Shown here one piece after another: positions 1 through 64,000 of a stretch of 64,000 nucleotides of DNA. Below the pieces are notes generated by a model that saw nothing but the letters and a program-made list of their open reading frames with translations, was not told where the DNA came from and made no database searches. Every line of letters begins with the position of its first letter. The first letter of the stretch is position 1. The position numbers and the translations under genes were made by a program. This DNA comes from Candidatus Poribacteria bacterium (GTDB lineage: Bacteria; Poribacteria; WGA-4E; JAJDTR01), in the NCBI GenBank assembly GCA_965222225.1, contig CBDCTK010000002.1, forward strand, positions 736,001 through 800,000, in the 5' to 3' direction.

Positions 1-482
1 CCACAGCATTTCTAATATCAGGAGCTCAGAGAATCCCCAACATGTCGCTTGGTAGTGCACTAGAGCACGTCTAAGCCCTGAAATGTTTAAGCTCAGGGCT
101 TAGGGTTGGCGATTGAAAGCAGCTACTTTTGTGTTTTGAGTTCGCCCCAAATGGTTGTGAGTATGGAGGTCGGCTTTAACTTTGGAAGTACACTGCCTCC
201 ATCGGACACGATAAAAACCGTATCTGTTCCAACGAAAAGGTTACCACCAAATTCCGAATTAAGGTTGCCCGAATACCAGACACAGAGTCAGTTTTGGGCT
301 TTTCTGTGCCGGGTTGGACATTTGGGCGAGAGGTTATCATAGCAGAATCGCAGAAAAAGTCAACACAAAAACATGCATACTTAGGGTCATTCAGTTTTCG
401 GCAAAAGTTGACCAACACTGAATTTCAATGTCTTTAAAATCAAGCTATGTTTGAATCCAATTTTTCTCCGAACCGGTAGTGA

Positions 483-698
483 ACCATAAAGGAAGGTATT
501 GAACTCTCTGGCACCGCCGATCTGGCAACGAAAGTGACGATTGCGTTGTTTGGGCTTTTTGCCGAAATTAAGCGAGACCATATTTCTCAACGCACAAAAG
601 AAGGACTTCGAAACGCAAGGTTAAACGGAAAGCAGCTCGGAAGTCCTAACGCGAGATTGGGAAAGTGCAGGCTTTCTGGCAAAGAAGCTGAAATATAG
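483..698 (+). pseudogene. Serine recombinase (resolvase/invertase) C-terminal fragment
   Basis: Manual translation TIKEGIELSGTADLATKVTIALFGLFAEIKRDHISQRTKEGLRNARLNGKQLGSP matches the resolvase helix-E motif (FAExER..I..RT..GL..A...G..LG). No N-terminal catalytic part or start codon is present. Confidence 0.8.
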
Positions 699-796
699 AT
701 GGGTATTGCGAGCTAGTAAGGCTTCGCCAGTCGATTATTGGAAGCGACATTAAATTATGTCGCAATTCAACAATCCGACATTAAGAAAGGTTGGTC

Positions 797-1075
797 GCTT
801 CTCCCGAAGTTCGCAAGATCGTGGAGAAAGTGTTCCTAACGGAGGGTGCTGGCCTCGTAATGGAGGCACGACAACCGGCATCTTCTATCCGCCCTTTAGG
901 ATATGAAATGTTAGGGTCTCTTAGTTTTGGTTCCCTTTTTGTAGCGTAGCGCAATATTGCTAACAACTGTCCACTTGTACTTTGGAAGGGAAATCAAGGG
1001 AAATATTCTTCACCAAATCGGCTTGGATTATGGTATCCTCTTTTTCCGCGAATAAGATTTGAAATAAACTGGTAG
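797..1075 (+). pseudogene. C-terminal fragment of a PRTase-like (PRTase-CE type) conflict-system protein
   Basis: Manual translation ...IRPLGYEMLGSLSFGSLFVA*RNIANNCPLVLWKG...WYPLFPR resembles the PLG[YF]..N.[PA]NN.P..LW..W.PL[FL].R C-terminus of these proteins. In-frame TAG at 947-949; no N-terminus. Confidence 0.6.
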
Positions 1076-2172
1076 CAGTCAATTGGTAAGTCATGACATT
1101 CTATAGACGCAAGCTACAGACAAGGGTGAGTTCTCCAACTTTATTGCTTTCTTGTCAGCCATGACCGAAATAACTGAACCAATTTCTGAAGATAAACTTA
1201 GTTCAGGACACCATCTTGACACGAACTCATAATCGGCATGAGTCTGCCGTCTTCCGTAAGACACGCGAAAGATTCGGCGATCTTCAAATATGGCGGGAGG
1301 CGACCCGCTTTGCGTCAATGATGTAAAAATATTAACCTCAAAAGCGTTGTAACAACCTGTCGCTTCCCTCATCTGCTGGAAATTCAGCGTATTATCATTG
1401 CACAGAAAAGCCCAATAGCAGCAAAGATGAAAGACAAGGCTTATCGTAAAGAATCGCGAACGGACTAGAATAGAGTTCGTATACAAATCATGAGATGGTG
1501 TCTTCGCGTTTAATTGGCTCAGAATTGGGAAAAATTTGGAGCACTACTTGGAGCTCTTCTTAAATTAGCCGGCAATTTACCAATCGTAGAGGAGTTAAAA
1601 AAAATGATTTCTCGAGCGCGAAACTCGTTCGTGCGAATATACTTGTTGGCACCAACGCTCTTAGTCGATTACTGATTGAACTACGCCGCGAATATTCAGG
1701 AGCTGACAAAGAACATCAATACATTGTTGATTCACCAGAAATTACGGATTTTCTAATCTGTGAACAAAAAATTGGTGTGATTCGCTGCATGAGTTGTAAG
1801 GCATCGGATCCACCCGCCAGATTGACAAACTAAGCTAGTATGGACAATACCGTTTCAACGTTGCCTGCAAGCCGAATGTACTCATTGGCGTTGCTAAAGA
1901 AGAGGGCAAGATTATAAAGAAACCGATGGTTTATCTTTCTAGAATCATTTTGATGAAAACGGTAGACAAAATCATAAGAAATGTGATAGAATAAAGCGAG
2001 TAAATGCCTTTTCACTCTTAATATGGCAAAAAAGACCATGAAAACCATCGGTTTGTAATTACCCCCAACAACTAGACAGTTGACTAAGAGATTTTCCCCA
2101 CTGGCAAAAGGTCATCATCTGGGAGAAGATATGGCTCGGGAACGCCAAGAAAAGGAAAGAAGTTCCTTCACC

Positions 2173-2290
2173 ATGTCCCACAGAAAACAGCGCGATGGCC
2201 GATTCAAAGCATAGGTAGCCATTGGAGCCATTAAGAAGCGGCAAACTATCAGTCAGATTGTCAGTGAATACGATGTCAACCCATCAAGCG
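2173..2290 (+). pseudogene. IS3-family transposase OrfA remnant
   Basis: MSHRKQRDGRFKA*VAIGAIKKRQTISQIVSEYDVNP resembles the OrfA HTH start (RK....FKA.VA..A....T.......Y.V.P). In-frame TAG at 2212-2214; no orfB. Confidence 0.7.
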
Positions 2291-2410
2291 AGCGAATAGC
2301 GAGTGAGGTAGAGATTCCCACGAGGTGTATTTCCAATAACTTCAGGCGTTAATCCTGACCAAAACTAGTCGGATTTTATTGCTTAAATCTCCGTCATTGC
2401 TGTCTAAGGG

Positions 2411-3056
2411 ATGGGGGTAAGTTCAGTTTTTGAGAGTTTCAACCGCAGACCAAGACCTCGAAAAAAAATGCGGACATTCTTCACCTTGCCAATGAGAAGA
2501 ACTTGCCAATGAGAAGAAGTTGATGAATATTGAATGGGTCGAAGAAAAAGCGAGTGGCAAAATCAGTTGGAAGCGGCGGAAAATCGCTACGGTAATCGGC
2601 CACGTCAAAGAAGGGGACAGTATCATCGTCAGTGAGTTGTCGCGTCTTGGGCGTTCCATGTTGGAGTGCATGGGGATTCTCTCCATTGCACTCGATAGAC
2701 AGATCGGGATCGACGCGGTGAAAGACAACTGGTAGCTTGACGGGGCCATTCAATCGAAAATTGTCGCAATGGCGTTTTCGATGACAGCCGACATCTTGAG
2801 AGACCTCATCTCACAGCGCACCAAAGAGGCACTGCTTGCAAAAAGGAAGCAGGGAGTGAGGCTCGGATGCGATCCGGGGACGGGGAAGTGTATGCTGGAC
2901 ATGTACCGATCAGAGATAGAAATACTCTTAAAGAACGGCTCAACACACAAGTTCATTGCACAGCGGTAGGGGACGACTGAAACGAATCTGAGTCTATGGC
3001 TAAAGAAGCATGGGATCAAACAGACAATTCCAAAGGAACGTGATGAGAGAGGTTGA
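2411..3056 (+). pseudogene. Serine recombinase (resolvase family), inactivated
   Basis: Motifs FLRVSTADQDLE, EEKASG, GDSIIVSELSRLGRSMLE and DLISQRTKEAL, plus a C-terminal HTH. In-frame TAG at 2733 and 2967, and a 17-bp tandem duplication (cttgccaatgagaagaa x2, 2485-2518). Confidence 0.9.
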
Positions 3057-3673
3057 TAAGCTTTCACCAAAAGTAATGCCTCGCATTATTACCCTTTGGT
3101 GACAAAGGAAAGTGGAAACCCATGAACGGACAGCTCTATTTTGAATTCTATAAATGCGGCTTTCAGAGATGCAGCGGGGCGCGTATTGGAAAATGTCCTC
3201 ACACAGTTTGAAGAATTGTCGAAGGACGACCTTGAGAAATTGCTCAACACTAACGTGAAATTTCTTGTGAATGACCACATGCGGAATATCACTAATAACA
3301 CTCTTCAGAAAGACATTGAATCCTTCGACTATACCAAAAGGTTTGCTCTATTTAGAGGCCCAATCGAACATCGTTCAATCTAATACCGGATTCCACTGGA
3401 TTGTGTGTAATGTTTAGATTTGGAAGTGGCATTAGAAAGGTTGGAGAAATCCAACTTGGGACGCGCAAAATCTCCTGTTGTTAGCTAGGACCGGTACAAA
3501 GTCCGAAAAATTCAAGATGACACGTTTCTGCCTTGTTCAGCGATTCAAGAGCCGGGCAGAGCAAAACCGGAAGCAAAGATATAGAATGTCTGCTGCTGAG
3601 TGACCCTCCTTTCAAATAATGCTACGGCAGCAGAAACGCTATTTAACTTACTGCCAATTAGGAGGAATTAATC

Positions 3674-4660
3674 GTGAAATCTGCTACGATAGTCAGCGTA
3701 CTCACCATGTTCCTAAGTTATTGCGTAATTCTACCAGTTGCTCATGCCGAAGTCGTGGGTGCGTGGACCTTTGATAGAGGCGAACCGAATCAGGAAGCCC
3801 AAGGGAAAATTGAGGATGTTTCCGGCAACGGGCACCACGGTAAAATTGAGGGCAGAGTCAAATGGCGAGCAGGTAAACGAGGAACCGCATTGGAGTTTTT
3901 TGAAACAGACGGTGACGCAGGAACTCAGTGGCCTGGCTGGGTTGAAGTTCCACACCACGAGGATTTCAACCTGCTAGAGTTTTCTCTGTCAGGCTGGGCC
4001 AAGATTCCAGAACTCCTAGGCCATCCTCTTAACGATGGCTTTTGTAATAATGCCTGTGGAGATCCAACGGATCTATCCGCCAATCAGATGCTGTTTGGCA
4101 AAACGTCCCACTTGGCTCGAAGCAATTATGCTATGTGGGTTTCAGATGCCGGGAAAGGCGGAGAACAAAGGCGTGGCGAATTGGGGCACGCTACGTTCGG
4201 ATTCACGGCTCAACAGCCGCGCGTAGCCCGCGTTTATGTCGACGAAACAGAGAAGCGTGCAAATGTCGTTGACGGGAAGTGGCATCATGTTGTCGGCACA
4301 TATAAAGAGCCTTTGCTCGTCCTATATGTCGACGGCCGGGAGACAGGACGACGAGAAAACGAAAAGTTAAACGACATAGCGAAGAAAATTAAAGTTGTAC
4401 CGCCACCCGGCTTCGCGGCACTAGGGGGCGGCAAATTCGCCCCATTCATGATCGGCTGTCAAATCATAGGGAGTTCGACTAAGGGCCAGAGGCCAAGTTA
4501 CGGAACGGCGGGAGTCATAGATGAGGTTGCCGTCTTTAATCACGCGTTAAACGAGGACGAAGTTAGAACTCTCTGGAGGCAGGGGTTAGTACAGTTCCTA
4601 GCCGTGGAAGCGCACGGGAAACTCGCAACAATGTGGGGCAAGATAAAGCGCAAGAGATAG
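3674..4660 (+). CDS. Secreted LamG-like jellyroll (concanavalin A-like) domain protein
   Basis: Signal peptide (..VAHA-E). LamG motifs W.FD, D.SGNG.HG, WHHVVGTY, LYVDG and G.IDEVAVFN.AL. C-terminal AVEAHGKLATMWGKIK; strong AGGAGG SD. Confidence 0.9.
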   Translation: MKSATIVSVLTMFLSYCVILPVAHAEVVGAWTFDRGEPNQEAQGKIEDVSGNGHHGKIEGRVKWRAGKRGTALEFFETDGDAGTQWPGWVEVPHHEDFNLLEFSLSGWAKIPELLGHPLNDGFCNNACGDPTDLSANQMLFGKTSHLARSNYAMWVSDAGKGGEQRRGELGHATFGFTAQQPRVARVYVDETEKRANVVDGKWHHVVGTYKEPLLVLYVDGRETGRRENEKLNDIAKKIKVVPPPGFAALGGGKFAPFMIGCQIIGSSTKGQRPSYGTAGVIDEVAVFNHALNEDEVRTLWRQGLVQFLAVEAHGKLATMWGKIKRKR

Positions 4661-5079
4661 CTATTGGTTTGACCCAGTTTGACGGTAGAACGACGCAGAT
4701 TCACTAACTCGTACATGCATTTAAACTACCACAACTCGTTTTCAGGATTCCTACACATGTAGGTTTTTTTGGAAGGACTATTGCAAAAGGGTTGGAAAAT
4801 GTCTCGCCATGCTGGATAGTTGACTTATGTCGTCGTTGAATTGGGATTGCCGACCAGCAGCTTAGTTGCCCTCTTGTGCTTATTGGACTTCTTATCGCAG
4901 GCAAAAGTCTAAGGTGATCCGGGGGACATCCTTCCTTCCATGTTCCGGGTTGAAAGTGCGAAGCACCAAGGGTAATTAGCTAGAGTGAATCATCAGAAAG
5001 TTAAGCTTTTCTGAATTAGATTGTCAGTATGTAGTGAGCATGACAGCCTAACTACGTTCTCAAAGTCAATCGCCCAGTT

Positions 5080-6801
5080 TTGAACGAATTCTGTACCATT
5101 AGGAATTCGCTATCCTTAATTTCATCTCTAATCGATTTGCAACCTTCACGAACCCCTCCCCCCAAAAAGCTACGGTTGGTTCACTACCTGATTGTGATTG
5201 GGGTATTGACTGCCCTAGCGACAGTTTTCCTCATCTATCGCCAAACTTCACTCCGGAGACCTGTTGAAAATCTGTTTACGCTCCTCCCTGAAGATCCAAT
5301 TTGTTATGTGAGCGCAAAAAATCTCACCGACGCGGTGAAAGCCTTCGGGAGCAGCCCGTTTGGGCAGCGCACCGCGCAGATGCCGATTCTCGCCGAAGTC
5401 CAGAGACAGGGGTGGTGGCGTCAGATTAGTTATCAGAAGCGCCTCTGGGAACATGCGATGGGCGGCGAATTCAACTTCAATAAACTGAAGGGGTACTTCG
5501 GCGAAGAAGCGATCCTGGCACTATACGGTAGGGAGAGCGAAATATCATTTCTTCTGATAAGCACGCTGGGAGCGAAAGAGAAGCTGGAAATCGCGGCAGT
5601 TACCGCGGCTGACCCGTTTAATCCAAGCTACAAGCGACTTCAAAGCGATTACGGCGGATTTACGATTAACACCATTACCGGTTATCCTCGCGACTTTAGT
5701 TATGCGTTCATTGGCAAGATTGGACTGTTGACTCTTAGTCAATCTCTCATTGAGGAAACGATTGACATTTATTCCAAGAATAAAAAAGGATTTAGCGATC
5801 TCCACCCGATGAGCCAATTCCTGCTAAAACGATACGACTCAAACGGTAGCGCAATCTTTGTCGATTTCCCTAAGCTCTTAAATGCCTTTGAGCTTATAGA
5901 GGAACTAGTTCCTTTCACCAAGGGGATAGAAACGTGGACGTTTAGCAACGTTTACCATAATGGGACAATTCGCTCGCATCACCGGATTCAGTGGACACCG
6001 GATCGAGAGAGGCACTTACCTGAACCTGCGACTATTAACCCGAGACTCCTTTCAACCCTGCCCGGGAAATCCGCCGTGTCATACATTGATCGAACCCTAG
6101 ATTCTTCGACATTCTGGGAATTCTTAAAGGCAAATTTACCAATCCAGCATCAAAAGCGTGAGATGAACCTGACTCGTCATCTCGGTGAGGAGGTCACAAT
6201 TGCACTAATTGGCGCTGCGTCCGGGGGCGCGATTAGGGTGCCATCAGTCATTGCGGCGATTCCGATTACAAACCCAACGGGCTTAGAAGCGGACTTGACG
6301 AGACTCCAAGGGCATAGAATTATCGTTAATGGAAAGCAACTCCAATTTTCCGAATCCCAGACCTATCGTGGTGTAGCCTTTCAACCGGTTCAACTTCCCT
6401 TGGGATTTCTCTTTTCGCTCAAAGGCGCTTATGCTCTCACCAACGATTATTGGATTATTAGCACAACCATACCCGGTTTGAAATCCGTAATTGACGCGTC
6501 GAGTGGCGAGAGCACAACTCTAGCGCAAATTCAGTTCCCCGAACCAGTCAATCAACCAAGAGACTGTCATCTTCTCGTCCAGCCTAATCTCTTGGTTTCG
6601 GAACTCAGGGGCTTTGTGCCGATTCTCGGTTTGATTGCATCCATTACGAGGAATTCATTTGATTTCCGATCGATGCAACAGATTGTCGCCAACAGTTCAC
6701 CGCTTGAAACTCTAGGACCAGTGTCCGTCGGTATTGACTTCGACGATGAGGAAATGAACGTGGAAGTTCAAGTGGTTATTCTGGTAAACGATAAATCCTA
6801 G
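5080..6801 (+). CDS. Membrane-anchored hypothetical protein (DUF3352-like)
   Basis: 573-aa ORF with one N-terminal TM helix followed by LLPED.. and two repeated alpha/beta segments. Start codon uncertain. Confidence 0.65.
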   Translation: MNEFCTIRNSLSLISSLIDLQPSRTPPPKKLRLVHYLIVIGVLTALATVFLIYRQTSLRRPVENLFTLLPEDPICYVSAKNLTDAVKAFGSSPFGQRTAQMPILAEVQRQGWWRQISYQKRLWEHAMGGEFNFNKLKGYFGEEAILALYGRESEISFLLISTLGAKEKLEIAAVTAADPFNPSYKRLQSDYGGFTINTITGYPRDFSYAFIGKIGLLTLSQSLIEETIDIYSKNKKGFSDLHPMSQFLLKRYDSNGSAIFVDFPKLLNAFELIEELVPFTKGIETWTFSNVYHNGTIRSHHRIQWTPDRERHLPEPATINPRLLSTLPGKSAVSYIDRTLDSSTFWEFLKANLPIQHQKREMNLTRHLGEEVTIALIGAASGGAIRVPSVIAAIPITNPTGLEADLTRLQGHRIIVNGKQLQFSESQTYRGVAFQPVQLPLGFLFSLKGAYALTNDYWIISTTIPGLKSVIDASSGESTTLAQIQFPEPVNQPRDCHLLVQPNLLVSELRGFVPILGLIASITRNSFDFRSMQQIVANSSPLETLGPVSVGIDFDDEEMNVEVQVVILVNDKS

Positions 6802-7027
6802 ATCTCGACTTTGTGCATTTAAGCGACATAACAAGCGGCGCAATTCAAACATTGGAGAAACGTAGGGGATATTTTGATTATCTGGTCTTGTTGACCGACC
6901 ATTGAGAAAGTCAGCAGCGGTTTCTAATACGATTCAGCCTGTCACACCGCTAGTGCTTTCAGAGGCTGGTGAGATCTCTATGGGAGCGCTATCGGATGAT
7001 TTTCCAGAAGGTACACAGCAGCCCAAA

Positions 7028-7057
7028 GTTGGTTTCACTGCGTTCAACCCAACCTAC
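7028..7057 (-). repeat. REP-like element (GTAGGTTGGGTTGA...AACCCAAC family)
   Basis: GTAG followed by an imperfect palindrome; related copies at 24438-24468 and 45228-45254. Confidence 0.7.
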
Positions 7058-7119
7058 TGGCTGTTCGCCTAATCACGTAATCCACTCCGTTTCTTTTGGC
7101 GGTTGTTATACAGTATTTT

Positions 7120-7914
7120 TCAACCGGTGACTTTCTCTCGCCATGTGATAATTTTTTGCGCAACCGTCACCACAGGCGCGGTCCATACCTCCGCACGACG
7201 CTCCGCCAGGTACTTGCAGAGTTCACGGAAGCAATCTGCCGGCAAAGGGTTTCCGTGAAAGAGCGGCGTAAGGGGGCCTTCCCGATTAGGTTCTGTTTGT
7301 AATCCATGGAGGGTCAAGATGAGCCAACGTCCCCCATCTGTGCCTTTATCAACCAAGCCGCACAAATTTAATCCCGTCATCCATCCGGCGACAATGGACG
7401 AAGTTAGGTAGTGTAGCTCCGTCAGTAGAGGGTGATTCGCTGTCTCGCCCAACCCGCGCGCTGCCGGGAAGTGTTTGGCGATTATCGGCACGTAACTCTG
7501 TCGGTTGATTCCTTCACCGACGTAGCTTTGATAGCACGGATAGCAGAAGGTGCGAGTCTCCTGCTCGGGGATAAGCGCATTCAACCGTCTTTCGGCTTCC
7601 AACACGTCCGCTTCAATCTCCTCCAAGCTAACAGTCTCAAGATACTTGTCGGTATTCCAGCCGAAATTGCGGGCGCAGATATGTTGAATCGTGTGATTTC
7701 CGATCTCGTGTCCAGCCAGCGCCGCGTTTCGCCATGGCAAATACCGCTGATCCCAGTCATCGCCACGCGGGTTAATATAAAATGTGCCTAGCAAATCGTA
7801 TTCTGCAAGGATTGGTATCGCTATATCCAGATGAGACGCGCTGCCATCATCAAACGTCAATGAAACGGCGGCTTGATGATTATCCGGCCACGGTGAATTG
7901 TTGGGATTGGGCAT
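7120..7914 (-). CDS. Polysaccharide deacetylase family (CE4/NodB) protein
   Basis: SLTFDDG, GHEIGNHTIQH, TFCYPC and LILTLH motifs. Confidence 0.9.
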   Translation of the reverse strand: MPNPNNSPWPDNHQAAVSLTFDDGSASHLDIAIPILAEYDLLGTFYINPRGDDWDQRYLPWRNAALAGHEIGNHTIQHICARNFGWNTDKYLETVSLEEIEADVLEAERRLNALIPEQETRTFCYPCYQSYVGEGINRQSYVPIIAKHFPAARGLGETANHPLLTELHYLTSSIVAGWMTGLNLCGLVDKGTDGGRWLILTLHGLQTEPNREGPLTPLFHGNPLPADCFRELCKYLAERRAEVWTAPVVTVAQKIITWREKVTG

Positions 7915-8023
7915 TTTGTTCCTTTAAATCTTGATGGAGTTTGATGGTGCGGGTTCTTCGGCAAAATTGCCCGGATTGCGGAGGTTTCGCCGGAGATTTG
8001 GACTCGGCCCAACAATGCAATGG

Positions 8024-8180
8024 TAACGTAAGTTGCTACCTGTAACAGAGAAACCGAGTTTTTGGCTCACGTTTGCTAAATAATAGGCAAATTGATTAGA
8101 TTTACGTCGATCTTGTGTTTTCGCGTCGGAAAAAACTCGGCTTCTGCCTCCTATTCGAATTCAGGTGGCAACTCGGGTTA
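8024..8180. mobile_element. MITE-like element with terminal and internal inverted repeats
   Basis: Ends taacgtaagttgctacctgta / ttcaggtggcaactcgggtta are an imperfect IR. Internal IR agaaaccgagttttt...aaaaactcggcttct; a related internal IR lies at ~25813-25848. Confidence 0.55.
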
Positions 8181-8252
8181 TAGTAACACGGGGCATTCCG
8201 ATTGACAATGCAATTCAGGCGTTACAAGCCCAGTTTGCGAGCGAGAAAGTGA

Positions 8253-8281
8253 TAGACAACACCCGACGATTTTGTTAGAAT
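8253..8281 (+). promoter_or_regulatory. Putative sigma70 promoter for the deoC cluster
   Basis: TAGACA-17 bp-TAGAAT with extended -10 TG. Confidence 0.5.
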
Positions 8282-8419
8282 ATCTCTCAGTCGTTATCTC
8301 TCAGTCGTAGGGGTTATTTCAGACGGGAGATTCCAAATTTAGCTGGCTTTCTGCGTTCAACGGGTTTGGTTTTGCCGCTTCCGCGGACAGTCTGAAAATA
8401 TGAATGAGGGTGAGTTAAA

Positions 8420-9184
8420 ATGAGTGATACACTGGTCTCGGTTGATGACTTAACCGCACTACAGATTGCCTCAATCTGCGATCATTCTATCTTAGAAACT
8501 TACACATCGTTTCTGGGCCAAGGTGAAGATCCAAGACAATTGAGGGAGGAGAATCTCTTCGATTTCTTGGAAGCGGCGATACAGAGCGAGCGTGCGCCGT
8601 ATGCAATCTGCGTGCTTCCGGAATGCGTTCCAAAACTCGTTGAATTCCTTGATGAGCATGACCGAAATGAAATCAAAGTGGTTTCGGCGATATATTTTCC
8701 CTACGGTTCTGTTGCTACGGGGCTTAAAGTGAGTCAAACGAAGGCGGTCACCGCTTGCGGGGCGGCAGAGATTGATGTCGTTCTTAACTACGAGGCATTT
8801 ACGGCTGGAGATATTGACACGGCGCGAGATGACGCGAAGGCAGTGGCTGATGCGGCGCATGAGAATGAAGCGCTGGCAAAATTAATCATTGAGACGTGCC
8901 TTCTCACCCACGATCAGATTAAGGCTGCCTGCGAATTAGCGGAGGAAACTGGTGCCGATTTTGTGAAGACATCTACCGGAGCCTGGTCTTATGGCGCGAC
9001 AGCCACCGATATGGTCCTCATCAGGGAGTATTTCTCAGGTGGCGTCAAGATATCCGGCGCTGGGGTAGGACCTAGGAATATTCGAGATTTATTGCGAGCG
9101 TCATCGGGCAGGGAGGACGGCTACATCGATCTGGATCCGGCTAGGATCAGAATTGGCGAAGGTGGGTTGATATATAGTTTGTGA
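8420..9184 (+). CDS. deoC: Deoxyribose-phosphate aldolase (class I aldolase), divergent
   Basis: DHSIL, FPYG, AAEIDVVLN, KLIIETCLL, ADFVKTSTG (Schiff-base Lys), GVKISG and RIG motifs. Confidence 0.8.
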   Translation: MSDTLVSVDDLTALQIASICDHSILETYTSFLGQGEDPRQLREENLFDFLEAAIQSERAPYAICVLPECVPKLVEFLDEHDRNEIKVVSAIYFPYGSVATGLKVSQTKAVTACGAAEIDVVLNYEAFTAGDIDTARDDAKAVADAAHENEALAKLIIETCLLTHDQIKAACELAEETGADFVKTSTGAWSYGATATDMVLIREYFSGGVKISGAGVGPRNIRDLLRASSGREDGYIDLDPARIRIGEGGLIYSL

Positions 9185-9238
9185 TTACTTCAGCAACCAC
9201 CGCTTCAAACTCAAATCTTGGTACAAGGGTGTCGTATA

Positions 9239-10003
9239 ATGGGTGGAAAATTCGATGGTAAAGTTGCATTGGTAACTGGGGGCGGTTCAGGGCTTGGTCG
9301 GTCAAGCGCGTTGGCTTTTGCAACGGAGGGAGCCAGAGTGGTTGTCTCCGATGTCAACGTGGAAATCGGTGAAGAGACTGTGCGCATGATTCAAGATGCG
9401 AATGGGGAAAGCATTCTTCTCCAAGCCGATATGTTGGAGTCAGACGAGATAGAGGAGATGATGGGCAAAGCCGTCAATGCCTACGGACGGCTTGATTACG
9501 CCTTTAACAGCGCCGGTGTCGGTCAAGCAGCATCTGCCCGAATTGACGAGCATTCTATTGAAGATTGGGATCGAGTCGTGAACATCAATCTCAGGAGCGT
9601 ATTTCTGTGTATGAAATATGAACTGCGTCAGATGCTCAAGCAGGGCGGTGGCGTAATTGTCAATGTGGCTTCGATTTACGGGTTGGTCGCCCATGGAGGC
9701 GGCGGATCGTCTTACACGGCGAGTAAACACGCCGTCGTCGGCTTGACGAAATCCGCCGCTCTAGAATATGCGAAAGAGAGAATCCGGGTCAATGCCGTGT
9801 GCCCCGGCTATACTCGTACACCGCTCATCCAAGGTTTGCTTGACGATCCGGAGAGGGCAGCGGAAGTGGCATCGTGGCACCCCATGGGACGTTTCGGATT
9901 GCCAGAGGAGATTTCCGAGGTTGTGGTGTGGTTGTGCTCGGACGCCGCTTCGTTTATTACGGGGCACGCCATGGCAGTGGATGGCGGGTTTGTCGCCCAA
10001 TAG
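9239..10003 (+). CDS. Short-chain dehydrogenase/reductase (SDR)
   Basis: TGGGSGLG, AFNSAG, YTASKH and IRVNAVCPG motifs. ATG 9239 preferred over TTG 9218. Confidence 0.95.
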   Translation: MGGKFDGKVALVTGGGSGLGRSSALAFATEGARVVVSDVNVEIGEETVRMIQDANGESILLQADMLESDEIEEMMGKAVNAYGRLDYAFNSAGVGQAASARIDEHSIEDWDRVVNINLRSVFLCMKYELRQMLKQGGGVIVNVASIYGLVAHGGGGSSYTASKHAVVGLTKSAALEYAKERIRVNAVCPGYTRTPLIQGLLDDPERAAEVASWHPMGRFGLPEEISEVVVWLCSDAASFITGHAMAVDGGFVAQ

Positions 10004-10075
10004 TCATTTATCCACTTTGCCAAGTGATTTCGCATGATTGTTTTGCGTCAACTCGTCTAGAAAGGAAACAGCCAT

Positions 10076-11365
10076 ATGAAGAAGCCCAATATCCTCCTGC
10101 TGATGCCGGACCAACAGCGTTGGGACAGCCTTGGATGTAACGGCAACACCTTTGTTTCAACGCCCCATATTGATCGGTTAGCAGCAGAAGGGGTACGCTG
10201 CAAGAATAGCTTTACCCCTTGGCCTGTTTGTACACCCGCGAGAGCGACGATGTGGACCGGCGTCTACCCGCATCAACATAAGGTGAAGTTCAATACTTAT
10301 CGGATGAGCAACCTGTTTGAGGATGTTTCTTACGAACGGCGCACGGTATTTGACGCCCTGAAGAAGGCTGACTACACAACCGCCTATTTTGGCAAGTGGC
10401 ATCTGGGAGATGGCGTACCGCCGATGTTTGATGTATGGGAAGGATTCAACTCGCTTGGGGGTCATTGGGTTGATGGACGAAAGGATGGCGTCTATAAACC
10501 CGATTTGCAGACTAATCAACTCATCAAATTCTTAGAACAGCAAGCAGATACCGACAAACCGTTCATCGCGGTTAATGGCTTCTATCCGCCACATGACCCC
10601 TATACGGCACCGAAGCGGTTCTATAAGCCTTACCGCGGTAAAGGTGTTCCATTTGCCGGGTACTATGCAGCGGTAAGCGCGCTTGATTACAACGTTGGGC
10701 GGACAATGGAAACATTGGACAGACTGGGTCTGCGAGACGACACCATAGTGGTTTATTTCTCCGACCACGGTGATACTTTCCGATACCGCGAAGGTTGGAT
10801 GTACAAGTTCGTCTGCCATGAAGACGCTATCAAGGTGCCGTTTATTGTGAACTGTCCGGCGAGAATACCGGGCGGAACGACACTTGATTCCATGATAGGA
10901 TTGCAGGACTTGATGCCTACCATTCTGGATTGGGCAGGATTAGATTTACCCGACCACCTGCACGGTCAGAGTTTAGTCCCGCTGCTCGCGGGGGAATCCA
11001 TTCCGTGGCGTGAGGCATACTATGTGGAAAATATCATGTTCCAAAACAATGTGGAGCAGCGGTGCATCCGCACGAAGGAGTGGAAGTTGATACTCAGCGA
11101 TAGGCCCCGAACGGTTAGAAGCTATTCTTCTCCAAACCATTTGTTCGACTTAGTGAATGATCCGGAGGAGGGGTTGGATCTGTTCGACGCCCCGTACGAA
11201 GACGATCACAATCAGTATGCGCATTATCCGCCCTTTACGGACGTGATTGTCGAACTTGCGCAGTTGCTGAGGCGATACGCAGAGGAGATTGGGGATACGT
11301 TTGGGTGTGACGTGGCTGACAATTGTCTGGTTGAGATGAAGCACCGAGAATTACGCAATTCGTGA
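10076..11365 (+). CDS. Formylglycine-dependent sulfatase
   Basis: KPNILLLMPDQ, CTPARA (CxPxR), GKWHLG, PHDPY, SDHG and LFDL.NDPEE motifs. Confidence 0.95.
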   Translation: MKKPNILLLMPDQQRWDSLGCNGNTFVSTPHIDRLAAEGVRCKNSFTPWPVCTPARATMWTGVYPHQHKVKFNTYRMSNLFEDVSYERRTVFDALKKADYTTAYFGKWHLGDGVPPMFDVWEGFNSLGGHWVDGRKDGVYKPDLQTNQLIKFLEQQADTDKPFIAVNGFYPPHDPYTAPKRFYKPYRGKGVPFAGYYAAVSALDYNVGRTMETLDRLGLRDDTIVVYFSDHGDTFRYREGWMYKFVCHEDAIKVPFIVNCPARIPGGTTLDSMIGLQDLMPTILDWAGLDLPDHLHGQSLVPLLAGESIPWREAYYVENIMFQNNVEQRCIRTKEWKLILSDRPRTVRSYSSPNHLFDLVNDPEEGLDLFDAPYEDDHNQYAHYPPFTDVIVELAQLLRRYAEEIGDTFGCDVADNCLVEMKHRELRNS

Positions 11366-11513
11366 GCAAGCCCACTTTTGGAGCCTTTAGAAAATAGGTG
11401 ACCAAACAATGCATGATTCCTCCAGGAGGTCTTTTTCATGTTTTCGTTGTCACCTACATATACGCTGAGCACTTCTATGGGCACCTAATCGCGCTGTCGA
11501 GTTTTCAAAGGCT

Positions 11514-11534
11514 GGTGGGCAGTGCCCACCCTAC
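11514..11534 (-). repeat. REP-like element (GTAGGGTGGGCA.TGCCCACC)
   Basis: GTAG plus palindrome; near-identical copy at 45113-45133. Confidence 0.75.
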
Positions 11535-11577
11535 AAATGTACTTAATGTGATTTCTCGGATTCGTAGGAGTAACCGA

Positions 11578-12612
11578 ATGGCAGCAGTTTTTCGAGTTGA
11601 GGCAGATAGGCTCAGAACATATACCACGCGTTTATGCGAGGCGGTCGGCACACCGAGCGATATTGCGGAAGCCGAAGCGGAGATTCTTGTCAACGCCGAC
11701 CTGAGAGGCCATACCTCGCACGGAGTTTACCATCTTCCGAACTACCTTAGAGCTGTGGAAGACAAATCCCTCATTCCTGACGCCGTCCCCGAGATTGTGA
11801 ATGAAACGCCGTCTACCGCGCTCGTGGATGCACAAAGCGGCTGGGGACACTATTCCGCGCAGTGGGCGATGCAACTCGCCATAGACAAGGCAGAAGAAAC
11901 GGGAGTTGGCGCAATTAGTTTGGCAAGCGCGAACCATATTGGCAGGTTAGGTGAATATTCTGAACAAGCCGCCGTCGCGGGGTTTATCAGCTTCGTGACG
12001 TTTGGCGTTGGCGGACGAAACGTGGGTGTTGCGACGCCGTTTGGCGGCGCCGAAGCGACGCTTAGCAGCAATCCCATCGCCTTCGGCGTACCTGCTGCGG
12101 ATGGCAGACACCTCATCTCGGATTTTGCGACAACAATGCTTGCCAATGCGAAGATAAACGTCTATCGGATGAAGGGCATGGAACTCCCGCCGGGGTGTAT
12201 TGTGGATAAAGACGGAAGACCGAGCACCGATCCGAATGATTTCAACGCTGGCGGCAAGAGCTTGGTTTTTGGCGGCTACAAAGGCTATGCGTTTTCTCTA
12301 TTGACATGTCTACTGGCTGGGCTGAACGGCGGTTTCGAGGCGGATAGGTCGGAGATGTTGGGCAGCTTCTTTCTGGCACTCAAGGTCAAGGCTTTCATGC
12401 CCTCCGATGCTTACGGGCAGAATGCGGCGAGTTTTCTTGATGCGATGCGAGATGTCACCCCTGCGCCGGGATTTTCCGAGGTGCTTGTGGCTGGCGACAT
12501 GGAGCGGCGCAAGACTGAAGAACAGTTGGCTGAAGGGATTGAGCTTCCAGACGAGGTGATGAACAATCTCCGAGCCTGTGGAGAGAAATACGGCATTCAC
12601 GAGAACCTGTAA
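11578..12612 (+). CDS. Ldh2-family (malate/L-lactate/ureidoglycolate-type) oxidoreductase
   Basis: ADLRGHTSHG, NHIGRLG, SNPIAFG, DFATT and GGYKGY motifs. Start at ATG 11578 after an AGGAG SD; the upstream extension runs through a REP. Confidence 0.92.
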   Translation: MAAVFRVEADRLRTYTTRLCEAVGTPSDIAEAEAEILVNADLRGHTSHGVYHLPNYLRAVEDKSLIPDAVPEIVNETPSTALVDAQSGWGHYSAQWAMQLAIDKAEETGVGAISLASANHIGRLGEYSEQAAVAGFISFVTFGVGGRNVGVATPFGGAEATLSSNPIAFGVPAADGRHLISDFATTMLANAKINVYRMKGMELPPGCIVDKDGRPSTDPNDFNAGGKSLVFGGYKGYAFSLLTCLLAGLNGGFEADRSEMLGSFFLALKVKAFMPSDAYGQNAASFLDAMRDVTPAPGFSEVLVAGDMERRKTEEQLAEGIELPDEVMNNLRACGEKYGIHENL

Positions 12613-12663
12613 ACAAGACTGGGACCAATACCGCTTGCTATAAATTATCATGCGGTTAGTTAG

Positions 12664-13008
12664 GTGAGAAAGAAAGTGAAGGACGAACCGAAAAAGCCCA
12701 TACTCGACGACTTCCTGTCTCAGTATGAGAATGTACGCATAGGTCAAATGTTTGGCTATCCCGCGTATTATATGGGTCGGTCTATGTTTGCTTGTTTATA
12801 TGAGGGGAAGGTAGGATTGAAGGTTCCGGAAGCAACGGCAGACGAGGCAAGGGCTAGGGAAGGAATTTCGGATTTTCAGCCTTACGGAAAACCGAAAATG
12901 CGGGAATGGATTCAGATTGATTTCGATTCGGACGAGGAGTTACGCCAGTACAGCGACCTAAGAGACGCCGCTCTAAGGTATGCTGAAACGAGAAAAAGAG
13001 AGAAGTGA
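12664..13008 (+). CDS. TfoX/Sxy N-terminal-domain family protein
   Basis: QMFGYPAYY...MFACLY..FQPYGK.KMREWI pattern. Confidence 0.75.
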   Translation: MRKKVKDEPKKPILDDFLSQYENVRIGQMFGYPAYYMGRSMFACLYEGKVGLKVPEATADEARAREGISDFQPYGKPKMREWIQIDFDSDEELRQYSDLRDAALRYAETRKREK

Positions 13009-13018
13009 AGGACTTCCC

Positions 13019-13399
13019 ATGAAAGGATTTTGGTTGGCGGTTGTTGCCTCGGGTATGTGGATGAACCTTTCCGAGTTTATCCGCAACGAATTCGTAATTA
13101 AGCATGTGTGGGTCAAAGGATTTGAGGAAATAGGTTTGTCCTTTCCGTCGGCGCCGGTTAACGGTTTGGTTTGGGTAATATGGACGTTCATCTTCTGCGC
13201 CGTTCTAACCGCACTGAATATGAGATTCAATGCGCTAAGAAGCACAATAATTTGCTGGGTCACTGGTTTCGGGCTACTTTGGATCGCCATGTGGAACATC
13301 GGGATCTTGCCGAAGGGGCTCTTGTATTGGGCAGTGCCTTGGAGTTTCGTTGAGGTTTACGTGGCGGCATTTATTTGTAGGCGAATTGTGGCAAACTAG
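13019..13399 (+). CDS. Hypothetical integral membrane protein
   Basis: Four hydrophobic segments with W.NLSEF.RNE and FPS.P.NG motifs; ATG 13019 follows aagga. Confidence 0.7.
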   Translation: MKGFWLAVVASGMWMNLSEFIRNEFVIKHVWVKGFEEIGLSFPSAPVNGLVWVIWTFIFCAVLTALNMRFNALRSTIICWVTGFGLLWIAMWNIGILPKGLLYWAVPWSFVEVYVAAFICRRIVAN

Positions 13400-13461
13400 A
13401 ATTACTAACCTTTGCTTCAAGTCGCGTCACGTAACGTAACTCGATGGATTTCGCACGTAGT

Positions 13462-14544
13462 CTAGTCTTCCTCTTGTTCTTCTGGATATGGTAAGGGCGA
13501 GGCAGCTGACCATCCTTCTCGTTCGGGTACATTGTGCCCTGTACGTAGACTGCTTCCTTGATTGGAAAGCACCGTCCCTCCTCGGTGAATGCAAGCACGA
13601 ATTACCGCCTTGCGAGGATGATCTTCATCGTCTTTAGACGCGCTTATAATTGCCTTGAACTCATTGGGTAACTCCTCAGGTTTCTCCGAAAGCCTTTCGC
13701 CTAACAAACAATCTAAAATTTCCGTAGATACATTCCGTCGAGAGCCGTGATGTGGAACCTGAAATGTGTTGATGCCTGGTAACTCTAGGCCGACCGATGG
13801 TGCATAATCGGTCGCTTCTGTAAGGGCCCCGCGCCCCGCATCGGCGGTCAACAGTATACGTTTGTCGCACAAATTGGCATATTGCACAACGCTCATGTCA
13901 TTTTCCGGGCTAGTTTCCTCAGACGAGAACGTTTCTTCTCCCCAAGCCGCCCTTACGAAAGAGATTTCTTTTTCAGCAAATCTGCGTGCCTTCTCCTGCC
14001 AGGATTCATCTTTTTCTTGAGCCGCTTCTGGTGTCTTGTCTGATTCAACCACGAGGTCAAGATATCTGGACTTAGTGGGGGCGAGAACAATGAAATCACC
14101 GATATTTTCCCCTTGAAACGGTGCAAGAATGGGTATCTCCTTTTCTTCTGCGATTTCTTCTAATGTCGCGATAGTGGGATAGATTTCTTTTAAGCGACTA
14201 GCTAGATTTTCTACGTTGGTAAATCGCTTGAATCTATCAATCAATTCCTCTGCATATAGCCATGGACGTAACATCCAGAGTTCGGTGACATCATACGTTT
14301 CGAGAACTTTGCAGAGGCCACCCGCATGATCTTGATCGGAATGACTGACTATCACGGCATCAATTGTAGAAGGATTGTCATAATACTTGCCAACGTGCTC
14401 AATAATCTTGTCCCCAGTATCTTGGAAGCCACCATCGGTGATGTGTATTCGGGTAACATCATCAATGCAATACCGAATCGGTATGGCATCTCCGCTCTTT
14501 TTCGATTCCACGTCAAGAAAATCAATTTCGAAGTAATCTGACAT
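13462..14544 (-). CDS. ComEC/Rec2-like metallo-beta-lactamase-fold hydrolase (soluble)
   Basis: IDFLDV, GDAI, DGG, SHSDQDHAGG (HxDxDH), LLTADAG, VPHHGS and HPRKAV motifs. Confidence 0.9.
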   Translation of the reverse strand: MSDYFEIDFLDVESKKSGDAIPIRYCIDDVTRIHITDGGFQDTGDKIIEHVGKYYDNPSTIDAVIVSHSDQDHAGGLCKVLETYDVTELWMLRPWLYAEELIDRFKRFTNVENLASRLKEIYPTIATLEEIAEEKEIPILAPFQGENIGDFIVLAPTKSRYLDLVVESDKTPEAAQEKDESWQEKARRFAEKEISFVRAAWGEETFSSEETSPENDMSVVQYANLCDKRILLTADAGRGALTEATDYAPSVGLELPGINTFQVPHHGSRRNVSTEILDCLLGERLSEKPEELPNEFKAIISASKDDEDHPRKAVIRACIHRGGTVLSNQGSSLRTGHNVPEREGWSAASPLPYPEEQEED

Positions 14545-14553
14545 GGCCTATTC

Positions 14554-15051
14554 CTATTTCAATGCGATTTTTATACGTTGAACGATGTAGTTGGTTTGTT
14601 TCTTGTAGGCAAACAGCAGGAGTATCAACATTCCTACCAAGAGGATGAAACCGCCCCTGTCATCACTCCATTGCAAGCCCTCCAGAATCTTCTCACAGAC
14701 TTTGAGAATAATGAGAATTATTGGTAGGAAACAGAGTGTGCGATACATATTATTCTGCTCGGAGAGAGTTTCAATCGTTGGATCGCACTTTGATGCCTCT
14801 ACATAATCCTCGTAATCCGCGAACCGAATAAATCGCGTCCATCTCAGAAAAGGTTCCAAAATTAACGAACCGATTCTGCTAACGATCAAGCCTATGAAAT
14901 AGTAAAGAAACAAGGCGATTAGCAGATCATCTTGTGTGAATGAGAATGATGTAAACGCTTTGGTTAACCCCACGAATACAGTGCCGGGCAAGAGATAGTT
15001 GAAGAGGTTATACGAAGACAATTTATCGATGATTTCCTTCATTGAATTCAC
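14554..15051 (-). CDS. Hypothetical four-TM membrane protein coupled to the MBL hydrolase
   Basis: LSSYNLFNYLLPG, YFIGLIVSRIGSL..EP and LSEQNNMYR motifs; stop 9 nt before the MBL start. Confidence 0.8.
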   Translation of the reverse strand: MNSMKEIIDKLSSYNLFNYLLPGTVFVGLTKAFTSFSFTQDDLLIALFLYYFIGLIVSRIGSLILEPFLRWTRFIRFADYEDYVEASKCDPTIETLSEQNNMYRTLCFLPIILIILKVCEKILEGLQWSDDRGGFILLVGMLILLLFAYKKQTNYIVQRIKIALK

Positions 15052-15098
15052 TCTTTCATAAAATCTGTCGAAATACTATTTTGTCTAATCTCCGTGCA

Positions 15099-15127
15099 TT
15101 AGTAACATAACTTGCACTCAATGTCAA
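15099..15127 (-). promoter_or_regulatory. Putative sigma70 promoter for the TM-MBL pair
   Basis: TTGACA-17 bp-TACTAA with TG extension, ~50 nt upstream of the 15051 start. Confidence 0.5.
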
Positions 15128-15326
15128 CATTACTTCCGTTACGGGCTAGGATGTCGCATGGAACACCCTTCGGTCATATCACGGGGCGTTCGTATTCCTT
15201 GGATGATAGGCCGGTTTTTGTATCTTCGTATCCCGATAATCCTCAATCGTAGACTGCGCAGCTCCGACGATTAAATCATGTTGTCACTTATGTCCTGGTT
15301 CATGGTTTCCTATTTGATGATGAAGT

Positions 15327-17177
15327 TTAGTACGAATCACCATAAAACGCCCGATTTAGCGCCTTGTCTTCCTCGCTTACCTGAAAATCCTCATCATCTA
15401 TTTCCGAAAGATTCACGTACAACTGATTTTTGTCCAGTAGTTTCGCCAAGAGTTTCTTCTGTTTGTCTAGCCCGTTTTCTTCTTGACCGATGGCGACAAA
15501 ATCATCGACAGCATCTTCTGGAGTTTCCTTGTTCACATACCAATTTAGGAATGAGATTTCGGCGATATCGCGCCAGAGCGCCTCAAGTTCTTGGGTTGAT
15601 TGTGCGGCTCGAATCTTGTCCATATAGACTTCATTGTATTGCATAAGTTCACAGTAGGTGAAATCGCCGCCGCCCTGCCAGTTGACCGATTTGGAGATAC
15701 CGCCGGAATCGCAGTCAATTTCTTCAAGTAGGCTTCCTTTTGCCACAACTTTTTTCCCGATAACGTCCTTCAACCTTGGAATGAGTGCGTTTATCCCACC
15801 ATCCAATTGCTCAATACCTATGCATCTTCTATCTAACTTTAAGCCTACTGCTACAGTGGTTCCACTTCCGAGAAAGAAATCAAGTACCAAATCACCTGGT
15901 TCAGATGCTGCTTCAATAATCATCTGAAGCAATCCTTCAGGCTTGGCAGTATCGTAATTTGATTCCTTTGAGTTTTTCACTAATTCTATTCCCCAAACAT
16001 CTCCTATAGCCACGTATTTTGCGTTCGGCGCGGTGATAAGTTTTATGACTTTGTCTTTATCAAGATCTATCCGGTCAGACACGTATGTCTTCAATCCTGA
16101 TCCTGCCTCTAATTCCCATTCAGCGGGTGTCCTGCCCATTCGACCTCTTGTATAAAACCAGCCTTTAGAATCTTTCTCAATTCGACTGATAGTGGATTTT
16201 TTGTACGGTCCTAGTAGTGGATTCCAAAACCTTGATGGTTTATCTTTCGCGTAGACAAGAATATTCTGATACTCAGTTGGCATTGAGGAACTCCTTGAAT
16301 GCGATCTAGAGCTACCACCTTCTCGTCCTTTGTGCCAAATGATTTCATTTACAAAATTTGGTCTTCCAAATATTTCATCTAGTACAATTTTCATGTAGTG
16401 AGATTCATTATTGTCAATATGGACAAAAAGGTTGCCATCATTACTCAAAAGCTCGTATGCAACCGAGAGACGGCTCCGCATGAAAGTCAGCCATGCGGAA
16501 TGCGTGAAACTATCATTGTAGCTGAAGCTGTCTCGTTCTGTATTGAATGGCGGGTCAATGTAAATCAGTTTCACTAGTCCGCGAAGCCGCTGTTTGAGCG
16601 TATGCAATGCTAGCAGGTTGTTTCCCTTGATAATTAGATTTTCACGTATCGAACCGTTTTCATCATGTCTAATTTCTGGTGCCTCATGCTCTCCATCAAC
16701 CGTATAGCGCTTCCAGTTAGTGAGTACCTTCGGGTCAAACAGACAGTCAATCTCGTCCTGCGCCAGCACTTCATTGAAAAATAACTCACAGCGTTTTTCT
16801 TCTTCCTTGGTCTGTCCTCCTTCCAATATACAGTCTTTATAGGGCCAGACCAAAGACACTTCAGCACGCTCTCGCAGAGACTTGTCCTCAATGGACAGGC
16901 CAATTCGGTTGCGGAACCGAGTGTATGAATTGGCGAGGAAGTTCTTATCGCCGATGTAGTCTATGAAGGTGTTCGTGTTAAAAATCCAATGCCCTTTGAT
17001 ATCGTCAAAGAATTTGGACTTTAGATCTTCATCATCAATTAGTAGCTCTACAAGGGCGTGGTCGATTTTCCATGCCTGATCGATTACCGCGGCCTTGACT
17101 AATTCGTCTTGGTCATCGACAAATCGGCGATCGGTTTTCAGACGATTGATTAGCTTGTTCTCGAAGTTACTTGGCAT
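15327..17177 (-). CDS. mod: Type III restriction-modification methyltransferase (Mod)
   Basis: NLIIKGNNLLAL, IYIDPPFN (motif IV), KPEGLL and LDFFLGSGTT (motif I) in beta-class order, with the long N- and C-terminal extensions of Mod. Confidence 0.92.
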   Translation of the reverse strand: MPSNFENKLINRLKTDRRFVDDQDELVKAAVIDQAWKIDHALVELLIDDEDLKSKFFDDIKGHWIFNTNTFIDYIGDKNFLANSYTRFRNRIGLSIEDKSLRERAEVSLVWPYKDCILEGGQTKEEEKRCELFFNEVLAQDEIDCLFDPKVLTNWKRYTVDGEHEAPEIRHDENGSIRENLIIKGNNLLALHTLKQRLRGLVKLIYIDPPFNTERDSFSYNDSFTHSAWLTFMRSRLSVAYELLSNDGNLFVHIDNNESHYMKIVLDEIFGRPNFVNEIIWHKGREGGSSRSHSRSSSMPTEYQNILVYAKDKPSRFWNPLLGPYKKSTISRIEKDSKGWFYTRGRMGRTPAEWELEAGSGLKTYVSDRIDLDKDKVIKLITAPNAKYVAIGDVWGIELVKNSKESNYDTAKPEGLLQMIIEAASEPGDLVLDFFLGSGTTVAVGLKLDRRCIGIEQLDGGINALIPRLKDVIGKKVVAKGSLLEEIDCDSGGISKSVNWQGGGDFTYCELMQYNEVYMDKIRAAQSTQELEALWRDIAEISFLNWYVNKETPEDAVDDFVAIGQEENGLDKQKKLLAKLLDKNQLYVNLSEIDDEDFQVSEEDKALNRAFYGDSY

Positions 17178-17258
17178 GTGGACATCCTTTTATCTTTCTG
17201 TTCTTTTGATGAATCGCAATGGCTATTAGATGAATGGCTTCATCGGAATAGTCATCTT

Positions 17259-18053
17259 TCAGGAGGTTGTATTTCTTCGCAGAAATTCGCTAACAGCGAA
17301 ATCAATCAGTTCACGTATATGTTCTTGCTTTACGACAATACCGAGCCCGAGGATTTGTTGCACTCCAACGGGCGGCATATTTGCTGGCAAGGTCTGAAGC
17401 TGTGAATGGCGTATCAATGTTTCAGAAACAACCCCGAGGAGTGAATATTCACCTTCCCATGCAACAAATACTGGGCTACCGCTTGAACCAGGAAATATCT
17501 GTGCATCAATAACAATTTGGCCCTTCCCATTAAAGTTGACGGTGGGCATTGATGCAATTGTACCGCTTCTGATCAGAGGCAAGTTATTAACAATGTCGTA
17601 ACGATTTTCCGGATATCCTACAAATATGACATTACTTGCCAAAGTGACGCTCTCATAATCAATTGGCTTTAAGAAAATGTCGCTTAAGGTCATATAAAAG
17701 GCATTCGTGCGTGTAATGCCAGAAACGTTAACACACGCCAGATCTACGTCTGGGTTAGGGTGAACAAAATACGCGTCTGCGAATCCAACTTGGTCGAATG
17801 TCACTATATTTCCAAATTCCGGTGTGCCATCTTGCTTTCTACAATTCAGACTAATAATCAACCTTCCCATGGGGTTGACAAATATATGTTTGTTCGATAT
17901 CAGCAATATCAATGCACGGTCTGTGCCTTCTTGCAGCGATGCGTGATAGAAAAATCCTGTTCCAATAGTTATAGTAGCATCAGGGTTTTGGATGGCAATT
18001 CTAGCAGTTATATAAGCTATTTCGTGTTCAAAACCTAGTTGTGACATTTGCAT
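17259..18053 (-). CDS. Cytoplasmic trypsin-like serine protease
   Basis: GTGFF, SNKH (His), DVDLA (Asp), FVGYP and FPGSSGSPV (Ser); no signal peptide. Confidence 0.88.
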   Translation of the reverse strand: MQMSQLGFEHEIAYITARIAIQNPDATITIGTGFFYHASLQEGTDRALILLISNKHIFVNPMGRLIISLNCRKQDGTPEFGNIVTFDQVGFADAYFVHPNPDVDLACVNVSGITRTNAFYMTLSDIFLKPIDYESVTLASNVIFVGYPENRYDIVNNLPLIRSGTIASMPTVNFNGKGQIVIDAQIFPGSSGSPVFVAWEGEYSLLGVVSETLIRHSQLQTLPANMPPVGVQQILGLGIVVKQEHIRELIDFAVSEFLRRNTTS

Positions 18054-18128
18054 TCCTCAGTATTCTCTTCAATGTGTGCGCATTTGGAGGGAAACCCCTA
18101 ATAGTGGAGGCGCGAAGTTTCTGTAGCT

Positions 18129-20681
18129 TCACAATACCGACTCAAGGGTTGCCCAGAACTCATTCTCATTTTCGTTATTATAAAACGGTACACCCACAAC
18201 TTGGTATTTTTTGGTTTGAAATTCTAGAAGTTTCCCCGACGACTTTTCTTTGATCTGTTTCAAGAAATCTTCCTTCCATCTTTCGTGCTCCTGCAAGTGC
18301 GTTCCCTTTGGTTCAATAAAAATCTGGTAGGTAAGCATCTCTCCGATTTTCGCACGCAGAAAAAGAACAAAATCCGGCTCAAACGCTTGTCCATCGCAGA
18401 AGCTATAAATCTTGAAGTGCCTCTCGTTTCTCACTAAATATATCCCATCGTGGTTCTCTTTTAATGCATCGATTTTGGCGTTGAGCATCCGCACAAATGC
18501 CTTTTCTTCGCTGGTACCGTAGTTGGCATCGAATACATACCAATCCTTATTATTGACAAACTGCTTATCACCATCTGCCCTTTCGGTGCCTTCAACCAGT
18601 TTGAGGGTTTTTTCCGTGAATACTGTGTTGATATGAAGTGGTTTGAAAATCTCTGTGCCTCGGTATTCCGGTACGTTTTTGCGCAGTTCAGACGCGATTC
18701 GGTCAAGCAGCCCTGCCACGGCATCAAGACAAGCTCTGCCGGATAAAGGGTATAGATTATCGTCTTGGAATGTGATTGACAAACCAGCCAAGTACTCATC
18801 CGCCTCAATGAATTGGCGGACGGATTGGATACGAGGGAAATACCTTTTCAAAGACTTGAAAGAAAAGAATCGATTTCGTGCGATGGCCTTTCTGACGATG
18901 TGACGTGGAATGTCTATGATAGGGATACTCTTTTGCTTAGGTTCTGCGATCTGTTCAAATTCGGCATCACTGTCCAGAATTGCTTCAGAAACCCCTCTAC
19001 CGGTTGGTGGCGAATAATGGTAGTTTCTTAGTGACACACCTAAATCGTCGAATGAGGAAACGTATTCACATCCGTTCTTGACGCGTTGATTTCTATAGAC
19101 TAGTCCGCGCTCGTAAAAAGGCGAAGTTCGGAATGACTCTTTTAGTTTTAGAGTTTTTTCAACCGTTCGCTCATCGCGCATTCCCTCTTCTACAAGTGCC
19201 GTGTGAAGTTCTGAGATGTATTTGGAATCATTCAGACTGTGATAATGTAGTTCCTCAAGCACCCGTAGTTCCGCAGTCAAATCTTTGTCAAATTTTCGCC
19301 GGAATGGATCATTATCGTCTTTCGTGACAAACGGGAAATATCGCGCACCGCGTCCGATTAACTGCGCTTCGGCGATTGTGGTTTTGCCGGGTTTTCCCGC
19401 CTTGCCATCGCGAGTGGTATAGCAGCGGACGATATCGAACAAATTAAGCACATCCCATCCTTCATTCAGCTTTTGCACAGCAAAGATGGCGCGCACGCGG
19501 TTGTCGCTGTCTTCAAGGGTGTTAAGCAGAATCTGTTGATTTTCCTTCTCATCCTTTTCGTTCACTGAGATGCAACGGCTCTCATCAAATTCCCTGCGCA
19601 GCCGTTCCGCAAGCTGCCAGGGCGCTATCCGGCTTTCTTGAAAGAATTGAAACGCTCGCTTTACCAGCGGTAAGTCGGACATTTCTTGAATTCGACTAAT
19701 TTCTTCATCCGAAAGGTTTTGAATGATTTTGTGGAAACGGGCTTTATTTTGTTTAGATTGCTCTATTGTCTTTTGTGCTTTAAACAAAATGACCGGTTTT
19801 AGGTTGATACCGTGTTTGACTGCAACTGCTTGTTTATACTGATTGAGAATAAGTGCCTGAATGATTCGGTCCTTTTCCTCGAACTCTGATCGAACGATAT
19901 AGACATCCTTGGAGTAGCCGGAATTCCGAAAATTTCGTAAATCGTAGCGATACAATACCTTCCTGCGGTATTTGTCCACAAGGTTTTTGTGTGCGTAATC
20001 CAAGGTAGCGGTGAATTCCAACAGCAGATTGTCCTCATTTTGACCGAAGACGGATCTCACGGTGTCTTCCCAGCTTGTAAACAGTTCCTCACCGTTTTTG
20101 GTTGAAGCGTTCAAATGATGCCCTTCATCAGCCAAAAGCACGATTTTTTTATTCCTGAAGTCTTCGAGTGTTACGGCATTTTCCTTGTCAGTATTTAGAT
20201 AGTTTTGCAGATTCTGAATGGTAGTGAAATAGATATTGATGTCATTCTCATTAACACCTTCAAAGGTGGTGACCGGGGTCACAGACACATGTTTGGTGCC
20301 AAAAAAGATGGTTTTATTGAAAAGATATTTCGATGACGAGGCATTGAGAAAATTCTGCTTTGTCTTGTCGATGATATTGGTGGCATTAACGAAAAAAAGA
20401 AAGTTCCGATAGCCTTGTTCGTACAGATAGAGGATCAGGCCCGCCATAATGAGCGTCTTGCCGCTGCCAGTTGCCATGTTGAAAAGGAGATGAAGGGGCT
20501 TTTCTATTCCTGGGAAACCCTTAGTGAAGCAATGAAAGAAGCGTACGAAGGCCTCCTTTTGATACGGACGCAATTCAAATGCGGGGTTTAGGTTGTCCGT
20601 CACGACGGCAGGAATATCCTTATATAATTGGTTGTATTCAGAGAGGGTATTTAGTTCCTCATACAGAAATCTTTCCGCCAT
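18129..20681 (-). CDS. res: Type III restriction endonuclease subunit (Res)
   Basis: LRPYQ, MATGSGKT, DEGHH, FTAT, LNEGWDVLN and QLIGRGAR helicase motifs, plus a C-terminal PDF...IEPKG nuclease motif. Confidence 0.93.
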   Translation of the reverse strand: MAERFLYEELNTLSEYNQLYKDIPAVVTDNLNPAFELRPYQKEAFVRFFHCFTKGFPGIEKPLHLLFNMATGSGKTLIMAGLILYLYEQGYRNFLFFVNATNIIDKTKQNFLNASSSKYLFNKTIFFGTKHVSVTPVTTFEGVNENDINIYFTTIQNLQNYLNTDKENAVTLEDFRNKKIVLLADEGHHLNASTKNGEELFTSWEDTVRSVFGQNEDNLLLEFTATLDYAHKNLVDKYRRKVLYRYDLRNFRNSGYSKDVYIVRSEFEEKDRIIQALILNQYKQAVAVKHGINLKPVILFKAQKTIEQSKQNKARFHKIIQNLSDEEISRIQEMSDLPLVKRAFQFFQESRIAPWQLAERLRREFDESRCISVNEKDEKENQQILLNTLEDSDNRVRAIFAVQKLNEGWDVLNLFDIVRCYTTRDGKAGKPGKTTIAEAQLIGRGARYFPFVTKDDNDPFRRKFDKDLTAELRVLEELHYHSLNDSKYISELHTALVEEGMRDERTVEKTLKLKESFRTSPFYERGLVYRNQRVKNGCEYVSSFDDLGVSLRNYHYSPPTGRGVSEAILDSDAEFEQIAEPKQKSIPIIDIPRHIVRKAIARNRFFSFKSLKRYFPRIQSVRQFIEADEYLAGLSITFQDDNLYPLSGRACLDAVAGLLDRIASELRKNVPEYRGTEIFKPLHINTVFTEKTLKLVEGTERADGDKQFVNNKDWYVFDANYGTSEEKAFVRMLNAKIDALKENHDGIYLVRNERHFKIYSFCDGQAFEPDFVLFLRAKIGEMLTYQIFIEPKGTHLQEHERWKEDFLKQIKEKSSGKLLEFQTKKYQVVGVPFYNNENENEFWATLESVL

Positions 20682-20699
20682 TACACATGTCCTTTCAAC

Positions 20700-21437
20700 T
20701 TACTCCCACGTGGGGTTGTCCGCTAGGGAAGATCTAGCAACTGGAACGTCTAAGTTGTAGCGAGCCACGACTGATGTAATCAGTTCTAAGAACCATTCGG
20801 GAGCATAAGGAGCAACGATCACGTCCTGTATTAGGAGAGAAAGATCGACTCCGTAATATTTGCCATTATCGAACATTTCCTGAGAAGTATCAACTTTACC
20901 TTCCTTCGTAGGAATTGTTAGAACGATGGCTCTGACTTCTCGTTCGTGCTCAAAGCTCTTTCGCTTGTGGAGAAAAGGAAAGAGTATATTAGATTCGGGG
21001 ATAAAATCTCTCTCATAATCGACATAGTTAACTTTTCCGATAAAGACATCCTCACGAGTTGTAAAACTCGTTTTGAATGATTTGAAACCGCTCTTAATAG
21101 CAATTCCATCCGTTTCTCGAGAATATAATCTCCACATCGCCGCCGATTCATGGATACTCTCATGCCAGCAACTTATCAGTGTATATCGGCGTACTTCTTT
21201 GGTAAAATGCACCCATCCTTGTAGGGAGTCTTCAGATTTTTTCCCGGCGTACAATTTAGGACGTAGCTCCCTGTTCATTCTTGAGTAAGAACCCTCAAAA
21301 GGGTCGTCAAATTTATCCGCGCGCGCAAAAAACAGGGCACTTCTTTCAAGAAGGGAAACAAACTTGGTAAAGTCTAGGTATCGCCATAAAATTGCATCGT
21401 CGCGTGGAGACGTATAATCTTCATGGTCCTTGTACAT
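20700..21437 (-). CDS. DUF2971-family protein
   Basis: LWRY.DF.KF, F.DPFEG, ISCWH..ESAAMW.LY and KRKSFEHEREVR motifs. Confidence 0.8.
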   Translation of the reverse strand: MYKDHEDYTSPRDDAILWRYLDFTKFVSLLERSALFFARADKFDDPFEGSYSRMNRELRPKLYAGKKSEDSLQGWVHFTKEVRRYTLISCWHESIHESAAMWRLYSRETDGIAIKSGFKSFKTSFTTREDVFIGKVNYVDYERDFIPESNILFPFLHKRKSFEHEREVRAIVLTIPTKEGKVDTSQEMFDNGKYYGVDLSLLIQDVIVAPYAPEWFLELITSVVARYNLDVPVARSSLADNPTWE

Positions 21438-21579
21438 CTATAAACCTCTTGCACAAGTAAAATATTGGAAAACTTCAATAATTTGCAACTATAGCCATTA
21501 TCTTACGAAATCTCACAAATGCTATCCGAGACAGGCGAACGCGCAATTGATTTTGTCTACCAAGTAACACTCGACATTG

Positions 21580-21644
21580 CGCTCCTCTGGAGCGCGGGAA
21601 TTTGGACATACCGCATTCTATCAACATACCGATCCTCTGGATCG
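21580..21644. repeat. Paired short hairpin repeats
   Basis: cgctcc-tct-ggagcg (21580-21594) and cgatcc-tct-ggatcg (21630-21644), exactly 50 bp apart, each preceded by acat. Confidence 0.6.
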
Positions 21645-21748
21645 AAAACCTGGATTCTATGTAATAATAAGTGTTACTTGCTGAAAGAATTATTCCGACA
21701 GGGATAATGGCGCACTCTCAAGTGCACTACCAAATCTGAGATTTGTTT

Positions 21749-24311
21749 TCAACTCGGCAGATACTTGTCATGGAGTTGTTCCTTGACAACGCCCTCCGAT
21801 ATCCATTCATCGACCTGTTCGTCTGGATACCCAATCTCCAACAGAACCTCTCTCGTGTCACTTCCAATCTTCGGCATTGGGCGTCCCAATCTGATTGACG
21901 CATTCTTCAAGCGGGCATACATCGGTGAGGGAGTATCCACCGGATTTCCGATGGGGTGGTCCATCATCCGGATGACGGAAATCGAACGACCATCGTCCCA
22001 CTCGTCAACCGATGCATCGGTATTGACCTGATGTAGATAGGCGTCGCGAATATCTTCAAGGCAGTCCACGCGATGGCAGCCCAAGTCCACATCTTGAAAA
22101 ATCTCAAGCCAAAAATCCAAAGGTTGTTTCCGAATCGCCTTTTCCAAGAACTGGGTCTGTCCCTCATCTGATACGTCCGTGACAGGAAATTCGGACAATG
22201 TCGGAATCTGCTTCACCTTACTCCGATCCGATGTCTTGCCGGCAAGGAATAGCCATCCATCGCTGGCGCGGTATATCCTATACAGCGCATGTTCGCCCGT
22301 GGCATCTTGGCCCTGCGGTTCGTCCCCGATGATCGATGTGTCTTCGTGGCATACATTAACGGGGCCTGCACCAACTGAGCTCCCTGCGCAAGTGAGGTCA
22401 TTGCTGGGTCACCTTTCCCGCTTCGCTTGCGTTTGAACAGCGCCAACGCCGCGCCAAAGCTGGCTGAGTAGCCCGTCAGGTAATCGACGCAGGATGCCCA
22501 TCCGTGTAACATGGGGCTCTGCCCCTTTCCACCGTAGCGAAGCATAATGCCAGTGGCAGCTTGTAACACGGGATCGAACCCTCTCCGATTGCCCCAAGGA
22601 CCGGGGCGAGGTCCGTTGAATGCGGTAAGGTGCACACAGATGATGTCCGGGTTGTGCCGCTTCAAACTTTCGTAGTCAACGCCTATCCGCTCGGGCACGC
22701 CCGGGCTAAAATTGTGGACAACGACATCCGCCGTGTTCACCAGTTCATGGAAAATGTTTCTTCCGTCTTCGCTCTTAATGTCTAGAATAATACTACGTTT
22801 CCCTTGGCTGACCTCCATGGCGCTCCAACACACTATCCCGGGACCAAAATATGGCGATGGCGGGTCGATTTTGATGACATCCGCGCCGTATTCTGCAAGC
22901 GTGCGTGCGCTCGCGGGGCCTGCAAGCACCGTCGAAAGATCCAAGACCTTCAACCCGTCTAGGATTAGTTTCTTCGGCACTTCCGTCGATCGAATTCCTT
23001 CCGCATCGGATAGATGTGTACGGTCGGTAGACATCTCATCAAATTCACCCGTAAACTGTGTAGCCGGTTTTGGTTGCAGCCATTCGTCAGGGGTTTTTGA
23101 GAGCGATGTTTGAACTCCGAATTGCCGCATCTTTCCGTGGTCAGGATCATCAACTGTGACCGTTAACGCGGCAGCCTCTGGTTCGGGGGCGAGTAACCAA
23201 TCCTGAGCGGTTCGATGGACGGTGAACGGAACACCGGCGGCACGTATTGCTTGCTCCCAGTGAGTTGCCGGTTTTGTCAAAAACGCAGTTGTCATCCGCT
23301 CCGTGATTGTGTTATTCCACGCCTTGGAAAGACCGCCGGGATTCTGCACATTATTGGTCCGTTCAAGATTTTCGTAACACGGTACATTGACCATGTCATC
23401 ACGGAGAAGCTGGTCGTATATCCCCAGCGCTTTGAACAGTCGAATTGTAAGCCTGCCGTTACCCGCGGTATGGAGATGCACCCAGTTGTCGTCGCCCGTT
23501 AGGTACGTCGAAAAAAGTGGCGACCCCAAGTCCGACGCCTCACGCCAATGTGCTTGTCGATCTTTATAGCTCATTTTTTCTACGCGAGCGCGTTCGTCGC
23601 GTAGTTGTGCGTTGTCAGACATCTTTGACGATCGACTTCCGTAGTTAGCCGGGGGTTTTTCCACATGGAGGATCATCCCACTCATCGCCGACATCGCCGC
23701 ACCCACGAGCGGGACTTCAATCACCTCACCACTACCGGTTTCCTCTCGTGCGTATTATGCCAAGACAACCGCGAGTGCGCCGTGAATCGCACCGTAGGCG
23801 GACCCCAGCGGAATCGGCGTGTATACACTGGCGGGGCACCGAGGAGTCTCCGTTTAGCGGGGTGCAGATCCCAGTACAGACCGCTAGCCGCGCCGACGAT
23901 GCCTTCAAAAGCGCGAATTGAACGTTTCTCACTATCCGTCGAGGCAAACCCCGGCAGGGACAGATAAATCAGCCGGGGGTTTAGCCGCCTGGCCTCATCA
24001 TGCCCTAACCCGAGGCGAGTCAATACGCCGGGACGGAAGTTCTCAATTAGAACATCCGCAGATTCGATCAATTTTTTTGCAGTTTCGAAATCATCCGGCG
24101 TTTTCAGATTGAGTTGTAACTTCTGTTTGCCTCGATTGAAGGTCGCGTTGGCTGGCGTGTCATAGTCGGGTGTACCCGGTCGATCAATTTTGACAACTTC
24201 GGCTCCTTGATCTGCGAGGAGCATACCCACAAGGGGACCGGCAATGTAGTGACCAAAATCAATGACACGAATGCCCGTTAGCGGGGGTTGTATTTCTAGC
24301 GTTGTGTCCAT
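21749..24311 (-). pseudogene. Tandem-domain class III CoA-transferase (CaiB/BaiF), disrupted
   Basis: Two CaiB domains (L.GIRVIDFGHYIAGP..LADQGAEV; LDGLKVLDLSTVLAGP..LAEYGADV). Frameshift near 23822, TAA at 23755-23757 in the restored frame (AVVLA*YARE), second frameshift near 22328. Confidence 0.88.
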
Positions 24312-24437
24312 TGTAACAGCCTTTTTTCAGAAACGTGATGTGAACAAATTTCAATATAATAATCTATCTTTTGAAGCGACTAAGAAGAATAGGATTGAAG
24401 AATGGAAAGTTCTCTTCCACGCCACCCTCAGCAAATA

Positions 24438-24468
24438 GTTGGGTTTCGCTGCGCTCAACCCAACCTAC
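24438..24468 (-). repeat. REP-like element overlapping the ackA stop
   Basis: GTAGGTTGGGTTGAGCGCAGCGAAACCCAAC palindrome; supplies the last ackA codons and the stop. Confidence 0.75.
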
Positions 24469-25669
24469 GAACTTCCTGCTGGGAGATGACATCTGCTGTC
24501 TCTCTGGCAACAATGATTTCTTCATTTGTCGGAACGACGAGAATCTTTACACGACTCTCGCCGGTGGAAATCTCTCCTTCACCGGTGTGACGTTCATTCT
24601 TGTCCGGATCGAGTCGAATACCACACCATTCCAGTCCATCACAGATAGTGGACCGAGCGGTAATGCTTTTTTCACCTATTCCCCCAGCGAATGCAATGAC
24701 ATCAACTCCTCCGAGCGCAGCGATGTAGGCGCCGATGTATTTCTTGACGCCGTAAAAATAGGTGTCCATCGCGAGTCGGGCATCGTCATTGCCAGCGTTG
24801 GCGGCGGCTTCCACATCTCGCAGGTCGCCGCTTACCCCGGAGATGCCGAGTAGCCCAGACTCTTGGATTAGCTGGCGTCGAATTTCGTTGGTGCCCCATC
24901 CCTCCTTGTCCATCACGTAGAGAACGGCGAATGGATCGAGATCCCCGCTGCGCGTTGACTGGATCACGCCGTATTGGGTTGAAGTGCCTAAAGTTGTGTC
25001 AATTGACTGGCCATCTCGAATGGCACACAAGGATGAGCTTCCACCAAGATGGCAAGAGATAATCCGCAACTCGCGACGATCTTCTTCAAGCAGTTGGGGC
25101 ACCCGCTCAGAGACGTAACGGTGCGATGCACCGTGAAATCCGTAGCGCCTAATCTTATGGCGTTCAACCCAAGTGCGGGGCACGCCGAACTCGTAGGCGT
25201 AATCGCAAATTGTCTGATGGAACCAGGTTTCAAAGACAGCAACAAGCGGGGTGTTCGGGAGGAGTTCTTGAAAGCTGCGTATTGACGCGATATACGCAGG
25301 GTTGTGAGTCGGTGCAAGGGGAATATACGCTTCAAGCGCTTTAATCACATCATCGGTAATTAATGCAGAACGCCATATATCCTTGGCAATGATGGTTTTG
25401 AATCCAACTCCCGCCAACTCTTTGAAATCTCTAATTACCGGCGCGTCACCGTTGGTAATCAGATTAATCGCGTGTTCAATAGCCGCATTATGATTTTCAG
25501 CACCAATCTCTCCCTGAATCTCGCGTTTTCCCGGAACGGAATGGTTAAACAACGATGGTGGATTGCCGATCCGTTCCACCATCCCTTTGACAAGAGAGTG
25601 TGATGTTTCAACGTCGATAATCTGGTATTTGAATGAGGTGCTTCCGACGTTAGCGCAGAGAATCAGCAT
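24455..25669 (-). CDS. ackA: Acetate/propionate kinase
   Basis: NVGSTSFKY, APTHNP, RRYGFHGASH, CHLGGSSS, TRSGDLDP, FAGGIGE and PTNEE motifs. Confidence 0.93.
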   Translation of the reverse strand: MLILCANVGSTSFKYQIIDVETSHSLVKGMVERIGNPPSLFNHSVPGKREIQGEIGAENHNAAIEHAINLITNGDAPVIRDFKELAGVGFKTIIAKDIWRSALITDDVIKALEAYIPLAPTHNPAYIASIRSFQELLPNTPLVAVFETWFHQTICDYAYEFGVPRTWVERHKIRRYGFHGASHRYVSERVPQLLEEDRRELRIISCHLGGSSSLCAIRDGQSIDTTLGTSTQYGVIQSTRSGDLDPFAVLYVMDKEGWGTNEIRRQLIQESGLLGISGVSGDLRDVEAAANAGNDDARLAMDTYFYGVKKYIGAYIAALGGVDVIAFAGGIGEKSITARSTICDGLEWCGIRLDPDKNERHTGEGEISTGESRVKILVVPTNEEIIVARETADVISQQEVRRLG

Positions 25670-25705
25670 GTTGTTTCTTTACTGAGAAGCTCAAAATCTA
25701 ACAAG

Positions 25706-25738
25706 AAAAAAGCGATGCGCCTTGGCATCGCTTTATTT
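25706..25738 (-). terminator. Intrinsic (probably bidirectional) terminator downstream of pafA
   Basis: Stem aaagcgatgc/gcatcgcttt with a 6-nt loop; U-run on the minus strand. Confidence 0.6.
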
Positions 25739-25982
25739 GATAGTTTTCTCTCTATGAATATACGTCATCAAACTTACGCATTTCGGACTCTTGAAGCCAA
25801 AATGACTCTTGGAAGAAACCGAGATTTCAAGAAATAACTCGGTTCCTAACTTACAAGAATTGCGGCTTGCGTTTGACTTTGATGAATTATCGACTCACTT
25901 GGGAAAGGCACAATTTGTTCAAATCAGGAGAACCTCTCGGGGCAACGACCCTTGGCGCCATTCCCCAGATAATCTTTGAAAT

Positions 25983-27485
25983 CTATTCTGCTCTCACTCG
26001 TTGCAGTCGTGTTCTTCGAGAATTTTGTCGATGTGATTGATCTTGTTTTTCCCGCTGCGGAACCATTCTTGGCTGCCGACTCAGGCGTTTCAGTAAACCC
26101 TCGACTTCTTCCTCGTAGGTTTGAAATGGGTCTTCCATTTCAAACGGCTCCTCGTGGGTAAAGTAGATTTGATGCCAGTCAACGATACACGGCATATTAT
26201 TTTGAGAAAGGTAACGCATGACAGCGGCGCGCGCTTTCGCGCGTGTGGCTTGCGGGGCATTGCGAATCGCGGTGTCAATCTTCTCCGGTGTTACAAGCTG
26301 AATCATTTCCCCTTGGTTTTCCAATTCGTAATAAAGACTCCGGTCAGGGTGAATATGGTGATATTCCAAGTCAAGGCTTTCGAGCCAAGGATCGTCCCAA
26401 CTTAGACCCTCATCCTCCATAAACGCCTCAAGCAACCATTTCTTTGCCGCCCAATCAACCCGATCGCGTACACTTCGCCAATCTTGTTCAAGATCGCCTA
26501 ACACGGATTCCCAATTTGCCAACACCCAATCCGTGTCATCGTCTTGTCCTTTCAAAATCTTTTGTGCAAGTTCAAGGTATTTGCGTTGGAGGTCGATCGC
26601 CGAGATTGTTTCGCCGGACTCAAGCTCGACAATCCATTGTAGGCTTTGGTCTCGCGAGATATCTTTCAAGGCACCCACCGGATCGGTTAAAGCAATATTA
26701 GCCGGTTGATGCCCTCTTTCGATGAGGTCAAGCACCAGCGATGTCGTTCCAACTTTCAGCGCGGTAGCGTATTCGGACATATTGGTGTCTCCAACGAGCA
26801 GGTGGAGACGACGATATTTCGTGTAGTCCGATAGCGGCTCATCACGTGTGTTAATGATTGCCCTACTAAACTGGATCCATTCATAAATCTCGGTGACGAT
26901 GTGATCCGCACGTTGAGATATCTGAAAGCCGTGAAATGCATCAGAACGAGGTTGAACGTCTTCGAATTCCAGAATCTCCTCATACCCTCCAACCCTGCCT
27001 GCCCCTGCATATATTTGCCTCGTAACGAAAAACGGCATCAGTGCCGGAATAACAACTCTGTAGAATGGAATGTCACGCCGGAGTTGGTAGTTTTCATGAC
27101 AGCCGAAAGTTGCACCTGTAAAATGGTCAATGTTATTCTTGAAGAACGAAACGGCCTCATTTAGTCCCAACTCATCCGTGATATGTGCTATCAAGCGTTC
27201 AATTGCTTTGTCGTAGGCAACGATCGACAGGAGGTCAACGCACTCAGGGGTTGCATACTCAAGGTGCCCCATGTCTATATAAAGTCGCCCACCGTTGAAA
27301 AGGAAGCCGCCATTACCCGGCGGTTCGCCGTAGTCGCGATAATGGATGTCAGAAATACCGAGTTGTAGCTCGTGGAAGACGTGATCTCGGACTACGGAAG
27401 CGATTCCTTCGGACGAGATACTTAGTTGGTTCGCTTCAATCATGCATCCGAATTCTGTTTCGATTCCAAATATGCGCTTGCTCAA
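25983..27485 (-). CDS. pafA: Pup/UBact-protein ligase
   Basis: RIFGIETEFG, NGGRLYIDMGHLEYATPEC, GCHENY, SQRAD, IINTRDEP, RRLHLLVGD and DLEYH motifs; lacks the Dop loop. Confidence 0.92.
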   Translation of the reverse strand: MSKRIFGIETEFGCMIEANQLSISSEGIASVVRDHVFHELQLGISDIHYRDYGEPPGNGGFLFNGGRLYIDMGHLEYATPECVDLLSIVAYDKAIERLIAHITDELGLNEAVSFFKNNIDHFTGATFGCHENYQLRRDIPFYRVVIPALMPFFVTRQIYAGAGRVGGYEEILEFEDVQPRSDAFHGFQISQRADHIVTEIYEWIQFSRAIINTRDEPLSDYTKYRRLHLLVGDTNMSEYATALKVGTTSLVLDLIERGHQPANIALTDPVGALKDISRDQSLQWIVELESGETISAIDLQRKYLELAQKILKGQDDDTDWVLANWESVLGDLEQDWRSVRDRVDWAAKKWLLEAFMEDEGLSWDDPWLESLDLEYHHIHPDRSLYYELENQGEMIQLVTPEKIDTAIRNAPQATRAKARAAVMRYLSQNNMPCIVDWHQIYFTHEEPFEMEDPFQTYEEEVEGLLKRLSRQPRMVPQREKQDQSHRQNSRRTRLQRVRAE

Positions 27486-27527
27486 AATCTTCCTCGGGTG
27501 TTTCGGCGTTAGCCATAAAGGATTGTG

Positions 27528-28313
27528 TTACAACCAATCGGCGGTCAGGCTTTCAATTTCCTCCGGTTGAAGTAAGCGGAATTTGTTATTACCTCGACGT
27601 GTGATGTCCAAAACCGCAGCTTCAATTTGACCGTCTTTCAACTCTTCCTTCAGGACATCGTGCACCTGCTCACGATTTGCGTGTAATTCAACGTCTTCAG
27701 TCGAATTGGAACCATCATCTTCCTGTAGGCTTAAACCTCGCCCCACTGCCCACACCTCCAAAGCCAAGCGTGTAGTAGAAATAAGGGTTGCATCGCTCGA
27801 ATCGGAAGCAGCCAAATATTGGTGCATCGCATTTTCAATGGCGTCGGTGCCTCCAATCAATTGAGCACGACGATCTGTCGTGACAGTGCCATCATAGCTT
27901 ATGGAAACGAACTGGTTTTCCTTACCGTGCGTTCCTAATTCAGCCAATAGCATCTTGATGATGGGAGCGGCTCCGAACACGGACTCGAATGCTTGTTTAA
28001 TTGCGGGGCAAAGAACAAAGTTCGCTAGTCGATGCAGCGTTACATCGTCCACCGAGTTTTGAAATCCTTGCACAGAGGCAGTATCCGTCGCCAACATTCG
28101 CAACTGCTCTATATAGGCGGGGTGACCGATCGCGGACAATGCGGTTAGGTTGTGTACTTCAAAAATTTTACGCTGACCACCTCCGACCGTGAGAAGCAAC
28201 ATCCCGTCGGTGTAGTTCAACCCAACGACAGGACTGCCCGGCCGAAGCTGGTCTTCAATGTAATCTCTACGATCATTTATCGCCTCTATCCAGCGATATG
28301 GTTCATCTAGCAT
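27528..28313 (-). CDS. prcA: 20S proteasome alpha subunit
   Basis: DRRDY..GSPVVG...GMLL...RKIFEV pattern with C-terminal EAAVL..R...KFR; follows prcB. Confidence 0.88.
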   Translation of the reverse strand: MLDEPYRWIEAINDRRDYIEDQLRPGSPVVGLNYTDGMLLLTVGGGQRKIFEVHNLTALSAIGHPAYIEQLRMLATDTASVQGFQNSVDDVTLHRLANFVLCPAIKQAFESVFGAAPIIKMLLAELGTHGKENQFVSISYDGTVTTDRRAQLIGGTDAIENAMHQYLAASDSSDATLISTTRLALEVWAVGRGLSLQEDDGSNSTEDVELHANREQVHDVLKEELKDGQIEAAVLDITRRGNNKFRLLQPEEIESLTADWL

Positions 28314-29139
28314 AATCTACGTCAACGAATTCGGTATAAATTTCGCCTAGCTGTTGCTCGGGCAAATCGTGAATACCCTCACGAGTGATTGTCTTGAGTG
28401 TTGGGAAAATGTGGGATTTTGGGTTATATCCACTAGTTGCGACATCGTATTCAGACGCTGTGTCAAGAAGTCTCAACACCGTGCGAGTCGCCTGTTGTTC
28501 GTCCATCTCAGCGAGTGGTCCACCTTCCCAGCGATCCAAATAACGCAAAATGCCTCGAATCCAAACCGATCCGGAGCCGGACACGGCAAAAGCAGCGTTT
28601 TCGAAGTGTGCGCCGAGCGCGTCATAGAAATAAATTTTTCCGCCGTTCTCATCTTCTTGATGATTCAAGTCGTAGAGTGAAAAGATAGGAATCACTGCGC
28701 CAATCCCTTGTAACGCCATTGGCAAGTTTTCTCGAATTAGACGTGAGAGCATCCTCAGCTTTCCTTCTACGCTTAGTTCTTGAAGTTGACTTCGACGGAA
28801 ATACTGAAATGAATGTTCAAGCACCCTCGCCATTTCGTAGGCGATAGCCGGAGATCCTGAGATAGCCAAGACAGAATATTCATCTATCGGCAACACTTTC
28901 TCAGCGCGGTCGTACATGACGGATGTTCCAGCCGTTGCTCGTCGATCTCCGGCAATCAGAATACCATCCCGATAACGCACCGCAATAACAGTTGTTCCCT
29001 CCGCTATCTCCAATTTATGGGCAACAACATCTCCGGTTGCTCCAACGGGCAAACTTTTTGGGTTCAAATCGCCAGTACCGAGTTGGATGTGGCAGTTCTG
29101 AGATTTCAAGAGACTGAGGAAGTCCCCTTTGTGGCTCAT
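28303..29139 (-). CDS. prcB: 20S proteasome beta subunit with 48-aa propeptide
   Basis: EG|TTVIA processing site. Counting from Thr1, Asp17 (AGDRRAT) and Lys33 are at canonical positions; SGSGS motif present. Confidence 0.95.
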   Translation of the reverse strand: MSHKGDFLSLLKSQNCHIQLGTGDLNPKSLPVGATGDVVAHKLEIAEGTTVIAVRYRDGILIAGDRRATAGTSVMYDRAEKVLPIDEYSVLAISGSPAIAYEMARVLEHSFQYFRRSQLQELSVEGKLRMLSRLIRENLPMALQGIGAVIPIFSLYDLNHQEDENGGKIYFYDALGAHFENAAFAVSGSGSVWIRGILRYLDRWEGGPLAEMDEQQATRTVLRLLDTASEYDVATSGYNPKSHIFPTLKTITREGIHDLPEQQLGEIYTEFVDVDYAR

Positions 29140-29142
29140 TAA

Positions 29143-29340
29143 CTATTCCCCTGTCCTCTGGCGATAGTTGCGTGACTGGTTTTTCTTGACACGCCGCATG
29201 CGGTTGAGTAGTTCCTTCCTGTCGGGACTGTTCGTGTCCGGGCGTTTTGGTCCTTCATCATCGCCACCGTCGCCTGGTCCAAAAGGCTTCACGGGTCGCT
29301 GTTGTCGATCTCTCAGGTGCATAAGCGCATCTGCTGTCAT
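29143..29340 (-). CDS. ubact: Ubiquitin-like modifier UBact (Pup analogue)
   Basis: 65 aa, charged and disordered, LLNRMRRV..NQSRNYRQRTGE. Sits in the pup position between dop and prcB, with an AGGAGG SD. Confidence 0.92.
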   Translation of the reverse strand: MTADALMHLRDRQQRPVKPFGPGDGGDDEGPKRPDTNSPDRKELLNRMRRVKKNQSRNYRQRTGE

Positions 29341-29493
29341 GATAATGACCTCCTGTTATGAAAACAAATCTACGTTTTTAGTTCTACAGTATTGAGAAAA
29401 TAATCGGGCAACTAGAATCGGGATGTGAGGATTCTGTTTCTCTCTTCCGACGCATGACATCACTATTCGCGTCATGAGATGGCTACAGATTCG

Positions 29494-31011
29494 CTAGTTT
29501 TGAATTCCTAAATTTTCTATCAAGGATTCAACAGTTGGCGACTCATTCAAAACCCGGTTGTATTCTGCTGCCAGGCTTGGATCGGCGAGTTGTTTCATGC
29601 AGACGGATACAGGTTTTCCCTTTAGATTGAACGTGATATTATCCCACTGAACGGATTGCACATCGGCACTAAATTTATTGAGCGACTTTCCACGAAAATA
29701 CGCCCGGGTATCTTGCGGGGGATGATGAATGGCGTGTTCAATCTGCCGGTCTGTAACGACGCGGCGCATCAACCCCTGTGCTTGGAGTCCGTAATATAAC
29801 CCCTCGTCCTGATTGATATTATGATATTCCAGATCCAGGCTTTGCAACCACGGATCGTCCCAACTAATTCCCTCTTCATCAATGAATGTTTCTAGCAACC
29901 ACTTCTTTGCAACCCAATCCAAGCTGTCCATTAGACTCATCGGATCTCTTTCGAGACGGTCAAGCACCAACTCCCATTCAGATATTACCCAGTCGGTTTC
30001 GGAATCTTGACCTGCAAAATGTTGCCGGGCTAAATCCAGATATTTGCGTTGCAGGTCAATTGCGGAAATTGTGGCGCCGTCGCTTAACCTTAATTTCCAC
30101 TCGAAGGTTTGATCGCGCGAAACCTCTTTGATTGTCTGAATCGGGTTGTCAATGGCAAAGCTATCAGGGATTCGCCGCTGTTCGATTAGACTAATCACCA
30201 ACGCTGTTGTACCGAGTTTCAGCGCAGTCGAATACTCGGACATGTTAGCATCACCTACAATACCGTGAAGTCGGCGGTACTTAGCGGCATCCGCGTGCGG
30301 CTCGTCACGTGTGTTCACAATCGGGCGGTTGTGCATCGTGTCTACACTAATTTCTACATGGAAGAAATCTGATCGTTGTGCAAGTTGGAAGAATCCGGCA
30401 GAACTGATTCCCGACTCGGTTTCGATGCCAACCTTGCCTGCACCGGCAAAAATCTGTCGCGTCACAAAGAACGGCATGATGCTTTCTTTCAGGTAATCGA
30501 ACTCGATATCCCGCTTCATCAGGTAGTTGTCGTGACAGCCGTAACTGTGCCCATGAAAATCGGTGTTGTTTTTATAGAGCAAAACCTGTTGTCTTAGTTT
30601 TTCGCTGCGACGCGCAGCGCATTGACACAAGATTCGTTCTCCTGCTTTATCGTGTGCGATTAGTTCAAACAAATTTTGGCATTCAGGCGTGGAATACTCC
30701 GGATGGGCGTGGTCATTATACAGACGTGCACCGTTAACAAGAATCATATCGCTCTTGATTTCGTTGAAAGGAAGATTGCGCTGACTATCCTGTTCTTGAA
30801 ATTGTCGCTCATCCGGGTGTTCTTGAAGTTCGCTAGCGCGGAAGCCACGCTCGTCACGAAACGGATCCTCTCCGTCATAATTCCACATCGGACGGAAGTC
30901 GCCATGACGATAGCTCTTTATGAGTTCGATTGATTGTTGAACCGTGTCAACATTTTTCTTGCCCTCAAGCGTTATACCGTATTCCGTTTCGATTCCAAAT
31001 AGTCTTTGCAT
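29494..31011 (-). CDS. dop: Depupylase/deamidase Dop (PafA2)
   Basis: FGIETEYGI, Dop loop WNYDGEDPFRDERG, NGARLYNDHAHPEYSTPEC, SYGCHDNYL, RDEPHAD and DTRAYFRG motifs. Confidence 0.93.
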   Translation of the reverse strand: MQRLFGIETEYGITLEGKKNVDTVQQSIELIKSYRHGDFRPMWNYDGEDPFRDERGFRASELQEHPDERQFQEQDSQRNLPFNEIKSDMILVNGARLYNDHAHPEYSTPECQNLFELIAHDKAGERILCQCAARRSEKLRQQVLLYKNNTDFHGHSYGCHDNYLMKRDIEFDYLKESIMPFFVTRQIFAGAGKVGIETESGISSAGFFQLAQRSDFFHVEISVDTMHNRPIVNTRDEPHADAAKYRRLHGIVGDANMSEYSTALKLGTTALVISLIEQRRIPDSFAIDNPIQTIKEVSRDQTFEWKLRLSDGATISAIDLQRKYLDLARQHFAGQDSETDWVISEWELVLDRLERDPMSLMDSLDWVAKKWLLETFIDEEGISWDDPWLQSLDLEYHNINQDEGLYYGLQAQGLMRRVVTDRQIEHAIHHPPQDTRAYFRGKSLNKFSADVQSVQWDNITFNLKGKPVSVCMKQLADPSLAAEYNRVLNESPTVESLIENLGIQN

Positions 31012-31288
31012 ATTTAATCGTACTAGACTGGATTGTGCATTGCCGGTCTGCCTTGCGTACTTACCGTGCCGCGAAGAAATCCTGCCCTGCTCGGTCGTCC
31101 ATGCCTAATAATTATCTGTCGTATTGATTCGTGCTAGCAGTCTAAGGAGTACCTCACGAGAGTTGTGCTGTACGACCTGCCCAAGGCACAATTAAGAGAA
31201 GTGTAGTCCCCTAGCGCTACGAATTACATGGTGAAGGTTGGCGGGTTGAAATACGAATGCTTGAGTGTGCCAAGTGTCGCGCATGGAA

Positions 31289-33040
31289 CTAAATCACGCG
31301 TCCGGCGGCGTTTCTCGAAGGCGATTTCTCCGGTCGGATTGGAGATACCTTGACGACGTTCTCCGCGTCATAGTCGAGCAACATTAACCAGTCGTCAACA
31401 CTGTCTGTTGAAGGGAAAATATCACTTTCGCGATATTCCGCACTTAGCGCACCCATCAAATCCGGCGCCCCAATACCTGTCTCCTGTTCCAAATTATTGA
31501 TTGCACGTTTAATTGCAGATTCCTTTGCGCGCTGTACAATGGATTCGATGATAGCTCCACTGCATAAATGACCGCGATAGAGAACATCCCGCCGGCCGTT
31601 TCGCAACCCGACTTCCAAGAACTTATTCTCTTCAGTTGGCTGAAACATTTTGTCGGCGACCTGATCTATCAGATTATTGATGGCTGCTTCAAGATTGCCG
31701 CCATGAGTTTTAACAATCTCGGGATCGATAGGGAGTTCCGGCGTCAGGTAGACGCGGAAAATGTCTTTTGCAGCATCCCCATCGGGACGTGTCACTTTGA
31801 TTTTTCGATCGATGCGACCGGGACGCAGAATGGCTGGATCGATGAGGTCAGGTCGGTTAGTCGCGAGAATGATGACGACGTCTTGAAGTGACTCAATACC
31901 ATCCATCTCAGCGCAAAACATTGGCACAACGGTGTTTGCTATATTGTGAGATCTATAGGATCGACGCGTTCCCAAGATTGACTCGGCTTCGTCAATAAAT
32001 ACGAATGACAGATAACCATCTTTGCGCTTTTCTCGAGCGATCTGAAAGATTTCGCGAACCTTCCGTTCGGATTCTCCCAACCACATGTTCAATATTTCAG
32101 GCCCCTTGATATGCAGGAAACAGCCTTCGACGTTGCTTCCAGTTTCCGCTTTTAACCTTTCGGTCAGGTTATGCGCGGTCGCTTTGCCGATTAGTGTCTT
32201 TCCACAGCCGGGCGGGCCATGCAACAGGAATCCCTTGGGGGCGCTATATTGAAAACGCTCAAATATCTCCGGGTGGAGAATCGGGAGTTCAATGGTATCT
32301 TTAATGAGTTTTATGGTGTCGCTCAACCCACCAACCTTCTCCCAAGGTATATCGGGTACTTCTTCCAGATAGTAGTCTTTTGCTTCCTGAGTTTCTAATC
32401 GTTCGAGCGCGACCTTAAAATTCGGATCGATGCGGACTTCGTCTCCTACTTTCAGCTTCTTGTTAGCCAAATCTGTTGACCGTTCCAAAATAACAGCTTG
32501 GGTTGTAGGTTCCTGTCCAACACGCAATCTACCATCCGGTAGGATGTCGCCAATCTTCCCTATGGGGCCGGCATCGCTGTATCCGAGTTCGCCCACTATA
32601 ACATAAGCCTCATTGAGGAGCACACTGAAGCCGATCTTGAAGGCGTACGGATCCAACTGGGAGTCAATGTTTGCGAGGTAATCTGAACCGCCAACAATTA
32701 CACGTGCAATACCCTTTTTCGGGAATCCGAGGAGTGTACCTATTCGATTCGCAGGAGCGGTTAGTTTGTCAACTGTTTCTTGCATTTCGACGATGGCTTG
32801 CCGCGCTTCCTGAAACGTTACTTCATCCTCAATAATCGCACGTCGCAGTTCATACAGAAGTGAGCGTCTACGATCGTCCTCGTGTGTTGCGTAAAGAAGC
32901 TGATCGACAAGCATCAAAGAACGGGGTGTACCTACGTCTTCTTCGATTTCATCGGATTCTTCAGCAAAATCGTCATCATATAAATCAAGGCGGTCAGTAG
33001 ATTGCCTTTCAGATTGATTTCGATTCTTGTTGTCGCGCAT
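31289..33040 (-). CDS. arc: Proteasome-associated AAA+ ATPase (ARC/Mpa)
   Basis: N-terminal coiled coil and OB region, LEEVPD, GPPGCGKT, IKGPEIL, FIDEAES, TNRPDLIDPAILRPGRID and SGAII.SIV.RAK. ATG 33040 follows GGAGG. Confidence 0.93.
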   Translation of the reverse strand: MRDNKNRNQSERQSTDRLDLYDDDFAEESDEIEEDVGTPRSLMLVDQLLYATHEDDRRRSLLYELRRAIIEDEVTFQEARQAIVEMQETVDKLTAPANRIGTLLGFPKKGIARVIVGGSDYLANIDSQLDPYAFKIGFSVLLNEAYVIVGELGYSDAGPIGKIGDILPDGRLRVGQEPTTQAVILERSTDLANKKLKVGDEVRIDPNFKVALERLETQEAKDYYLEEVPDIPWEKVGGLSDTIKLIKDTIELPILHPEIFERFQYSAPKGFLLHGPPGCGKTLIGKATAHNLTERLKAETGSNVEGCFLHIKGPEILNMWLGESERKVREIFQIAREKRKDGYLSFVFIDEAESILGTRRSYRSHNIANTVVPMFCAEMDGIESLQDVVIILATNRPDLIDPAILRPGRIDRKIKVTRPDGDAAKDIFRVYLTPELPIDPEIVKTHGGNLEAAINNLIDQVADKMFQPTEENKFLEVGLRNGRRDVLYRGHLCSGAIIESIVQRAKESAIKRAINNLEQETGIGAPDLMGALSAEYRESDIFPSTDSVDDWLMLLDYDAENVVKVSPIRPEKSPSRNAAGRVI

Positions 33041-33520
33041 GAAGTTCCTCCTGGCACAATGTAAATTGAACAACGAGGCTGATGCAATCTGTTGTTCTGA
33101 GGGGGCAGCCAGTTTTTCAAATTGTATCTTGCCAATTCAGAAGATTGAATTGATAAGTCACGGCATTAACGACGAGGTCTAGTGGAACTTCACCAATCTG
33201 ATTCAGACCCCGTGCGATTAACTTGATTGGTTGAAACGCTCCCGGAACTCCTATCTCAACGTAGTGATAGAATTCCCCGCTATACTCGACTCTTCCATGT
33301 TTGTATAATTGACACAATTTGCCTTCCCAAAGTGTCTTCAGGTTTGTTGGGAACCCAGATATCGCTTGCTGTCAATCCGAATGAGTAAAACGGTTCTGGA
33401 TGCTTCCAGAGGTTCTGTAGAGGTAGTTAAGCGATAGACCGTCTGAAAGTCATCGATTTATTGCAATTTTACGATAGATGGGGTAGAGTGAAGGAAATCT
33501 TCTTGAGAAGACAATTGACA

Positions 33521-33549
33521 ATTCTATCACACTATTTCAGGAATCTCAA
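33521..33549 (-). promoter_or_regulatory. Putative sigma70 promoter upstream of the arc operon
   Basis: TTGAGA-17 bp-TAGAAT with TG extension. Confidence 0.45.
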
Positions 33550-33599
33550 CGCAAAACATAGAATTTGTTCAGAGAGACAAAGACTCTTGGTGTCAAATC

Positions 33600-35078
33600 T
33601 CAATTCGCCGGCGTGTTCTCTTGGTTTTCGGTTTTCGACTGTTTCCAATCTAACTCGCTCTCATTCCATTCAAATACTTGCAAGGGGCCAAACTTCAAAT
33701 TGACGGTTAAGCTTTTTGGCGTCGGCGAACTATCAAATCGATTGAAGTCGCGAATTACGACATAGGTGTGTTGGCCGTCAGCAATCTTTTTGCAAGAAGC
33801 GATAAAGTCGTCAAGATTCTGAATCGCGCTGCCGTTGATTTCTTGGATAACTACCTTCGAATTGCCACTCCGCTCGCGTATGCCAACCCGTGAGAAGCTG
33901 CTTCCCGCATCTGCATGTGGGAGGTAAACCCCTTCTGCTTTGAAGTATAAAATGCGTCGCAAATCCGGGGTAATGTCGTGAAAGATTGAACCGGCGAAGC
34001 GAACAAATCGGCGAACTTTCTTGAGTTCAAGGTCCTCGACCGGTATTTTGACGCTCATCTGTTCTCCGTTGCGGTAAACCTCCAGCACTACATCTGCTCC
34101 GACGCTGTTGTTGAGCATCGCGTCGAACGCATAGAGATCGTCACGGATAAGTTTTTCGTTGATCCGATAAATGATATCGGACGCGCGGAGGAGGTTCTCG
34201 CCCGTGGTACGGGGGATAATTGACTCAATCTGGATGACTTTCGGTGTTCCGGCTTCGGAGGGGCCAATATCCGCGCGCGATGATTCCGGCAATCTAAAGT
34301 GCTTAATGGCTTCACCAATTGAGATTAGTTCCAAGTCTACACCAATCTCGCCACGATGAATTGAAGACCCCTTCTGAATGTGGGTCAACGCATCAATCAG
34401 GTACTCAATGGGAAGTTCAAAACTAGACGTATCAGTTCCGCGTGCGTGGATGGCAATCGCCTTTCCTTCCGTGTTCCACACCGGACTTCCACTCGAACCG
34501 CCTGTACGGTCAAAGGTCGTGTGAATATAGCTCGAATGGCGATTTCCTTTGTTGACATTGAGATTGGCGACTTTTCCCTCTTTAATTGAGTATTCTTCCT
34601 TATCATTATTACCTATTAACAGGAGTTCATCGCCTAAGGCAAGATTACGCCACGCTCCAAGTTGCACCGCTTCAAGGGTGAACTCGACTTCGCTAGGGTT
34701 TATCTGGTAGAAGCCGAAATCGTGTGTCGGGTCGTAATAGAAAACCTTCGCCTCAGTAAAACTTCCGTCGTAAAAATTAATCTTAACGTAAGCCGGACTA
34801 CTGCCGGTAACGTGACGGTTAGTAGCTATAATCCCACGTTCTGCGTCAACAATAAAGCCGGTAGCGAAACTTGATCCTTTTGCTTCGGTTTCAAAGACAA
34901 CTTCGGATGAGGTTTCCACATTCACAACCATAGGCTTAAATGCAGCAATCTGATCTGTCCAGTTATGGGCGGCTTGACTTCTCAGTGCAGTTCCGTGCGA
35001 TAACAGGAAAATCGCGATACACCAAATAAAAATTCTTTTAGTCTGTCCGGATTGACAAAAAGCCGAAGTGAAGAGCAT
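33600..35078 (-). CDS. HtrA-type serine protease with two PDZ-like domains (Nma111/Deg7-like)
   Basis: Signal-like N-terminus; ATGFIVDAERGIIATNRHV, YYDPTHDFGF and GGSSGSPV motifs followed by PDZ-like regions. Confidence 0.88.
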   Translation of the reverse strand: MLFTSAFCQSGQTKRIFIWCIAIFLLSHGTALRSQAAHNWTDQIAAFKPMVVNVETSSEVVFETEAKGSSFATGFIVDAERGIIATNRHVTGSSPAYVKINFYDGSFTEAKVFYYDPTHDFGFYQINPSEVEFTLEAVQLGAWRNLALGDELLLIGNNDKEEYSIKEGKVANLNVNKGNRHSSYIHTTFDRTGGSSGSPVWNTEGKAIAIHARGTDTSSFELPIEYLIDALTHIQKGSSIHRGEIGVDLELISIGEAIKHFRLPESSRADIGPSEAGTPKVIQIESIIPRTTGENLLRASDIIYRINEKLIRDDLYAFDAMLNNSVGADVVLEVYRNGEQMSVKIPVEDLELKKVRRFVRFAGSIFHDITPDLRRILYFKAEGVYLPHADAGSSFSRVGIRERSGNSKVVIQEINGSAIQNLDDFIASCKKIADGQHTYVVIRDFNRFDSSPTPKSLTVNLKFGPLQVFEWNESELDWKQSKTENQENTPAN

Positions 35079-35190
35079 TAGTGCCTCCGAAGAAGAAGAA
35101 AATGAACTAAGCTAACGTAGCTGGCTGCCGAGACGGCCTCGTTGAATAGCCTATCTAATGAATGGGGCTAGATTTGCAATGGTCCCTACT

Positions 35191-35219
35191 ATATTACCAA
35201 ATACTATGGCAGGACGCAA
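35191..35219 (-). promoter_or_regulatory. Putative sigma70 promoter for the HtrA-like protease
   Basis: TTGCGT-17 bp-TAATAT with TG extension. Confidence 0.4.
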
Positions 35220-35789
35220 GCAAGAGAATCGTTGCTAAGCGGGAGATTTGTCGAGATTACGCGGCCGAATGCTGAAAGTTTAATCACTTGGGTTTCTTTG
35301 ATTCGCAGTGAGCACAAAACAGGTTTGATTGATTAGCATGTTATTTCAAGTCTCGACTTCGGAAAAATGATGGGGCCCGGCAATTCTTGCCATTGTCAAA
35401 ACTATTGGTTCCGAGATACTGTCCATCCAGGCGGACATTTTAGATCGAGACTGTTTGCAAACCGCGAGGCTGACATTTGGATACCATTAGGATTATTAGG
35501 CTGAATCATAGAATAACACAACTGCTTAGAAAATGGAAAAATATTTTGAGGGGTATCCAATGCTGGTTCAAAGAGATATCTGTCCAAACGACCGGTGAAC
35601 AAAGGATTTTCGAAACTCCTCGGCATTACTCTGCAACAACCTCAAGTTTAAGAACTGAAAAAGAGATACGTATGCAAATCAAATTGAACTAGATCGAGAA
35701 GGGACGTTACTGCGGCAAGGATTGATCGAGTGGAAGAAGCCGATACCAAGAAATCTTACAAGAAAAAGCAATCTCTATCTAGCTATGAC

Positions 35790-36698
35790 TCACTGCTTCT
35801 TCTGAGAATTTTTCACGTTGTCTGCAGATACGTTTTTCACAGTTGTCGACTTTTTCTGTGATTCGGCAAGATATTCAAACAGATTGGGTTCATCGGTATC
35901 GTCTTCGATGTCAGAGGTTTGACGTACTGTTTCTTCCGACAGCGTGACGGGTTGTTTCGCTGTCGATTCAGGTGTGTTTTGGGGAGGGCGTTGGGGAGTC
36001 ATGCCTTGTGTGGTACCAATTCCCGTGGGTTGGCGATCTTGTGTTTCAAGTAGTTCTATCCGCTCCAATACTTGGTGCAGCGTTTTTCGCACCATCATGA
36101 GTTGATCTTGGAGGTTTTCCACACGAGCGGTTAACTGAGAGACCGTGTCAGCGACATCTTCTTGGCGGCTTTCGGATGCGGGGAGCGAAAACACCTGTTT
36201 GCCAGCTTTATTCGCGACATTCGGGCTTGGCGAGACAACGGGAGCTTGAGGGCGTGGGATGGATTCTTGTGTTGAACTCTTGGTCGGAGTGTCTTCGTGG
36301 AAAACGTCAAGCAATTTGATTTCATAGATGCCAGCGCCTATCCCTTTAGTTGAAAAGTATGAAACCCTGATCTTCATTTCTTGGCCAATCTCCATCTTGC
36401 GAAGGCGAAGGCTTAGATTCCAGATTACTGCGTCGTTATGCCAAGCAAGTTCCCAACCTGGACGACGATTCAATCCGCGCAGATAGGCAGTAACCAAACT
36501 AGTGTCAGAAATCTCCTGTACCAACGGCTCGGTGGTTAAGGTTCCGGTAGTTTCGACTGGCTGAAAATGAGCGTCAACCTCCGTGCGCGGCTGTACAATC
36601 GACATGGGGATTTCCCCCTGCTCTGCCTTCATGGTGGTCACCCATCCAGCGTCGCTTATTCGCTTGCACGCGATATTATAATGGTATTGAACTGCCAT
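35790..36698 (-). CDS. Hypothetical protein (N-terminal globular domain, coiled coil, low-complexity tail)
   Basis: 302-aa ORF with heptad segment LTARVENLQDQLMMVRKTLHQVLERIELLE and P/T/Q-rich linkers. Confidence 0.7.
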   Translation of the reverse strand: MAVQYHYNIACKRISDAGWVTTMKAEQGEIPMSIVQPRTEVDAHFQPVETTGTLTTEPLVQEISDTSLVTAYLRGLNRRPGWELAWHNDAVIWNLSLRLRKMEIGQEMKIRVSYFSTKGIGAGIYEIKLLDVFHEDTPTKSSTQESIPRPQAPVVSPSPNVANKAGKQVFSLPASESRQEDVADTVSQLTARVENLQDQLMMVRKTLHQVLERIELLETQDRQPTGIGTTQGMTPQRPPQNTPESTAKQPVTLSEETVRQTSDIEDDTDEPNLFEYLAESQKKSTTVKNVSADNVKNSQKKQ

Positions 36699-36770
36699 TG
36701 CTTATGTTCCAGCCGAGATTGTTAAAGGCAAATTAAGAATGGCTTTATAATTTGCCTATATCTACCCAAT

Positions 36771-37604
36771 TCAAAGTGGTTTCAAGCGTTTGCGAATTGA
36801 ATCCAACGTTGGAATGTTTGCTGTATGCCGGCCTTCGACAGCAAATGAGGCGGCACAGTGAGCAAAATTCAACGCCTCCTGCGGTAATTGTGTTTCATAA
36901 TATTTTATTAGGAACGCCGTGGCAAATACATCACCAGCCCCGGTAGGGTCGATTTCGTTCGCAGCATAGGCGTTTGAGTTCAAAACCCGACCATTTTCAT
37001 AAAGAGTAGCCCCATGCATTCCCTTTGTCAATACCACAATTTTCGTCAGCTCAATATATTTTTCAAGTTCGTCAGGATATGTGCTCAAATCCTCATCACT
37101 CAGAATGAGGACGTCTGCGTACGGCAAGATTAATGTGGCGGAACTCCAACGCTTGGCAAGGACGCGGGAATTGCTATTACGATGCCGCATCCAACCTTGC
37201 GGGGTGACGCCGATTAGAGATCCGTTGAAACTATGGATACAATCGGGATCTACTTCGTCCGCAATTGGACACAAATACGCAACCTCCGCTTCACAACAAT
37301 CACCTGTGATATGTTGCGGCATCAATTTCGCTCCCAGTGCCAAGATAGATTGTTGGCGTTGACCATTCTCGCTGTAGCGATTGTCGAAAATCGTAGTGTG
37401 GGACGATTCTTGGTAAATAACTTCGATACCATTCAACAGCGGATTGCGTCGATTAAAGTCAACTCCCACTGCGGTTATTACACGAGCCTGGAGACCTAGA
37501 TGGCGGGCGGAAATAGCCGAATATGCCGCCGATCCGCCAAGCACATACCCCTTGGAGGTAACATCATAGCACAAATGCCCGATGGCGAGAAAGGTTGCAG
37601 TCAT
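36771..37604 (-). CDS. PfkB/ribokinase-family carbohydrate kinase
   Basis: LGGSAAY, QGWMR, VLTKGMHGA and DPTGAGDVF motifs. Confidence 0.92.
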   Translation of the reverse strand: MTATFLAIGHLCYDVTSKGYVLGGSAAYSAISARHLGLQARVITAVGVDFNRRNPLLNGIEVIYQESSHTTIFDNRYSENGQRQQSILALGAKLMPQHITGDCCEAEVAYLCPIADEVDPDCIHSFNGSLIGVTPQGWMRHRNSNSRVLAKRWSSATLILPYADVLILSDEDLSTYPDELEKYIELTKIVVLTKGMHGATLYENGRVLNSNAYAANEIDPTGAGDVFATAFLIKYYETQLPQEALNFAHCAASFAVEGRHTANIPTLDSIRKRLKPL

Positions 37605-38064
37605 TCTCCTCGTTGGAATGAATCAACGTGTCCGAGAGAAGTGTATTGTTCCGATTGTACAAATGAATGCAGGAAAAGTCAAGAAGATTTTGCACGGTTT
37701 AGGACAGTTGCATTTCTTGTTTGAATAGTGGGTGGCAAAACAACTATTGGCAAATTAAGAAAGGCGGCTTTTTCCTGTTTATTTATTGGTGTCTACTATT
37801 CGCCTTGAGCGCAGGAGAGGAAATCGGCGAATAGGTTAGAAGACTCTATCGCACTAGGATTTCTTTCGCGGTCAGCGGGGGATATATTATCGCCTAGCGA
37901 TCTCTATCACACTCGCTATTGGCTTGCTTGATCTATGCGCTCAGTTGCAAGTATCTCTATTGCACTCACTATGAGATTTACTATCACCATCACTATTCTT
38001 TCAGTTGATTATGCTTGATTCTCAGAATCAGACGGAGTTGTCCTAAGAGATACGTTATTTGCCG

Positions 38065-38094
38065 TTGACGAACACCCGCTTCTGATGCTATAGT
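38065..38094 (+). promoter_or_regulatory. Putative sigma70 promoter for glpK
   Basis: TTGACG-18 bp-TATAGT with TG extension. Confidence 0.5.
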
Positions 38095-38133
38095 GGCGAC
38101 ACTTTGAATTTCACGATTTGACCGCATGTCTCA

Positions 38134-39657
38134 ATGGAATCAGGTTTTGGACGAAAGATGGGGCCAAAGACGGCGACACCCTGTGTACTCTCTATCGATC
38201 AAGGTACAACCGGTTCCACAGTCCTCTTGGTTGATGTACACGGGGAAATTATCGCGCGTAGCTATCGAGAGTTGAGGCAATACTATCCACGTCCGGGATG
38301 GGTTGAACAAAATCCGGTTGAGATTTGGGAGGAAACACTCTACGCCATCCATGAAGTGGTTGACAATTCTGAGATTGCTACAAACAACATCGCCGCAATC
38401 GGCATAACTAATCAACGTGAGACTACCATCCTCTGGGAGCGGGATACGGGTAAACCGATTTACCCGGCGATTGTTTGGCAATGCCGTCGCACGGTGGACG
38501 AATGCAACGAACTGAGGAAGCAAGGACTCGAAGATGTTATTCGTGCGAAAACAGGCTTGGTTCTCGATCCCTATTTCTCCGCGACAAAGATTGCATGGAT
38601 TCTAAAGCATGTAGATGGAGCCCGCGAGCGTGCAAATTCCGGGAATCTCGCGTTCGGAACGGTGGACGCATGGCTGCTCTGGAACTTAACTGGCGGCGTG
38701 GTTCACGCGACCGATTACACCAATGCGTCGCGCACATTGCTGTACGACATCGAAAGGCTTGCATGGGATGATGAACTGCTACATAATTTCCGTATTCCTA
38801 GGCAGATTTTGCCGGAAGTAGGTTGGTCAGCTCGGGTGTTCGGCGCCGTAAAAGACCTCCATCCTGCGTTAAACGGTCTTCCAATAGCGGCGATTGCCGG
38901 CGACCAGCAAGCGGCACTGTTTGGGCAACTTTGTACGAAACCGGGTATGGCTAAGAACACCTATGGTACAGGCTGTTTTCTCATGCTCAATACAGGTGAG
39001 AAACGCGTTCATTCCGACGCAGGTTTATTGACGACGCTGGCATGCAGCCTTGACGATCAGCCTGTCTACGCGATCGAAGGGAGTGTGTTCGTCGCGGGAG
39101 CAGCCGTGCAATGGCTCCGGGATGGCATTGAAATTGTCGATTCAGCTGCGGAAACCGAAGCGATTGCGACTAGTGTCAAGGACACCGCAGGCGTTGTCGT
39201 TGTTCCCGCGTTTACCGGATTGGGAGCGCCGTATTGGAACCCGAATGCAAAAGGAGCAATTGTTGGTCTCACGCGCGGGACAACTCGCCCGCATATTGTT
39301 CGAGCAACATTGGAGTCGATTGCATTTCAAAGCGCTGATTTGGTTGACGCGATGACGAGTGAAATCGAAATTATGCATAATCGGCTGCGGGTGGACGGAG
39401 GTGCTGCAGCGAATGACTTCCTGATGCAGTTTCAAGCCGATATTCTTGACATGGATGTCGAGCGACCACAACAGATCGAAAGCACCGGACTCGGTGCTGC
39501 TTTTCTCGCGGGAATAACTTCCGGCGTGTGGGGTTGCATTGATGAACTTGAGTCGAGTCGGAAGGTTGATTGTGTCTTTTCATCAAGCATGAACGATAGA
39601 GAGCGCCGCGAAAAACTAACGGTCTGGAAAGACGCGATTCGAAGGGTGATGATTTGA
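38134..39657 (+). CDS. glpK: Glycerol kinase
   Basis: IDQGTTGS, GITNQRETT, AIVWQCRRT, TDYTNASRT, AGDQQAALFGQ, KNTYGTGCF and PAFTGLGAPYW motifs. The start may be ATG 38158. Confidence 0.96.
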   Translation: MESGFGRKMGPKTATPCVLSIDQGTTGSTVLLVDVHGEIIARSYRELRQYYPRPGWVEQNPVEIWEETLYAIHEVVDNSEIATNNIAAIGITNQRETTILWERDTGKPIYPAIVWQCRRTVDECNELRKQGLEDVIRAKTGLVLDPYFSATKIAWILKHVDGARERANSGNLAFGTVDAWLLWNLTGGVVHATDYTNASRTLLYDIERLAWDDELLHNFRIPRQILPEVGWSARVFGAVKDLHPALNGLPIAAIAGDQQAALFGQLCTKPGMAKNTYGTGCFLMLNTGEKRVHSDAGLLTTLACSLDDQPVYAIEGSVFVAGAAVQWLRDGIEIVDSAAETEAIATSVKDTAGVVVVPAFTGLGAPYWNPNAKGAIVGLTRGTTRPHIVRATLESIAFQSADLVDAMTSEIEIMHNRLRVDGGAAANDFLMQFQADILDMDVERPQQIESTGLGAAFLAGITSGVWGCIDELESSRKVDCVFSSSMNDRERREKLTVWKDAIRRVMI

Positions 39658-41397
39658 ATGCATCTGCAATGGAAATACGCACTCATTGTAAATCTGGCTG
39701 TGTTAGTTGTCTTGGGGGTGTTCTACATCTTGGATGATTTTAGAGCGCAACGGGAACTAAACAGTCTCTACAACAGCGGTCTAGAAAGTGGCGTGGATTT
39801 TAAGGCCATTACAGAAAAAACGATACGCCCAGCAGTCGTTGATGAAATTGTAAGATGGCAGTCGTTTAAACGGGAGGCAGTTGAAAGAAATCTTCGGCAA
39901 AAGAAAATGGAACTGGACGATTTGAGAACCGTTGTAGATATCAACGTGACGTATGGGGATACCGCAATTCAAGCAGCACTTGTGCCTAGAAAGAGTAACG
40001 AAGAGTTCCACATCAACATAACAGAAGAGGATGTCTTTGACCTTGAACGCCTAGGTACAAAGCTATATCCAATTGAAGGCAAGTACGAAACAGCGGTAAT
40101 TGTTCCCTATCAGGCGGATTTGATTGCGCAGACAAGTGATAGGCTTATCTTCAGTGTGGAACTAGCGTACCAGAACGAATTGGACCAAGGTAAAGTGTCG
40201 GAAAATCTTAGACAGGTGTTCGCAGATAAGCGGGCTTTTGGTTCCAACGTTCAGGAGATAGAGGTTGTGGTAAAGGAAAAGGGTCGGAGGTGGCTAGTAA
40301 CTGATACGAGTAATGCGCAAAGGTATTTGATCTGGCGCAACGAGGACTTACTTGATGTCCATGTAGATAATCCTGTCGGAATTGAGAAAGAGAGTTTCAT
40401 TGGAGGATATATTCAAGTAATCTTCCGCATTCCCGAGATCCCCAGGATGATTCACAACTCTCGTTTGATGCATCTCGCATTGCTTTTTGTCATGAGTAGT
40501 CTGCTATTTATCATCGTCAATATTACGACGACTCGCCTTATTATGCGTCCGCTTGAGCAGATGACGCAGATTATTAGAGGCGCGGAGGCGGGAGATCCGG
40601 ATTCGCTTCAGCGGTCCTATTCGCCGGGTGAAATTGGACGGGTGACCTATAGCCTTGTAAGGATGCTTAGACAGTTGAAGGGCGCACACTCAAAACGGAT
40701 AGCTGCTCTAGAACAGTTCGCGGGTGGAGTTGCCCACGAGATTCGGAATCCACTCAATTCAATCGGCATGACCGCCCAGTATCTAAAGTCAATCTTTTCA
40801 CAATCCAAAGTGAAGGAGGAAGACATTGAGGAAGTTAGGGAGCTCTTGAGCATTGTCAATAATGAAATCGGGCAGTTGAAGGAGATTACCGAGCAGTTCT
40901 TAACGTTGAATCGTCCGAAGCATCTCAATTTGGAACCAACTCAACTTGATGACCTTATAGATCGGGTGTTGGCAGAATTTGCACTTAGTATGAGGGCGCC
41001 GAAGATTCATGTCGTGAAAAATTATGACGCTAAGCTTCCCTCCATCAATCTCGATCCGACATTGATACGACAGACATTATTCAATTTTGTGCAAAACAGC
41101 ATTCAAGCCATGTCCATGGGGGGGAGCATCTATATTACTACGCGAATTGATGAGAAAGGCACAGGGCAACGCGTAATCGTGGAAATTCGGGATACGGGCA
41201 TCGGCATTCCGGAGGAAATTCAGGAGCGAATCTTCGATGCATATTTCACTACGAAGGAAAATGAAGGTGGGATTGGGCTGGGACTCGCGCTTGCGCACCA
41301 AATTATAACCGCGCATCATGGAGAGGTTGAAATGAAAAGCAAGGTGGGAATGGGAACATCGTTTACGATTACTTTTCCTATGCAGATTGAGATTTGA
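39658..41397 (+). CDS. Membrane sensor histidine kinase (HAMP, HisKA, HATPase)
   Basis: Two TM helices, AHEIRNPL, N box (NFVQNSIQA), DTGIGI, YFTTK and GIGLGL; starts immediately after the glpK stop. Confidence 0.95.
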   Translation: MHLQWKYALIVNLAVLVVLGVFYILDDFRAQRELNSLYNSGLESGVDFKAITEKTIRPAVVDEIVRWQSFKREAVERNLRQKKMELDDLRTVVDINVTYGDTAIQAALVPRKSNEEFHINITEEDVFDLERLGTKLYPIEGKYETAVIVPYQADLIAQTSDRLIFSVELAYQNELDQGKVSENLRQVFADKRAFGSNVQEIEVVVKEKGRRWLVTDTSNAQRYLIWRNEDLLDVHVDNPVGIEKESFIGGYIQVIFRIPEIPRMIHNSRLMHLALLFVMSSLLFIIVNITTTRLIMRPLEQMTQIIRGAEAGDPDSLQRSYSPGEIGRVTYSLVRMLRQLKGAHSKRIAALEQFAGGVAHEIRNPLNSIGMTAQYLKSIFSQSKVKEEDIEEVRELLSIVNNEIGQLKEITEQFLTLNRPKHLNLEPTQLDDLIDRVLAEFALSMRAPKIHVVKNYDAKLPSINLDPTLIRQTLFNFVQNSIQAMSMGGSIYITTRIDEKGTGQRVIVEIRDTGIGIPEEIQERIFDAYFTTKENEGGIGLGLALAHQIITAHHGEVEMKSKVGMGTSFTITFPMQIEI

Positions 41398-41530
41398 GAA
41401 TAGGCGTTGATTACAAGCCATGAATTAGCAGTGCTTTAAAACGATTCCATTCAAACGCGCAATGCATTCACTATTACAAACTGAGGTGAGTAAGTTTATA
41501 CCTTTAACCTTAGTCTTGAAGGAACGGAAA

Positions 41531-42919
41531 ATGTCTTCAATTCTGATTGTAGATGATGAACACGCACAGCGAACCATTTTGCGAAGCATTCTGAAGCGAG
41601 AGGGTTATGAGGTTGAAACGGCAATAAACCGTTCTGACGCGCTTGAAAAAATTGGAAAAAGAATGTTCGACGTTGTCGTCAGTGATATGCGTATGGAATC
41701 ACCAATGGAGGGGCGCAATCTGCTCAGGGAGATCAAGCACGACGATCCGGACCTTCCCGTGCTAATCATGACCGCGTATGCGGAAATAGGCGACGCTGTG
41801 GCCCTCGTTGCGCGAGAAGGCGCTTTCTACTACCTTGAGAAGCCGATTAACATTGATGTGCTCAAAAAAGAACTCAAACGTGCAGTAGACTCACGGGGCG
41901 TTCCTCCAGTCCGGGATGAAGTTGACAATCAGGCAATTCCCGACATAGAATTCGAGACAGTTGTTGGACAAAGCCCACAGATGAAACAGTTGTTTAGGAT
42001 TATGTGTCGGATCATCCATCGCGGAGTGAATCAGGTATTGATTACCGGCGAGACCGGTACGGGTAAAGAGGTGGTTGCCAAAGCAATTCACGAAGGTGGA
42101 AAGCGGAAGGATAAGCCGTTTGTGCCAATCAACTGCAGCGCAATACCGGAGCAACTCATAGAAAGCGAATTGTTTGGGCATGAAAAGGGCGCATTCACGG
42201 GAGCAGATCATCAGAAGATAGGACAGTTTGAGTTTGCGGACGGAGGTACGGTGTTCCTTGATGAAATCGGAGATGTTCCGTTGAACATGCAGAGCAAGCT
42301 TCTTCGCGTTCTTCAGGAGCGAGAGGTTTCTCGTGTTGGCGGCACCAAATCGATAAAGGTTGATGTCTGCGTGATTGCGGCAACGCACAAAGACTTGAAG
42401 AATGCCTGCGACGCGGGCGAGTTCCGAGAAGATCTGTACTTTCGACTGAACGTTATTCCGCTTCATGTACCTTTACTAAAGGATCGAAGAGACGATATCC
42501 CCATCTTGGTCAATCATTTTGTGGGCAAGTTCAGTATGGAGTATCTTGATGCAGAACAGAAATCCGTAACACCACGGGCGATGTCCGCGTTTCGGCGATA
42601 CGATTGGCCAGGGAATGTCCGTCAACTGGAGAACTATCTGCATAGAATCTTCGTCCTTTCCGAGAACGAGGCAATCGACCTTGAGGATCTTCCTCCCGAC
42701 ATTTCGGATGGCGCTCCGCCGCCAGCAGATTTCCAAGTTGAGATTCCGGAGCAGGGCGTGTCCCTTGAGGACATCATGAAGGAATATATACAGGTGGCAC
42801 TTGCCAAGACGAATGGCAACCAGACAAAAGCTGCGGAACTCTTGGGAATCTCGCGTCGCAGACTTCAGAATCGGATACAGAACTACGAGATTGATAGCCA
42901 AGAATTCAAGAATGGCTAA
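41531..42919 (+). CDS. Sigma54-dependent response regulator (NtrC/AtoC family)
   Basis: ILIVDDE, SDMRM, GETGTGKE, ELFGHEKGAFTGA, FLDE, FREDLYFRLNV and WPGNVRQL motifs plus a Fis HTH. ATG 41531 preferred. Confidence 0.95.
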   Translation: MSSILIVDDEHAQRTILRSILKREGYEVETAINRSDALEKIGKRMFDVVVSDMRMESPMEGRNLLREIKHDDPDLPVLIMTAYAEIGDAVALVAREGAFYYLEKPINIDVLKKELKRAVDSRGVPPVRDEVDNQAIPDIEFETVVGQSPQMKQLFRIMCRIIHRGVNQVLITGETGTGKEVVAKAIHEGGKRKDKPFVPINCSAIPEQLIESELFGHEKGAFTGADHQKIGQFEFADGGTVFLDEIGDVPLNMQSKLLRVLQEREVSRVGGTKSIKVDVCVIAATHKDLKNACDAGEFREDLYFRLNVIPLHVPLLKDRRDDIPILVNHFVGKFSMEYLDAEQKSVTPRAMSAFRRYDWPGNVRQLENYLHRIFVLSENEAIDLEDLPPDISDGAPPPADFQVEIPEQGVSLEDIMKEYIQVALAKTNGNQTKAAELLGISRRRLQNRIQNYEIDSQEFKNG

Positions 42920-42966
42920 ATATGCGCAATCGCTGATAATCAAACAAACAAATAGAGAGATTTTAT

Positions 42967-44172
42967 ATGAACTCACGTCCACTTACGAGAGTGTTGTTAT
43001 TAATGACGTTTGCGGTACTGATTGTGGGCATTTTCTCATGCGATGAGTTGGTTTCCATTTTTTCAACTGGCGCTATTTCGAAGACAAACGGTGTCACCGG
43101 AGGAATTTCTGTCGGTGTTGTTCTATCTCTGACAGGACCACCCGCCGCTTCGTACGGGTTACCCATGCAACGTGGATTTGAGTTGGCTCTCAAAGAGATT
43201 AACGATTCACAGCTCGGGGCGACAAGGATTAAGCTTATTACTATAGACGACGAGGGGAGCGTTGATGGCGCAGTTCAGGCATATAATGAACTAATTGGTA
43301 ACTACGGCGTTTCCGTTATCTTAGGTCCCGGATATTCAAACCAAGTGCAGGAGGCATTTCTGATTGCGCAACAGAATAAAGTTGTGGCTATAAGTTCCCT
43401 GTCCTCTGCCACTGGTTTGGGGGCGATTGGCGATTTCTGCTTCCGCGTCGGTCTTACGAATGATGTATTGATTCCCAGTAGCGTCGAGGCGACTCAGGCG
43501 AAACTGGGCTACCAGAAAGTGGCAACGCTTCATGATGAAATTGATTTCTATTCAACAGATAGTAACAAGGTGGTGCGGGAATCACTCAACGCAAATGGCG
43601 TAACACTCCTTGCCAGCGAGACCTTCCAAACCGGCGATGCCAACTTTTCCGCACAGTTGAGTCGAATAATGGAGTTGAGTCCTGACGCCGTTTTTATTTC
43701 CGCCTTAGCGCCGGATATTCCCGAAATAATGATTCAGGGGCGCGGCATCGGCATACCCTGTTCCGTGCCGTTTATCGTTCCATACATGACCAAGGACGAA
43801 GTGAAAGCAGCAGGTGCCGCTGCCGAGAGTTCGATTTCGTTTACCAGTTGGATTAGCACCACTCACACGCCGGGGAATCAGGATTTTGTTCGGAATTATC
43901 AATTGAGGTACGGGATTGAACCTGAGACGTGGGCGGCGCAGACGTATGCCACGCTCTATATTTTGGTTGAAGCGATAATGAGTGCTCAATCGACTAATTC
44001 AACGTCAATTCGCGATGCCTTAACAAACATTAGTGATTTTGACACAGTCTTGGGGCAATTCTCTTTTAACGAAAGCGGTGATGCGAATTATGCTCCCAAG
44101 ATATTGGTTGTCGAAGAAGGCGAACTTCTTGACTTTGGAGCGAGCGAAATACTTTCGAGCGATGGCATGTAG
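42967..44172 (+). CDS. Branched-chain amino acid-type ABC substrate-binding lipoprotein (orphan)
   Basis: Lipobox-like IFSC; SLTGP.A.YG, DDEGS, CFRVG, D.NFSAQL and G.FSFN..GD motifs. No permease or ATPase genes adjacent. Confidence 0.9.
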   Translation: MNSRPLTRVLLLMTFAVLIVGIFSCDELVSIFSTGAISKTNGVTGGISVGVVLSLTGPPAASYGLPMQRGFELALKEINDSQLGATRIKLITIDDEGSVDGAVQAYNELIGNYGVSVILGPGYSNQVQEAFLIAQQNKVVAISSLSSATGLGAIGDFCFRVGLTNDVLIPSSVEATQAKLGYQKVATLHDEIDFYSTDSNKVVRESLNANGVTLLASETFQTGDANFSAQLSRIMELSPDAVFISALAPDIPEIMIQGRGIGIPCSVPFIVPYMTKDEVKAAGAAAESSISFTSWISTTHTPGNQDFVRNYQLRYGIEPETWAAQTYATLYILVEAIMSAQSTNSTSIRDALTNISDFDTVLGQFSFNESGDANYAPKILVVEEGELLDFGASEILSSDGM

Positions 44173-44185
44173 CAACAAGCTGTAA

Positions 44186-44757
44186 GAACCTGTTTGAGAA
44201 TTAGATGGCAAGACCATGTTCCGGCAATTTGGAGGTCACAATTGCCGAATTGCCAAGTCATTAACCTCCCAATGTGCCTTTCCCGAAAGGCACATCTAGA
44301 AAATTCAAACACATTGCTAATCAATATGGTTTGAGTGTCCATAGTAACTCAAGATTCAGCCATAATTTCCAGCAAAGTTCATGCCAAAATCAAAATCATA
44401 CTTCAATTTAGACTCGGTGAATACGCTGCGTCAAGACAACACGGGGATTCTAGGATTTTTCAAGTCGGGGGATGGTGTTCCACAGTGAAGTGCAAAGGGG
44501 TGCCACAAATATGGACATAATTTGGGAAAATTTGGCTCAAAAGGCATTTAAACCCTTGCCTGGCAAGGGTTTGTACTAGGTGCCACAAATGTGGACAAAA
44601 ATCCGAAATGTGGCACCCCTTTGAAGGATAGATTGTCGGAAGGACGAGAACAGGAATACAGGTTGGAAATATGCTGTTTGCGACAAAGCGGCTATAGATG
44701 ATTCTGTCCTTCCTAAGACCAACAATTGGCTTTGCCACCTACTTTTCAAACAGGCTC
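44186..44757. mobile_element. 572-bp non-autonomous element (MITE) with IS5-like TIRs
   Basis: Left end gaacctgtttgagaattagatggcaa vs reverse-complemented right end gagcctgtttgaaaagtaggtggcaa (26 bp, 4 mismatches). TAA on both flanks; no transposase. Confidence 0.8.
44493..44623. mobile_element. 131-bp miniature element nested in the MITE
   Basis: Perfect 15-bp IR caaaggggtgccaca/tgtggcacccctttg, direct repeats ggtgccacaaat[ag]tggaca, central palindrome aaacccttgcc-t-ggcaagggttt. Confidence 0.7.
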
Positions 44758-45112
44758 TAAGACTTAAGCGTAAAGATTCCTCTGTTCAAACCCCGACGCT
44801 AAATTACCGGTACCATGTTCCTTCCTCTTGATGCGCCAAGTGGAAAATCGAATTATAGGCGCTTACCCAACTTCCTCCCGTTCTTACCATTAGCTTCGCA
44901 CTAACGCTAGGCAATCTCCGAATGGATAGTGGTTCGTGCAAATCCAACAGGCACTGCCATACAATGGATGCCCCCATCTTCGGTTTGATGATTCAAGAAA
45001 GAGAGGAAATCGGGGTTTGATGACTCACTGATTCTTACTACGAACCGGCTCATGGCAGAATCGCAATGTAGGTTTGAATTGGGTATACGGTGAGAATAAC
45101 GCGCTTGGGGGC

Positions 45113-45254
45113 GGTGGGCAATGCCCACCCTACAAAAACTACAGATGAAGTGTTGAGTTTCACTCGAATTCCGACGTTTTCGAGCAGAACGAAACATCGG
45201 AAGTCTTCTTTCTGCTCGCGATTTCTTTTGGATTTTCCGTTCAACCCAACCTAC
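45113..45254 (-). repeat. Two REP-like elements
   Basis: GTAGGGTGGGCATTGCCCACC (45113-45133) and a degenerate GTAGGTTGGGTTGA copy (45228-45254). Confidence 0.7.
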
Positions 45255-45488
45255 GAGTTTGATCTGCGTGAGTCCTAACGACTAACGAGAGGATTATTTC
45301 ACTTTATGCACTGTTATTCAAATGAAATAGTACAACTTGCTTCCGTTCATATTGTAGGCTTTGTGCCGACGTAAAGCGAGGAATGGAGTGTGTGGAAGCG
45401 ATACGCAAAGATTGATCGGAAGGGGTTTACGCTGAGATACCATTAGGTCCCCCAGCTTCGTGGGATGTATCTGCCACTTACGGCAATT

Positions 45489-45932
45489 TCAATATCGAGG
45501 AAGGTCGGGATCGATCTCGGATGCCCACCGGTCAATGCCACCGACGAGACTTCTAACTCGCTTGAACCCCAGTTGCTGCAGAAGATAAGTTGCGTCTAGA
45601 CTTCTCATTCCGCGATGGCAGTATACCACAATTTCTACGTACGGATTTAATTCACGAATACGCCTCGGGAGTTCTGCCAAAGGAATCCATTGCGCCTGAT
45701 CGAGGTGGGCGGTCCGGTATTCCCATTCGTCTCGGACATCAAGCAAAGCTAGTGTTTTCTTCTGTTCCATCATGCGTTTGAGGGTTCGCGGTTCGATGGA
45801 ATATTCCGCTGGATTGAAAGGAAGGATAGCTTCTTCAGTGCTGGGGACTGCGCGAGGTAAGCGGTTTTTGGACGGGAAATGGATATATGTGTCGTAAAAT
45901 TCTTGAAATATCTCTTTAATGCCCTTCAGCAT
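45489..45932 (-). CDS. Rhodanese-like domain protein
   Basis: LLDVRDEWE, YCHRGMRS and L.GGIDRW...IDP.LPRY motifs. Confidence 0.92.
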   Translation of the reverse strand: MLKGIKEIFQEFYDTYIHFPSKNRLPRAVPSTEEAILPFNPAEYSIEPRTLKRMMEQKKTLALLDVRDEWEYRTAHLDQAQWIPLAELPRRIRELNPYVEIVVYCHRGMRSLDATYLLQQLGFKRVRSLVGGIDRWASEIDPDLPRY

Positions 45933-45998
45933 CCGTTGTTACTCCCTGATAAGGACGGCATTTTTGATTGCCTTAAAGTTGTCATGCGTAAAGCCCCA

Positions 45999-46028
45999 AT
46001 TATAATCGAAGGTCTTGGGAAATGTCAA
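45999..46028 (-). promoter_or_regulatory. Consensus sigma70 promoter for the rhodanese gene
   Basis: TTGACA-18 bp-TATAAT. Confidence 0.65.
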
Positions 46029-46042
46029 GACCCGGATTTCAG

Positions 46043-48139
46043 CTAGAACCTCACGCTTACACCCACAGTTGGAAGGATTGGAAAGAACGGTTCTTTGCTT
46101 ACATGACAGTCAAGCAAAGCATCTGTAAGGTCATCATGCTCCTCGGTGAAAGCGTATTCGTGAACGTTCGATCTGTTGTATAGGTTTAGCACCTGTAGAT
46201 ACCAAGAGAGTTGCCAGCTATTGTGTGGGCTTGTCTTTGTCAATCGGAAGTCAAGGCTATGAAATGCCGGCAACCGTTCCGTGTTATAATCTCCGAAGTT
46301 GCGTTCGCAGACGGATTGACCGTCAAGAAGCGTAACAACTGAATGCTTAAGAATTGTAGTTGGATTGCCGGTATGGAAACGCCACACGAAGTGCAGTTGC
46401 CATGCCCGCGAGAGGCGATAGTTTCCGTTAAGCGCGATGGTATGCCGTTGGTCGAACTCGCGAAAAAACTCCGTGCCAAATACCGATGAGAAGACTGTTG
46501 TCGAATCTTCCCTTGCTTTTGCTATTGAAAACGCGTATCCGAGACCTCCGGTCAACCTTTCGGAAATCACGCCGTTCGCGAAAAGGTCGAAGCCTTTCGC
46601 GCTACCCGAATGCGCCGGGGCTACGATTCGCGTTTGCCTGCCGTAGTCGGGAATGTGCCCAATCAGATTCGACAGATTTTTATAGTACGCTTCGGCGCGT
46701 ATGAGAAATTTATTCGGCAAGACATAATCTCCTCCGATGACATAGTGTATCGCCTGCTCTGCACGACCAATATCATCAACGCCATCTTCGACGGGAATTG
46801 TCATTAAGTCCGTTGGCTGATGGTAAAAGCCCCAAGCGGTGCGCAGGATGAGATTGTCAATTGGTCTATATGCCAAAGCAACCCGCGGGCTTAGTTCATG
46901 CTGTTGAACATTGGGCCGACGGTAATTCTGGAATAGATAACGTGTGCCTATATTGACTCCCAACTTTGGATGGAGTTGCCATTCCTCTTGCAGAAAACCC
47001 TTCACCGAGGTGCCGTGGGCGTCAATTTTCGCCCAAGTTTTTCGTTTGAGGTCGCACAGCGAACACCGACTCCGGATGAACTGTGAGGTCATCCGTCCGT
47101 ACGTCGGGACGGAATAGTTGTAGTCCACGACGGACCAGCGCCATTCAAGTCCGGCACGAAACGTGTGCGCACTCAGGAGCTGTGCGTTTACCTCCGCTTT
47201 TGCGCCTAAGAAACCGAAATCTCGGGTGTCAATGCCATTAACCCCTTCTTGTCGGTCACGAGTTGCTAGACCACTAAACAAAAAGACATCTGACCATACG
47301 TCTTCGTTGAAATGATGTCGCCACTTTGTCCATACCAAAGCGTTTTGATACCGAGAGTTGAGATCGTTCTCATCGTCTTCTTCATTGATGCGATTTTTGT
47401 CCCAGGCATACAGACCATTGAGGATTAATGTGTCTTGTGTTGTCAGGTCGTAAATAATTTTGCCGTATAAATCTGCGTATTGCGGTTTCAGTTCCTTGTC
47501 GGCATCCATCAAAGCGAGGATAATGTCGACGTAACCGCGCCGTGCCGAGAGCAACCACGATCCTTTCCGAGATAAGGGGCCTTCCAAAAGCGCGTGCGCA
47601 TTCACCAAATCAACACCAAGATTTGCCCTGAATTCCTCTCGATTTCCCTCTTTAACATTGATGTCAAATATTCCTGACAGCTTATCACCGTATTCGGCGG
47701 GGAAGCCTCCCATTAATAAATCCGCCCGACGTACCAGTCCAAGGTCAATTATGGAAACCGCGCCTCCAAAATCCTGCAAGTGGTATGGATCGTATAACTC
47801 CATTCCGTCCAATCTAACCAAGATTTCATCCTTTTCGCCTCCCCGTAGGTTAAAGCGAGCGCTGAAATCGCTGGACACGACGCCCGGAAAGATATGTGCA
47901 GCCCGTGCTACGTCGTTGTCAATTAAAGGAAGTGATTCGATTTCTCGCTTCGTGAGAGAAAAAACTGAAGGTGTTCCTCCGAGGATTGTAAATTTTCCCG
48001 GGGTAACAATAATCGGGGAGAGCTGGACAGGTTCTGTCGTGTCTTCGCCAGAAACGGGAGCGTGCACGGCAAGGAAAACGAGAAAACCAAGGATGGAAGC
48101 GAGAATAGGATTTGGCGACAACGTCAATGAGGTAGCCAT
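46043..48139 (-). CDS. TonB-dependent receptor
   Basis: Signal peptide; plug motifs (PGV, N.RGG, GGFPAEYG..LSG); SPR, EAYYK and DQRH motifs; NLYNRSN; C-terminal Phe. Confidence 0.92.
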   Translation of the reverse strand: MATSLTLSPNPILASILGFLVFLAVHAPVSGEDTTEPVQLSPIIVTPGKFTILGGTPSVFSLTKREIESLPLIDNDVARAAHIFPGVVSSDFSARFNLRGGEKDEILVRLDGMELYDPYHLQDFGGAVSIIDLGLVRRADLLMGGFPAEYGDKLSGIFDINVKEGNREEFRANLGVDLVNAHALLEGPLSRKGSWLLSARRGYVDIILALMDADKELKPQYADLYGKIIYDLTTQDTLILNGLYAWDKNRINEEDDENDLNSRYQNALVWTKWRHHFNEDVWSDVFLFSGLATRDRQEGVNGIDTRDFGFLGAKAEVNAQLLSAHTFRAGLEWRWSVVDYNYSVPTYGRMTSQFIRSRCSLCDLKRKTWAKIDAHGTSVKGFLQEEWQLHPKLGVNIGTRYLFQNYRRPNVQQHELSPRVALAYRPIDNLILRTAWGFYHQPTDLMTIPVEDGVDDIGRAEQAIHYVIGGDYVLPNKFLIRAEAYYKNLSNLIGHIPDYGRQTRIVAPAHSGSAKGFDLFANGVISERLTGGLGYAFSIAKAREDSTTVFSSVFGTEFFREFDQRHTIALNGNYRLSRAWQLHFVWRFHTGNPTTILKHSVVTLLDGQSVCERNFGDYNTERLPAFHSLDFRLTKTSPHNSWQLSWYLQVLNLYNRSNVHEYAFTEEHDDLTDALLDCHVSKEPFFPILPTVGVSVRF

Positions 48140-48168
48140 ATTATTCTCCAGTGATTCAGTTAATGGCG

Positions 48169-48197
48169 ATTATAGCACACCCAATCTCTGTCGTCAA
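48169..48197 (-). promoter_or_regulatory. Putative sigma70 promoter for the TonB receptor
   Basis: TTGACG-17 bp-TATAAT with TG extension. Confidence 0.6.
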
Positions 48198-48643
48198 ACA
48201 GGAAGGGCCAATCCGGGCAGGTTACGCACTGTCGGTGGAAACAACAGTTTGGCGTTCATCGTCTTGGCTCTCTTGTCAAGTGGAGACGCGAGGATGGACT
48301 ATATGAGGCGTAACGTAGACGATAGAGGGATAACCCCACGAAAATGCACGGGAAATCCCGCACGACCGCAATCAAGCTCCGGAGAGTTAGTCCGCACATT
48401 CAAGGAATCCTACTTCCGCGGGGACACCAACCTACGCCGAATGCAAATTTAGCTGTCGCGATTGCCCTTTAATCTCCATACGTTATGCGCGAGCCGTGTA
48501 TTTTTCGATGACGAATCCACTCAGGAATCTTTCTTGAAGCAACGGGGTGGATATGTTCGGTGAAAACGAGAAAACCACGGTTTACCTACTGTGCCTTGAC
48601 GACAGTTTGATGCCCCCCGCTGTTAGCGGATTGACGTTTTGGC

Positions 48644-48672
48644 TTGACGATTCGCAGGGGGTTATGTAGAAT
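48644..48672 (+). promoter_or_regulatory. Putative sigma70 promoter for the envelope operon
   Basis: TTGACG-17 bp-TAGAAT. Confidence 0.5.
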
Positions 48673-48690
48673 ATGACCAAAGATGAGGAT

Positions 48691-49089
48691 ATGAAGATGC
48701 TAACCTATTGCTCGCCCGTATGTCTCTTAATCTCTTCCTTGATTGCCCTTTCAGGTTGCGGGATATCCCCCGATAAGGTCTCGGTAAATCAATACAATGA
48801 CTTCGGGGTTCGATCCGCGGAATCCAAGCTTTGGAACGAGGCGATCTTTCGCTGGAATCAGGTTCTTGACATTGATCCGCGGAATGCCAAGGCACACAAT
48901 AATCTCGGCGTCGCCTTTGAGGCATTGGGAAAGATTGACGAGGCACTGGAATCGTATAAACGTGCGACAGAATTAGATTCGAACAGCAAATATTACCGAT
49001 TTAACTACCGAAAGTGTCGCCTGCAGGTGGAGCGTAATAAGAGTGATCCGGCTGCCGAGAGCGATGGGGAAGAGGAACGAACGGAGTAA
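48691..49089 (+). CDS. TPR lipoprotein
   Basis: Lipobox LSGC; TPR motifs W.EA..W..VL.IDP.NAKAHNNLGVA.EALG. ATG 48691 follows GAGGA. Confidence 0.85.
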   Translation: MKMLTYCSPVCLLISSLIALSGCGISPDKVSVNQYNDFGVRSAESKLWNEAIFRWNQVLDIDPRNAKAHNNLGVAFEALGKIDEALESYKRATELDSNSKYYRFNYRKCRLQVERNKSDPAAESDGEEERTE

Positions 49090-49159
49090 GGTTGTATCCT
49101 TTTCGACTTGGAATCGGACTGGGCATGAATAGGTTTCGTAATCTCGATATGAGGGTAAA

Positions 49160-49867
49160 ATGGGTAGTCGCACTGCCTTAATCTTAGTACTCTTGGCGAT
49201 ATTTAGTGGGTGTGGAAGATTTATTTCACGAGTCACGATACCCATCCAAGTTGATTCTGAAATTGACACCAATCGATTTTCAAGTTTTGCTGTTTTACCG
49301 TTTGTGAAGGACAAATCCGAAGATGCGTCGGACAACGTAGACATAGGGGATGAGATTTCGGATACCATGCGACGTAGGATTGGGAGACATAAAAACTACA
49401 ACGTCGTGGGTAGTCAAGAAACTGACCGATTGATGACAGGAGAAACCATTGATGTCGAGTTTCTAACCGATATGGATCGTCTTACACGGCTGGGAGGTTA
49501 TTTCGAGGTAGATGGGCTTATCACAGGAAGCTACAAATATTCTAGAGTCAACCAACCCAAGACTTATTACGGAGAACATTATTCTCCTACGCTAAGGCAA
49601 TACGTGATGGCTCATCAGGATTATATACAGCGAATATATATTTTGGCGCTAAGGGTGATAATTGTAGATGTTAATTCAGAAAAGATTGTCTGGAATGAAA
49701 AGTATGAACGTACCGCTGTTGAAAATCATGCTTTAGGGTCTTTTCTTGTTTCGCAGATTACACCGCGGGATACTATCTTGAAGTCACTCACTAAGCAAGC
49801 CGTCTCAGAATTTACCCGTCGGATTGCACCACATTATGAGACGGAAGTAAGGTTTTTAGTCAAGTAG
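49160..49867 (+). CDS. Lipoprotein with CsgG/LpoB/TolB-N-like fold
   Basis: Lipobox FSGC; AVLPF, LGGYF.VDGLITG and IVDV....IVW motifs. Confidence 0.75.
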   Translation: MGSRTALILVLLAIFSGCGRFISRVTIPIQVDSEIDTNRFSSFAVLPFVKDKSEDASDNVDIGDEISDTMRRRIGRHKNYNVVGSQETDRLMTGETIDVEFLTDMDRLTRLGGYFEVDGLITGSYKYSRVNQPKTYYGEHYSPTLRQYVMAHQDYIQRIYILALRVIIVDVNSEKIVWNEKYERTAVENHALGSFLVSQITPRDTILKSLTKQAVSEFTRRIAPHYETEVRFLVK

Positions 49868-49925
49868 TCAAGCCGAATATGCTGAAGAGGAAAACTTGGA
49901 ACGTTATCTATACGGAGGCAACACG

Positions 49926-52832
49926 ATGAAGGGATTGTCGATAGGAATACAGCACCGGTTTAGCCTCCGGATTGAAACTCGGTGGGCAGCCCTAACTTTC
50001 ATCCTTCTCTGCATCGTCTGCTTGGAATTTGATCCGCTCAGTTCGCGAAAAGGATGGGCACAAGGGTTCGGGAAGAACAAGGTCACCGATCAACATTTCG
50101 ATTGGTTGATCCATCGGACAGAACACTTTCACATATACTATTATCCTGCGGAGGCACAGCTAGTGCCAATCATGGCGGATATTGCCGAAGAGGCATACGA
50201 AAAACATAGTGAAGACTTCGAACATGAGATTGCAGATCGAACACCGCTTATTCTCTATCAGTCGCACAAAGATTTTCAAGAAACGAACATCATTCTCCAA
50301 GAACTCCATGAGGGCATCGGCGGGTTCGCAGAGATTTTCAAGAGGCGGGTGGTGATTCCATTTACAGGGTCAATGGAAGCGTTTCGCGAGGTAATTTTTC
50401 ATGAGTTGGTTCACATCTTTCAATACGACATTATCTACCAAAAACCAACCGCTCGCATTTATAGCGGCGAATTCCTATATTCCGCACCAATCTGGTTCAT
50501 TGAGGGAAGTGCGGATTATTTCGCCGAAGACAACGATGCTATCGGCGAGATGGTATTGCGAGACGCGAGCGTTCACAATCGGATAGTCCCCCTAGTGCAC
50601 TTGCATAACTTTCGAATCCTTGGGGCGCAAGCTTTTCTAGGCTACAAGATGGGACAACTAGCGATAAAATACTTGGCTGAAACATACGGTCGCGAGAAGG
50701 TTGGGGAGATTATGCAGGAGTTGCGGCAGAGCCGAACCAAAGATTTGAATGAAGCGTTTCAGAATGTGCTGGAAATAAGCCTTGAAGAGTTTGACGAAGA
50801 TTGGCGTCGCACAGTGAAAAAGAAATATTGGCCGATGATTGAGCACCGAGATTTGCCCGACGCCGTGTCCAAGAATTTGACAGAAAAATCACGCTATTCA
50901 CATAACGTAAAACCGGTTTGGTCTCCGAGTGGCGACCTTATCGCGTATGTTACCGGGAATGAAGGTTTTGGCGAAATCGTCCTGATGTCCGCGAAGACGG
51001 GCGAGAGGATGGATAGAATTAGCAATCAATTTTTCGGAAGCAAATATGAAGAGATTCGTAGCGATGGACGAGCGCTTGCTTGGTCGCCGGATGGCAATCG
51101 TATCGCATTCATCGGAAAACATCGCGGCTCCGATTACTTTCTTGAGATAAACATCCTAAACAAACGGTTAACGCGTCGCATCAAGCTGGACTTTGACGCA
51201 GCTTCTTCACCCTCCTATGACGGTAGCGGCGAGCGGGTGGTTTTTTCTGCCATGAAGGACACACAGGCAGATCTTTACATCCTTGAATGTGCTACGGGTG
51301 AAATGGTTCCCTTGACGAACGATCGCTTTAACGATACGCATCCGGCTTGGAATCCAACACGTGAAGAGATTATCTATTCGTCTGAACGGGAAGGAAAGTC
51401 CAAGCTAATCGTCATTGATGTTATCCGACGGACACAACGGCAACTGACCCATGACAACTATGGCTCTGTAAGTCCAAATTGGTCGCCAAGCGGAGAGGAG
51501 GTCATCTTCTGCACCGACATACGAGGTGTATATGACATTTATACGATAAAGTCTGACGGTACGGAGCTTACTCGGTGGACCAACATTATGACGGGTTGTT
51601 TCAATCCCAGTTTCTCGCCGGACCGTAAGAGTATTGTGTTCGCGGCATATCAGAATGGCAAACAAGATATCTATCTCATGGAAACAGATAAAGCAATCAA
51701 TGAGAAGATAGATATGCCTCCAGTGGAATTGCGTCCTGTAGCTCTAGAAGCCAATGAAGAGCGAGAACATCGGATTTCCAGAAGAAAATACGGTCCCAAA
51801 GTTGCTCTGGATGCGATATTTACAGATTTTAACTTGGGTGCGGATGGCCTTCTGCGTAATACGACGGAGCTTATTGCCAGTGATATGATGGGAAATCATC
51901 GCTTGGGCTTGAGTGTGGCGAATCAATCGGGTTTTGTCGCGCCCGATTTCATTGCGCGCTACGGGTATCTTTCACGCCGTGCCGATATTGGCGCGGCAAT
52001 ATTCAATTACCATCAATATCATGTGTTGGGCTCGACGCGCAATCGAAGGGGTTTGCTGCAACGAACCACCGGGTTGATGGGTTATTTCAGCTATCCTTTT
52101 AATCGCTACAGGCGTATTGATTTTCAGACTTTGTTCTATTCCACGCCGTTCACTTACAACTTCGAGACCAATCGTACCTTCGACGACGGTCGTGGATTTC
52201 TTATGCTCGGCACAGTTTCTTTCGTGAACGACACCACAAGGTGGAGGGAATTCGGTCCGCATACCGGCGCACGTTACCGGTTCGCTCTTGAAAAATCATT
52301 TCGCGACCTTGGCAGCGACTTAGATCTTATCAATGTCATTTTCGATGGACGGCGGTATTTCAAACTGGGGAGACGATCGACATTGGCAACACGCCTATTC
52401 TTGGGGGGCAGTTTTGGTGAGGATCAATCTCTGCTCTATCTTGGCGGTATTGATTCTCTCCGAGGCTACCGATATGAGGAGCTTGTTGGCACGCGCATGG
52501 GATTACTCAATTTTGAAGTGCGCATCCCGTTCATTGACGAACTGCGTTTCGGTTGGCCTTTCGCATGGGCGATCGGTGGCATTCGAGGAATCATATTTGC
52601 GGATTTTGGTACTGTTTGGTCGGATAACGAATTCAATTCCGAGAATAGATATCACGTTTTACGACGTGACGGGAATTGGTACCGTCTTGACGATGTAAAA
52701 GGAACGATTGGCATCGGACTACGTCTGCAACTGGGTTTGTTTTCACTGGATCTCGCCGCAGCACGGCGTACAGACTTGGCAAGTGTAAATCCGGAAGTTA
52801 GGTACCACTTCGGATTGGGCCGAGCGTTTTAA
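49926..52832 (+). CDS. Zn-metallopeptidase (MA-like) / PD40 beta-propeller / Omp85 (BamA/TamA) barrel fusion
   Basis: QGFGKNKV, HELVH (HExxH) with WFIEG.A, repeated P.WSP.G motifs, LGG.DSLRGY, FADFG.VW, G.G.GLR and a C-terminal Phe. Confidence 0.88.
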   Translation: MKGLSIGIQHRFSLRIETRWAALTFILLCIVCLEFDPLSSRKGWAQGFGKNKVTDQHFDWLIHRTEHFHIYYYPAEAQLVPIMADIAEEAYEKHSEDFEHEIADRTPLILYQSHKDFQETNIILQELHEGIGGFAEIFKRRVVIPFTGSMEAFREVIFHELVHIFQYDIIYQKPTARIYSGEFLYSAPIWFIEGSADYFAEDNDAIGEMVLRDASVHNRIVPLVHLHNFRILGAQAFLGYKMGQLAIKYLAETYGREKVGEIMQELRQSRTKDLNEAFQNVLEISLEEFDEDWRRTVKKKYWPMIEHRDLPDAVSKNLTEKSRYSHNVKPVWSPSGDLIAYVTGNEGFGEIVLMSAKTGERMDRISNQFFGSKYEEIRSDGRALAWSPDGNRIAFIGKHRGSDYFLEINILNKRLTRRIKLDFDAASSPSYDGSGERVVFSAMKDTQADLYILECATGEMVPLTNDRFNDTHPAWNPTREEIIYSSEREGKSKLIVIDVIRRTQRQLTHDNYGSVSPNWSPSGEEVIFCTDIRGVYDIYTIKSDGTELTRWTNIMTGCFNPSFSPDRKSIVFAAYQNGKQDIYLMETDKAINEKIDMPPVELRPVALEANEEREHRISRRKYGPKVALDAIFTDFNLGADGLLRNTTELIASDMMGNHRLGLSVANQSGFVAPDFIARYGYLSRRADIGAAIFNYHQYHVLGSTRNRRGLLQRTTGLMGYFSYPFNRYRRIDFQTLFYSTPFTYNFETNRTFDDGRGFLMLGTVSFVNDTTRWREFGPHTGARYRFALEKSFRDLGSDLDLINVIFDGRRYFKLGRRSTLATRLFLGGSFGEDQSLLYLGGIDSLRGYRYEELVGTRMGLLNFEVRIPFIDELRFGWPFAWAIGGIRGIIFADFGTVWSDNEFNSENRYHVLRRDGNWYRLDDVKGTIGIGLRLQLGLFSLDLAAARRTDLASVNPEVRYHFGLGRAF

Positions 52833-52884
52833 GACTTAAAGATTGAACAGCCCGTTTCAATCTTCAGCTCAAGAAAGGAAAAAT

Positions 52885-55800
52885 ATGGATTCACGTTACA
52901 ATCGATTGATTGTTCTCATTGCCATACTCGCTGCAATTGGCGTGTTGGTTGCCATCTTTGTGAAAATCTATCCAGACCTACTATGGTTTGGTGTTGTAGG
53001 TTATGGCTCGGTATACAAGAAGATTCTGCTTACAAAAGTGTTCTTAGGGGTTGGTATTGGCAGTTTCTTTCTTTTTGTTACTTTGCTTAACGTCTATCTG
53101 TTGTATCGCTTAACTCCTAGTCGGCTTAGCCGGACGGTTATGGAGAGTATTCCGATAAGAGGAGAGGCTGATTTCGATCTGCGTCGGCTAATCTATGGCG
53201 TATTAACACTCTTGGCGATAGGGTTTAGCCTCCTGATGGGCTATGCGGCGACAGATCGATGGGAGCCTTTTCTGCGGTATTCAAATGCCGAGGGACTCAC
53301 TTTTCAGAATGCCACGCGGCTCGTTGAACCGGTTAGCCGTGATGCTACCGAGTTACACATTGCCGAACTGGAACTAAAAGCCAAAGGCATGCGAGTTGGG
53401 GACTCGGTTGTGATTCAAGATACAGGCGGAAAGGCGACTGCAAGCATCCAATCCATTCAGGTTCAAGGCGATGGCGTTGCAAAAATCCAATTGGAGAGCC
53501 CCGTAGGATTCGATGTAACGACAAATGCGACGCTGATGGCAGCAGCACGCGATCCGATTTTTCAGAAGGATGTCAGCTATTATGTTTTCAGGATGCCCCT
53601 TGAACGCTTCATCATTGGGAATCTGTTTGGATTGTTCATGTTGTTGACCTTCTTTTCTGTCGCCATTTACTTTTTTCACGGTCTGCTCATCGGCGATAAC
53701 AATCGTCTTGCCCCGCCGCCCCGGGTTAAAGTTCATCTCCTGACACTTGGTGCATTGACACTGATATTTCGCGGCTTGAACTATCGTTTTGCAATGTATG
53801 ATTTGCTCTACACGACGAATGATGTTGTGCGCGGTGGTGGTGGATACGCCGCAATACACGCCCGCCTACCGCTATTGAAAATCCTCTTGGTACTTTCACT
53901 CATTTGCGCCGGGATTTTTCTGGTTAGCATTTTCCTAAAGCGACTCAGATATGCTTTCGGAGCGTTTGGAATCTTTCTGCTCGTCGGTCTGATTGGACAA
54001 GTCTATCCGACTGTAGTGCAGAAATGGCGCGTTGAACCGAACAAACAGGAACTTGAGACAGAATACATCAACTACAATATCAAGGCAACACTGCATAGCT
54101 ACCATCTGGAAGAGAATAGGGTTACGGAAGAGGAATATCCCTTGACTGGTGAACTCTCGTACGAAAGCGTTAGAAATCAGGAAAACGCCGCGGTAATGAA
54201 CAGTATTCGACTTTGGGATGAACGCCCCATCCAGCGGACTTTCCGACAGTTGCAGGAATTGCGCTCACAATACGATTTTCATAGCGTGGACATTGATCGG
54301 TACTCAGTAGACGGTTCGCCGCGTCAAGTAATGTTATCCGTACGAGAATTGAACATAAACGAACTTCCGCACGCCGTTCGGAACGATTGGTTTAAGCGCA
54401 CCTATGTATTCACCCATGGATATGGGGCTGTGATGAGTCCCGTTAACGAGATTCTTGATGGAAAACCGAAAATGTATGTTGGGGATATAGATCCGATTGA
54501 CTATGAGCCCGAGTGGGATTATCGATTCGGTGAAAACCCGGGACCTCGGATCTACTATGGAGAACGCACGAATCATTATATTATCGTGCATCCGGGACGT
54601 AAGGAAGAGTTGGAATTTGATTACCCGACATCATTTGGTGAAGATTTTGCCAAGTATGCGTACCAAGGAATGGGAGGTGTTGAACTCTCCTCCTTTTGGC
54701 GCAGGTTTGTATATATGCTGAAGTTTGGTAATGAGTTCAAGTTCGTTCTTCCGGGGGCGATTGAGTCCAATAGTCGCGTACTCTATCATCGCAACATCAA
54801 GGAGCGAGTCAAAAAAATTGCGCCTTTCCTTCAGTATGATGGCGACCCATATGCAATCGTCCATGACGGCAAATTGGTCTGGATGCTTGATGCCTATACG
54901 ACCACACATCGGTATCCGTATTCGGCGCCGATGCAACATGCATTACGCGCCGAAATTGCCGAACAGCGCGGCAGACGTGCTGCCGGTCGGATTCAAGGCG
55001 GTGAAAAACCCTGGGGGAATTACATCCGCAATGCAGTAAAGGTTGTGGTTGATGCTTATGACGGCAGCATAGAATTTTATGTCATGGAGCGGGAAAAAGA
55101 TCCGATTGTCACATGTTATCGCAGTATTTTTCCTGATTTGTTCAAGCCTTTTGACATGATGTCAGACGCACTCAAAAGACATATCCGCTACCCGACCACA
55201 ATGTTTCTCATTCAGGCGCGGATGTATCAGGATTATCACATGAAGGATCCGATCACATTCTACGCAAGCGAGGATCAGTGGGAAATTGGGAAGGAACTTT
55301 ACGACAATACGGAACGTCAACGTCCTCCGCAGGCTCAGATGCCATCAAGCCCGTTCGCCCCGCGTCAGCCAAGCTTGCCTGAAACTATCACGAATGTTCA
55401 GGAGGTGGCGCCCTATTATGTAATTATCAAGTTGCCGGGCGAGGAACGGGCTGAATTCATGCTTATGTTGCCGTTTACACCCAAGAACAAACCTAACCTA
55501 ACGGCTTGGTTCGCGGCCCGATGCGACCTTCCACAATACGGACAACTGTTAGTTTATCGGTTTCCGAAGGGAAAACTCGCGCCCGGACCAATGCAAGTCG
55601 AGAACTTCATTAGCCAAGAACCTGAAATCTCCCAGCAGATTTCATTGTGGGACAGTCAGGGTTCACGCGTGCTCCGTGGTAATCTGCTGATTATCCCGAT
55701 GAATGAATCTATCCTCTATGTAGAACCCATCTATATCCAGGCGGAGGATGCCGCAACGGCGATTCCCGAGTTACGGAGGGTGGTCATAGGGTACAAGGAG

Positions 55801-56097
55801 AAGGTGGCTTGGGGAAAGACCCTTGATGAAGCGCTGATTAACATATTCGGAAAAAGTCTGGCGTCTGCTATAGGTGGTTCCGTCACATCTGAGGATGGCT
55901 CCAACATCATGCGTGTAGACGTGCCAACGTCTAGTAAGACATCCGCTCGCGATTTAGTAAACTCGGCGAGCCAACACTTTGAATCGGCGCAGAAGGCTCT
56001 ACGCGATGGAAATTGGTCGGAGTATGGCAGACATCTGAATCTATTGGAGCAGACTTTGAAGCAACTGGAAGCGAATACACAGAAAGGAGGTGAATAG
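52885..56097 (+). CDS. UPF0182 family membrane protein
   Basis: LWF..VGY, DPIF.KD.SYYVF, IRLWD, DIDRY, THGYG, PRIYYGE, D.DPY, NYIRN, DAYDG, PYY and LYVEPIY motifs. Confidence 0.93.
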   Translation: MDSRYNRLIVLIAILAAIGVLVAIFVKIYPDLLWFGVVGYGSVYKKILLTKVFLGVGIGSFFLFVTLLNVYLLYRLTPSRLSRTVMESIPIRGEADFDLRRLIYGVLTLLAIGFSLLMGYAATDRWEPFLRYSNAEGLTFQNATRLVEPVSRDATELHIAELELKAKGMRVGDSVVIQDTGGKATASIQSIQVQGDGVAKIQLESPVGFDVTTNATLMAAARDPIFQKDVSYYVFRMPLERFIIGNLFGLFMLLTFFSVAIYFFHGLLIGDNNRLAPPPRVKVHLLTLGALTLIFRGLNYRFAMYDLLYTTNDVVRGGGGYAAIHARLPLLKILLVLSLICAGIFLVSIFLKRLRYAFGAFGIFLLVGLIGQVYPTVVQKWRVEPNKQELETEYINYNIKATLHSYHLEENRVTEEEYPLTGELSYESVRNQENAAVMNSIRLWDERPIQRTFRQLQELRSQYDFHSVDIDRYSVDGSPRQVMLSVRELNINELPHAVRNDWFKRTYVFTHGYGAVMSPVNEILDGKPKMYVGDIDPIDYEPEWDYRFGENPGPRIYYGERTNHYIIVHPGRKEELEFDYPTSFGEDFAKYAYQGMGGVELSSFWRRFVYMLKFGNEFKFVLPGAIESNSRVLYHRNIKERVKKIAPFLQYDGDPYAIVHDGKLVWMLDAYTTTHRYPYSAPMQHALRAEIAEQRGRRAAGRIQGGEKPWGNYIRNAVKVVVDAYDGSIEFYVMEREKDPIVTCYRSIFPDLFKPFDMMSDALKRHIRYPTTMFLIQARMYQDYHMKDPITFYASEDQWEIGKELYDNTERQRPPQAQMPSSPFAPRQPSLPETITNVQEVAPYYVIIKLPGEERAEFMLMLPFTPKNKPNLTAWFAARCDLPQYGQLLVYRFPKGKLAPGPMQVENFISQEPEISQQISLWDSQGSRVLRGNLLIIPMNESILYVEPIYIQAEDAATAIPELRRVVIGYKEKVAWGKTLDEALINIFGKSLASAIGGSVTSEDGSNIMRVDVPTSSKTSARDLVNSASQHFESAQKALRDGNWSEYGRHLNLLEQTLKQLEANTQKGGE

Positions 56098-56098
56098 A

Positions 56099-56380
56099 AT
56101 GGGATTGGATTGGAAACCACGCCATCGGGATACGCTTATCGGAGACATTTCTTGGTTGGCACGAATTACTGACAAGGCAAACGCCAAGTTAGCCGGTACA
56201 ATCGGTGATTACATTTACCCGTGACCGGCAGACAAAAAGTTCCTGGAGGAACACAAGATAAGTGCTGAAGCATTCGTTGAGATGGTGAAGAAAAATCCTT
56301 CGGACGTTGAAATGATTGCAGCGATGAAGTCGCTCAACAAGCCATCAAAGAAGGGCAAGTCGAAGAGCCGTAAATCCTGA
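56099..56380 (+). CDS. DUF5069-like protein with in-frame TGA (candidate selenoprotein, 93 aa)
   Basis: Not in the ORF track. AAGGAGGTGA SD before ATG. MGLDWKPRHRDTLIGDISWLARITDKANAKLAGTIGDYIYP-U(TGA 56222)-PADKKFLEEHKISAEAFVEMV...; family similarity continues past the TGA; hairpin at 56239-56252. Confidence 0.75.
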
Positions 56381-56528
56381 TGAGACAGCCGTAATGCGTG
56401 AAAGCTTACCATGCGGGTCCAATGAATAAAATCAAGTCGTTTATCATTCACTCGACTAAACTAGTATCGGGTTTTATCCCTCATGATTCATGCATTACGT
56501 CTCTCCTATTCTATGGGAGATTCTATTA

Positions 56529-57614
56529 TTGGAATTAGAAACTTTCCGAGATCAGTTGGATGAGATTGACAATCGGATATTGCTCCTGCTGCACAATCGC
56601 GCCGAGGTGGTACGTAAAGTTGGGCAACTCAAAGCGAAAGCAGGCGTGGAAAACGTCTATGTTCCTCACCGAGAGACAGAAATTCTTGCTCGGTTGCGGG
56701 CAACGAATCGCAACTACTTTCCCGCGGATGCATTGGACACAATTTTTTCCGAGATAATTTCCGCATGTCGGTCATTGGAGAGACGTTTACGGGTAGCTTT
56801 TCTAGGTCCCGCAGGGAGTTTCGGTCATGCGGCGGCTCTTCGACATTTTGGTTCGTCGGTTGATTTCACTCCAACAATGGATCAAACCGATGTATTTGTG
56901 GAGGTTGAATCGGGCGGAGCGGATTACGGCGTCGTTGCCATAGAGAACTCATCGAGAGGGACAGTCCGCGACGTATTAGAGATGTTTGAAGTTACGACGT
57001 TACAAATCTGCGCAGAGGTGATTTTGCCGATTGACCAGAACCTACTTTCTAATACTTCAAAGGAGCAAATCACTAAAGTTTATTCGCACCCACAGCCGTT
57101 TGCGCAATGCCGAGAGTGGTTGCGCCAAAATCTAAGGGGTGTGCGGCAGATTGAAGTCGCAAGCACATCGGAAGCCGCACACTTGGCGGCGGCAGAGGAA
57201 GACGCCGCGGCTATAGCCAGCAGGCTCGCCGCTGAAATCTATGGCTTGCGAATTGTCGATGAGTCAATCATGGACAGTTCGAACAATATAACGCGCTTCC
57301 TCGTGATTGGACGACATACTGCGAAGAGAAGCGGTCAAGATCGTACGTCAGTTTTTATTGCCATCCAAGACAGAGTTGGCGCTCTTTACGAAGTGTTGAC
57401 GGTTCTACAGAAGCACCAAATTAATATGAGCAAGATTGAATCAATGCCAGCCCAGACAAAGCCGTGGGAGTACGTGTTTTACGTCGATTTGGATGGACAT
57501 ATCGAAGATGTTAACGTACAGGCAGCGCTGCCAGAGCTTGAAGCATTGTGCATGCATGTCAAGCTGCTAGGTTCCTATGCCCGTGGCGCATCGCCACAGG
57601 ACAAATCGACCTAG
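56529..57614 (+). CDS. pheA: Chorismate mutase / prephenate dehydratase (P-protein)
   Basis: CM domain (R..LD.ID..IL.LL..R) plus FLGPAGSF, IENS, SHPQPFAQC, NITRF, KIES.P and WEYVFYVD motifs. TTG 56529 preferred. Confidence 0.95.
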   Translation: MELETFRDQLDEIDNRILLLLHNRAEVVRKVGQLKAKAGVENVYVPHRETEILARLRATNRNYFPADALDTIFSEIISACRSLERRLRVAFLGPAGSFGHAAALRHFGSSVDFTPTMDQTDVFVEVESGGADYGVVAIENSSRGTVRDVLEMFEVTTLQICAEVILPIDQNLLSNTSKEQITKVYSHPQPFAQCREWLRQNLRGVRQIEVASTSEAAHLAAAEEDAAAIASRLAAEIYGLRIVDESIMDSSNNITRFLVIGRHTAKRSGQDRTSVFIAIQDRVGALYEVLTVLQKHQINMSKIESMPAQTKPWEYVFYVDLDGHIEDVNVQAALPELEALCMHVKLLGSYARGASPQDKST

Positions 57615-58541
57615 TTTAAGAGGGTAAAAACCTCCACCTGCACTAACGGTCCATGAACGACAGAAGTGTCGGGAGGCCCGGAGACCTCCGGCCCGGTCGT
57701 GTCGCGCCGATTCGACAAAGCCTACATTTTCCAAATTCTAGCCCCATAGATTTTACCCTTGCCAAAATCATTACTATGCTTAGACATTGTAAAACCGCGC
57801 TGCAAGCGCAATCGCGTTTACTAAACTGTGTGTGATTATCGACGGAATCAGCGAGCGCGTGCGATGAAACAGCAGTGCTACAACCACGCCAAAAACAAAC
57901 GATGGAATAAACTGAATCACTCCTCCGTGAAAAATAGCATAGAAAAGGGCACTTAATGTGATACCTGCAGAATAACCAAATCGACGGGCGAAAGCGGAAT
58001 ATCCAATTCCTCTATAAAATACTTCGTAAGCAATTGGCGAAAGAACTATTGAAACGAAAGCGATAAGAATTATCGAAGCATCGAAATCTTCGGGCAGGTA
58101 CGCGGATTCTTGGTCGCGTTCCCATTGAACAAGGTTTTCCAAGGATGCAAAGGAGGTCCAACGACTAACTTGTAATATGACGTGGACGGTAGATTCAGAG
58201 AAGAGGAATAGCAGCGGCGCAAGCACCAATGGAAGGGCGATTTGGCGATAACTAAACGTGAATTGAAGACCAATCGAGTTGAGGCGTCCGAGATACCGGG
58301 CCGTGATACAGTGGAAACACAACCAAATGAGCGCATTTGCCGCAATGAGCTCAATGGTCCAAAATTGAGAAGGTGAGAGCGTTGTGATATCAACTACTTC
58401 AGTAAGTAGGTCCGATCCATCTCTAATCAGAAATATGATATAGAGACATAACCTGTGAACTAGGAGTGCAGCCAAAGAAATGACCATTACGTCTGACGGT
58501 TCAGGATATCCATGTAGCCGTAGAACAGTTTCCTCTCTAGT

Positions 58542-59585
58542 TAGGAGTTACGCAGTTGGCTGAAGCGTATAAAGAGGTTGTGCCAAATAAGCCCGTACCG
58601 CATCTCTGACAATAGAGAGTTTTGCATCAAACCAACTGATACCGGTATGATAGCAATAGTGCTCAATTCTCAGAAAGGCTCTCAGCGCTAAACCGATATG
58701 ATTTCTTTGAGTGCGAGCAGAGCGCACTTGTGCGCGTTCAATGCCAACAAATTGCTTAATCCCGCGATGATATTCTTCTATTGTCCAAGACCATTCGGCA
58801 TATTTGAGACGCGTCAATTCGTCCATCTGTAAATCATTCGTTGCCCAATATTCAATGTCACCTTCTGGAGTGTCAACCTTAAATACTCGAATCAATCCAT
58901 AGCCTTTGAGATGGACAATTGTACCTGTTGATTCACTCGGAAGCGTACTCACCGGACGGTTACCGGAATAATCTTTACTGACAAGTCGGTTGGCAGCTAG
59001 ACGAGTAAGCCACTTCCAACCATGACCTCGCACCGCTTTTAGATTCTTTAGACTGGCATACCAACTATCAAAACACACACATTCAGGAGCAAAACCGCGT
59101 GTTTTCGCTTCTTCAAGCATGGCGCGGAAATGCTCATTCTTCGTCAAGCCGTCTTTGGCTTTATCATAGATTCGATAATCACACGGAATATGTCTATCGC
59201 CATCCGTCCAGAGCAAAGTGACCAAGTTAATCCCATTCACAACTCGGTGGTGTTTCCCTGACCAGTGTTTTGTCACGAGTTCAATCTTTTGTGAATAAGG
59301 TTTATCCAGAGTCGAGTCATCTATAACTAAAATTCCGGATTCTAATTTCACCTGATTTCTCGATTCTTGCCGCAGTTTGCCAGTATCGGGTTCCTCTCGA
59401 TGCAAGAGCCGTGTTATCGAATCGTGAGCCGGAGGATTATCAGCTTGGGGTTGAACTTTTTCCGATTCAAGACAACTGTAACTTTTCTGAGCGGCTACCA
59501 AGAAATCAATATAGTCAGTGTCAGTATATTTAGGGGGATTCATACTCAAATTATAACCTATTTTCACTCAACTGCGTAACTCCTA
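58542..59585 (-). mobile_element. IS701-family insertion sequence (1044 bp)
   Basis: Perfect 17-bp TIRs taggagttacgcagttg/caactgcgtaactccta; TCTAGT direct repeats at 58536-58541 and 59586-59591. Confidence 0.93.
58548..59543 (-). CDS. IS701-family DDE transposase, intact
   Basis: MNPPKY..YIDFL, HDSITR, IDDSTLDKPY, FDSWY and W.IEEYHR.IKQ motifs. Confidence 0.92.
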   Translation of the reverse strand: MNPPKYTDTDYIDFLVAAQKSYSCLESEKVQPQADNPPAHDSITRLLHREEPDTGKLRQESRNQVKLESGILVIDDSTLDKPYSQKIELVTKHWSGKHHRVVNGINLVTLLWTDGDRHIPCDYRIYDKAKDGLTKNEHFRAMLEEAKTRGFAPECVCFDSWYASLKNLKAVRGHGWKWLTRLAANRLVSKDYSGNRPVSTLPSESTGTIVHLKGYGLIRVFKVDTPEGDIEYWATNDLQMDELTRLKYAEWSWTIEEYHRGIKQFVGIERAQVRSARTQRNHIGLALRAFLRIEHYCYHTGISWFDAKLSIVRDAVRAYLAQPLYTLQPTA

Positions 59586-59861
59586 TCTAGTATAAAGTCG
59601 TTCGCAATGCCTACACCTGCGAGTCGAATCCGTATTGGCGCTGGTACATGCCGGGCAATACCAAATCAACTTTGGTTCAATTCGCCAGAAGTATATAGGA
59701 AAGAACGCCTCTGGCATAAGAGCCGTTCCGAGAGCCCAATACAATGATTGACCCCGAAGTTTTGCATCCTTGTACACCCAAAACGCCGAACCAACGTGAA
59801 TTATCCCAAGTAGGAAAAATAGGTATATCTGTTGTGCTAGCAAGCAGGGACCCCTTCCAAT

Positions 59862-61130
59862 TCAATATTCATTCGTTTTCAACTCGCGGAAAAGTTGCAT
59901 AATCCCGTCCTGGATTTGTCCTTCGATAGAAAGTTCTAATGGCCAACGATAGTTGATTGAAGCCTCGTACCCACCACGTGCGCCGAGAGGTCGTAGTCTT
60001 TCTTGGTTGCAACGTATCCTATGCCTCGATTGGTGTATCCTAAGACCACGGTGGTTTGAAGGGGGAGGTTTCGTCCGCAAGCAACTGATATTCGGCGAAT
60101 GCCTCACTCGGTAGAAACACAAAGCACAACTCGTCGCCAATGGAAAAAGCGCTCATGGGAAAGGAGAGAAATTCCTGACTGACTCCGCTAATTATTCGTT
60201 GTAACCGTTCGCGGTGTCGGGAATCCGGTTCTTGCTCCAACATTTTTCTACAGGCCTTAACAGATGGATGCCAGTGCGGAAGAGACACGTCAAGCGCGGA
60301 CGCTTTGAACGACTTGGCGGAAACGGTTTCCGCATGAGCCAATGCGTTTTTTTTTTTGCAAAAACCAATGAAAGTCCCGCGGCATCAGCCGCGTCGTACC
60401 CACCCCGTAATGGATACCCGTTAATGTTAGCGCAGCATCCTTGGGCAAACATGAGAACTCCTTGCGGATTACTGTATTTGTCGAGTAAGTTACGCAAATG
60501 TCCAACAGCATACCCCGGAACGTCGGTGGTGATTGCTTCGCTTACCCAATGCACGATGACGGGGTGCGCCGCGTGAGAGAAGAGCACGGCGATTCGTTTG
60601 CCATCGTGTGACCGTAAACACCCAAGACGTCCACCCACGGTACGATCGCCCCCTTGGGATTTACGTCCATGGTGATATTTCCATCGTCGCCCATCAAGCG
60701 TCAATTGTAACCGATTTGTACCGGCTCGCATCCAACACGAAGCGTGGCATTCTTAAGATAATCAAAGGCGCGTCGAACCAATTGGCTCAAGATACTAGCA
60801 AGCCATTCGCCGGACCGCGGTGCCTGAGCGCGCCCATCAACCCCGGCAGCATCGTGCGTATGACTCCAGTTGACAGCAATGTTCGTTTTGGGAATTCCAG
60901 TGGCCTTCTCTATGGCGCCGAGTATTACCGGTCCATCCAAGCTGCCGATATCTACCGTGATGATGGCGAGGCGTTGTGTGCCATCGCTCATTAACAAAGC
61001 ACGAGCATACAACTCATCTCATCATGGACATCCTCAAGATCTTCGGGAGCCTTGTCTATGAGTCTGAGGACTCTTTGCGTTGGCTCGTCCTTGACGCGAG
61101 TGATAATAGTCTCGGCAAGCACCTGCCATC
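59862..61130 (-). pseudogene. Neutral/alkaline ceramidase-like hydrolase, multiply frameshifted
   Basis: Fragments in changing frames: ELYARALLMSDG, NWSHTH, IGYNR, LFSHAAHP, DVPG, FAQGCCANIN, LPSEAFAEY and GGYEA. Confidence 0.75.
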
Positions 61131-61550
61131 AAATCGGGAGGATTGCCTGTGGCGCCACTGTAGGCTGTGTCAGCAATAGTGGTCAATGCGGAAAAAGTTG
61201 CCATTGTGCCACCTTTTGATGATTGTGTTTGATGGTCCTCAACGATGCCACAACCGAGAAGGGGTCAGAAACTGCTTTGTTCGTTAACCTTTCATTCGGA
61301 TTTGGATCTTTATCTAAAAGAGGATTTCCAATAACCGAAGCTCGATTGGCACGGATTAACATCTTTGGCTACATGTGGAATCATTGTAACGGTTTTGTAC
61401 TTCACGGTCAACCAAAATGCATCGCGAGTTAGCCACGCCGCAGTCGAGTTTGTACTTGCAATCGTCTCTATAAGTGTGGTAATATCCTCACAGGATTGTA
61501 ATCACCAAGGCCATAATCTGTCGATTTCCCTCCTTTCAACGAAATGTCCG

Positions 61551-62255
61551 ATGGACAGCCATCAATTTATCTCTGTTCGAGAGAATATCAAAATCGTTCA
61601 GTATCGAATTGCATCAGCTGCACAGCGTGTCGGGCGAGATGCAAGTTCAATAGAGCTTGTAGCCATTTCCAAAACCAAGCCTTTGAGCCTGATTGTAGAA
61701 GCGATTGACGCAGGCGTTACGGATATAGGTGAGAATCGTGTGCAAGAAGCGACAAGCAAGCACTCTCAGATCAATCGCCCTGTAAAATGGCATCTCGTGG
61801 GACATTTGCAAACCAACAAGGTTAAGCAGGCGTTGCAGATGTTTGATCTAATTCATTCGGTAGACAGTTTGCGGCTTCTCGCCGAAATCAATCGCCGTTC
61901 CTGTCAATTGAGTTGTCAAACAGACGCGTTGGTCGAAGTCAATACCTCCGGTGAAGAAAGTAAGTACGGTCTGCAACCCAATAAAGTGCCAAGTTTCATG
62001 GAGTCCGCTCTAGAGTATACACATGTTCATATAAAGGGACTCATGACAGTCGGAACATTTGTGCCCGACCCGGAGGAGGTTCGTCCGTCATTTACTTTAC
62101 TTAGAAAGATTAAGGAAGCAATCGACAGTCAAGGATATCCAAATATCCAGATGAAATATCTTTCGATGGGAATGACAAACGACTTTGAGGTTGCAATTGA
62201 AGAAGGGGCAAACATGGTCAGAATCGGTTCCGCCATCTTTGGCGAGCGCACCTAG
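61551..62255 (+). CDS. yggS: PLP homeostasis protein
   Basis: LVAISKT, GENRVQE, WHLVGHLQTNK, IHSVD, LSMGMTNDF and VRIGSAIFG motifs. ATG 61551. Confidence 0.95.
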   Translation: MDSHQFISVRENIKIVQYRIASAAQRVGRDASSIELVAISKTKPLSLIVEAIDAGVTDIGENRVQEATSKHSQINRPVKWHLVGHLQTNKVKQALQMFDLIHSVDSLRLLAEINRRSCQLSCQTDALVEVNTSGEESKYGLQPNKVPSFMESALEYTHVHIKGLMTVGTFVPDPEEVRPSFTLLRKIKEAIDSQGYPNIQMKYLSMGMTNDFEVAIEEGANMVRIGSAIFGERT

Positions 62256-63089
62256 ATGCACGGGAGGGTAGCTTTGGACAGGGAATTTCGATTAGGAATT
62301 ATTGGCGTTGGGGGCATGGGGGAGGCGATTCTTCGCGGACTAGTCGGTGACTTGCTCGGTAGCGGCCAGGTTTGGTTGAGTGACATCATAGAGGAAAAGG
62401 TAGATTCTCTGTGTGAGGAACTACAGGTCAACAATTCGACGAGTATCTCGAATCTCGTAGAAAATGTCGACTGTGTGCTTTATGCGGCGAAACCGGGGAA
62501 TGTGTCGACAATTCTGCCTGAAATTGCTACTGTTCTCCAATCTTCGACACAATGGTTGCTTTCAATTGCCGCAGGCGTGCCGACCACAAAGTTTGAATCT
62601 CATTTTTCTTCGCCTACGTCTGTCGTGCGCGTAATGCCGAATCTTGCAGTGACCGCCAAGGCGGCAATTAGCGTAATCGCGAGAGGCAGCACGGCTTCAG
62701 ACCAGCACGTTTCTATCGCTGAGACCCTATTCAACGTCCTTGGACGCTCAATGGTGCGTGAGGAAAAAATCCTTGATGCCGTGACAGCACTCAGCGGCAG
62801 CGGTCCCGCTTTTGTATTTCTGTTTGTTGAGGCATTCGCCGATGCCGGAGTCCATATAGGGTTGACGCGCGAGGACGCTTATCAATTAGCCGTGCATACC
62901 GTTCTCGGCGCTAGCAAAGTGTTGGACGAAACAGGCGAACACCCCGCTGTTCTTAAAAACCTTGTAACAACGCCAGCCGGAACAACCGCAGCTGGTTTGC
63001 ATGAACTGGAACGTGGGAGGCTACGCGCGGTGGTGACCGAGGCGGTAAGGGCTGCGCTGCGCCGCGCGGAAGAGCTCGCGAATTCATAA
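62256..63089 (+). CDS. proC: Pyrroline-5-carboxylate reductase
   Basis: IGVGGMG, SIAAGV, VRVMPN, ALSGSGPAF and TPAGTT motifs. Confidence 0.95.
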   Translation: MHGRVALDREFRLGIIGVGGMGEAILRGLVGDLLGSGQVWLSDIIEEKVDSLCEELQVNNSTSISNLVENVDCVLYAAKPGNVSTILPEIATVLQSSTQWLLSIAAGVPTTKFESHFSSPTSVVRVMPNLAVTAKAAISVIARGSTASDQHVSIAETLFNVLGRSMVREEKILDAVTALSGSGPAFVFLFVEAFADAGVHIGLTREDAYQLAVHTVLGASKVLDETGEHPAVLKNLVTTPAGTTAAGLHELERGRLRAVVTEAVRAALRRAEELANS

Positions 63090-63111
63090 GGAGCAAAACA
63101 AGGGTCTAAGA

Positions 63112-63387
63112 ATGGGAAATATCCTAATTCCGATAATTCTCGAAGTGATTCAGATTTACATTTGGATTGTTATTGCGAACGCCGTGCTATCATGGTTTAT
63201 CGGTGGAATTCAAAACATGGCAGTTCGAAGGATTTATTGGATAACCAATGCGCTCGTAGATCCTGTGTTAGCTCCTATCCGCCAAGTATTGAGTCCCATG
63301 ATTCGGAATTTCGGATTCGATATCTCGCCTCTGATTTTGTTCATTTTTCTGCGTATCATTGAAAAAATGTTGATAACAATATGGTGA
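63112..63387 (+). CDS. yggT: YggT family membrane protein
   Basis: LSWF...DPVLAPIR...FDISP pattern; follows yggS-proC. Confidence 0.92.
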   Translation: MGNILIPIILEVIQIYIWIVIANAVLSWFIGGIQNMAVRRIYWITNALVDPVLAPIRQVLSPMIRNFGFDISPLILFIFLRIIEKMLITIW

Positions 63388-63567
63388 TAGCAATAGACAC
63401 TAAGGATTTGTCCCAAGGGAGGGTTCTACAAATATCAGGATTAGCCTCATGCGAAACATTGGGCGGCAGAAGTGTTCGACCCGGGGGCGAAATCGCGCTG
63501 CGCCAGCGAAGTAAATCTCTCATTTGTTCACTGCCAATTTTAGCGCGGCGGAATAAGGGAAACCTCA

Positions 63568-64000
63568 ATGCTACCACCTAAGCTTCGGTCACTTTTCCCT
63601 CTTATTTTGGTAGCGATGCCTTGTTTTGCGCTAGATCAGCTGACAAAGTGGCTTGTTGAGCAAAACATTAGACGAGGAAGTTGGTACGTCCTTATTGATG
63701 GAATGATTAATCTGAGGCATGATAGAAACAGCGGCGCGGCTTTTGGAATAATGCCGGGGCAGAATGTACTGCTTATCGTTGTTACAGTTGTCGCTATCGG
63801 TTTTATATTTTTTTACTATCGCCAATTTCAGACCAATCTTTGGATGAGGATTGCACTCGGGTTTCTTCTGGGTGGGGCGATAGGGAATTTTGTTGATCGC
63901 CTTCGTCTAGGCGAGGTTGTCGATTTTCTACAAATAGGAATTCAAAAGGCGGGGCTCTGGTGGCCGACGTTTAACGTTGCAGATATTTGCATTTGCGTTG
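63568..64000 (+). CDS. lspA: Lipoprotein signal peptidase II (runs off window end)
   Basis: Manual translation: DQLTK, NSGAAFG, GGAIGNFVDR, VVDF and FNVAD motifs. Confidence 0.95.
   Translation, partial: MLPPKLRSLFPLILVAMPCFALDQLTKWLVEQNIRRGSWYVLIDGMINLRHDRNSGAAFGIMPGQNVLLIVVTVVAIGFIFFYYRQFQTNLWMRIALGFLLGGAIGNFVDRLRLGEVVDFLQIGIQKAGLWWPTFNVADICICV

Follow-up and report, generated by a model that had tools for sequence, protein, structure and literature searches.

A probable selenocysteine-decoded DUF5069 gene with a conserved SECIS-like hairpin in Poribacteria

The window analysed here, a 64,000-nt stretch of DNA, belongs to a Candidatus Poribacteria MAG of 5.7 Mb that is 95% complete and has a G+C content of 50%. 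Within it, a gene for a UPF0182 family protein stops with TAG at 56095-56097, and 1 nt later, at 56099, lies the ATG of a short DUF5069-type gene, which is followed in turn by a pheA-type gene (Table 1). The short gene carries a Shine-Dalgarno sequence and comprises 41 codons ending in DYIYP, a TGA, 51 further sense codons and a tandem TGA TGA. All of these elements had been located in the same places by an earlier sequence-only reading of the window, which proposed that selenocysteine (Sec) is inserted at the first TGA. ORF calling with table 11 yields nothing at this locus beyond a 44-aa fragment and a frame on the opposite strand. The read-through product matches the Pfam DUF5069 model over residues 7-83, across the TGA (E 9.3e-15, 55.4 bits, cut-off 27), which bears out the DUF5069-like identity that had been proposed; this match spans only profile positions 4-80 of 133. 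None of the NCBIfam models matched the 93-aa protein at E <= 1.

Table 1. Coordinates of the DUF5069 gene, its signals and its neighbours in the window, and of further selenoprotein genes of the same genome.
Feature	Position	Strand	Basis or remark
Shine-Dalgarno sequence AAGGAGGTGA	56084-56093	+	read directly; 5 nt before ATG
93-aa DUF5069-type CDS, proposed Sec at codon 42, stop included	56099..56380	+	translation, Pfam PF16798
In-frame TGA, proposed Sec codon (U42)	56222-56224	+	aligns with the family's conserved Cys
SECIS-like hairpin GTTCC-TGGA-GGAAC (stem GUUCC/GGAAC, 5 bp)	56239-56252	+	loop UGGA 56244-56247
Tandem TGA TGA, the first being the true stop	56378-56383	+	sequence
UPF0182 family protein, 1084 aa, upstream	52843..56097	+	Pfam PF03699, E 6.9e-242
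Chorismate mutase / prephenate dehydratase (pheA type), downstream	56490..57614	+	Pfam PDT, CM_2, ACT
Selenoprotein genes outside the window, G000:C2	55552-56283, 511916-512290, 2059572-2059787, 2933348-2934274, 4550015-4550398, 5053797-5054621, 5528618-5528989		

The in-frame TGA is a fixed feature of the order to which the window's genome belongs. All 41 genomes sampled from it (four families and ten genera, with orthologues 63-94% identical) have an ATG start and a TGA at codon 42, followed by 39-56 further open codons. Nearly all of these 41 orthologues have a GGAGG-type site before the ATG, and their stop differs in both codon and place, being TGA, TAA or TAG at codons 82-99. A Lys/Ser-rich tail, KPSKKGKSKSRKS (56342-56377 of the window), is present only in the window's genus and a sister genus; the orthologues of other families end at about residue 81.

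Across the phylum, a DUF5069 orthologue was found in 168 of 176 genomes at E <= 1e-10, and each of the 150 matches listed contains one TGA. Among the 168 genomes with an orthologue, 158 carry the TGA and eight a Cys codon (G062 and G146 stand outside this tally). The TGA-bearing genomes span eight families, including f6, f7 and f9. All eight genomes of family f8 are without the stop; their codon 42 is TGC (7) or TGT (1) in the context YIYP-C-PAD. The eight genomes with no match comprise two incomplete f2 genomes (81%) and every genome of f5, f10 and f11. At the loci that were fetched, codon 42 is TGA in 130 of 138, TGC in seven and TGT in one; the two locus collections overlap in genomes, and the sounder count is 113 distinct genes (105 TGA, 8 Cys). 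A scan of metagenomes returned 22 loci, two of them partial and excluded; 13 of the remaining 20 have TGA and seven have TGC or TGT. The Cys-form orthologues are continuous proteins.

This distribution bears directly on the possibility of a sequencing or assembly error, or of a strain-specific nonsense mutation, in favour of which there is only the prior for a single assembly. The TGA recurs in 158 genomes of eight families and on 13 independent metagenome contigs, and contigs from RNA libraries of three studies list no difference at it, so that an error or chance mutation must be regarded as already refuted. A TGA unique to this assembly, one of the cases that the sequence-only reading had named as counting against it, is thus not what was found: the codon is phylum-wide, and the nearest Cys forms have TGC or TGT in its place. 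The same comparison shows the UGA and the hairpin behind it to be conserved together in sister genomes, with the exact 14-mer of the hairpin in 101 of 105 distinct TGA forms.

The RNA-library contigs just mentioned come from metatranscriptomes and cover the gene; they may hold DNA, and no difference is listed at either the TGA or the hairpin. In two RNA-library runs a single contig extends from the end of the UPF0182 gene through the DUF5069 gene to the start of pheA, by which neither a transcript nor its ends are shown. In two metatranscriptome assemblies, contigs break at the hairpin (56239-56280 of the window), where the summed word depth is some 25 times as high as elsewhere (2254 and 2650 compared with about 90). 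Many co-resident strains of Poribacteria with the same invariant hairpin would be expected to cause such a rise.

On the same strand, UPF0182 precedes the gene at 116 of 138 loci; the deeper families lack it. The pheA gene lies downstream on the same strand, also at 116 of 138 loci and including all eight Cys-form loci; it is the more widely kept neighbour of the two, and it is not adjacent to the seven more distant Cys forms from metagenome loci. The placement of the gene at the end of an envelope operon, as first proposed, therefore holds for the loci that have UPF0182 upstream and does not extend to the deeper families. In the window, UPF0182 is itself preceded by a gene (49896-52832) for a 978-aa protein with peptidase MA, PD40/beta-propeller and Omp85 domains.

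Selection on the codons beyond the TGA was estimated from 103 distinct Sec-form genes by the Nei-Gojobori method (1500 sampled pairs, of which 739-1055 were left after pairs with saturated dS were dropped). The dN/dS ratio is 0.06 for codons 1-41 and about 0.12 after the TGA, and the residues that are invariant after the TGA include D45, F48, L49, E50, E51, F59, P67, S68, D69, M72, I73 and A75. The low dN/dS together with these invariant residues indicates that the downstream region is translated; purifying selection past the UGA, on which the first proposal had made itself depend, is evident.

These results bear on the reading of the TGA as a real stop, under which the locus would encode a 41-aa peptide or be a pseudogene with an untranslated downstream frame. 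Gene calling with table 11 does end there, and 11 of the best 150 database representatives of the family, of the 473 described below, end at the corresponding ...Y[IV]YP. However, the 39-51 downstream codons contain no stop at any of the 130 TGA loci and show the constraint just described, the Pfam match crosses the TGA to residue 83, and the Cys-form orthologues run on without interruption. We consider a genuine stop very improbable, and the 11 gene calls that stop exactly at ...Y[IV]YP are taken to be truncated at the TGA; they suggest that further family members carry a TGA in this column.

The wider family indicates which residue the TGA replaces. A profile search of 1.84 billion representatives yielded 473 proteins at E <= 1e-3, 44 of them at E <= 1e-10. 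In the 170 domain matches obtained from the best 150 of these 473 proteins, the column aligned with codon 42 holds Cys in 110, Ser in 29, a gap in 15 and Trp in one, and Cys accounts for 110 of the 155 filled cells. The UGA column is therefore the main conserved Cys of DUF5069, as the sequence-only reading had suggested from a DUF5069 motif that agrees with the family alignment. Most Cys forms read P-C-P, and the Ser forms belong mostly to a separate G-S-G subtype. Since Ser replaces Cys in 29 of the 170 matches, the Cys is not essential to every DUF5069 domain.

Existing database records represent the gene in several ways. Trp is read at the codon in some calls, namely in all four of the ENA sequences examined (P0153, P0154, P0155 and P0158), most simply as a result of table-4 gene calling on short contigs. 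In the database proteins P0153-P0158, from short ENA contigs, the Sec-TGA is rendered as Trp and the translation also overruns the true TGA stop, an apparent table-4 artefact by which the selenoprotein is concealed. The hits that come from NCBI under the name 'DUF5069 domain-containing protein' are Cys forms. P0161 and P0162, the Cys forms nearest to the Sec clade, are known at the protein level and already contain FLEEH.

The genome has the machinery for Sec insertion that the sequence-only reading would lead one to expect. The selA (601 bits), selB (343 bits), tRNA-Sec (76 bits) and selD (364 bits) genes all score above their curated cut-offs, and the anticodon of the tRNA-Sec is TCA according to ARAGORN. 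The first three adjoin on one strand outside the window (G000:C2:1590238-1593758), and selD has an in-frame TGA of its own, in the context ...ECAG-U-ASKL of Sec-type selD. The genome is also rich in selenoprotein genes, with five Prx-like genes, one Rdx/SelW-like gene, one FdhA-like gene and selD, each with one TGA. The TGA occupies the canonical Sec place in the five Prx-like genes (F-U-PFC, W-U-PFC, W-U-PNS and two GG-U-T), in the Rdx/SelW-like gene (CTA-U) and in the FdhA-like gene (SRA-U-HAP). The family collection searched includes NF041374, a model listed in PMC13188914, as a genome search confirmed. Since selA is found in seven of the eight Cys-form genomes as well (the eighth is 61% complete), the presence of the machinery does not separate Sec from Cys forms, and the Cys state is not a result of its loss.

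Recoding of Sec codons to Cys has been described in bacteria. UGA-42 might likewise be read as Trp or Cys by a near-cognate or suppressor tRNA or by a Cys-charged tRNA-Sec-like tRNA, or the code might be reassigned; the database calls with Trp, four of four such ENA sequences examined, would fit such decoding. Several observations are at odds with it. TGA serves as a regular stop codon here: among the 2330 open frames that reach 300 codons, 784 (34%) end in it, and the window's genus terminates the DUF5069 gene itself with TGA. The homologues hold Cys at this position, with Trp in only one of the 170 domain matches from the best 150 of 473 proteins. In this genome selA, selB and tRNA-Sec form a canonical cluster and selD is of the Sec type, and the TGA at codon 42 is followed by a hairpin whose SECIS geometry resembles that of known selenoprotein genes of the same genome. 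Read-through with an amino acid other than Sec is thus very improbable.

The hairpin had been noted in the sequence-only reading with a G at loop position 2 and a distance of about 20 nt from the UGA. It is indeed present at that place: the 4-nt loop UGGA has G as its second nucleotide and begins 19 nt after the UGA. The four codons that form most of the hairpin are almost free of variation in the 103 distinct Sec-form genes, with TTC, CTG and GAG in 103 of 103 each and GAA in 102 of 103. Their pS is 0.011, compared with 0.717 in the remaining downstream codons, and synonymous sites outside the hairpin codons are near saturation. The Leu codon of the hairpin is CTG in 103 of 103 genes, at a codon entropy of 1.7-2.1 bits in the other Leu columns. 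The exact 14-mer, found in 101 of the 105 distinct TGA forms, is absent from all eight Cys forms; the four exceptions consist of one GAG for GAA and three replacements of the closing G-C by A-U or G-U. In the metagenome loci the exact 14-mer accompanies the TGA in 13 of 13 and the Cys codon in none of seven. Taken over both sources, the hairpin accompanies the TGA in 114 distinct TGA forms and is found in none of 15 Cys-form DNAs. The FLEE residues encoded here are invariant in the Sec forms and drift in the Cys forms (FLER, FLQR, WLQK, FLKQ and LLKK), from which it follows that in the Sec forms the RNA imposes FLEE on the protein.

A different role for the conserved hairpin, as a minus-strand terminator, a regulatory or protein-binding RNA, or the by-product of a protein-level need for FLEE, has some points in its favour: in a simple scan the reverse complement resembles a terminator, and the FLEE residues are themselves invariant in the Sec forms. 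Yet no minus-strand gene ends upstream of the hairpin, the plus-strand pheA intervenes and the minus-strand T run is not conserved. A need for FLEE in the protein cannot explain the zero synonymous change in a six-fold Leu codon. The residues and the hairpin are both altered in the Cys-form DNAs, and the association of the hairpin with the TGA (114 distinct TGA forms, 0 of 15 Cys-form DNAs) is left unaccounted for. Such roles, taken as a replacement for Sec decoding, are highly improbable, and the hairpin is most likely the SECIS element of the DUF5069 gene.

It is the comparative evidence, not the folding energy, that places this hairpin beyond chance. The core hairpin folds with -5.7 kcal/mol (z -1.0 to -1.6), and 18-33 of 200 shuffled sequences fold equally well. 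Longer stretches reach -7.6 kcal/mol (45 nt) and -10.7 kcal/mol (60 nt), only with an outer stem that is unsupported by the alignment; in the 60-nt fold this stem, which pairs CGGCA with UGCUG, was rejected as it is dropped by RNAalifold over 95 distinct sequences, where only the 5-bp stem is retained. Covariation in the same 95 sequences is thin, as three of the five core pairs are invariant: one stem pair changes from G-C to A-U in two sequences, with the intermediate G-U in one, all in a single clade. Two additional pairs lengthen the stem in 54 and 66 of the 95 sequences, though not in the window, and relatives with 7-bp stems reach -9.2 and -11.1 kcal/mol for 41 nt. No Rfam family matched at E <= 1 between positions 55600 and 57000 of the window.

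The rules given for bacterial SECIS elements specify a loop of 3-9 nt, an upper stem of 4-16 bp, a G in the first two loop positions, a distance of 16-37 nt from the UGA and a folding energy of -7.5 kcal/mol or lower (PMC13188914). The DUF5069 hairpin agrees with those for loop, stem, G position and spacing, and the -5.7 kcal/mol of its core lies above the energy threshold. Five genes of known families in this genome (selD, the FdhA-like gene, two Prx-like genes and Rdx) have hairpins after their Sec-TGA with a spacing of 17-22 nt, stems of 5-8 bp, loops starting with G (GGG, GGUCU, GUG, GUU and GUA) and energies between -4.7 and -12.5 kcal/mol. The DUF5069 hairpin falls within this range, at its weak end, and differs from these SECIS hairpins in being unusually invariant in nucleotides across the phylum. 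In the other three Prx-like genes of the genome the scan detected no comparable simple hairpin.

Taken together, the conservation of the TGA, its pairing with Cys in homologues, the selection downstream, the hairpin and the Sec machinery support the proposal of Sec at codon 42, and on this comparative sequence evidence window positions 56099-56380 are very probably a genuine Sec-decoded gene, a statement that concerns decoding and not function. SelB with Sec-tRNA(Sec) would bind the mRNA hairpin at 56239-56252 and deliver selenocysteine at UGA-42, and the ribosome would then run on to the stop at 56378. The product of these steps, which we infer from the comparisons above, would be a 93-aa DUF5069 selenoprotein, a small predicted four-helix protein with Sec-42 in place of the family's conserved Cys.

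Within Poribacteria, a single change from Cys to Sec is the probable origin of the Sec form, which has since been retained. On a quick tree of 125 distinct proteins, 95 with Sec and 30 with Cys, two Sec/Cys changes are needed; a single Sec clade is not rejected by an AU test (p 0.66), which is no proof of one. One Cys-to-Sec change is the simplest reading because Cys is the state outside the Sec clade.

Compared with the Cys-type DUF5069 proteins (PF16798), including the structure 3omd, the Poribacteria form shares the P-R, WLxR, DKxRA, G..Y.Y, C-P and D positions. It differs from them in having Sec for Cys, in an mRNA hairpin that is absent from the Cys forms, and in its short length of 81-98 aa, which corresponds to the first ~80 of the 133 profile positions. 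With the bacterial selenoproteins catalogued in PMC13188914 it has in common a conserved in-frame UGA with aligned Cys homologues, a stem-loop 16-37 nt downstream with an early G in a small loop, and dependence on selABCD. Unlike the thioredoxin-fold selenoproteins with UxxC or CxxU, the DUF5069 protein contains neither motif, has no second Cys and is predicted to be all-helical. The HesB-like (UxGP) and rhodanese-like carriers (PMC13188914 Table 1) are closer in character, being small proteins with one Sec, a Pro close by and no partner Cys, although they show no relation to it in sequence or fold; by analogy with these carriers, a cluster, metal or chalcogen-carrier role would be suggested.

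A review of 2026 catalogues 119 prokaryotic selenoprotein families (PMC13188914 Table 1), and DUF5069 / PF16798 is not among them, in agreement with the initial impression that DUF5069 is not a standard selenoprotein family. A full-text search of the literature found no mention of DUF5069 or PF16798. Titles and opening lines of abstracts on selenocysteine and sponge symbionts contain nothing on the DUF5069 topic, and the literature found on Poribacteria and selenoproteins concerns NiFeSe hydrogenases. The main texts of deep-Sep and BSepDB do not name DUF5069; their supplementary family tables could bear on this point. On searchable text, DUF5069 is thus a new family of a well-known kind of selenoprotein.

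An AlphaFold2 model built from 67 aligned sequences (pLDDT 81, pTM 0.67) consists of two short strands and four helices, and places Sec-42, within the motif Y-x-Y-P-U-P-x-D, directly before the second helix (43-51). The 93-aa chain has no other Cys, which makes U42 its sole Cys/Sec residue. The nearly invariant positions of the family are P7, R8, R22, D25, K26, R28, A29, G36, Y38, D45, F59 and D69, with R28 replaced by N in the window's genus. The only solved relative is PDB 3omd, an uncharacterised protein of Leptospirillum rubarum (hmmsearch E 1.1e-15), in which ...GEYTYNCPLD... aligns with ...GDYIYPUPAD..., so that YNCPLD stands at the Sec place. Foldseek superposed the model on 3omd with E 3e-4, a query-normalised TM of 0.74, an rmsd of 1.1 over 73 columns and 40% identity. 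In the PDB 3omd was the only match at E <= 0.001, the other 22 having E > 3, and the model matched no thioredoxin-fold structure at a meaningful E-value. An ESM Atlas search with the natural Cys form P0168, with PF16798 excluded, gave no usable hit.

The neighbours, fusions and fold searches do not indicate a specific function. The UPF0182/pheA neighbourhood was discarded as a guide, being lineage synteny and not a family-wide link. No pattern emerges from the neighbours of the distant Cys forms (sugar epimerase, GFO/IDH oxidoreductase, CBM), and the fusion partners in longer DUF5069 proteins (cupin, dienelactone hydrolase, DUF2249, SAM methyltransferase and AI-2E transporter) are too varied to point to a function. 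The conserved Cys of DUF5069 is the probable working residue of the domain. Sec use is a strong pointer to a reactive residue and so singles out one residue of DUF5069 for chemistry. We tentatively suggest that this residue could act as a single reactive chalcogen nucleophile, either in a redox, peroxide or disulfide reaction with an outside reductant or in the handling of sulfur, selenium or a metal, an assignment that is somewhat less likely to be right than wrong.

A combined interpretation, which we consider likely on the whole, is that DUF5069 is a selenoprotein family listed in no catalogue and belonging to the core genome of sponge-symbiont Poribacteria, that the use of Sec identifies the family's conserved Cys as a reactive centre, catalytic or redox, and that the frozen hairpin dictates FLEE and could have a second role, for instance in coupling selenium supply to pheA expression. 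If this is true, the whole DUF5069 family, a domain with a crystal structure and without a known function, gains a testable one. Current annotation truncates or mistranslates the gene, so that protein sets lack a core protein of this major phylum of sponge symbionts; once recognised, it enlarges the bacterial selenoproteome by one family. The almost complete association of the TGA with the 14-nt hairpin would also be a clear case in nature of a SECIS element that has shaped the sequence of a protein.

A second DUF5069 gene of the same genome lies outside the window on the minus strand (G000:C2:5588506-5589747). It encodes a 446-aa protein with three tandem DUF5069 domains of the Ser subtype, which read Y-G-E-N/D-S-G-x-D where the Cys type has Y-P-C-P-x-D. 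Similar proteins of 428-511 aa are found in most genomes of the order.
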